NCBI GenBank assembly: GCA_041660145.1
Contig: JBAZWX010000001.1
Coordinates: 1,662 to 32,144 of the forward strand
Direction of reading: 5' to 3'
Length of the DNA stretch: 30,483 nucleotides
DNA from: Minisyncoccota bacterium
GTDB taxonomy: Bacteria; Patescibacteriota; Minisyncoccia; Phycocordibacterales; UBA12445
In this document: piece after piece, positions 1 to 30,483 of the stretch
How the letters are laid out: every line of letters starts with the position of its first letter
How positions within the stretch are numbered: position 1 is the first letter of the stretch
The notes under the pieces: model-generated
What the model was told of the DNA's origin: nothing
Database searches by the model: none
The model's input: only the letters and a program-made list of their open reading frames with translations
Made by a program: the position numbers and the translations under genes

Positions 1-448
1 GAAGGCCAGTTTGACCCAGAGGCCATTTTTTATCAATGATGTCCAAAATTTTTTCCAAATTATCCAAAAAACAAATTATTGATACACCGTTGATGGTGGT
101 TAAAAGCGCGATCTCGTCTCCCTGCGCGTTTATGACGCGTATATGATCTGGCAAATGTTCCTTGCTACCGCTGTCTCCCCACATTAGTATTCGATTACCT
201 GTGTCAAAGTAAGCTTGTCCCCAACTAATATCCTCTACTTCAGCAGGTGATGGCGGACGGGGCGAAGAAAGTGGAATTTTTCCTCTCTTGTAATACTCGC
301 CGGCTTTTCTGTGTCCAATTCTCAATCCATCAGTTCTTTTCCAAAAATACCCCACGCTGTGACCTTCTAGCGTATATCTATACTCTTTCCAGTTGCCAAT
401 TTGTGCACAAGTGGGCGTGCTTTCTTCCCCGATATAGACCACCTCCAT
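1..448 (-). CDS. Hypothetical protein, runs off the left edge (MEVVYIGEESTPTCAQIGNWKEYRYTLEGHSVGYFWKRTDG...)
   Basis: Manually translated minus frame is stop-free from 478 to the window edge; ATG at 448; protein-like composition; divergent from dcd. Not in the ORF track because it has no stop inside the window. Confidence 0.5.
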   Translation of the reverse strand, partial: MEVVYIGEESTPTCAQIGNWKEYRYTLEGHSVGYFWKRTDGLRIGHRKAGEYYKRGKIPLSSPRPPSPAEVEDISWGQAYFDTGNRILMWGDSGSKEHLPDHIRVINAQGDEIALLTTINGVSIICFLDNLEKILDIIDKKWPLGQTGL

Positions 449-597
449 CAGACATATTACACGACCGATTAGCCATTGTCACTATGTTTTCTCTGATACA
501 CATGGCAGGTTGGTTAACTTGTAATTTGCCAAGAACTTATTTCGCGTTTTGTATTCATCGCACAAAGATATATACTAGTCTAGGAAAAGGAGGGAAT

Positions 598-1005
598 ATG
601 ATACTGTCGGGAAAACTAATAGCCAAACTTATCAAAAACGGAAAGATCAAGATTGGGCCAAACCCAGAGATTAAAGAGGCGTCCGTCAAGATACATTTTG
701 GTGGCAGATTTGGAGAGACCAGGGAAACTCTTTCTGTTGTCGATAATTATATTCTTGAGCCCAAACATTTTGTTTTAGCCGAAAGTCGAGAAGACGTTGC
801 TTTGCCTGAAAACCTGGCGGGGCTGTACGACACATATGTTGGACTGGCGAGACAAGGTATAACTACTCACATGGGAAGTATGTTGGTTGACCCAGGTTTT
901 TGCGGGAAAATTCAACTGGAAATTTTTAATTGTTCCGATGTGGCGGTTGAGCTTAAAGAAGGTATGCGGGCTGGACACCTTATGATAGTTGAGGTTTTAA
1001 CTTAG
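598..1005 (+). CDS. dcd: dCTP deaminase/dUTPase-superfamily protein (short, 135 aa)
   Basis: MILS start, LARQG...H...VDPGFCGKIQLEIFN motifs typical of Dcd; strong SD (AAGGAGG) before ATG 598. The ORF-track extension 247-597 looks like an antisense shadow. Confidence 0.75.
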   Translation: MILSGKLIAKLIKNGKIKIGPNPEIKEASVKIHFGGRFGETRETLSVVDNYILEPKHFVLAESREDVALPENLAGLYDTYVGLARQGITTHMGSMLVDPGFCGKIQLEIFNCSDVAVELKEGMRAGHLMIVEVLT

Positions 1006-1035
1006 CAATTTTGCCAAACATTGGTTATCCAGTTA

Positions 1036-1067
1036 CCACCGGTCGGAACCGGTGGCGTTCGTTTTTT
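1036..1067 (+). terminator. Intrinsic terminator after dcd
   Basis: CCACCGGT-CGGA-ACCGGTGG 8-bp stem followed by CGTTCGTTTTTT. Confidence 0.6.
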
Positions 1068-1115
1068 GTGGCTTATTGTATTGTTGCGGAAATTTTCCGG
1101 TGCTATATTTATTAT

Positions 1116-1538
1116 ATGCTAAAGATATTGTTTAGGTTTTTTAGAAAATTTGAGAAATCCCTGGGAGTTAAGGTGCATTTTATTGAAACGGGTCTTGTGT
1201 TTTTAATATTGTCTATAACTGCAATTCTTTCCGGTAAAGGTTGGGTGGAATGGGTTGGAGTTTTTGGAGTTGTTTTTACTTTTGAATATCAAGTGCTCTC
1301 GACATATTTAGCAGAACACGGGGAGGCAAGAAAAAGGATAGGGAAACACGTGAAGTCAGATTTTATTTATAAGGAGATTCAGCTTTTGTATTATACAAAA
1401 GAGATCGTATGGATATCATATTTTTTACTTTTGGGGGCTTACTCTGCGATAGTCGGTACAATCGTTTTCATCTGTTACGGAGTTTGGAGGAGACTATATA
1501 GAAGCGAGTATCCGCTTTCGGACGAAGATATAATCTAG
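1116..1538 (+). CDS. Hypothetical multi-pass membrane protein (140 aa)
   Basis: 3-4 hydrophobic segments; ATG 1116 lies 6 nt after TGC-TATATT (extended -10-like). Confidence 0.75.
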   Translation: MLKILFRFFRKFEKSLGVKVHFIETGLVFLILSITAILSGKGWVEWVGVFGVVFTFEYQVLSTYLAEHGEARKRIGKHVKSDFIYKEIQLLYYTKEIVWISYFLLLGAYSAIVGTIVFICYGVWRRLYRSEYPLSDEDII

Positions 1539-1646
1539 TTGCGGTAACACGTTATGGGACCTCGTTTGCCAACCGGCGGGGTCGAGAAATATCTCTATAT
1601 GCACATGATATTATCTTTGCGCTATCTATTTTTGTATAATATACAC

Positions 1647-2516
1647 ATGATGACTAGAAAATTTAATGGGGGTGGGGTAAACATTTATTTAGTTCAGCTA
1701 ATTGTTTTTCTTGTCCCATTTTTTCTTCCCCTTTTTAAATTCAACATTGATACATCGACAATAATTACGGTAATCTCTCTTTTGTTTGCTATCTTGGCCG
1801 GTTTCTTTATAGCTGCGGCAACTTCCAACCATTTGAGACTTCAAAATCTAATTGCTGTTGAAAGCGCCACCACACTCACCATGTTCGATTTGGCCAAATA
1901 TATACAACCAAACAATGTTGCGCGTTTAGCGAATGCACTCGATGCTTATTTAATCGCAGTTCTTGATTACGAGTTGCTTGATTATGCCGGGAAAACAAAT
2001 AAAGAATTTAACGAGATTTTGGATGCCGTTGATACTATAAAGCCGGACAACACTGAGGGCATTCAAACTCTTTCTGTTTTGCAGGGATTAAAGTTTTCTT
2101 TTATATCGTGTGTGCGAGAAATGGAACTGACCGCGAAAAAAATTGTGACTCCACTACATTGGTCGGTACTTATGTCACTTAGCTTAATGCTTGGCGTTCT
2201 TTTGCTCGGTCTTCGTGACGGAACTATTTTATATTCTTTTGTAACCTCTATATTATTAATGGCCCTTTGCCAGGTACTGTTTCTCATCCAAAGTGTAGAT
2301 AGTAATGATTTTTTGGCAGATAACCTGGGATTTGAAACAACAGAGGCAGAGTTTGAAGCCATGGGGAAGCTACCATACTTTCCAGAGATTGCTATCAATG
2401 CAATTGCTAAGATCAAGGCCAGAGGAAAAACATATCGTGTTGGCTACTACAAAGATATTTCAAAATCTTTTGACAAGGAGATTAGGGTAGAGGGTGGAGA
2501 GGCTACTCCGCAGTAG
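1647..2516 (+). CDS. Membrane protein with two TM pairs around a soluble helical insert (possibly DUF4239/bestrophin-like)
   Basis: Long ORF; hydrophobic blocks near the N-terminus and at ~aa 170-215; TATAAT at 1635-1640, 6 nt before ATG. Family call is tentative. Confidence 0.7.
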   Translation: MMTRKFNGGGVNIYLVQLIVFLVPFFLPLFKFNIDTSTIITVISLLFAILAGFFIAAATSNHLRLQNLIAVESATTLTMFDLAKYIQPNNVARLANALDAYLIAVLDYELLDYAGKTNKEFNEILDAVDTIKPDNTEGIQTLSVLQGLKFSFISCVREMELTAKKIVTPLHWSVLMSLSLMLGVLLLGLRDGTILYSFVTSILLMALCQVLFLIQSVDSNDFLADNLGFETTEAEFEAMGKLPYFPEIAINAIAKIKARGKTYRVGYYKDISKSFDKEIRVEGGEATPQ

Positions 2517-2706
2517 GCTACTTGAGATAGTTTTTTCACAGTGCTCACTCGAAATAATTTTTCGTAACCTGAAACGCTTTAACGTCTTTCTATGTTGTGT
2601 AGAACCCGATACATCGTCTTTGTAAAACACACAAACGTTAGATATATGTCAGCGGGAAGAAACGGGTTAACTTCTAAAATATACTTAACCAGTTTGAATT
2701 TGCCCA

Positions 2707-2730
2707 GGTGTATCGATATATCGATACACC
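2707..2730. repeat. Perfect 24-bp palindrome GGTGTATCGATATATCGATACACC
   Basis: Read directly; 12+12 perfect inverted repeat with no loop, intergenic. Confidence 0.95.
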
Positions 2731-2796
2731 CAAGGTGATTAGACGCAACGGAAAATCCAAGAAATAATAAATTGATAAATTGATGGATGGATTTGC

Positions 2797-2834
2797 GTTC
2801 TTAAATATGTGACGATCGTCACATATTTAAGAAC
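2797..2834. repeat. Perfect 38-bp palindrome GTTCTTAAATATGTGACGATCGTCACATATTTAAGAAC
   Basis: Read directly; 19+19 perfect inverted repeat with no loop, intergenic. Confidence 0.95.
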
Positions 2835-2923
2835 AGGAGGTATTGGTCGCGCCACTACGCATCGCTTGTGTTTGGAAATTAAGTCTCAGATCATTTAGTA
2901 TCTTTGATGATATAATAACTTTT

Positions 2924-4189
2924 ATGTTTGGCAACCTTAGAAAGGAACTGTGGACCCATGAGCTTAGCGCCTGGTACCTATATGATTGTGCCAATTCTTT
3001 CGTAACCATAGTTTTTACACTCTACTTTTCCCAGTGGATAATCGTCGATAAGGGGTTGACAGATTTTTGGCTCTCTTTGCCTTTTATCATTACTACAATA
3101 ATTCTCATATTTTTATCGACACATGTTGGGGCGCTAGGAGATAGAAACGGGAGCCATAATCGTATATTTGTTATCACAACCATATTTTCCATGTTGGCGG
3201 CCTTGGGCGTTGTGGCGGTGGGTCGTTTTGTCCCATCGCCTTTGGGTACTGTATTCGCCCTAGTGTTTTATGGCGTCTATCAATTTTTTATACAGCTTGC
3301 GATTGTCCCTTATTACTCTTTCATTAAACATATATCTACTCCGGAAGTTTATGGCAAGGTTTCTGGTATAGGTTTTACAGTAAGCCAGGTCGGAAATATC
3401 GGTGGGCTTTTGCTATCTCTTCTAATTATTGAAGGCCATCTGACTTTGTTTGGAACAGATCGCCTTGCGCCCATATTATTTGGTTTGCTGATATTTGCCA
3501 TTGTGGCCATCCCGCCCATTATTATTTTTGGTAAGAAGAAAATTCCAGCTACTTCCGTACCGGAGGTGCCTTTTTGGAGGGCTTTTGTGTCAAACCTACG
3601 TTCTTCCCGAAAGTATCCCGGAGTGTTTCCCTTACTTCTCTCATACTATTTTTTTATTGATGCCATCGCAACATTGTCTTTATTCTCGGCAGTTTATCTT
3701 CAGAATGTTTTTGGCGTTGATGATGTTTTTAAGGTAAAAATATATGTCCTTATTTTGATTGGGTTTGCCATAGGGGCATTTTTGACAGGGCCGCTGGCCG
3801 ACCGATTTAACCACAGAAAGTCTCTTGTCGTTGCACTTGTTGTAGAAGGCTTGTCTATCATCGGCGTTGCACTTTCAACAGACATTGCTGTGCTGACGGT
3901 TGCTTTTCTTGTATTTGGAACAATGATGGGGTCTGTATATTCATCTTCTCGAGGTTATCTGGCCTCGCTTATTCCTCAAGAAGAGAGTGGCACGTATTTT
4001 GGTCTTTACACTTTTGCCGAACGTTTTGCTTCTGTTGTTGGGCCACTGGTTTGGGGTATCGTTATATGGTGGTTTGCATCGATATTTCCTGTCAATTATC
4101 GTATAGCGGCTTTTATTATGGGAGTCATAACTATCGCTGGCGCAATACCGCTCATTTTGAAAGGTAAGGATGTTATTCCAAAACCATAG
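2924..4189 (+). CDS. MFS transporter, UMF1/ATG22-like family
   Basis: 12-TM pattern; WYLYDCANS N-terminal motif; GALGDRNG and GPLADRFN loop motifs; YFGLYTFAERFASVVGPL. ATG 2924 lies 7 nt after TGA-TATAAT. Confidence 0.85.
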   Translation: MFGNLRKELWTHELSAWYLYDCANSFVTIVFTLYFSQWIIVDKGLTDFWLSLPFIITTIILIFLSTHVGALGDRNGSHNRIFVITTIFSMLAALGVVAVGRFVPSPLGTVFALVFYGVYQFFIQLAIVPYYSFIKHISTPEVYGKVSGIGFTVSQVGNIGGLLLSLLIIEGHLTLFGTDRLAPILFGLLIFAIVAIPPIIIFGKKKIPATSVPEVPFWRAFVSNLRSSRKYPGVFPLLLSYYFFIDAIATLSLFSAVYLQNVFGVDDVFKVKIYVLILIGFAIGAFLTGPLADRFNHRKSLVVALVVEGLSIIGVALSTDIAVLTVAFLVFGTMMGSVYSSSRGYLASLIPQEESGTYFGLYTFAERFASVVGPLVWGIVIWWFASIFPVNYRIAAFIMGVITIAGAIPLILKGKDVIPKP

Positions 4190-4308
4190 TTTGATCGCTC
4201 TATTTGTTTGATGTTGATGGCCCAGACGCGACGCGAGAACAAGTAGAAGGTTTCACCTTCTGGGGGATATTGGTAACCTCTTGCTACGCGCGATGCGCCC
4301 GCCGCGCG

Positions 4309-4337
4309 TTGACTTTGCCATTTCAAAATGGTAGATT
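4309..4337 (+). promoter_or_regulatory. sigma70-like promoter for the orphan operon
   Basis: TTGACT-17 bp-TAGATT with TG extension. Confidence 0.55.
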
Positions 4338-4370
4338 TTCTACGAACTCGTTGACAAAATATCCTTGTTT

Positions 4371-4718
4371 ATGGCTCAAAAACGGGGGGATGAGGAGGTC
4401 GATTTGCCTGGGAAAACAAAGAAGCCAATGGATTTAGTCGAGCTCGACCAGCTTCTTGCCTCGCAAGGAGGTATTAGGCCCCCTACAATCTACGGTAGAA
4501 ATGTGGAGCGTTGCGACGTCGAGTACATGATTGAAAACGGCCAGGCCGATCAGGCCTTGGTTTTGGCTACTCAGTGTCGTTTTTCCGATCTTTCGGAACG
4601 AGCTGCTAAGATCATCGTTGCAAACTCTGACGGTGTATATATGCGCCGTTGCGTTGTTCGCGCCAAGGTACGCCCGCATACCAGCAGGCGCGTGAGGTCA
4701 CAAAAGGAGGACGTCTGA
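4371..4718 (+). CDS. Hypothetical soluble protein, first gene of the orphan operon
   Basis: ORF after the promoter; its TGA overlaps the next ATG (TGATG). Confidence 0.6.
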   Translation: MAQKRGDEEVDLPGKTKKPMDLVELDQLLASQGGIRPPTIYGRNVERCDVEYMIENGQADQALVLATQCRFSDLSERAAKIIVANSDGVYMRRCVVRAKVRPHTSRRVRSQKEDV

Positions 4719-4939
4719 TGGAAGTATCGCTAACGTTGGCTCTTGTTCTTGTCGCGCTTATTCCGTTGGTGTGTATCTTGGAAGAGCAGGGCAAACATCC
4801 CATTCTGGTTTTTCTCTTTGCAGCAGCTCTTTCCGTTGCTGTTTTCTCTCTATTTGGAATGGCAGTTGTGAAGATTGCCTCTGGCGTCTCTTTCGTTATG
4901 GGCCACGCTTCCCTTATCTATCTCGTACCAATGAGTTGA
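4718..4939 (+). CDS. Small hypothetical membrane protein (73 aa)
   Basis: AGGAGG SD, overlapping start, 2-3 hydrophobic helices. Confidence 0.7.
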   Translation: MEVSLTLALVLVALIPLVCILEEQGKHPILVFLFAAALSVAVFSLFGMAVVKIASGVSFVMGHASLIYLVPMS

Positions 4940-4972
4940 CGATACTTGGAGGGGGGGCAAAGGAGAAGCGGA

Positions 4973-5344
4973 GTGAACAACAGAAAAGTCAGGCTTGCGT
5001 TGAGTCTTGTCTCCACCATGGCCTTGTCTGCGGTGATGCTTTATTGCCTTCCGGTATCTGACGTGAGTATTGTTATCCCCGCCGGAATTTATTTTCTTGT
5101 TCTCTCCTTGTCTGAAAGATGGGTATGGAGTAATGGGCACGATCTTTGTTTTGTCGATGGCGACACGGTCAGGCCGGCATTTTATATGTTTCTGTCTTTG
5201 TTGGCAGGCATCATTGGAGCTGGACTAACGTGTGGAAACAAATCGGATGTGGCGTTTTATGTTTCTGCAGGAACAATGATTTTGTTTGGTTTGTGTGACC
5301 GTCTTGCTTGGGGTACAAAGCTGCAGTTTGGGAGCGGCGACTGA
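4973..5344 (+). CDS. Hypothetical 4-TM membrane protein
   Basis: AAGGAG SD before GTG 4973; hydrophobic helices. Confidence 0.7.
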   Translation: MNNRKVRLALSLVSTMALSAVMLYCLPVSDVSIVIPAGIYFLVLSLSERWVWSNGHDLCFVDGDTVRPAFYMFLSLLAGIIGAGLTCGNKSDVAFYVSAGTMILFGLCDRLAWGTKLQFGSGD

Positions 5345-5361
5345 GGAGAGGAAAACGACAC

Positions 5362-5622
5362 ATGCCGTACACCAAAGACACCCGGTTGTATATTCTTCTC
5401 GTTATCGCGTTTATTTTCTCGTACACCGGTGCAGGTTTTGTCACGGAGGCTAGCCGCCCGCATTATTTTTCTCTCGCGTATTTTGTGAGCGCTTTCATTG
5501 CCCTTGTCTTTCACATGCTTCTGTGTGCTGCCGAAGAGGGGGCATCAAAGTCTGATATAGCACCAAAGAGTTCTGTGCAGGAAAGTGCAGATGTTGTCCC
5601 AAAACAGGAGGAGAAGGCATGA
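5362..5622 (+). CDS. Hypothetical 2-TM membrane protein with acidic/polar tail
   Basis: GAGGAG SD; ATGA overlap with the next gene. Confidence 0.7.
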   Translation: MPYTKDTRLYILLVIAFIFSYTGAGFVTEASRPHYFSLAYFVSAFIALVFHMLLCAAEEGASKSDIAPKSSVQESADVVPKQEEKA

Positions 5623-6527
5623 CGATGGCAGAAACTACGTTCGTGACTTTCGTTTTTTCACTCCTAGTATCTTTTCTCTATGCCGTGCATCGCGATAAGG
5701 TCGAGAATGAAGGAAATGTTAGTGTGTTTACTAACAACATCTATACGACTTTCTGCCGACTTGTTGTTGGGCTGATGTTGTTTAACATTTTTCTGGTTTG
5801 TCGTTATGACGTAGGCGCTATTACCAACAGTTTTGCTTTGGCTCTTGCCGCAGTTCTTTGCTATGAGATGCGCAAGCTGGCTTCGCCTGGTTATTTCTGC
5901 CCGAGCAATCCCGGTGACTGGGCAATTGCGAGTTGGGAAGAGACGAAGTCTTTCCCGTGCCGATTGGTGATTTATCTTTGGGGTATTCTCGTGGTCTCTT
6001 GGTACGTTGTTGTCTCTATCCTCTGTAACTTCTGGACTGTCGGTCATCTGCCTTTGCTTCTTGGATGTGCGGTCTCGGGTTGGATTTCTGTTGTTGTGCT
6101 TCGGTCGACTCAACGTACTGGTAACCAGATCAGAGACTATGAGTACTTGTTGTCGATTGCCGAAAGCGACGAAGATAGGTCGCGATACGAAGATGGTCTC
6201 AGAACTGCCTGTTTTTGCTTGGTAAAGGATGCTTTTAAAGGAGCAGCTGTGTTTGCCGTGGTGGGTGTCGCTGGTCTTGGTCTTGGGAATATTATCCTAG
6301 ACCAACAGTGGTGTCTCGAATTGGCGGGACTTATTGCACTTGCGCTAGCCCTCAGCAATATTCTCACTGTCTATGACTATGAGGTGGGGATGGTCTATGT
6401 GAACTCTCATGGAAATCTCCTGAGATTTCTCAAAGACCAGATGGATGTTTTTTGGTTGGCATTGGTTCTCGTCTTTTTCTCACTGGGTCTCTGGTTTGAG
6501 ATCCTGACCAAGATTTTTGTTTTCTAG
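5619..6527 (+). CDS. Hypothetical Cys-rich multi-pass membrane protein (302 aa)
   Basis: AGGAGG SD; about 8 hydrophobic segments; followed by a terminator. Confidence 0.8.
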   Translation: MTMAETTFVTFVFSLLVSFLYAVHRDKVENEGNVSVFTNNIYTTFCRLVVGLMLFNIFLVCRYDVGAITNSFALALAAVLCYEMRKLASPGYFCPSNPGDWAIASWEETKSFPCRLVIYLWGILVVSWYVVVSILCNFWTVGHLPLLLGCAVSGWISVVVLRSTQRTGNQIRDYEYLLSIAESDEDRSRYEDGLRTACFCLVKDAFKGAAVFAVVGVAGLGLGNIILDQQWCLELAGLIALALALSNILTVYDYEVGMVYVNSHGNLLRFLKDQMDVFWLALVLVFFSLGLWFEILTKIFVF

Positions 6528-6552
6528 ACTTTGATCTTAAGGATCTTACCTT

Positions 6553-6577
6553 CCCCGCTTCGGCGGGGCTTTCTTTT
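6553..6577 (+). terminator. Intrinsic terminator
   Basis: CCCCGC-TTCG-GCGGGG (cUUCGg loop) followed by CTTTCTTTT. Confidence 0.8.
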
Positions 6578-6635
6578 ATCAGGCAATCCTGTGTGTGAAT
6601 GCGGAGAGGAGTTTATCGGAGATATTTGCCGATTT

Positions 6636-6658
6636 ACTTGGAAGCTCAGCTTCCAAGT
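6636..6658. repeat. Palindrome ACTTGGAAGCT-C-AGCTTCCAAGT
   Basis: 11-bp perfect arms with a 1-nt centre, intergenic upstream of ftsH. Confidence 0.9.
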
Positions 6659-6720
6659 GGCGCTAAGAAGTAGCGTATAGGACCTTTCTTTTTCTCAAAT
6701 TTTATGTATAATTATTGTTT

Positions 6721-8646
6721 ATGAGTGCTAAAAACAACGGAAAAGGCTTTAAAAAAAGCCACAAAAATGAGAACAATGAAAATGGTGACGGTTGGAAGGT
6801 TTTGGCCCAGTTTGGTCGTCACTTTTTTGGTGCGGCTCTTATTTTTCTGATGCTTGTAAGCATCTATTCTATTTTTTCTGACAAACAAACAACAACTGAC
6901 GAAAACATAACAATATCGAATGTCGCCTCTGACATAAAATCTGGATTAGTGTCTAAAATTTCTGTCGAAGGTGAAAAGTTGTCCATCGACTACAAAGATG
7001 GAAAAACAAAATTTTCTAAGAAGGAGTCTGAAGCTGCTCTGTCTGAGACATTGGTTAACTATGGGGTAGATGGTACCAATCTCGCCGGAGTGTCGATTGA
7101 AGTGAAGGAGCCAACGGGTTTTATGTATTGGTTTAGTAATTTGGCCCCATTTCTTGGACCACTTATCCTTGCTCTTATAATTCTTTGGATAATTTCTAGA
7201 CAACTTCGAGGTTCGGCAATGCAGGCCTTTTCATTTGGGCAGTCACGAGCCAGAATAATAAGTCCTGACGATGAAGGTCAAACCGTAAAATTTAAAGATG
7301 TCGCCGGTGCCAAGGAAGCAAAGGAAGAGTTGATGGAGATAGTTGATTTTCTAAAAAATCCTAAAAAATTCATAAATATTGGCGCGCGAATACCAAAAGG
7401 AGTTATTTTGATGGGGCCCCCGGGTTCCGGAAAAACCCTTTTGGCTCGAGCCGTTGCCGGTGAAGCAAATGTTCCATTTGTTTATCTTTCTGGTTCTGAA
7501 TTTGTCGAAATGTTTGTCGGAGTTGGGGCGTCTCGTGTTCGAGACTTGTTTGCTGTCGCTAAAAAGATTTCCCCATCAATTATTTTTGTTGATGAAATAG
7601 ATGCAGTAGGTCGCCACCGGGGAAGCGGAATGGGTGGCGGAAACGACGAACGTGAACAAACGCTCAACCAAATTCTTGTTGAGATGGATGGATTTGAGCC
7701 GAATGAAAAAGTTATCGTTATGGCCGCAACGAACAGACCAGATGTTTTGGATCCGGCCTTATTGCGTCCAGGACGTTTTGATAGGCGAGTTACGCTCGAT
7801 CTGCCAGATATAAACGATCGTGAAGAGATTCTAAAAATTCATGCGGCAAAAAAGCCATTTGAGGAAGGCGTGGTTTTGAGGAAGGTTGCCGAAAGAACCC
7901 CGGGTTTCTCTGGTGCTGACCTTGCTAACCTTATGAACGAAGCGTCAATTTTGGCAGCCCGAGAAAACAGGTTGCAGGTTTCTCAGATGGATCTACTTAA
8001 ATCTGTAGAGAAGGTCATGCTTGGTCCTGAAAGAAAAAGTTATGTATTGTCTCTGGACGAAAAGAAGGTCACTGCATACCATGAAATGGGCCACGCGCTT
8101 GTTGCGTCTGTTTTGGAACACTCTGACCCGGTTCATAAAGTTTCTATTATTTCTCGAGGCCAAGCAGCCGGCTATACTCTTAAGTTACCTTTGGAAGAAA
8201 AAAGGTTGCACACTAAAAAACAGTTTTTGGATGATATCGCTGTGTCGCTTGGTGGTTATTCTGCCGAGAAAATAGTTTTTGGAGATATAACAACCGGAGC
8301 ATCAAACGATATTGCTATGGCCAGCGCTTTAGCTCGGGATATGGTTACGCGTTTCGGTATGTCTGATGCTATCGGCCCAGTCGACTTTGGTGAAACAGGC
8401 ACAACAAACATTTTTGGTGGTCATCCAAAAACAGGGGCTTACTCCGAAAATATTGCAGCCAAACTAGACGAGGAAGTTTCTGGAATAATGAACAAAGCTC
8501 ACGAAAGAGCTCGCACACTTCTTTTGGAAAAGCGAGATGTCTTAGACAAAATGTCTAAACATTTGCAGGAAACAGAAACAATTGAGCAGGCCGATTTCGA
8601 AAAACTTCTTATCGAAAACGGTATAACACCCAAGAAAAAAGCCTAA
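6721..8646 (+). CDS. ftsH: ATP-dependent zinc metalloprotease FtsH
   Basis: 2 TM helices, Walker A GPPGSGKT, Walker [36 protein letters not shown] zinc motif. Confidence 0.97.
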
Positions 8647-8695
8647 TTTCTGGGGTTTACTTCCGTCAGAAAATAATCTATATTTATTTGAAGAA

Positions 8696-8768
8696 GCACG
8701 CTTAGCTCAGTTGGTAGAGCTGTCGTCTTATACACGACTGGTCCCAGGTTCGAGTCCTGGAGCGTGCA
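8696..8768 (+). tRNA. tRNA-Ile with anticodon TAT (UAU); CCA not encoded on this copy
   Basis: Full cloverleaf: acceptor GCACGCT/AGCGTGC, D-arm GCTC/GAGC, anticodon stem GTCGT/ACGAC with loop CT-TAT-AC (anticodon 8729-8731), T-arm CCAGG-TTCGAGT-CCTGG, discriminator A. Confidence 0.9.
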
Positions 8769-8942
8769 CAAAACGAGGAGACCCTGCCGTTAAGGCAGGG
8801 TCGACATCGTTTTGTAGTAACGACACAGGACGAGAACGCCGGAGCGTTGCCCCGAGATTAACGAGGGGCCGCGAGGCGGTGCCTAGTCCGAACCGAGCGA
8901 TGGCGAGGTGAGAGGCGAAGGAGAGTCCTGGAGCGTGCACCA
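8752..8942 (+). mobile_element. 171-bp tRNA-3'-end-anchored mini-element or island remnant bounded by 18-bp direct repeats
   Basis: GAGTCCTGGAGCGTGCAC at 8752-8769 and 8923-8940; the downstream copy continues into CCA (8940-8942); GC-rich hairpin-containing spacer; no integrase. Confidence 0.65.
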
Positions 8943-9063
8943 GCCTTCGCCAAGGTGCGGTCTGGCGAGACAAAAGTAAACGAGTTGCACATAATTCTCA
9001 CAATCTCTCTATCTAATTTGCCTCTTTTCTGTTTTAATATATAGGTAGCGTAATTAAAATTTT

Positions 9064-9927
9064 ATGAATAACGATCAAAGGCAAACAAGCTCTATAGGCA
9101 ATTTAATTCTTGGTGTATTCTTTTTGGTTTTTGTTTCTATCTTTTTGTCGAATACGATAGGTAGCCTGGGTGTCGGGATGATAGTTTTAATTGTAGTTTT
9201 TCTTTTTGCAATTGCCGGCATCAGAATTGTTGATCAATACGAGAAGGGGATTGTTTTAACTTTCGGCAAATTCACAAGCACAAGAGGCCCCGGATTGAAT
9301 TGGATCTTTCCGGCAGTACAGGTTTTGATAAAAGTAGATACTCGTGTCGACACAGTAGATATTCCACAGCAGGAGGTTATAACAAAAGACAACGTAACCG
9401 TAGGAATAAATGCCGTAGTCTATTTTAAGGTTGATAGCGCCGAGAAGGCTGTTTTAGAAGTTCAGAATTATACAAGAGCTGTGGCACTTTATGCTCAGGC
9501 AACACTTCGAGATGTGATCGGAGGAGTTGAACTCGATGTATTACTTTCCGAAAGGGACAAGATTGCAGAGGAAATTAAAAAGATTGTTGATGTCGCGACT
9601 GATCCATGGGGCATAGACGTTTCAAACATTAAAATTCAGGATATTGAACTTCCGGCCGACATGAAAAGAGTTATGGCCAAACAAGCTGAATCCGAAAGAG
9701 AGAGGAGAGCGACAATCATCAGATCAGAAGGAGAGCTCGCTGCTTCAGAAAAATTGTCTCAGGCCGCAGAAAAACTTTCCAGTGTTCCTGGCGGTATGTC
9801 TATGAGGACCTTGGCTACTATTGAGAAAATCAATCCTGATCCATCCAAAACAGTCATTTTCGCTCTCCCGATAGAATTTATGGAGGGGATAAAGACTCTT
9901 GGTGAATATTTCAAGACCAAGAAATAG
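9064..9927 (+). CDS. SPFH/band 7 (stomatin/slipin-like) membrane protein
   Basis: N-terminal TM helices; GPGLNWIFP, VDIPQQEVITKDNVTV, QATLRDVIG, IQDIELP, MAKQAESERERRA motifs. Confidence 0.93.
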   Translation: MNNDQRQTSSIGNLILGVFFLVFVSIFLSNTIGSLGVGMIVLIVVFLFAIAGIRIVDQYEKGIVLTFGKFTSTRGPGLNWIFPAVQVLIKVDTRVDTVDIPQQEVITKDNVTVGINAVVYFKVDSAEKAVLEVQNYTRAVALYAQATLRDVIGGVELDVLLSERDKIAEEIKKIVDVATDPWGIDVSNIKIQDIELPADMKRVMAKQAESERERRATIIRSEGELAASEKLSQAAEKLSSVPGGMSMRTLATIEKINPDPSKTVIFALPIEFMEGIKTLGEYFKTKK

Positions 9928-9939
9928 TTTTAGAATCTA

Positions 9940-10635
9940 TTATTTTATTTCTTTTAGAAAATCTTTCACGAGGTCAGCGGTTTGGCCGTTGCTTTGGTAA
10001 ACTGACCGCCAAATGACAACAATGTCGGCGTCATTAAATATTGATCTTTGAACTTCGCGTACTGTGTCTCCGCCAGCTACAGATATCATTATGTCGTATC
10101 GGCTCTTTATTCTTCTTATCTCATGTAGCGGGATTTGTTTTTCTTTATTGAAATTTTCCTCATCGACCCCACGGTGTAGAATCACGACGGGTGGCACTTT
10201 TTTTAACTTGGTTAAGACGTCAAGCGGATAGTCTACGTTCATCATGTCTATCATGGCATCCATGTTTCTTGACTCGCATTCCTCAATGAACGAATTTAAT
10301 GTTTCTATGGGAGCGTGTCCTAGAGCGATTGCTGCGTTTGCCCCACCTTCTGCCGCTATGGCTACTTCTTGAGCGGCTCGGTCCATGGTTTTTAAATCGG
10401 CTACAACGTAGGGAGGGTTACCTGTTCCTGGCGTTATATATGTATTTGCCCACGCCCTTATGTTGGCGATGGCCTTGGCACCATACTGTTTAATTAAAGG
10501 TGTGCCGGCTTCTATTATTATTCTGTCACTTGGTGGCAGACTGCTTATAATGTTTTGGGCATCTCTAAGATTGTTGTTTAAGGCAACCTGGAGGTAGTGT
10601 AGTTTTTTATTTAAAAGGGGCTCTCTACCAATCAT
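9940..10635 (-). CDS. 3-hexulose-6-phosphate synthase-like protein (OMP decarboxylase superfamily)
   Basis: LQVAL, IIEAGTPLIK, VADLKTMD, LHR and VAGG motifs; resembles the HPS domain of archaeal Fae-Hps. Confidence 0.75.
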   Translation of the reverse strand: MIGREPLLNKKLHYLQVALNNNLRDAQNIISSLPPSDRIIIEAGTPLIKQYGAKAIANIRAWANTYITPGTGNPPYVVADLKTMDRAAQEVAIAAEGGANAAIALGHAPIETLNSFIEECESRNMDAMIDMMNVDYPLDVLTKLKKVPPVVILHRGVDEENFNKEKQIPLHEIRRIKSRYDIMISVAGGDTVREVQRSIFNDADIVVIWRSVYQSNGQTADLVKDFLKEIK

Positions 10636-10685
10636 AGAGATATTATAACTCGGAAGGTGTTTGTTAGGAACTTACAGACTTGCTT

Positions 10686-12893
10686 TTATTCAAAGTGAGG
10701 AATGTTGCCTGGTCGGCCGACTTGCTCTTTGAGAAGGGGATAGTTGTTTAAGTCCGGGTTGGTTTTTATTATATCTTGAGCCTCTTGTCTAGCGGCCTCA
10801 ACCATCTTTATATTTTTTATAGCTTCCATGCCCAGGTCTGATATTCCCCATTGTTTTTTGCCTCCAAGCTCGCCGGCGCCACGCAGAGCGAGGTCGTTTT
10901 CAGATAGTTCGAAACCATTCTTGGCTGTTTTAATGGCCAAAAGTCTTTCCATTGTTTTTTCTGATTTGCTTTCTGTAAAAATGTAGCAATAAGCCTGATG
11001 AGTGCTTCGAAGCACTCGGCCGCGAAGTTGATGGAGCTGGGCCAAGCCGAATCTCTCTGCTCCCTCTATGATGATCACAGTTGCATTTGGCACATTCATG
11101 CCTACCTCTACGACAGATGTCGCTACTAGAATATTTATTTGACCAGAATAAAATTTACCCATGGTCTCATCTTTTTCTTTTGGTGTCATCTTTCCATGCA
11201 GGATGCCGATTTCATACTCAGTGAAGATTTTTTCTTTCAAACGTCTAGCCTCATCTTTTACAGATTTGGCATTAATAGCGTTTTCTTTTTGGGGGTCAGG
11301 CTCGCTTATTCTGGGGCAAATGACATAGACCTGTCTTCCTGCCTCTAGCTCCTTTTTTATACGATCGTAAGTTGACTGTCTTTGCGAGGGTAAAACTATT
11401 TCCGTGATTAGGGGTAGGCGCCCAAGAGGCATTTGGTCAAGAAGAGTTAGGTCCAGGTCCCCGTATATGGTAAGTGCTAGGGTGCGTGGTATGGGTGTGG
11501 CCGTCATAGATAGAAGATGGGGGACAGGAGTAGGTGCTGTGGCCAATGGTTGTGTCTTTTTTTTGCTTTCTATTTTTACTGCAGCTTTTTTACGAACAAG
11601 TTTGGCCCGTTGGTTTGTACCAAAACGATGTTGTTCGTCTATTATAACCAGAGCCAGATTTTTAAACTTAACCTTTTCTTGAATCAAAGCATGAGTGCCA
11701 ACGACTATTGGTATTTCGCCATTTGCCACCCATTTAAGAAATTGAGTACGGGAAATAGCTGTGTAGTTTGACGGGTTGGTTTTTGATGGAAACTTAAAAC
11801 AACCACTTCCGGTGATGAGCCCTACATTTAAATTTAGGTGTTCGAAATATTTTATAAAGGAATCAAAATGTTGTTTGGCCAAAATTTCAGTTGGTACCAT
11901 ATATGCAACTTCGAGGCGGCCAAAATCTTGTCCAACCGGTCTCGTTGTCACCGTGGCAAAAGCGCAAGCGGCGGCCACGGCCGTTTTTCCTGATCCAACG
12001 TCTCCCTCCAGCAGTCTTGTCATAGGTTGTTCTTTTTTTAGATCGCCAAGGATATCGCCGATTGCTCTTTGTTGGGCGTTAGTTAATTTGAAAGGGAATC
12101 TGTCGGTGAATTCTTTTATGTAGGTGTCGGCTTTACTGATCAAAAAAGATTTATGCTTTTGGTATTCGGCTTTGTCTTTTTGCCTGGCCACTTGTATGAA
12201 AAATATTTCTTCAAACGCAAATCTTTTTTTAGCTGCTAACGCGTCGTTTTCTTTTTGAGGAGTGTGAATAAAAACTAAGGCTGATTTTAAAGAAGGTAAA
12301 TTGTATTTTTTTAATATCGACTCTGGTATGGGGTCAAAAAGTTGTTCGTGCACTTTTGCTGCTAGCACTTTTTTTACGAAATGAGAAAACCACAACGAGC
12401 TTATTCCGCGTGTTTCCGGATAGACTGGCGCCACTGTCATGGAATCTGTTTCAAATAACGTATTGGCGTTTGCAATGTCGATACAATCGGTTTCTCTCAG
12501 TAAGGGATTAACCATTGAAAGGTGGTCGTTTTTGTCTTTGTTTACGACACCAGAAAGTTCTACTATCTTTCCGACCTCTGCTTTTTTGGCCATGTATGCC
12601 TGGTGAAACCATATGGCTTTTATTTTCCCGGTGTTGTCCTCTATAACAACTTCGGCCATTGGAATTTTTGACCTAAATGCTTTGAGGGTTTTTGCACTGG
12701 CTACTTTACCGCAGATTATACTGCTTTCTCCGGGTATGAGGTCTTTTATATTTTTGTGCTGACCGAGTTCAGAGTATCGGGAGGGAAAGTAGTATAAAAC
12801 ATCGCGGATAGTCTTAAGGCCAAGATGAGCCAAGGCCTTTTTGTGAATAGGTGATAGCCGGGTTACCTCTTCTATAAGAGTTTCTGGGGTCAT
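10686..12893 (-). CDS. recG: ATP-dependent DNA helicase RecG
   Basis: Wedge OB domain, RLLEGDVGSGKT, DEQHRFG, MTATPIPRTL, HGKM, ATSVVEVG, ERFGLAQLHQLRGRV. ATG 12893 lies 6 nt after TACAAT. Confidence 0.96.
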   Translation of the reverse strand: MTPETLIEEVTRLSPIHKKALAHLGLKTIRDVLYYFPSRYSELGQHKNIKDLIPGESSIICGKVASAKTLKAFRSKIPMAEVVIEDNTGKIKAIWFHQAYMAKKAEVGKIVELSGVVNKDKNDHLSMVNPLLRETDCIDIANANTLFETDSMTVAPVYPETRGISSLWFSHFVKKVLAAKVHEQLFDPIPESILKKYNLPSLKSALVFIHTPQKENDALAAKKRFAFEEIFFIQVARQKDKAEYQKHKSFLISKADTYIKEFTDRFPFKLTNAQQRAIGDILGDLKKEQPMTRLLEGDVGSGKTAVAAACAFATVTTRPVGQDFGRLEVAYMVPTEILAKQHFDSFIKYFEHLNLNVGLITGSGCFKFPSKTNPSNYTAISRTQFLKWVANGEIPIVVGTHALIQEKVKFKNLALVIIDEQHRFGTNQRAKLVRKKAAVKIESKKKTQPLATAPTPVPHLLSMTATPIPRTLALTIYGDLDLTLLDQMPLGRLPLITEIVLPSQRQSTYDRIKKELEAGRQVYVICPRISEPDPQKENAINAKSVKDEARRLKEKIFTEYEIGILHGKMTPKEKDETMGKFYSGQINILVATSVVEVGMNVPNATVIIIEGAERFGLAQLHQLRGRVLRSTHQAYCYIFTESKSEKTMERLLAIKTAKNGFELSENDLALRGAGELGGKKQWGISDLGMEAIKNIKMVEAARQEAQDIIKTNPDLNNYPLLKEQVGRPGNIPHFE

Positions 12894-12941
12894 GTTTCTA
12901 TTGTATCTGTTTCGGTTTATGAAAGGCAACGACACGTACGC

Positions 12942-13676
12942 CTATGCCAAATCTCCAAAGAGGGCCTGAATTGTTGAAACCGCCGCAATGGTTGCAGTAT
13001 CGGCTCTCAAAATTCTTGGTCCCATTCTTACCGCGACACTGTTTTTTATTGCCAGCGACTGTTTTATCTCGTCGGCGGTTAATCCTCCCTCTGGCCCGAT
13101 TATAACTGCTACAGATTTTATCTTTGGTTTTTCAGTTGAAACATCTCTGAAGTTTTTGTTTCCTGTTTTCTCGAGTAAAAAAGTTAGGTCTGTTTTCCTT
13201 GCCGCTTCCAAGGCTTGGTCCATATTATCTAAAAATGTTACCTGTGTTGGATACGCTCGCCCTGATTGCTTTGTCGCCTCGATTGATATTCTTTGCCATC
13301 GCTCTACTCGTTTTTCTTTGTTTCCTGGTTCTATTGGGCTGTTTGTTGAAGGGAAAATAATAAGTTCTCTAACGCCCAGTTCTGTAATTTTTTGGATTAT
13401 ATAATCAAGAGCCTTTTCTTTGACCAGGGCTAACAAAACATAAATTTGCAGATCTGGCTCTAGGGGAGTGTCTATTTGTTGCATGGGTGACACTTTTACT
13501 TCCTTGCGTGAAGCGGCAACCACTTTTGTTAAAAAGCGTTTGTTGTTTGCGTCTTGGATTTCTATTGTTTCTCCTGGTTTAATTCTTCGAGCAGCAAAAA
13601 TGTGCACAGCTTCCTCACCAGACACTGTGGTCTCTTTGTCGATTTCTAGTTTTTGCGAGGTTAAAAAGTAGGACAC
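12942..13676 (-). CDS. rsmE: 16S rRNA m3U1498 methyltransferase RsmE
   Basis: IQKITELGV, EATKQSGR, IIGPEGGL, MGPRILRADTA motifs; GTG start. Confidence 0.93.
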   Translation of the reverse strand: MSYFLTSQKLEIDKETTVSGEEAVHIFAARRIKPGETIEIQDANNKRFLTKVVAASRKEVKVSPMQQIDTPLEPDLQIYVLLALVKEKALDYIIQKITELGVRELIIFPSTNSPIEPGNKEKRVERWQRISIEATKQSGRAYPTQVTFLDNMDQALEAARKTDLTFLLEKTGNKNFRDVSTEKPKIKSVAVIIGPEGGLTADEIKQSLAIKNSVAVRMGPRILRADTATIAAVSTIQALFGDLA

Positions 13677-13678
13677 GT

Positions 13679-14959
13679 TTATCTAGAGAGAAGTTCTATC
13701 TCAAGCTTGGTTACTTTTTGCTCCATCTGCGCTTTTTCCCAGCGCATGGTTTCCATAATTGCCGCTTGTTTTTCCACAGTATCTTTTAACCCTTTATATT
13801 CAGGGTCATTTCGGAGAGAATCTACAAGTTCTAGGAGTTTTTTACTGTAGAAGTCTATCAGATCGGATTTTGACTCTTTTATGTCCTCCGGAATTTCTTC
13901 GTCGGATAGGTTTATTATGTCTATTACTCTTTCTACGAGACGTTTGAGGGCGCGGACCTCTTCTGTCTCTCTTTCGTAGAGTGCCGCTAGAGTCTGGTTT
14001 ATTTCTTTAAGACCGGCCTTGAATTCTTCTTTGTTTTTTATGGCACGTGCATCGGCCGAACCGAACATCATTTTTATAACCCTGTTGATCATTGCCTCAT
14101 AAGTTTTGGCACCAGAGAGGTCCGTGGTAGCGAGCAGTTCTCCAAAAGTGGCAGATCCAACGCTTGTGCTTATCCTGTATTCAAATCCGTCTGCAACGGG
14201 TATTCTAAACTTTTTTAGAGTAGCCTTTGTTTTTTCGTCAGAGAAATCTATTAGTTTTCTTGCGTCGAGATTCCAGATTTCTTGCCTGAATCTTTCTTCG
14301 ATCTCTTTCAAAATTGGGCGCAGATCACTTGGGCCATGGAGCACCATACCAAATTCATCTCCTCCTTCGGCTGAGGCAGCAACCTCTATACCTTGAGCCT
14401 CCAACCATTTAACGGTTTCTCCATTTTTTAGCACATTGGCAAACATGGAAAGACCCTCGTTTCCACTTGTGTGGCTTCCGATGTCGTTTAGGGTCTTTAG
14501 TCCGTTCATGTCAAAATTTATTCTGGCCACAGAATAAAGATCTTCCGTTTTTACAATGTCTCGGTCGATTATTTCTCCTATGTGATGAGCAAGTTTGAAT
14601 TCGATGAATTCACGGTTGGGCATGCGCAAATATGCACGGCCATCCATGTAAGACATAAGGATAAGTTCAATGTCGCCTCGTACAAGGGCTTCTATCGTTT
14701 GCTGGTCAAGCCCTCCTTTGTTGTAAAGCTCTATTCTTCTTTCCTCTATTTCGCGAAGTTCTCGTCGGGGTATCTCTTCTAGAAGTTTGGCTATTACTGT
14801 CTCGGGGGATTCTGTGGCTGTCTCATCGAGCATGCTTTCTGGTTTCTTTGTCGCAGCCATTTTAAGCAAGGAAACTTTATCAAGAAGATTTTTTTCTTCC
14901 TTTCTTCTGTCTATATATTCTTGGGCCGATGATTTTCTCGTTGGCATTTTTTCTTCCAT
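13679..14959 (-). CDS. GGDEF-domain (diguanylate cyclase-like) protein with helical/coiled-coil flanks
   Basis: D...PNR, FDMNGLKTLNDIGSHTSGN, exact GGDEF (nt 14351-14365), STSVG, AD...K motifs in canonical order. Confidence 0.75.
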   Translation of the reverse strand: MEEKMPTRKSSAQEYIDRRKEEKNLLDKVSLLKMAATKKPESMLDETATESPETVIAKLLEEIPRRELREIEERRIELYNKGGLDQQTIEALVRGDIELILMSYMDGRAYLRMPNREFIEFKLAHHIGEIIDRDIVKTEDLYSVARINFDMNGLKTLNDIGSHTSGNEGLSMFANVLKNGETVKWLEAQGIEVAASAEGGDEFGMVLHGPSDLRPILKEIEERFRQEIWNLDARKLIDFSDEKTKATLKKFRIPVADGFEYRISTSVGSATFGELLATTDLSGAKTYEAMINRVIKMMFGSADARAIKNKEEFKAGLKEINQTLAALYERETEEVRALKRLVERVIDIINLSDEEIPEDIKESKSDLIDFYSKKLLELVDSLRNDPEYKGLKDTVEKQAAIMETMRWEKAQMEQKVTKLEIELLSR

Positions 14960-15081
14960 TTATTTGTTTATTACTTTCTCATATTATACTACAAATCTCA
15001 ACATTTTGCAAGATCTTTCAGAAATGTCAATAGAAATAAGGATTTTTACCGAAAGATCGATTTATGCGCTAAAATACTTCT

Positions 15082-15909
15082 ATGTCTCAATATTATAATC
15101 CCAAAAGAACCAAAAATATATATGCACCCGGAAGCAAGGAACCTTTTAAGCTGAGTCGATCAAAGATAGATCTTTTTCTCAATTGCCCGAGGTGTTTTTA
15201 TCTGGACCGTCGGCTTGGGGTTGGCCAGCCACCAGGTTTCCCTTTTAATCTAAACTCGGCGGTAGATACTCTTTTGAAGAAAGAGTTTGATATTCATCGT
15301 TCTACAGGACAGGCGCATCCATTAATGAAGAGTTACAAGATAGACGCAGTTCCTTTCGATCATCCCCAAATGGATTTTTGGCGAGATGCTCTTCGTGGGG
15401 GGATTCAGTATCTTCATGAGCCGACAAATTTTTTGGTAACTGGAGGAGTGGATGATGTTTGGATAGATTTAGACGGGAAACTTATTATAGTTGACTATAA
15501 ATCAACTTCTAAAGATGGCGAGGTTAACATAGAAGCAGACTGGCAGATTGGTTATAAGCGTCAAATGGAGATGTATCAATGGCTTTTCAGAAAAAATGGT
15601 TTTGATGTTTCGAAAAGAGGTTACTTTGTTTATTGCAACGGGCAAACAGACAGGAGGGCTTTTGATGCCCGTTTAGAATTTGATATCAAACTTCTGCCAT
15701 ATGATGGCGACGATAGCTGGGTTGAAGGAGCTATTGTAAAGGCCCACAAGTGTCTCAACTCCGATGAACTGCCCAAACCAGGGTCAAATTGTGATTTTTG
15801 TCAGTACAGAAAAGCAGCTGTTGCTCTCGAGTACCCGGACAATAAACCACCCCGCGGCAATCCACATGGTATTAGCGTCTTGCCGCGGACCAGGGGCGGT
15901 TTTTTGTAG
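15082..15909 (+). CDS. PD-(D/E)XK nuclease family protein (RecB-C/Cas4-like, CxxC...CxxC)
   Basis: LSRSK..LFLNCPRCF, GGVDD, IVDYKS, QMEMY, CDFC motifs. Confidence 0.85.
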   Translation: MSQYYNPKRTKNIYAPGSKEPFKLSRSKIDLFLNCPRCFYLDRRLGVGQPPGFPFNLNSAVDTLLKKEFDIHRSTGQAHPLMKSYKIDAVPFDHPQMDFWRDALRGGIQYLHEPTNFLVTGGVDDVWIDLDGKLIIVDYKSTSKDGEVNIEADWQIGYKRQMEMYQWLFRKNGFDVSKRGYFVYCNGQTDRRAFDARLEFDIKLLPYDGDDSWVEGAIVKAHKCLNSDELPKPGSNCDFCQYRKAAVALEYPDNKPPRGNPHGISVLPRTRGGFL

Positions 15910-16004
15910 AAGAGCTCGCCACCGCTCGCACACCCAACTCCTCGCCCATTCATTATTGCCATCTGCCCAAGGCAGACAGGCAGATGGCGAAGTATTCTGG
16001 GCGA
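15844..16004. repeat. Cluster of two nested GC-rich inverted repeats between convergent genes (terminator-like)
   Basis: AAACCACCCC/GGGGCGGTTT enclosing CCGCGGCAA/TTGCCGCGG then a T-run; TCGCCCA/TGGGCGA enclosing GCCATCTGCC/GGCAGATGGC. Confidence 0.7.
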
Positions 16005-16027
16005 TTACAATAAAAAACTTTTTTAAA

Positions 16028-17908
16028 TTAATTACCCGCGAACGCCTCGTTTAAAATTTTTTTAGTGTCTTTGAAGTGGTCTTGAGACCCTAAAACGACG
16101 CTGATGTATGTTTTTTCGTTTTTATTGGTTAGGAGGAGGAGATTTTTTTCTGCAAGTGGTGTTTCTCCAGTTTTTCCTCCCACTATCAAGTTACCTAAAT
16201 CTTTGTCGTCTAGAAGTTGGTCGGTGTTTTTGGCCAAATGGTGAAAACTTCCACTTGCTGTGTAGATGGGCAAAGACCTTGTTGTTGTGACCTCAAAAAT
16301 TTTTGGATAGTTTTTTTGTATATAAACAGCCAAATTTATGAGATCATCTGCCGTTGATTCGTTGGGGGCGCTATTGTCTAAGCCGGTGGGGTTGGAAAAT
16401 TTTGTGGAAGAAAGGCCCAGTTCTTTTGCCTTTAAATTCATTGCGTTTACAAAATTTTGTTCCCCCGCAATGCTTGCCAAGGTGCTCATCGCATCGTTGT
16501 TTGATTCCACCAATACCATTTTAATTAGTTCCCCGACAGAAAACACTTCTCCTTCGTATAAAAATTCGTATGGGCCGTTATGTTTTTCGTCTGTCTTACT
16601 AACTACTACCTCCTTATCCTGGCTATAACTATCTAAGACAACCATGGCCGACATTAATTTTGTGATACTGGCTATTGGCCTTTTTGTTTGAGGATTTTTA
16701 CTTGAAATTATTTCTTTCGTGCCATCTTTATTGAGAGACACGACTTTGTATTCTTTTGCGCTCAATTTTTCTGATGTTTCAACGGCTGCACCCAGGCTGC
16801 TATCGGGTGTTTGTTTTTTTTCTTTCAGCGATTTTTCGTTATTGTTTAACTCTGTATACCAGACATCGTTATGCCATTGCCAATCTGCTCCCATTCCTCC
16901 CATCATCCAAATTTTATCCTTAAATATCTCTGCGGCATGGTCTTCTCGGCCCATCCAGGGGATGTCGGTTGTTGTCTTTTGCCAATCTTTTCCGTTGTCT
17001 GAAAACCACATTGTTTGTGAACCTGTGTCTTTAACCAAATCCCAACCACCAATTACCCACAAATTATTTTTGTAGTCCAAAACAATTAGCCCATGGCGTG
17101 GTCCCCATGGGGCATTGGCATTTTCCAGAGTCCAATTTATTCCATCAGTAGTTGACCAGACGTCGTTTGGGGGAGTGGCGCCGTCTAGTTTTAGTCCACC
17201 CATGACCCACAGTTTGTTGTTAAAGACAACGACATCATGATCGTAGCGGCTAGCCCATGGCGCGTCACCTGTAGCCTCAAGCCAGTCTGTTCCATTTTCT
17301 GAATACCAGACGTCGTTAAAAGTTCTTCTCTCGTCGAAATTTACTCCGCCTATCAACCACAACTTATTGTTAAACACTCTTACGACTTGCCCCTCCCTTT
17401 TTGGCCAGGCGGCTTCTTTTGATATTTGTGTCCAATTGATTCCATCGGTTGATGACCAGACATCATTTTGATAGCCTTCGATGTTGCTCCAACCCCCCAT
17501 CATTAGAAGTTTGTCTTTGAAATACACAACAGACAAAGATCTTCGCGGTTGCCAATTTGCTGCGCTTTTTTCCTGTGCCCAGTTCAGGCCGTCTGTCGTC
17601 GACCAGATATCATTGAAGTGTTTTGCTTCCCAATATTGGACATATTTATTATCCACTGTCTTGTTACCGTTTAAACCGCCAGCCAAAAAAAGTTTATCTC
17701 CAAGTTGGTAGGTGGCACCGGCGTCCCTTGTTTCCCAAGGGGCTGACGATGTGGCCATGGTCCAGGTTATGTCGGCTAGGACTGGTTCTGACTGTGCTTG
17801 TCTATTATTTGAAGATGGACTGGCTGTGCCGCCAAAAATTACGCCCAAGGCTGCTAGAAAAATAAAAAAGATGCCAACCCAAAAGGCGTTTTTGTTCAGA
17901 TCATCCAT
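16028..17908 (-). CDS. Membrane-anchored Kelch beta-propeller / D-alanyl-D-alanine carboxypeptidase (peptidase S11) fusion
   Basis: N-terminal TM; six W..R.......KLW..GG...NDVWS.DG..W repeats; C-terminal SITK (SxxK), SNN (SxN), KTG. Confidence 0.85.
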   Translation of the reverse strand: MDDLNKNAFWVGIFFIFLAALGVIFGGTASPSSNNRQAQSEPVLADITWTMATSSAPWETRDAGATYQLGDKLFLAGGLNGNKTVDNKYVQYWEAKHFNDIWSTTDGLNWAQEKSAANWQPRRSLSVVYFKDKLLMMGGWSNIEGYQNDVWSSTDGINWTQISKEAAWPKREGQVVRVFNNKLWLIGGVNFDERRTFNDVWYSENGTDWLEATGDAPWASRYDHDVVVFNNKLWVMGGLKLDGATPPNDVWSTTDGINWTLENANAPWGPRHGLIVLDYKNNLWVIGGWDLVKDTGSQTMWFSDNGKDWQKTTTDIPWMGREDHAAEIFKDKIWMMGGMGADWQWHNDVWYTELNNNEKSLKEKKQTPDSSLGAAVETSEKLSAKEYKVVSLNKDGTKEIISSKNPQTKRPIASITKLMSAMVVLDSYSQDKEVVVSKTDEKHNGPYEFLYEGEVFSVGELIKMVLVESNNDAMSTLASIAGEQNFVNAMNLKAKELGLSSTKFSNPTGLDNSAPNESTADDLINLAVYIQKNYPKIFEVTTTRSLPIYTASGSFHHLAKNTDQLLDDKDLGNLIVGGKTGETPLAEKNLLLLTNKNEKTYISVVLGSQDHFKDTKKILNEAFAGN

Positions 17909-18001
17909 ATAGGATAGACTACTATAAAGAGAGAGGGGAATCCACTTGTTTTTTGTGGACCTATTGTGGTATAACTCTAATCTCTTAAAAATTTAAAAAA
18001 T

Positions 18002-18598
18002 ATGAAAGGTAGAAAATTAGCAATGATTTCTGTTTCGGACAGAACGGGCTTGGCACATTTTGTGAAAGGTCTTTCTGGCGCTGAGTTCGATATTGTGTCT
18101 ACAAGGGGTACGGCTAAATTTTTGCGTGACAAAGGTGTAAGAGTTATAGATGTTGAGAAATTTACCGGAGTACCGCCACTCGTTGGTCTTCGGGGAATAA
18201 AAATGATTCACACTAAAGTGTTTACTGGAGTTTTGGCAGATAAGAGTAATCCAGAACACCTGGCTGATCTTAAAAGCATTGGTATCCGTCCTTTTGATAT
18301 GGTCGTGTGTAATTTTTATCCTTTCCACAAATCTGTGAAAAGTAAGAAACTTAGCCATGTTGAAAAAATAGATTTTATAGACATAGGAGGACCAGCGTTG
18401 GTTAGATGCGGTGCCAAAAATTATAGAAATGTAACGGTTGTTACGTCACCAAAGGATTATGGTATGGTTTGGAAAGAAATAAAGGAATGCGGCAATACAA
18501 CTTATAAAACAAGAAAGGATTTGGCGCTAAAAGCTTTTGAATATACAAGGTGGCACGATTCACTAATTATTGAATATTTAAAACATGCAAAAGATTGA
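18002..18598 (+). CDS. purH: Stand-alone IMP cyclohydrolase (PurH N-terminal, MGS-like) domain protein
   Basis: ISVSD.TG, ST.GT, VCNFYPF, IDIGGPAL.R..AKN, V.SP.DY, LA.KAF motifs; ends where the transformylase domain would begin. Confidence 0.8.
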   Translation: MKGRKLAMISVSDRTGLAHFVKGLSGAEFDIVSTRGTAKFLRDKGVRVIDVEKFTGVPPLVGLRGIKMIHTKVFTGVLADKSNPEHLADLKSIGIRPFDMVVCNFYPFHKSVKSKKLSHVEKIDFIDIGGPALVRCGAKNYRNVTVVTSPKDYGMVWKEIKECGNTTYKTRKDLALKAFEYTRWHDSLIIEYLKHAKD

Positions 18599-19598
18599 GT
18601 GTAAAAAGTGTGTAAATAATAATGCGAATCCTTCCATAACCTTTGATAGTGAGGGTCTTTGTAATGTTTGTGTGTTGTATCAAAAGAATTTTAACCGAGA
18701 GAAACTAAAAAAAGAGCTTGGTTTTGTTAAAGAGTTTATGGGCAAAAAAGGCGATCAAGGTTTTGACGCTATGGTTGGAATATCTGGGGGGAAAGATAGT
18801 ACGGCCACTTTATATACTTTAAGAAAGATGGGTTTTTCTCCGTTAGCTTTTACTTTTGACACAGGTTATTATCCCAAGCACGAATTTGGGAGAGCCAAAT
18901 GTGTGGCCGATAAGCTGGGTGTCGAATACGAAAAAATCGATATACGAAAATATGTAAGAAAGATTGATCGGCAATGCTATAAATTAATGGCTGATTTGTA
19001 CGATAAAAAAGTTTCTCCGGAATTGGCTGACGAGTTTAGAAAACTTTACAAGGAAAATCGTAAACATTACTCAATAAAATGTAAGCATGTTATTCCCTTT
19101 GTCCGGACGTGTCAGCTTTGTCGTCGTACTGTTATACGGGCGTACTATGCCGAGGCGATAAAACATGGCGTGCGTCTTATTGTTTTGGGTGTCAACGAGT
19201 GGGCCGGCCTAAGTCGTGTTAATGCAGGCCAGAGTGGCTATTTGTCTGCTATTCGACAGCTTAAGCCTTACAAAAATAAACCAGCTGTTTTCGTTGTTCA
19301 TCTTCCTTTTTTGCTTCAAAGGAAGATGTCAGACACAAGAAAGATACTAAAGAAAATTTCTTGGAAAGCACCTAAAAGTGAGGGTTTGGTTGAGTCAAAT
19401 TCTAATTCTTGTCTTTTGGGTCTTGCTGCAGAATCTAAAGCCAAAATGCTTTTGGGTTTTCACCCAGATTCGACCCGTTTGGCAAGAGAAGTGACTGTAG
19501 GGTTCTTAACGAAGAAAGAGGCCAAAATTGCGTTAGCAAAAACCCACAAAACAAAATTAACGGTTCGGGGAGTTTTGTCTAAGGCCGGATTAATATAA
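18585..19598 (+). CDS. PP-loop ATP pyrophosphatase (adenine nucleotide alpha-hydrolase-like) with N-terminal Cys ribbon
   Basis: CKKC...CNVC, ISGGKDS, FTFDTG, CQLCRR and a distal SNSC; overlaps the upstream gene by 14 nt. Confidence 0.8.
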   Translation: MQKIECKKCVNNNANPSITFDSEGLCNVCVLYQKNFNREKLKKELGFVKEFMGKKGDQGFDAMVGISGGKDSTATLYTLRKMGFSPLAFTFDTGYYPKHEFGRAKCVADKLGVEYEKIDIRKYVRKIDRQCYKLMADLYDKKVSPELADEFRKLYKENRKHYSIKCKHVIPFVRTCQLCRRTVIRAYYAEAIKHGVRLIVLGVNEWAGLSRVNAGQSGYLSAIRQLKPYKNKPAVFVVHLPFLLQRKMSDTRKILKKISWKAPKSEGLVESNSNSCLLGLAAESKAKMLLGFHPDSTRLAREVTVGFLTKKEAKIALAKTHKTKLTVRGVLSKAGLI

Positions 19599-19718
19599 CG
19601 GGGTTGACCCCGATTAGAAGTCTTACTTTTGTGTCGTCCTGCGCATTAGAAATATCAGCGCTTTTTCGTTTTTTGTCGTGTTAGAAAAACAAGTTATAGA
19701 ACTTCTAACGGGGTTGAC
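19596..19718. repeat. About 120-bp MITE-like inverted-repeat element
   Basis: CGGGGT-TG-ACCCCG palindrome at 19599-19612; TAACGGGGTTGAC repeated at 19596 and 19706; ACCCCG(A)TTAGAAGT at 19607-19621 is the near-perfect inverse of ACTTCTAACGGGGT at 19701-19714. Confidence 0.6.
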
Positions 19719-19787
19719 TTTAAATCGTAATCCGCTAATGTGTTAACGGATAGGGAAGTGGAACAAGAGGAGAGGAGGCAGGAAATC

Positions 19788-19952
19788 ATGCCGGAGATGA
19801 CCGAAAAGAGGTCTAACCGTTTGGCAGTTTTGGCCTTGCTGGCTTACTTTATTGTGGCTGTTGTCATTATCCTTTGTGCAGATGAGCCTGGTCAGAAGAA
19901 TGTTGGCACGACTTCTGGTGTTTCCCCTGTTTCTTCGTATAGCCAGAAGTAA
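19788..19952 (+). CDS. Small single-TM protein (54 aa)
   Basis: AGGAGG SD, one TM helix, upstream TTGACT-16-TAATGT, downstream terminator. Confidence 0.6.
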   Translation: MPEMTEKRSNRLAVLALLAYFIVAVVIILCADEPGQKNVGTTSGVSPVSSYSQK

Positions 19953-19970
19953 AACGTACCTTGTCTTTGT

Positions 19971-20000
19971 GGCACTCCTTGGCGGGGTGCCTTTATCTTT
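19971..20000 (+). terminator. Intrinsic terminator
   Basis: GGCACTCC-TTGGC-GGGGTGCC followed by TTTATCTTT. Confidence 0.6.
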
Positions 20001-20029
20001 AAAACAGAAATGCCGCCATTTCAGGCGGC
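20001..20029 (-). terminator. Intrinsic terminator for the 41-aa peptide gene
   Basis: Minus strand GCCGCC-TGAAAT-GGCGGC followed by ATTTCTGTTTT. Confidence 0.6.
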
Positions 20030-20035
20030 TGATCG

Positions 20036-20161
20036 TTACACATAGAGAAACTTCTGGTGATCGCCATGCTTGTCGTCTTCGTCTGCATCATCGATGTCGG
20101 CTGGATCAAGGACAGGACCTTCATACTCGCTGGTTGTTGGCTTACCAGTGGTTTCTGCCAT
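20036..20161 (-). CDS. 41-aa acidic peptide MAETTGKPTTSEYEGPVLDPADIDDADEDDKHGDHQKFLYV
   Basis: Manually translated; preceded by TTGACT-16-TACTAT and a 6-nt gap, followed by its own terminator; below the ORF-track size cutoff. Confidence 0.65.
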   Translation of the reverse strand: MAETTGKPTTSEYEGPVLDPADIDDADEDDKHGDHQKFLYV

Positions 20162-20167
20162 ATGGTT

Positions 20168-20195
20168 ATAGTATTCTTTTGCGTATGTGAGTCAA
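20168..20195 (-). promoter_or_regulatory. sigma70-like leaderless promoter for the peptide gene
   Basis: -35 TTGACT (20195-20190), 16 bp, -10 TACTAT (20173-20168). Confidence 0.55.
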
Positions 20196-20209
20196 TGGTT
20201 CTTTCTTTA

Positions 20210-20241
20210 AAAAAGTAAATGCCCGCAGGGGGTCTGCGAGG
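20210..20241 (-). terminator. Intrinsic terminator
   Basis: Minus strand GCC(T)CGCAG-ACCCC-CTGCGGGC followed by ATTTACTTTTTT. Confidence 0.55.
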
Positions 20242-20263
20242 CGGGGGAAAATTCTGTAACATG

Positions 20264-20758
20264 TTAACCAGTTATTTCTTGGTCCCAGGGACATTCCGTT
20301 GTTTCCGTGCCGGGAACGGTTGGCTCACAGCCCCAAACAAGAGCATGACATTCCCAATGTGCCCGACTACTGCTACTTGCATGTTTATCCCAAGGTTCTC
20401 CTCCACCAAGATGTCCAATGAACGCGGTTATTATGGTGTACGATGTCCGGTGGGGTCTTCGGGCGAGAACAATGGCCATAGTTTTGCAAGGTTCTGGCTT
20501 ACGGTTTTTTACAAACCTAGTGTGACCTCTTCGCCCAAACCTCTTGGCGTAGATGACTTCGTCGTCTGGTCCCGTTTCGACTTTGTTGGTTTTGCCGATG
20601 ACTCTTCCGAAGTTGACCTCTGTGGAGATAAATTTTTCACCATTTGATCTTATTGTCGAGAGAGCTTTGGCCAAAAGGACATGAGAGATGTTGTGTATGT
20701 GACGTTGCTCACCAAAACGATGGAAGACTTTTTCTCCCGATGCCAGTCTTAGTTCCAA
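20264..20758 (-). CDS. Hypothetical soluble protein (164 aa)
   Basis: GAGGAG SD before TTG; upstream TTGACA-16-TAATAT; protein-like sequence with RFVKNR.PEP, ITAFIG, EPWD, HALVW motifs. Confidence 0.75.
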   Translation of the reverse strand: MELRLASGEKVFHRFGEQRHIHNISHVLLAKALSTIRSNGEKFISTEVNFGRVIGKTNKVETGPDDEVIYAKRFGRRGHTRFVKNRKPEPCKTMAIVLARRPHRTSYTIITAFIGHLGGGEPWDKHASSSSRAHWECHALVWGCEPTVPGTETTECPWDQEITG

Positions 20759-20827
20759 AAGGCTCCTCTCTTCTGGTCGTTTTTTTCAACTTGGCCTGTT
20801 GCGACAGGCCGTTGCAATCTTCTGGGT

Positions 20828-20900
20828 ATATTACATTTATTTTTATTTTTGTCAAACTTCTGTACTTTTCATTGACACACATCATATTTTGTGATAGTTT
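20828..20900. promoter_or_regulatory. Back-to-back divergent sigma70 promoters
   Basis: Plus: TTGACA(20872)-17-TG.TAGTTT; minus: TTGACA(20855)-16-TAATAT. Confidence 0.55.
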
Positions 20901-20986
20901 AAAAGGCAGAATTTTACTGCAGAACCGCGCGACGTCCAAGACAAAAAACTGGTTGTTCTACCAGTTTTGCAAAGGAGGAGATTTTC

Positions 20987-21658
20987 TTGGATCAGCAGGG
21001 TAGAGACCAACGCTTTTGGGGATGGGTCGTTGTCATAGTTTTATCTCTGTCCTATGTACCTCTTGCTGTCGGTGGTTGGAACCATCCAGAAGAGATTAAT
21101 CTGGCTTCTTACAGTATTTGGACCGTTATGGCGAGCATGCTTCTTTTCTCTGAGCTTTGGGGGAGAAACCCTGGCTGGAGAATTTCATGCGCGTTTGTTA
21201 TCGGAGATATCGGTCTGATCTTGCTTGGGCTTTTTCACGGAGGATACACCTTCAATCTTGGTTTGTCTGAAATCGTTGTCCTGTATGGAATAATCATAAC
21301 GATTGGGTCATTTGTGACCTACGGTTTCATAACAAAGAGAGTCGAGGAGTACATCCTGTATTTTGGGGGAGTTGCGGTCGACCTGATATCTTTCTACCCA
21401 CAGGCCAAGCAGTATCTTTTGCCTGGACACGACCGATTGTCGGTTATGTCTTTGTGCGGTTGGATCGGGTGGATGATCGGGATAACGATCAGCATTATTT
21501 TTGTTGAAGAGTTCTTCCGGAGGTTACGAATGCCGGCGGCTCTCTATCAGGAAGTATATGGAGAAGAAAAGAACCGGCTGAAGATCTGCTCTTCCTCATT
21601 GTTTTCTGTTGAACAGATTTTCTTCATGTCCGCGATGGTCTTTGTGATGACAAGATGA
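20987..21658 (+). CDS. Hypothetical multi-pass membrane protein (possible PQ-loop-like)
   Basis: GGAGGAG SD before TTG; about 6-7 TM segments; ISFYPQAKQY resembles a PQ-loop. Family call is weak. Confidence 0.75.
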   Translation: MDQQGRDQRFWGWVVVIVLSLSYVPLAVGGWNHPEEINLASYSIWTVMASMLLFSELWGRNPGWRISCAFVIGDIGLILLGLFHGGYTFNLGLSEIVVLYGIIITIGSFVTYGFITKRVEEYILYFGGVAVDLISFYPQAKQYLLPGHDRLSVMSLCGWIGWMIGITISIIFVEEFFRRLRMPAALYQEVYGEEKNRLKICSSSLFSVEQIFFMSAMVFVMTR

Positions 21659-21706
21659 AAAATATTCCAAAAACTCAGAAACTTGTTTTGCGCTCTGCGC
21701 GTTTCG

Positions 21707-21730
21707 GGTCCTCTTGCGAGGACCATTTTA
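21707..21730. terminator. Terminator hairpin between convergent genes
   Basis: GGTCCTC-TTGC-GAGGACC followed by ATTTTA. Confidence 0.55.
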
Positions 21731-21736
21731 GTTTAA

Positions 21737-23071
21737 TTATCTTCTTCGTCCCCATGAACCACCGAAGGAACCGCCTCGTCTGTGTCCGCCAAATTTTTGA
21801 GATTCGTATGGACGTTCTTTTATGCTACTAACTCGAGGTGGCGGAAGATCTTCTGGCTTTCGTTTTTCTGCGATACGTTTTTTCGTGAGTCTTTCGATAT
21901 CTTGCACTCCACGGCGTTCGTCATGTACGGCAAATGTTATCGCCTTGCCTTCTTTATCGGCGCGGCCGGTGCGGCCTATACGGTGTATGTAATCTTCGGC
22001 TGCGTCTGGGAGGTCGTAGTTGATGACTAGCTCAATGTTGGAAACATCAATACCACGCGCGGCGATATCTGTTGCCACGAGTATTCGGTAAGTACCTTTT
22101 TTAAATCCAGCAAGTGCGGCGGTGCGTTGTGAAAGTGATTTATTGGAGTGGATATCTGTTGCGGTGTGTCCCATGTCTTGGATGTGTTTCGCAAGTCTTT
22201 TGGCACCGTGTTTGGTGCGGGAAAAAACCAAAACAGTTCCTGTGTGGTCAGCCAAAAGTTTCTCAAGCAAACGAGACTTTTCTTCTTTTGCTACAAAATA
22301 AATTTCTTCAGAAATTTTGGCCACTGTTGTGCCAGAGGGGGCAACTTCGACACGAATCGGATCTTTCATGTAATTGTGTGCCATTCCCTGAATTTTGACA
22401 GGCATGGTGGCCGAAAATAGTAATGTTTGTCTTGTTTTTGGAGTAAGGGCGATGACACTGCGAATTTGTGGCTCAAATCCCATGTCTAGCATTCTGTCTG
22501 CTTCATCAAGAACTAATATTGAAACATTTGAAAGATTGATTGTCTTTTGGTGTATGTGATCGTTGATACGTCCAGGCGTCGCTATAATAACGTGCGGCTT
22601 GTCCCTAAGGGCATATACTTGTTTGTTCATGTTTGCTCCTCCAACAAGAAGTGCAGTACGAATGCCGAGATTTTTTCCTATTGCTACTATTTTTTCATCT
22701 ACTTGTGCTGCGAGTTCGCGGGTTGGAACTAAAACTAATCCCGTGCCTTTTGTGGCGGCGAGCCTTTGTAACATTGGTAGACCAAAGGCTAGAGTTTTGC
22801 CGGTTCCTGTTTGTGCGATACCTATAACATCTTTGCCTGTTAATACGACAGGAATAGCCTGCGCCTGTATTGGCGTGGGAGAAGCGATGTTGAGTTTACT
22901 GAGCGCTCCGGTAAAGGTAGTGGAAAGGCCCAGATCGTTAAAAGCGGCCTTAGCGGTCTCTTGTCTTGGGGGCTGTTGCGATGTTTCGGCTTGAGGGGTT
23001 CTAATAGAATCAGAATTAAACTTCTGATTAGCAGGCTTTTGGCCCTGTACTTTTTGTGTATCTTGATTCAT
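21737..23071 (-). CDS. DEAD-box ATP-dependent RNA helicase
   Basis: Q-motif PTPIQ, AQTGTGKT, PTRELA, TPGR, DEAD, SAT, ARGID, HRIGRTGRA, RGG tail. Confidence 0.96.
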   Translation of the reverse strand: MNQDTQKVQGQKPANQKFNSDSIRTPQAETSQQPPRQETAKAAFNDLGLSTTFTGALSKLNIASPTPIQAQAIPVVLTGKDVIGIAQTGTGKTLAFGLPMLQRLAATKGTGLVLVPTRELAAQVDEKIVAIGKNLGIRTALLVGGANMNKQVYALRDKPHVIIATPGRINDHIHQKTINLSNVSILVLDEADRMLDMGFEPQIRSVIALTPKTRQTLLFSATMPVKIQGMAHNYMKDPIRVEVAPSGTTVAKISEEIYFVAKEEKSRLLEKLLADHTGTVLVFSRTKHGAKRLAKHIQDMGHTATDIHSNKSLSQRTAALAGFKKGTYRILVATDIAARGIDVSNIELVINYDLPDAAEDYIHRIGRTGRADKEGKAITFAVHDERRGVQDIERLTKKRIAEKRKPEDLPPPRVSSIKERPYESQKFGGHRRGGSFGGSWGRRR

Positions 23072-23132
23072 ATATTTCTGACCCGATTTCTCCAAGGTCA
23101 GATCAATGACGCAGAAGTTTCGAGCTTTTTAC

Positions 23133-23161
23133 ATTATATACCACCCAGTCTCTTTTGTCAA
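23133..23161 (-). promoter_or_regulatory. Perfect consensus sigma70 promoter for the helicase
   Basis: TTGACA (23161-23156)-17 bp-TATAAT (23138-23133). Confidence 0.8.
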
Positions 23162-23176
23162 TAGGAGGGGCGGTTT

Positions 23177-23665
23177 TTACTTGAAAAGTATAGGTATTTC
23201 TATTGATTTATCGTTTTGTGATAGGCCAGAGGGGTTGTCATTTTTTAGAATGAGAGCTCCGTTGTTTTTGTATGTTGGTTTTTCAAATTCGAGCGTCGCT
23301 TCAAACGGCACAAAATCTTCTGTCATCCAGTCGCTGGTCGCTTGTGCTACCCCCTCGGCTATTATAAGGCCGTCCCAGTTTACGAGTGTTACTGGAAAAC
23401 TTGCTTCAAAAAACCACGATCCTCTCGCTTTGCCAGTTATTTTTAGTGGACTTGAAACTAATCCGTTTGGTTTGGGAAAATTTACCTGGATGAGATCGGA
23501 TAGATCGGGTTCGCATGGGGTGGCGGGAATTTCTGAGGAAGGTGATCCATGATTTGTCCAACCGCTATTGGTACAGATCCACGTGTCTTCGGGCGTAAGA
23601 ATTCTGGCGGCAACAATTGCAGCCATTGCCAAAATGATTAACGAGATAATTACTTTTTTAGTCAT
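23177..23665 (-). CDS. Gmad2 immunoglobulin-like domain surface protein
   Basis: N-terminal TM, W.C...GW..HG.P segment, G.ARG.WFFEASFP, DWMT..FVPF, DNPSG motifs. Confidence 0.8.
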   Translation of the reverse strand: MTKKVIISLIILAMAAIVAARILTPEDTWICTNSGWTNHGSPSSEIPATPCEPDLSDLIQVNFPKPNGLVSSPLKITGKARGSWFFEASFPVTLVNWDGLIIAEGVAQATSDWMTEDFVPFEATLEFEKPTYKNNGALILKNDNPSGLSQNDKSIEIPILFK

Positions 23666-23687
23666 CGAGATTTAACTGGGTAAAAAG

Positions 23688-23900
23688 TTACGGTCTATTG
23701 TGTCTCATATTGTCTAGAGCCCAAGTGTATTCAATTACCAAGAATGGAATCCAGTGCGGCTCGTCATAACTTAGGAGGAGAAAAATTCCGGCGATAATGG
23801 CTATGGTATTTATTATAAAAAAGGCGATATCGAAGGCTTGCTCGTGTCGTGACACTTGTTCGTTGTTTGTTATATAAAGAAGCCAATTTTTTATATTCAT
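23688..23900 (-). CDS. Small hypothetical membrane protein (70 aa)
   Basis: Clean ORF with hydrophobic core; TATAAT upstream. Confidence 0.7.
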   Translation of the reverse strand: MNIKNWLLYITNNEQVSRHEQAFDIAFFIINTIAIIAGIFLLLSYDEPHWIPFLVIEYTWALDNMRHNRP

Positions 23901-23944
23901 GGTTATTAGCTATATGAAACCATTATACATTTTCTGGATCAGAT

Positions 23945-25147
23945 TTACCTGGCTAGCTTTTTAACGGCGGCAGCGACTGCCTTGGCTACTCCTTTTTCGA
24001 AAGGCCCAGGAATTATTTTGTTTCTGGTTGGTTTTTTAACCAAAGCCGCTATCGCTTTGGCGGCCGTAAGTTCCATGGCCTCTGTTATCTCTTTAGCTCT
24101 GGCATCTAAAGCCCCTCTAAATAGTCCGGGAAATGCGAGTACGTTGTTTATTTGATTTGGAAAGTCGCTTCGTCCGGAGGCGGCCACCTCTGCTCCTGCT
24201 GCAAGTGCGAGCGGCGGCAGAATTTCTGGTGTCGGATTTGCCATGGCAAAGATTATAGGTTTTTTATTCATTGATTTGATCATTTTTTCTGTGACCAAAT
24301 TTCCTTTTGATACTCCGACAAAAATGTCTGCTCCGATCATTGCGTTTTCGAGTGTGCCGTCTTGATTTGCGGCGGTGCTTCTACTTATTATGTCCAGTTT
24401 ATATTTGTTTATATCTTTTCTTCCTCTAGAAATTATTCCTTTACTGTCCAGAAGGACCAAATTTTTAATGCCATATGAGAGGAGTATTTTAGAAACAGCG
24501 ATCCCAGCTGCTCCGGCCCCATTGATAACCACCTTAACATTGGCTGCTTTTTTGCCAACTACTTTTAGCGCGTTGATAAGTCCAGCCAAAACTACTATGG
24601 CTGTACCATGCTGATCGTCGTGAAGAACCGGGATATCTAATTCGTTTTTTAATCTTTCCTCGATCTCAAAACATCTAGGCGCGGAAATATCTTCTAGGTT
24701 TATCCCTCCAAAAGACGGCGAGATATTTTTAACAGTTTTGATTATCTCTTCAGTATCTTTTGTTGCTAAACAAATTGGTATTGCGTCGACTCCACCAAAC
24801 TCCTTAAATAAAATTGCCTTACCCTCCATAACGGGGATGGCCCCGAGCGGGCCAATGTCTCCGAGACCCAAAACGGCAGTGCCGTCACTGACGACAGCTA
24901 TAGTGTTCCACTTTGACGTTAGATCGTAAGCCAGACGTCCATCTTTTGCGATTGCCTCAGACACTTTGGCAACACCGGGTGTGTAGGCAAGAGATAAGTC
25001 GTGTCTATTTTTTACTGGCACTTTAGATTTTATTTCGATTTTACCCCTGGCCTTTTTGTGCAGGGCGATAGAGTCGTTTGTTGGCTTGGCTAGTTTCTTT
25101 TCATTTTGCCGCTTGCCGCGGCCCTTGTTAAAGCGAGAGGTAAACAT
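23945..25147 (-). CDS. NAD(P)-dependent malic enzyme (short bacterial type)
   Basis: LSLAYTPGVA, VSDGTAVLGLGDIG, MEGKA.LFK, INLEDISAPRCF, HDDQHGTA, NGAGAAG, AMANP, GRSDFPNQINNVLAFPG. Confidence 0.95.
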   Translation of the reverse strand: MFTSRFNKGRGKRQNEKKLAKPTNDSIALHKKARGKIEIKSKVPVKNRHDLSLAYTPGVAKVSEAIAKDGRLAYDLTSKWNTIAVVSDGTAVLGLGDIGPLGAIPVMEGKAILFKEFGGVDAIPICLATKDTEEIIKTVKNISPSFGGINLEDISAPRCFEIEERLKNELDIPVLHDDQHGTAIVVLAGLINALKVVGKKAANVKVVINGAGAAGIAVSKILLSYGIKNLVLLDSKGIISRGRKDINKYKLDIISRSTAANQDGTLENAMIGADIFVGVSKGNLVTEKMIKSMNKKPIIFAMANPTPEILPPLALAAGAEVAASGRSDFPNQINNVLAFPGLFRGALDARAKEITEAMELTAAKAIAALVKKPTRNKIIPGPFEKGVAKAVAAAVKKLAR

Positions 25148-26631
25148 GTTTTAAATTGTATCTTATTGTTGAGAGACGTTCTAGTTAACTCTGTTTTTGT
25201 CTTAAAAGACACTCTAGAGTTTGATGTTTTTGCATCTTTTGTCATTGAGAGATAGATGTTTGACAAAAGTTGGTTTGTAAATTCATGGTGTTTTAGTTCT
25301 GAGTCGTCGTCTTTGTTATTTATGAAGTTAAGGAGTGTGGTTTCGCGGGCTTTTTCGTTGTGACCAAGATAATAGGTGTCTTTTTTATTTTTCTTGTTTA
25401 TCGTTTTTCCCAGACTTATTTTTGTAAAAGCCTGGCCGCCGACGATGTTTGTGTTTCTAAAAATATAAATGTCGAAATGATCTTTTCCTCCGATTTCTCC
25501 ACTTGCGATGTTTTGTTCGTTTGTTTTTGTCGACTCGTAAGATTGATATGAGTGTACTTGAATATTTAGGAGGTGTGATACTTGGATGTTTACCCTTTCA
25601 TGGCGTACTCGGCCGTTTCCTTTGTATGTATCTTCCGGCAGATCAAACCATCCTCGTCTGGAAAAAGAATTTTGTTGAAGATTTAAGGAGGCGGTGGTGA
25701 CGACTCGTCCTTCCTTTTTAAATTGCATAAGAGCGTAAGCATCTAGTTCGCCAAAATGATCAAATTTTTTTGGATCATAAGATTGGAAAAAATTCTCAGT
25801 TTCTTCTCGTCCGAAAAAATTTCTGTAATTTTCTTTTTGTATCTGATGGAAAAAGTCGTTTGGGGCAAAACGGGCAGTATATAAATTCACCGAATCTGGG
25901 CCGGTGCCGCTGTGGGCGGTGTTTATTTTTGATATCCAAGCGAGGAGGTCTACGAAGTGATATCCCGAATGCATAAGTTTCCCGTACCCATATTTGTAAG
26001 GATGATTTTCTTTGTCGAATTCGTGAGGAAGATTCCATGCGCCATCAGCGTGGTTAATATCTACGTAAGAAATTGGTACTTTGTGCTCGGCCAGGAATTT
26101 TTCCAAATAGCTTTTTATAAAATTGTAACCCTCATGACTTCTTCTTTGACAGACGACATAAAACTTTGATTGGGACGCATCAAGGGCGTTTTTCAAATCC
26201 GTGTAGTCTTTATATATTTTTTTGGCGGCGCTTGTTTTAGTGGCAAGACCAACCGGGGCGGTTATGGGTTTATCCATTAAAATGTTTATGTTATTTTTTA
26301 TCGCCCAAATAGCATAAGCCTTGTGCGCTTTCGGTTCGGTAGAAATTATAATGCCATCTATTTTGCAGTTTTTTACTAGATTGTTTAGCTCTTTTTTAGC
26401 CGCGATGTCTATTGTTTTGCCCATCCTGTTTTTGACCGAATCTTCTATGAACAAAATTTTTTCTGGCTTAATATTTTTGCCACTTATGTATTTTGTTATT
26501 TTTTCTTCTTGGCTTTTTAGATCTATTATCAATTTTAAATTTATCTTGTGCGTTGTTTGGTGCTTCTCTAAAAACGGATAATATATTCTTTTCGCATGTG
26601 GGCCAAGTCCTACTAATATATAATTTTTCAT
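25090..26631 (-). CDS. Gfo/Idh/MocA-family NAD(P)-dependent oxidoreductase
   Basis: Rossmann ILVGLGPHA, DGIIISTEP..H, LMDKP, QRR, HSGYHFVD motifs; the C-terminal tail overlaps the malic enzyme start. Confidence 0.8.
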   Translation of the reverse strand: MKNYILVGLGPHAKRIYYPFLEKHQTTHKINLKLIIDLKSQEEKITKYISGKNIKPEKILFIEDSVKNRMGKTIDIAAKKELNNLVKNCKIDGIIISTEPKAHKAYAIWAIKNNINILMDKPITAPVGLATKTSAAKKIYKDYTDLKNALDASQSKFYVVCQRRSHEGYNFIKSYLEKFLAEHKVPISYVDINHADGAWNLPHEFDKENHPYKYGYGKLMHSGYHFVDLLAWISKINTAHSGTGPDSVNLYTARFAPNDFFHQIQKENYRNFFGREETENFFQSYDPKKFDHFGELDAYALMQFKKEGRVVTTASLNLQQNSFSRRGWFDLPEDTYKGNGRVRHERVNIQVSHLLNIQVHSYQSYESTKTNEQNIASGEIGGKDHFDIYIFRNTNIVGGQAFTKISLGKTINKKNKKDTYYLGHNEKARETTLLNFINNKDDDSELKHHEFTNQLLSNIYLSMTKDAKTSNSRVSFKTKTELTRTSLNNKIQFKTCLPLALTRAAASGKMKRN

Positions 26632-26708
26632 AACTATATTTAGTCTACTTTTGTGGTCGGCTTTTCCGAGACATTTTGTCCAAAAAGATGACAACATTTT
26701 TTGGAGCG

Positions 26709-26731
26709 AAAAAGGCCGCGTAAACGCGGCC
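26709..26731 (-). terminator. Intrinsic terminator
   Basis: Minus strand GGCCGCG-TTTA-CGCGGCC followed by TTTTT. Confidence 0.7.
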
Positions 26732-26761
26732 GAAAGCGGGGTACAACTCTTATGTCTTAGG

Positions 26762-27292
26762 CTACCATCGGAGCATCGTAGCTGCTGTGATATTCATGCT
26801 GGCGGGAAGATCGATAATGTCGATTCCAAACTCGGCAGCCTTTTTTCTTTCCCAGGCTGTTCCAAAAGATCCTTGCCAGTTTGGAACAAAGAGCACTTTC
26901 TGAAGGATTCTGTTTTCGAACAATGGCAGGAAAAAACCGTTCAGGAGCTGTTCGCCCATGTCTGGCAATTTTCCCTCACGGTGGAGTCTTACTATCGCCG
27001 AGTGAAAGTTAAGCTGATTGAAAATTGGCAGACCCTTTGACTCAAGACAATTGACCCACTCATTGATTGTGCGGATGTTTTCCGTAACGTTACCCGAACC
27101 TCCAGATGTGATTGGTCCGCAGACCTGGCCTAGTGGTTGCCGCATTCGTCTGGCGATAACAACTCCAAGTTGACCAAGTTCTTCAATGGTTTGTACGCTG
27201 TAGTAGGTTACCACATCCCTTGGTGTCCAAAGCATTCTGTCAAACGTAGGTGTAAACGGCTTGCTGGGATCGTGTCTTTGCCCTGGAATCAT
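26762..27292 (-). CDS. Nucleoside 2-deoxyribosyltransferase-fold protein (DUF4406/DUF1937-like)
   Basis: CGPIT.GG...N, G.PIFNQ, F.PNW..S.GT.WE...A..FG pattern with conserved Glu; GGAGG SD. Confidence 0.65.
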   Translation of the reverse strand: MIPGQRHDPSKPFTPTFDRMLWTPRDVVTYYSVQTIEELGQLGVVIARRMRQPLGQVCGPITSGGSGNVTENIRTINEWVNCLESKGLPIFNQLNFHSAIVRLHREGKLPDMGEQLLNGFFLPLFENRILQKVLFVPNWQGSFGTAWERKKAAEFGIDIIDLPASMNITAATMLRW

Positions 27293-27479
27293 TTTTCCCT
27301 CCGTGGCGTCTTTTCGCCCTAGTGCTAGTGTTCTATAATATCTTACTTATATATTTATTTCTGGCAAGTGGCCTGTATATTGTTTGTAAAATTGCCCCAT
27401 AGCAACATGTAAGTTATTATGACAGTGAGATAGATCTAGTAATATAACTTTTTATAAAAATAGACCTAAAAATATAGAC

Positions 27480-27839
27480 ATGAGTTACGAAGAAAAAGCG
27501 CAGGTAAATCCCAAAGAGCCAGTTGCGTCCGCGGTAGGCACCGTTGATAACGTCGAAGGACAAAAAGGGAACAAATTATCGAAGAGTGAAGAGAGAATGT
27601 GTAATCGCATAATCGAGGAGATACAGAGTGTTGGATTAGAGCATATCAAGAAAGAAGTCTCTAGCGGCGGCGGGGTATATATCATAAAGGCTTCATCTGG
27701 CATGCTTAGAATCGGATATGATAAGACAGGCGATGCACTGTTTTTAATTGGTTTTGATGGTCCAGACGATAAGCCGCTGGCACGTTTTATCGGAGATAGG
27801 GTTGGGATAAAATCCTTGCGTGGAGGAATTTACAAATAG
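27480..27839 (+). CDS. Hypothetical protein (119 aa)
   Basis: Fills the gap between divergent and convergent neighbours; protein-like composition. Confidence 0.65.
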   Translation: MSYEEKAQVNPKEPVASAVGTVDNVEGQKGNKLSKSEERMCNRIIEEIQSVGLEHIKKEVSSGGGVYIIKASSGMLRIGYDKTGDALFLIGFDGPDDKPLARFIGDRVGIKSLRGGIYK

Positions 27840-27842
27840 AGT

Positions 27843-28553
27843 CTAAAAAGTCTCTCGGGATTTTTTGCTGCCATTGCCTAAATGTTTTTTCAGGAGAATT
27901 ATTGTTGTCCATACTAAAAATATGGCTATGACATATTTCACACCCATAATTTTCAGCGCAGATTCACCTAGGGTATAGACTAATGTCCCCCAAAACGTGT
28001 TCCACAGAATAATTCCTCCCGCAGAGTATAAGGAGAATCTTTTTATAGGAACTTGTAGTATGCCGGCGGCGGTGGCCGTAAGGGACGCGAGGTTTGGTTC
28101 CCAGTAACTGAAAAATATTGCATTCAACCCTTGCCTAACGATTGCTTCTTTCGATTTTTCTATGGAACCTGCGAGTCCAAACTTAACCAATAATTTATAC
28201 CAACCATATTTCCCGAGCAAAAAATTTAGAGTATAGGCAATAAAGAATGCCACACTTACAACAAGAACCACCCAGGTTGCCAAAAGTTTGTTGTTCCCAG
28301 CTGAAATTACTCCGAGAAAGATTATAAAACCCCCAGGAAAATATTGACCAACCAAAAGAAAACCTTCGATAAGGGCACCGACGAACACTATCCATAAGCC
28401 GTATTGGGTGAACCACCCTTTTACTATTGGGAGTAGTTGTTCATCTGAGGGTAGATCAAGAATTTTCCAAACCACATACACGAACAAATAGATACCCATG
28501 AGTATCAATGGGACCGATAGAAGTTTTATGTTTTCTTTTATATTGTTGTTCAA
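27843..28553 (-). CDS. DedA-family membrane protein
   Basis: VF.GA.IEG...VG.YFPG, NFLLGKYG and re-entrant helix pattern. Confidence 0.8.
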   Translation of the reverse strand: MNNNIKENIKLLSVPLILMGIYLFVYVVWKILDLPSDEQLLPIVKGWFTQYGLWIVFVGALIEGFLLVGQYFPGGFIIFLGVISAGNNKLLATWVVLVVSVAFFIAYTLNFLLGKYGWYKLLVKFGLAGSIEKSKEAIVRQGLNAIFFSYWEPNLASLTATAAGILQVPIKRFSLYSAGGIILWNTFWGTLVYTLGESALKIMGVKYVIAIFLVWTTIILLKKHLGNGSKKSRETF

Positions 28554-28556
28554 ATC

Positions 28557-28967
28557 CTATTTGCTAGACAAATCTCCCAAATAATAGTTGTTTAGTATAT
28601 TCCACGCTTTTTGAGAATGTGTTGATTCAAAAGTTTGTGTCACGTCTTGTCCGCAGTAGGGGGTTATGGCGTCTGACCCAGCTGGATGCAAATCAGCATT
28701 TAAATATTTTGTAACGTCGTAAACTTTTCCTCCTACAATTAGCCAACAATCGGAGGCATTAGAGTGCTTAGACACTTCATTTGCTAAAAAAGTTTTTGTA
28801 TTTTCTGTGTTTTTTTGGCTGGATTCCACTTTTTGTTTTGCTGGGGTGTTGTTTATATTTTGTGAAGGGGAAGAGAGGGATTGTTTGTTGTTTAAAGCGC
28901 CAGAAACTAAAATTGTTATTACCACAACGAAGAAAATTATAAGTGCGACGAATACTGCTTTTTTCAT
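28557..28967 (-). CDS. Membrane-anchored cytochrome b5-like heme-binding protein
   Basis: N-terminal signal anchor; EVSKH...DCW.IV.GKVYDVT, HPAG (HPGG-like), second His in ESTHS. Confidence 0.88.
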   Translation of the reverse strand: MKKAVFVALIIFFVVVITILVSGALNNKQSLSSPSQNINNTPAKQKVESSQKNTENTKTFLANEVSKHSNASDCWLIVGGKVYDVTKYLNADLHPAGSDAITPYCGQDVTQTFESTHSQKAWNILNNYYLGDLSSK

Positions 28968-28984
28968 ATTTTTAATTTTGTTTC

Positions 28985-30286
28985 TTAAAATTGGAATTCT
29001 TCAGAATGTATATTTGCATTTGGTATACCTGAATCGAGAAGTTGTGTCTTGAGACTTTGCATCATGGACGATGGTCCACAAATAAAAATGTCTTTGTTTG
29101 TTATACCATTTGCGGCGTTTCTTATTCTGTCAGACGTTATGTACCCTTGTTCTTTTGAATATTGCGTAATAACATTAAAGTTTTTATTTTGAGTGGAAAT
29201 ATTTACCAGCTCACTTAGGAAAACTGCTTCACTTGCGTTTTGGACACAGTAGAAAAGGTGTACAACATTTTTAAAGCCACTTTTTTCACGACTTCTCGCC
29301 ATACTAAGAAAAGGTGTTACTCCTATGCCACCAGCGACCCAGATTTCGTCTCTATTGTCTTGGCTGAAGAATTTTCCGAAAGCCCCCTCTATTTTTACGA
29401 GGGTGCCTTTTTTAAGTTTTTTCAATTTGGCCGTAAAATCGCCGAGATTTTTTACATCTATTTTTATATTTTGATTGGCAGATGATGATGAAATGGAAAA
29501 CGGGTGTATTTCGGAACCGATTTCTTCATCTTGAAAACCTACAAAGATGAATTGTCCAGGCAAGAACGCTAGTTGCTTATTCTTTGGAGTCATCTCTATT
29601 TCTATAATGTCTTGGCCAAGGTCTTTTACCCCAGAAATGGCATACTCATATTTTTTTATCAGGAAAAATCCAAGGATTGTTCTGTATACATAGACGACAA
29701 TTCCAAGCCCGACCAAAGACAGAACGTAAATTTTTAGAGGGAGAAATCTGGATATGTCGCTAGGAATCAAAAGACCATGTATTCCTGCCAGAAAAAGTGC
29801 CACTCCAAGAAATTTGTGGGTCGTTTTCCATATTTCATAGGGAAGTTCGGCGAAGAAAGTGATGGTCAATAAAATTAACAAAAACGCGAGAGAGAAAATC
29901 CCGAAATTTATTGACAAGTTTGAACCAGGAAGTAAAAACAACGCAGCGCTTGTCGAAGAAATAAGAAAATATTTCCCGGCCAGAAATAGAGGATGGAAAA
30001 GCATCAGGATAAAAGCCAATCCACCAAGCATGTGGTGTGCAAAATATATTTTATTTAGACCGCCGAAATAGTTTTCCATGAACTTAAACCTGCCACTTAA
30101 TATCATGACTATGGCGAACATTGAAATACCTACCAAACCTGTTATTTGTCCGAAACTTGTTAATGTGGTTGGTACGCTTGAGAATCTTACGCCAAGCGGT
30201 TTCACAAAAACCCACATTGTGATTGGTGCAGCCGAAAGAATAGAGATAACAATCCAGCCAAGGTTATTCTTTATTTTTGTGATCAT
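28985..30286 (-). CDS. Ferric reductase/NOX-like transmembrane flavocytochrome (TM bis-His + FNR domain)
   Basis: H-x13-H and H-x12-H pairs, PGQF, HPFSIS, AGGIGVTPF, ICGP, C-terminal EEF. Confidence 0.88.
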   Translation of the reverse strand: MITKIKNNLGWIVISILSAAPITMWVFVKPLGVRFSSVPTTLTSFGQITGLVGISMFAIVMILSGRFKFMENYFGGLNKIYFAHHMLGGLAFILMLFHPLFLAGKYFLISSTSAALFLLPGSNLSINFGIFSLAFLLILLTITFFAELPYEIWKTTHKFLGVALFLAGIHGLLIPSDISRFLPLKIYVLSLVGLGIVVYVYRTILGFFLIKKYEYAISGVKDLGQDIIEIEMTPKNKQLAFLPGQFIFVGFQDEEIGSEIHPFSISSSSANQNIKIDVKNLGDFTAKLKKLKKGTLVKIEGAFGKFFSQDNRDEIWVAGGIGVTPFLSMARSREKSGFKNVVHLFYCVQNASEAVFLSELVNISTQNKNFNVITQYSKEQGYITSDRIRNAANGITNKDIFICGPSSMMQSLKTQLLDSGIPNANIHSEEFQF

Positions 30287-30331
30287 GCCTAAATATTATA
30301 TAGGATAAATATATTTTTGGCTGTTGGCGTT

Positions 30332-30483
30332 TTACTTCGTGGTTCCACTTTGAAGCGCACTGAGCTGCGCAAAGTGTGATTTTTTGTCTCTTATCAATTT
30401 TTTATATGTTCCTTCTTCAAGCACTGACCCTTTGTCAAAAACTATTATCTGGTCGGTGTTTTTAAGAGTAGATATTCTGTGGG
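30332..30483 (-). CDS. ABC transporter ATP-binding protein, C-terminal fragment (gene enters from the right edge)
   Basis: Manual translation HRISTLKNTDQIIVFDKGSVLEEGTY..L, the H-loop/C-terminus of MsbA-type exporters. Confidence 0.85.
   Translation of the reverse strand, partial: HRISTLKNTDQIIVFDKGSVLEEGTYKKLIRDKKSHFAQLSALQSGTTK

Follow-up and report, generated by a model that had tools for sequence, protein, structure and literature searches.

The two overlapping genes described here (gene 1 and gene 2) form a conserved functional pair and are not chance neighbours. This is supported by the finding that the same subfamily of IMP cyclohydrolases (IMPCH), of which gene 1 is a member, lies upstream of and overlapping, downstream of, or fused to PP-loop proteins of the gene 2 family in unrelated flanking contexts. 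We put at about even the chances that the pair represents one enzyme module, which tailors a free purine nucleotide by an ATP-dependent, and probably Fe-S-dependent, exchange of oxygen for sulfur. The genes are located in a 30,483-nucleotide stretch of DNA (the window) from the genome (827 kb, 90% complete) of a bacterium of the Candidate Phyla Radiation (CPR). Both are on the + strand, and the start ATG of gene 2 sits within the final codons of gene 1. The features of the locus are as follows.

17909..18001, + strand: upstream intergenic region of 93 nt, common to gene 1 and a divergent PBP/Kelch gene (ORF map and sequence)
18002..18598, + strand: gene 1 (P0001, 198 aa), stand-alone IMP-cyclohydrolase-like protein with the MGS-like fold, corresponding to the N-domain of PurH
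18200..18418, + strand: catalytic codons of gene 1, i.e., K67 (18200-18202), Y106 (18317-18319), D127 (18380-18382) and K139 (18416-18418)
18585..18598, + strand: overlap of gene 1 and gene 2, 14 nt, translational coupling (ORF map)
18585..19598, + strand: gene 2 (P0002, 337 aa), zinc-ribbon PP-loop ATP pyrophosphatase of an uncharacterised family, without the usual N-terminal kinase domain
18600..18671, + strand: Cys4 zinc ribbon of gene 2 (C6, C9, C26 and C29), invariant in the family alignments A1 and A3
18783..18800, + strand: PP-loop SGGKDS of gene 2 (residues 67-72), the motif for ATP alpha-beta cleavage
19110..19121, + strand: C176-x-x-C179 of gene 2, first and second Cys of a putative [4Fe-4S] triad, where helix 175-193 begins (invariant; model secondary structure)
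19410..19412, + strand: C276 of gene 2, putative third Cys of the triad, in an NSNSC motif (alignment)
19600..19613, + strand: GC-rich hairpin directly 3' of the gene 2 stop, a weak, consensus-type call only

The 14-nt overlap and the lack of any purine gene other than gene 1 in the window, both of which had been noted in a preliminary description of this DNA, are borne out by the ORF map and the window annotation. The promoter of the two-gene unit probably lies in the upstream intergenic region, in which the promoter scan called no strong consensus promoter, and the two-gene transcript may end at the hairpin.

Gene 1 had been described as the cyclohydrolase domain of PurH alone with the catalytic Lys, Tyr, Asp and Lys kept, and both the profile matches and the alignment to human ATIC (PDB accession number 1p4r) agree with that assignment. 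The protein matches the NCBIfam purH profile over residues 5-196, which correspond to profile positions 6-196 of 510, and exceeds the cut-offs of the Pfam families MGS (PF02142, 51.6 bits) and AICARFT_IMPCHas (PF01808, 54.5 bits, first 60 positions). The scores against the equivalogs for bifunctional PurH (194 bits for TIGR00355 and 204 bits for NF002049) are below the respective cut-offs of 528 and 402, and the PurH chains in the PDB are matched with E values of 1e-44 to 1e-35. The active-site residues of IMPCH are Lys66, Tyr104, Asp125, Lys137 and Arg64 in human numbering (PMC9525906). Gene 1 has the MGS-like fold family in common with the IMPCH domain of PurH/ATIC, and the first four of these residues align with its K67, Y106, D127 and K139, respectively; Arg64 is also present. 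The four columns are invariant in the alignment of the PP-loop-linked IMPCHs (A2).

On the other hand, the canonical substrate loops of PurH, i.e., the S-G-G-T phosphate loop and the GGRVKTLHP loop with Thr67, are absent in gene 1, which has STRGT and GLRGIKMIHT. The substitutions listed in the preliminary description (SDK to SDR, GGT to RGT, KTLHP to KMIHT and YD to HD) are all real in the comparison with human ATIC; the third forms part of a change of GGR-VKTLHP to GLRGIKMIHT that includes an insertion of one residue. The linked subfamily has in common the change of Gly35 in the phosphate loop to Arg or Lys, the extra residue ahead of the catalytic Lys and the replacement of Thr67 by a hydrophobic residue (Met, Ile or Leu), but not K14R or the YD-to-HD change of gene 1 (alignment A2). 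The best reading of these sequence features is that gene 1 is a dedicated, specialised IMP-cyclohydrolase-like enzyme, with the activity predicted accordingly. In the phylogenetic tree, all 10 PP-loop-linked IMPCHs and one with a cut-off downstream context form a single group (SH-aLRT 92) apart from canonical PurH and from the other stand-alone IMPCHs of CPR bacteria. The members of this clade, from distant genomes, are proteins of approximately 200 residues that are 45-52% identical. A different CPR genome has a stand-alone IMPCH next to the gene for IMPDH, which consumes IMP. The literature search on IMP cyclohydrolase in the CPR found no paper.

No AICAR-transformylase domain and no purA, purB, purC, guaA or guaB was found in the genome at its 90% completeness, and therefore gene 1 being one half of a split purH in a complete pathway, which had been named as an alternative, is ruled out. 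We give hardly any credence to the idea that gene 1 is a decaying, functionless remnant of purH left by genome reduction. The missing remainder of the purine pathway would fit such decay, as would the full-length purH genes that some members of the phylum, including the same order, possess; however, gene 1 has an intact reading frame and invariant catalytic residues, its translation is coupled to that of gene 2, and its clade retains its length and identity across distant genomes, always with a PP-loop gene.

The linkage of the two genes recurs across genomes. Of the 21 contexts examined, 7 have an IMPCH that is fused to or adjoins a member of the gene 2 family, and three arrangements of the genes occur. 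It is located upstream of and overlapping a stand-alone PP-loop gene in the window and in two further loci (L164 and L166), upstream of a kinase-PP-loop fusion in L002 and L169, and downstream of a PP-loop family gene in L076; IMPCH-PP-loop fusion proteins are represented by P0040, P0069, P0096, P0241 and P0285. The predicted fold of the natural fusion P0040 is confident for both domains (mean pLDDT 85, pTM 0.61). The flanking genes differ among these loci, and no further partner is conserved. A search for the linkage in phages did not extend it: no true member of the gene 2 family was found in viral contigs, GenBank phages or plasmids, which contained only distant QueC-like or CtaC-like PP-loop genes. 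With PADLOC defence models, neither gene 1 nor gene 2 was matched, and the kinase domain of P0003 was matched at the P-loop level only.

The commonest partner of the gene 2 family is an N-terminal nucleoside monophosphate (NMP)-kinase-like domain, which is present in 114 of 162 members (approximately 70%), and IMPCH is a minority partner. The earlier proposal of a pair devoted to a non-standard purine thus stands as regards the functional pairing, given the recurrent linkage and the separate IMPCH clade, but not as regards IMPCH as the main partner. Because five genomes with a kinase-PP-loop fusion have no IMPCH, the cyclohydrolase appears to be dispensable for the core reaction. The kinase module is itself missing from the genome of the window, since only Walker-A-level matches to it were found elsewhere in that genome. 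The kinase domains of the relatives weakly resemble adenylate or (d)CMP kinases, and the partner gene of the Streptomyces family member is uridine-kinase-like; as the latter resembles a pyrimidine nucleoside kinase, the substrate of the gene 2 family may be a pyrimidine rather than a purine. Other neighbours include NUDIX genes and, in L007, an N-terminally truncated RdgB/Ham1 fragment that starts at profile position 62-65; this fragment may be a remnant and carries little weight.

The gene 2 family comprises about 56 clusters at 50% identity (E <= 1e-30), beyond which there are N-terminal matches only. Its hosts are CPR bacteria, one DPANN archaeon and one Streptomyces, and among 401 genomes sampled from the phylum only 2 contained it. 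Homologues carry the database names QueC, TilS and 'AAA family ATPase', and no member has been studied. The motifs that had been pointed out earlier, i.e., the double-CxxC ribbon (C6xxC9...C26xxC29), SGGKDS at residues 67-72, C176-Q-L-C179-R-R and the distal C276, are all present and are invariant in 28 of 28 aligned family members, in which several Arg and Lys residues are also invariant. The AF2 model of gene 2 has a pLDDT of 93. Its top match in Foldseek is the N-acetyl sugar amidotransferase (NASAT) of Legionella pneumophila (PDB accession number 8WEX; E = 4e-11, TM = 0.57/0.51), followed by TtuA and NcsA (TM of about 0.4), and LarE is also among the matches. Judged from the model and the alignments, gene 2 is closest to NASAT in predicted fold and closest to the Fe-S thiolases TtuA, NcsA and CtaC in catalytic motif.

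In NASAT (WbuX/WbpG/PseA; TIGR03573), an N-terminal tetracysteine zinc ribbon precedes the SGGKDS PP-loop, as in gene 2, and the tetracysteine of 8WEX equivalent to the gene 2 ribbon binds zinc (PMC10607449). TIGR03573 is also the best NCBIfam match of gene 2, and together with the structural match to 8WEX this is what could be said for gene 2 being an ordinary cell-envelope sugar amidotransferase whose position beside gene 1 is meaningless. Such an assignment is very improbable. The score is 81 bits against a cut-off of 203.2 and covers residues 6-137 only, i.e., the N-terminal third; the family is sharply separate, with its 56 clusters followed only by N-terminal matches; and compared with NASAT it has an insert of about 38 residues (137-174) and a C-terminal half of its own. 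NASAT partners are HisH/HisF-like or polysaccharide genes, whereas those of the gene 2 family are nucleotide enzymes: the linkage or fusion to IMPCH and kinases is repeated, and neither the window nor any of 20 related loci showed a polysaccharide or glutamine-amidotransferase context. The preliminary description had named the lipopolysaccharide amidotransferases as the grouping that would undo its proposal, and gene 2 stands outside them.

The feature that separates gene 2 from NASAT-like sequences is the CxxC...C triad, which they lack. The C176, C179 and C276 residues are predicted, from the alignment and the topology, to cluster near the PP-loop and probably bind a [4Fe-4S] cluster, although they could instead bind a second structural zinc. 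The tRNA thiolases TtuA, NcsA and TtcA likewise combine a PP-loop with three conserved Cys (CxxC and a distal C). Gene 2 could accordingly be an RNA (tRNA) thiolase of this kind, with the IMPCH- and kinase-like modules as nucleotide-binding or regulatory add-ons; the PP-loop, N-terminal zinc ribbon and three Cys reproduce the layout of TtuA and NcsA, which are the next-best fold matches, and the invariant Arg and Lys residues could bind a phosphate backbone. We nevertheless consider this improbable. The scores against the TtcA and TtuA equivalogs (NF007972, 20.2 versus 272 bits; NF049949, 16.6 versus 450 bits) and the MnmA model are far below the cut-offs, the fold is closer to NASAT than to the thiolases, and the partners (IMPCH, NMP and nucleoside kinases, Ham1 and NUDIX) are all small-molecule nucleotide enzymes. 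In addition, every catalytic residue is kept in the linked IMPCHs, which points to catalysis over mere binding, and the sporadic distribution is unlike that of a conserved tRNA modification. QueC (TIGR00364) is matched in the PP-loop region only, with 30 bits versus a cut-off of 150.3.

For the proposed module, we infer the Fe-S binding, the substrate, the inserted atom and the order of the steps as follows. Gene 2 would adenylate an amide or lactam carbonyl of the substrate and then replace the oxygen, most likely with sulfide carried by a [4Fe-4S] cluster that the triad would bind, and less likely with ammonia. Gene 1 would convert the open-ring form (FAICAR-type) of the same nucleotide into the closed-ring form (IMP-type) and back, and would either supply IMP to gene 2 or close the ring after modification of the carboxamide. 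The O-to-S exchange would occur on IMP or its ring-open precursor, O-to-N exchange being less likely, and the most likely product would be thio-IMP, a 6-thio purine nucleotide. Most relatives have, in place of or in addition to the cyclohydrolase, a domain that resembles NMP or nucleoside kinases, and these kinase partners fit a nucleoside monophosphate as the common intermediate. The linkage and fusion, the co-evolution of IMPCH, the CxxC...C triad and the nucleotide-enzyme partners argue for sulfur exchange on a purine nucleotide, and the presence of a cysteine desulfurase gene in the genome counts for sulfur chemistry. Against the proposal are the nearest fold, NASAT, which transfers nitrogen, and the fact that no route to FAICAR is apparent in the 90%-complete genome. 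It also counts against it that a search of this genome, which covered SufBD as the only Fe-S assembly system, did not find this scaffold.

The same fold match, together with the nearest NCBIfam model, favours gene 2 as an amidotransferase or aminase with chemistry like that of NASAT and GMP synthase, in which the C6=O of IMP (or the C2=O of XMP) would be adenylated and ammonia added to give AMP (or GMP), bypassing PurA/PurB or GuaA, and the kinase of the relatives would make the diphosphate. With purA, purB, guaA and guaB not found in the genome, the IMP formed by gene 1 would have no other outlet, and the weak resemblance of the kinase domains to adenylate or (d)CMP kinases agrees with such a route. 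We regard it as unlikely, however. NASAT-like proteins lack the invariant CxxC...C, which the CtaC-like relatives of the thiolase kind have; none of the contexts seen includes a linked glutaminase or an ammonia donor of the HisH/HisF type; and the rarity of the family in the phylum would be odd for a core route to AMP or GMP where all lack PurA/GuaA.

Returning to sulfur exchange, we advance tentatively, as a possibility that we hold to be short of probable, that CPR bacteria and DPANN archaea, as well as one Streptomyces mobile element, possess an unrecognised pathway to a thiopurine nucleotide, e.g., 6-thio-IMP, in which a [4Fe-4S] PP-loop enzyme would be partnered by a kinase or by a cyclohydrolase dedicated to closing the ring, starting from IMP or FAICAR. 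The product would be a new nucleotide intermediate, or an antimetabolite used in conflict with phages, competitors or hosts. If the inferred chemistry is right, gene 2 would be the first example of a PP-loop enzyme of the Fe-S type with a free purine nucleotide as its substrate, and gene 1 the first case of an IMP-cyclohydrolase fold serving, in organisms unable to make purines, a pathway other than de novo purine synthesis or the formycin type. The pair would also provide a second enzymatic thiopurine route, independent of YcfA, and bear on the ways in which ultra-small symbionts acquire nucleotides or turn them into weapons. The recurrence of the pair, sometimes as a fusion, points to an undescribed step of nucleotide chemistry, and the fusions and gene pairs narrow the candidate substrates to IMP, FAICAR, AICAR and inosine, which can be tested with two small recombinant proteins.

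Among known systems, the [4Fe-4S] thioamide synthetase CtaC of closthioamide biosynthesis has D77/S78, C154/C157 and C284 in the same order as D71/S72, C176/C179 and C276 of gene 2, and its three Cys and Fe-S cluster are required for thioamidation (PMC6772006). CtaC-like proteins of Lachnospiraceae, which are look-alikes and not the CtaC sequence itself, align with gene 2 over the full length (22-26% identity) with the three Cys in register. The context of this outgroup is Dlt-like, with AMP-binding, carrier and MBOAT genes, and informs the chemistry but not the substrate. The substrates of CtaC are peptides bound to a carrier protein and those of TtuA and NcsA are tRNA, whereas the gene 2 family is linked to IMPCH and kinases. 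NASAT also uses ATP to activate a carbonyl, in its case the acyclic amide of an N-acetyl group, and transfers nitrogen to it. LarE, some forms of which contain a [4Fe-4S] cluster, belongs to a PP-loop subfamily other than that of gene 2. LarB, which is PurE-like and derived from the purine pathway, works with the PP-loop sulfur transferase LarE on a free nucleotide in the synthesis of the nickel-pincer cofactor. The purine-pathway homologue in that system is PurE and not the N-domain of PurH, and the gene 2 locus has no LarC or lactate racemase context. In the biosynthesis of 6-thioguanine, the PP-loop-type enzyme YcfA activates GTP by adenylating its C6 carbonyl, the oxygen of which is exchanged for sulfur by addition of L-cysteine and the action of the PLP-dependent C-S lyase YcfC, with no Fe-S cluster (PMC12494993). 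No YcfA chain was among the PDB sequence matches with E <= 1 or the 50 Foldseek matches listed, the presence of YcfA entries in the searched PDB set being unconfirmed. YcfA-YcfC is a chemical precedent for the reaction proposed for gene 2, although no gene for a YcfC-like PLP lyase is linked to gene 2. For gene 1, the corresponding precedent is ForH of formycin biosynthesis (PDB accession number 6NKO), a stand-alone relative of IMPCH that is far more distant from gene 1 than PurH is (E = 1e-19 versus 1e-44) and closes the ring of a non-standard purine-like nucleotide.

Genes 1 and 2 are translationally coupled, the IMP cyclohydrolase (IMPCH) is specialised yet retains its catalytic residues, and the IMPCH and PP-loop families are recurrently linked, fused and co-evolving. 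The pair consists of the following open reading frames.

18002-18598, + strand: gene 1 (P0001, 198 aa), an IMPCH-like protein
18585-19598, + strand: gene 2 (P0002, 337 aa), a zinc-ribbon PP-loop ATP pyrophosphatase

The genes overlap by 14 nt, with the ATG of gene 2 lying within the final codons of gene 1; a GC-rich hairpin is found 3' of the gene 2 stop, and a divergent PBP/Kelch gene is 93 nt away from the pair. As noted in the preliminary description, the window contains no other purine genes, and the flanking genes (RecG, RsmE, a PD-(D/E)XK protein, a Kelch-S11 carboxypeptidase, and a DEAD-box helicase) are all unrelated to purines. The four ORFs 3' of the cassette (window 19852-21658; 112, 142, 119, and 223 aa) have no match in Pfam. 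This context is ordinary chromosomal synteny, common to the window and its nearest relative. The host genome is 827 kb in 108 contigs; genome sizes among its relatives in the collection are 0.5-0.9 Mb, and the named homologues belong to Candidatus Vogel-, Harrison-, Sung-, Yanofsky-, and Lloydbacteria, which makes the host a Paceibacteria-type member of the CPR/Patescibacteria.

P0001 matches PurH in the N-terminal cyclohydrolase domain only. Among solved structures it is closest to PurH/ATIC chains (E = 1e-44 to 1e-35), whereas ForH, a stand-alone protein of formycin biosynthesis, is more distant (E = 1e-19). The numbering is in register with human ATIC through residue 64, and Arg64, Lys66, Tyr104, Asp125, and Lys137 of human ATIC, the active-site residues given in PMC9525906, are kept as R64, K67, Y106, D127, and K139. 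The substitutions reported earlier (K14R, G35R, T67M, P70T, and YD to HD) are all present, with a one-residue insertion ahead of the catalytic Lys. When the linked IMPCHs, i.e., those fused or adjacent to the PP-loop family, are aligned beside canonical IMPCHs, three features are common to the linked proteins: Arg, Lys, or Leu in place of Gly35, the insertion, and Met, Ile, Leu, or Ser in place of Thr67. K14R and HD are not. Speculatively, a hydrophobic residue in place of Thr67 would fit sulfur replacing the 6-oxo group.

No second match to PF01808 was found in the host genome, which therefore has no AICAR transformylase domain. The same genome gave no match to adenylosuccinate synthetase, IMP dehydrogenase, the GMP synthase C-domain, SAICAR synthetase, or Lyase_1 (PurB), each of which was positive in 12-14 of 14 control genomes. 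At a completeness rating of 90%, the absence of any one of these genes is not proven, but a de novo pathway is difficult to square with the lack of all of them together. The possibility raised at the outset, that gene 1 is half of a split purH within a full de novo pathway, is rejected, since neither an AICAR transformylase domain nor any of the searched purine genes was found in the host. A decaying purH remnant is likewise contradicted by several results.

P0002 carries the motifs C6xxC9...C26xxC29 (the zinc ribbon), SGGKDS (67-72), C176xxC179, and C276; the last three Cys form a triad that does not vary within the family. In Pfam it has weak PP-loop matches to NAD_synthase and QueC and nothing else, and its best NCBIfam model, the N-acetyl sugar amidotransferase WbuX, covers residues 6-137 only with 81 bits against a cut-off of 203. 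A word-indexed search returned 383 homologues of about 56-65% identity, almost all from CPR metagenomes, plus one Micrarchaeaceae archaeon. In an exhaustive profile search of 1.84 billion representatives, the family comprises 56 cluster representatives at E <= 1e-30, beyond which matches are confined to the ribbon and PP-loop at the N-terminus. It is a small family with sharp limits. Many of the proteins P0305-P0388 from the profile search are very large (1,200-5,400 aa), with an internal module that matches just the zinc ribbon and PP-loop part, and presumably represent megasynthases of the NRPS/PKS type in which a PP-loop tailoring domain is embedded. Of 401 genomes sampled evenly across the phylum, 2 yielded a member, so the family is sporadic in distribution, though highly conserved, with identity of about 60% across distant lineages and one archaeon. 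A full-length member of 48% identity occurs in Streptomyces thermocoprophilus JCM 10918 (L016:5303-13558), followed by an overlapping uridine-kinase-like gene; this pair, flanked by a DDE transposase, a DUF4231 protein, and a pSAM2-type RepSA replication initiator, is carried on an integrative element.

Among the 162 family members with an intact N-terminus, 114 have an N-terminal NMP-kinase-like P-loop domain (AAA_18/AAA_17/SKI, with weak adenylate or (d)CMP-kinase similarity), 40 are stand-alone PP-loop proteins, 5 have an N-terminal IMPCH domain, and 3 have another extension. In P0254 (878 aa), the kinase-like region and PP-loop domain are preceded by an extension of 545 residues that matches APH-type phosphotransferase/TCAD9 and AAA_16. 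In 7 of the 21 genomic contexts with usable flanks, IMPCH is either fused to the PP-loop gene or next to it, and it adjoins 4 of the 8 stand-alone forms examined, in a small, non-random sample for which stand-alone forms and the window's own clade were deliberately chosen. The genes flanking these pairs vary between loci.

Gene arrangements around PP-loop family members (L numbers are loci of relatives)
Window, L164, L166: IMPCH upstream, overlapping a stand-alone PP-loop gene
L002, L169: IMPCH upstream of a kinase-PP-loop fusion
L076: IMPCH downstream of the PP-loop gene
L008: IMPCH fused to the PP-loop
L007:6579-7004: RdgB/Ham1 without about the first 60 profile positions, overlapping the start of a kinase-PP-loop fusion
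L074:178-603, L012:2836-3093: XRE-type HTH genes overlapping the kinase-PP-loop start, on two unrelated contigs
L077: NUDIX hydrolase adjoining a kinase-fused form
L075, L165: small methyltransferases beside stand-alone PP-loop forms

IMPCH/PurH is absent from five genomes having the kinase-PP-loop fusion, and no homologue of the kinase domain was found in the window's genome. Sporadic distribution with high identity, the Streptomyces integrative element, and overlapping XRE regulators are traits that typically mark accessory or conflict genes. However, no PADLOC defence model was matched, and neither phages nor plasmids yielded a true family member.

Trees of the PP-loop family (156 rows) and of IMPCHs (129 rows) were obtained by quick IQ-TREE searches with SH-aLRT support only. 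P0002 falls in a five-row clade with P0003, P0004, P0007, and P0010 (SH-aLRT 96), in which four of five have an adjacent IMPCH and three of five a kinase domain. On the simplest reading, the ancestor of this clade would have had IMPCH with a kinase-PP-loop, and the kinase domain would have been lost in the window's lineage. IMPCH-linked forms occur at at least four separate places of the PP-loop tree. In the IMPCH tree, all ten linked IMPCHs fall in one group (SH-aLRT 92), together with P0124, whose contig stops ahead of any downstream gene. This group is distinct both from the N-domains of canonical PurH and from the other stand-alone IMPCHs of CPR; the clade sister to it (support 95) contains P0127. 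The operon of P0127 (L175:843-5394) also includes genes for the T component of an ECF transporter and for a double ABC ATPase in fused form, and on each side of the IMPCH a phosphoribosyltransferase-like gene that overlaps it. The operon looks as if it served to import an imidazole or purine-precursor base, phosphoribosylate it, and then close the ring, possibly as an AICA/FAICA salvage route. In another Patescibacteria genome (L171:1555-3672; G136:C12), from whose sample the PP-loop family is absent, a stand-alone IMPCH of 211 aa directly adjoins IMP dehydrogenase. These two contexts suggest that stand-alone IMPCHs of this phylum make IMP for a downstream consumer without AICAR transformylase.

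The AlphaFold2 model of P0002 (28-sequence alignment) has a mean pLDDT of 93 and a pTM of 0.90; the predicted fold of a natural IMPCH-PP-loop fusion has a pTM of 0.61. The top Foldseek match is the N-acetyl sugar amidotransferase NASAT (8wex; E = 4e-11, TM = 0.57/0.51), followed at TM of about 0.3-0.4 by TtuA, NcsA, NAD synthetase, MnmA, LarE, and GMP synthetase ATPPase domains, and an ESM Atlas search agrees with this ranking. NASAT has a zinc-binding tetracysteine and SGGKDS, as does P0002 (PMC10607449). However, C176, C179, and C276 align with Cys residues of full-length relatives from Lachnospiraceae and others (C146/C149 and C265; also D76/S77), whereas the corresponding residues of NASAT-like sequences are Gln/Val, Thr, and Asp/Ser; as judged from the alignment, this second Cys set distinguishes the family from NASAT-like families. 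In the model, C176 lies at the start of helix 175-193, strand 198-201 comes next, and C276 is just ahead of helix 277-290; this predicted topology matches that of the TtuA cluster ligands. The main rival explanation is amination of IMP to AMP by P0002, which would suit the NASAT fold and the missing PurA/PurB of the host but not the Cys triad, the lack of an ammonia donor in the contexts examined, or the rarity of the family though the phylum is uniformly without PurA/PurB. Two further rivals, an ordinary sugar amidotransferase and a tRNA thiolase, both conflict with several results.

Enzymes of the PP-loop superfamily activate the oxygen of a carbonyl or carboxyl group by adenylation and exchange it for N or S; those with a CxxC...C triad deliver sulfide via a [4Fe-4S] cluster. 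The sole class-V aminotransferase (cysteine desulfurase-like) matches in the host genome, G000:C68:3898-4548 and G000:C104:2322-2741, are both at contig ends and are probably one gene divided by assembly; the SufBD core was not found there. The partners (IMPCH, NMP-/nucleoside-kinase-like domains, the Ham1 fragment, and NUDIX) all appear to make or handle nucleoside monophosphates, and IMPCH specifically makes IMP; IMP or its ring-open form FAICAR/AICAR is therefore the likeliest substrate of P0002. The product would then be a 6-thio purine nucleotide, formed by thiolation of the C6 lactam or of the 4-carboxamide carbonyl.

The Lachnospiraceae relatives (22-26% identity, full length) share the Cys triad and match the layout of the closthioamide thioamide synthetase CtaC, which was itself compared by published residues only, with look-alikes aligned. 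They lie in conserved clusters (L034:1482-8984, L038, L019, and L041) with genes for an AMP-binding enzyme, a 76-aa carrier-like protein, MBOAT, and GNAT; these clusters are CtaC-like or Dlt-like in setting and may make thioamidated envelope or peptide products. The O-to-S exchange by CtaC requires D77/S78, C154, C157, C284, and an oxygen-labile Fe-S cluster (PMC6772006). YcfA of the 6-thioguanine pathway, which uses ATP to thiolate a free purine nucleotide at its C6 carbonyl (PMC12494993), is a natural precedent for the reaction proposed here, although its sulfur-delivery mechanism differs from that proposed for P0002.
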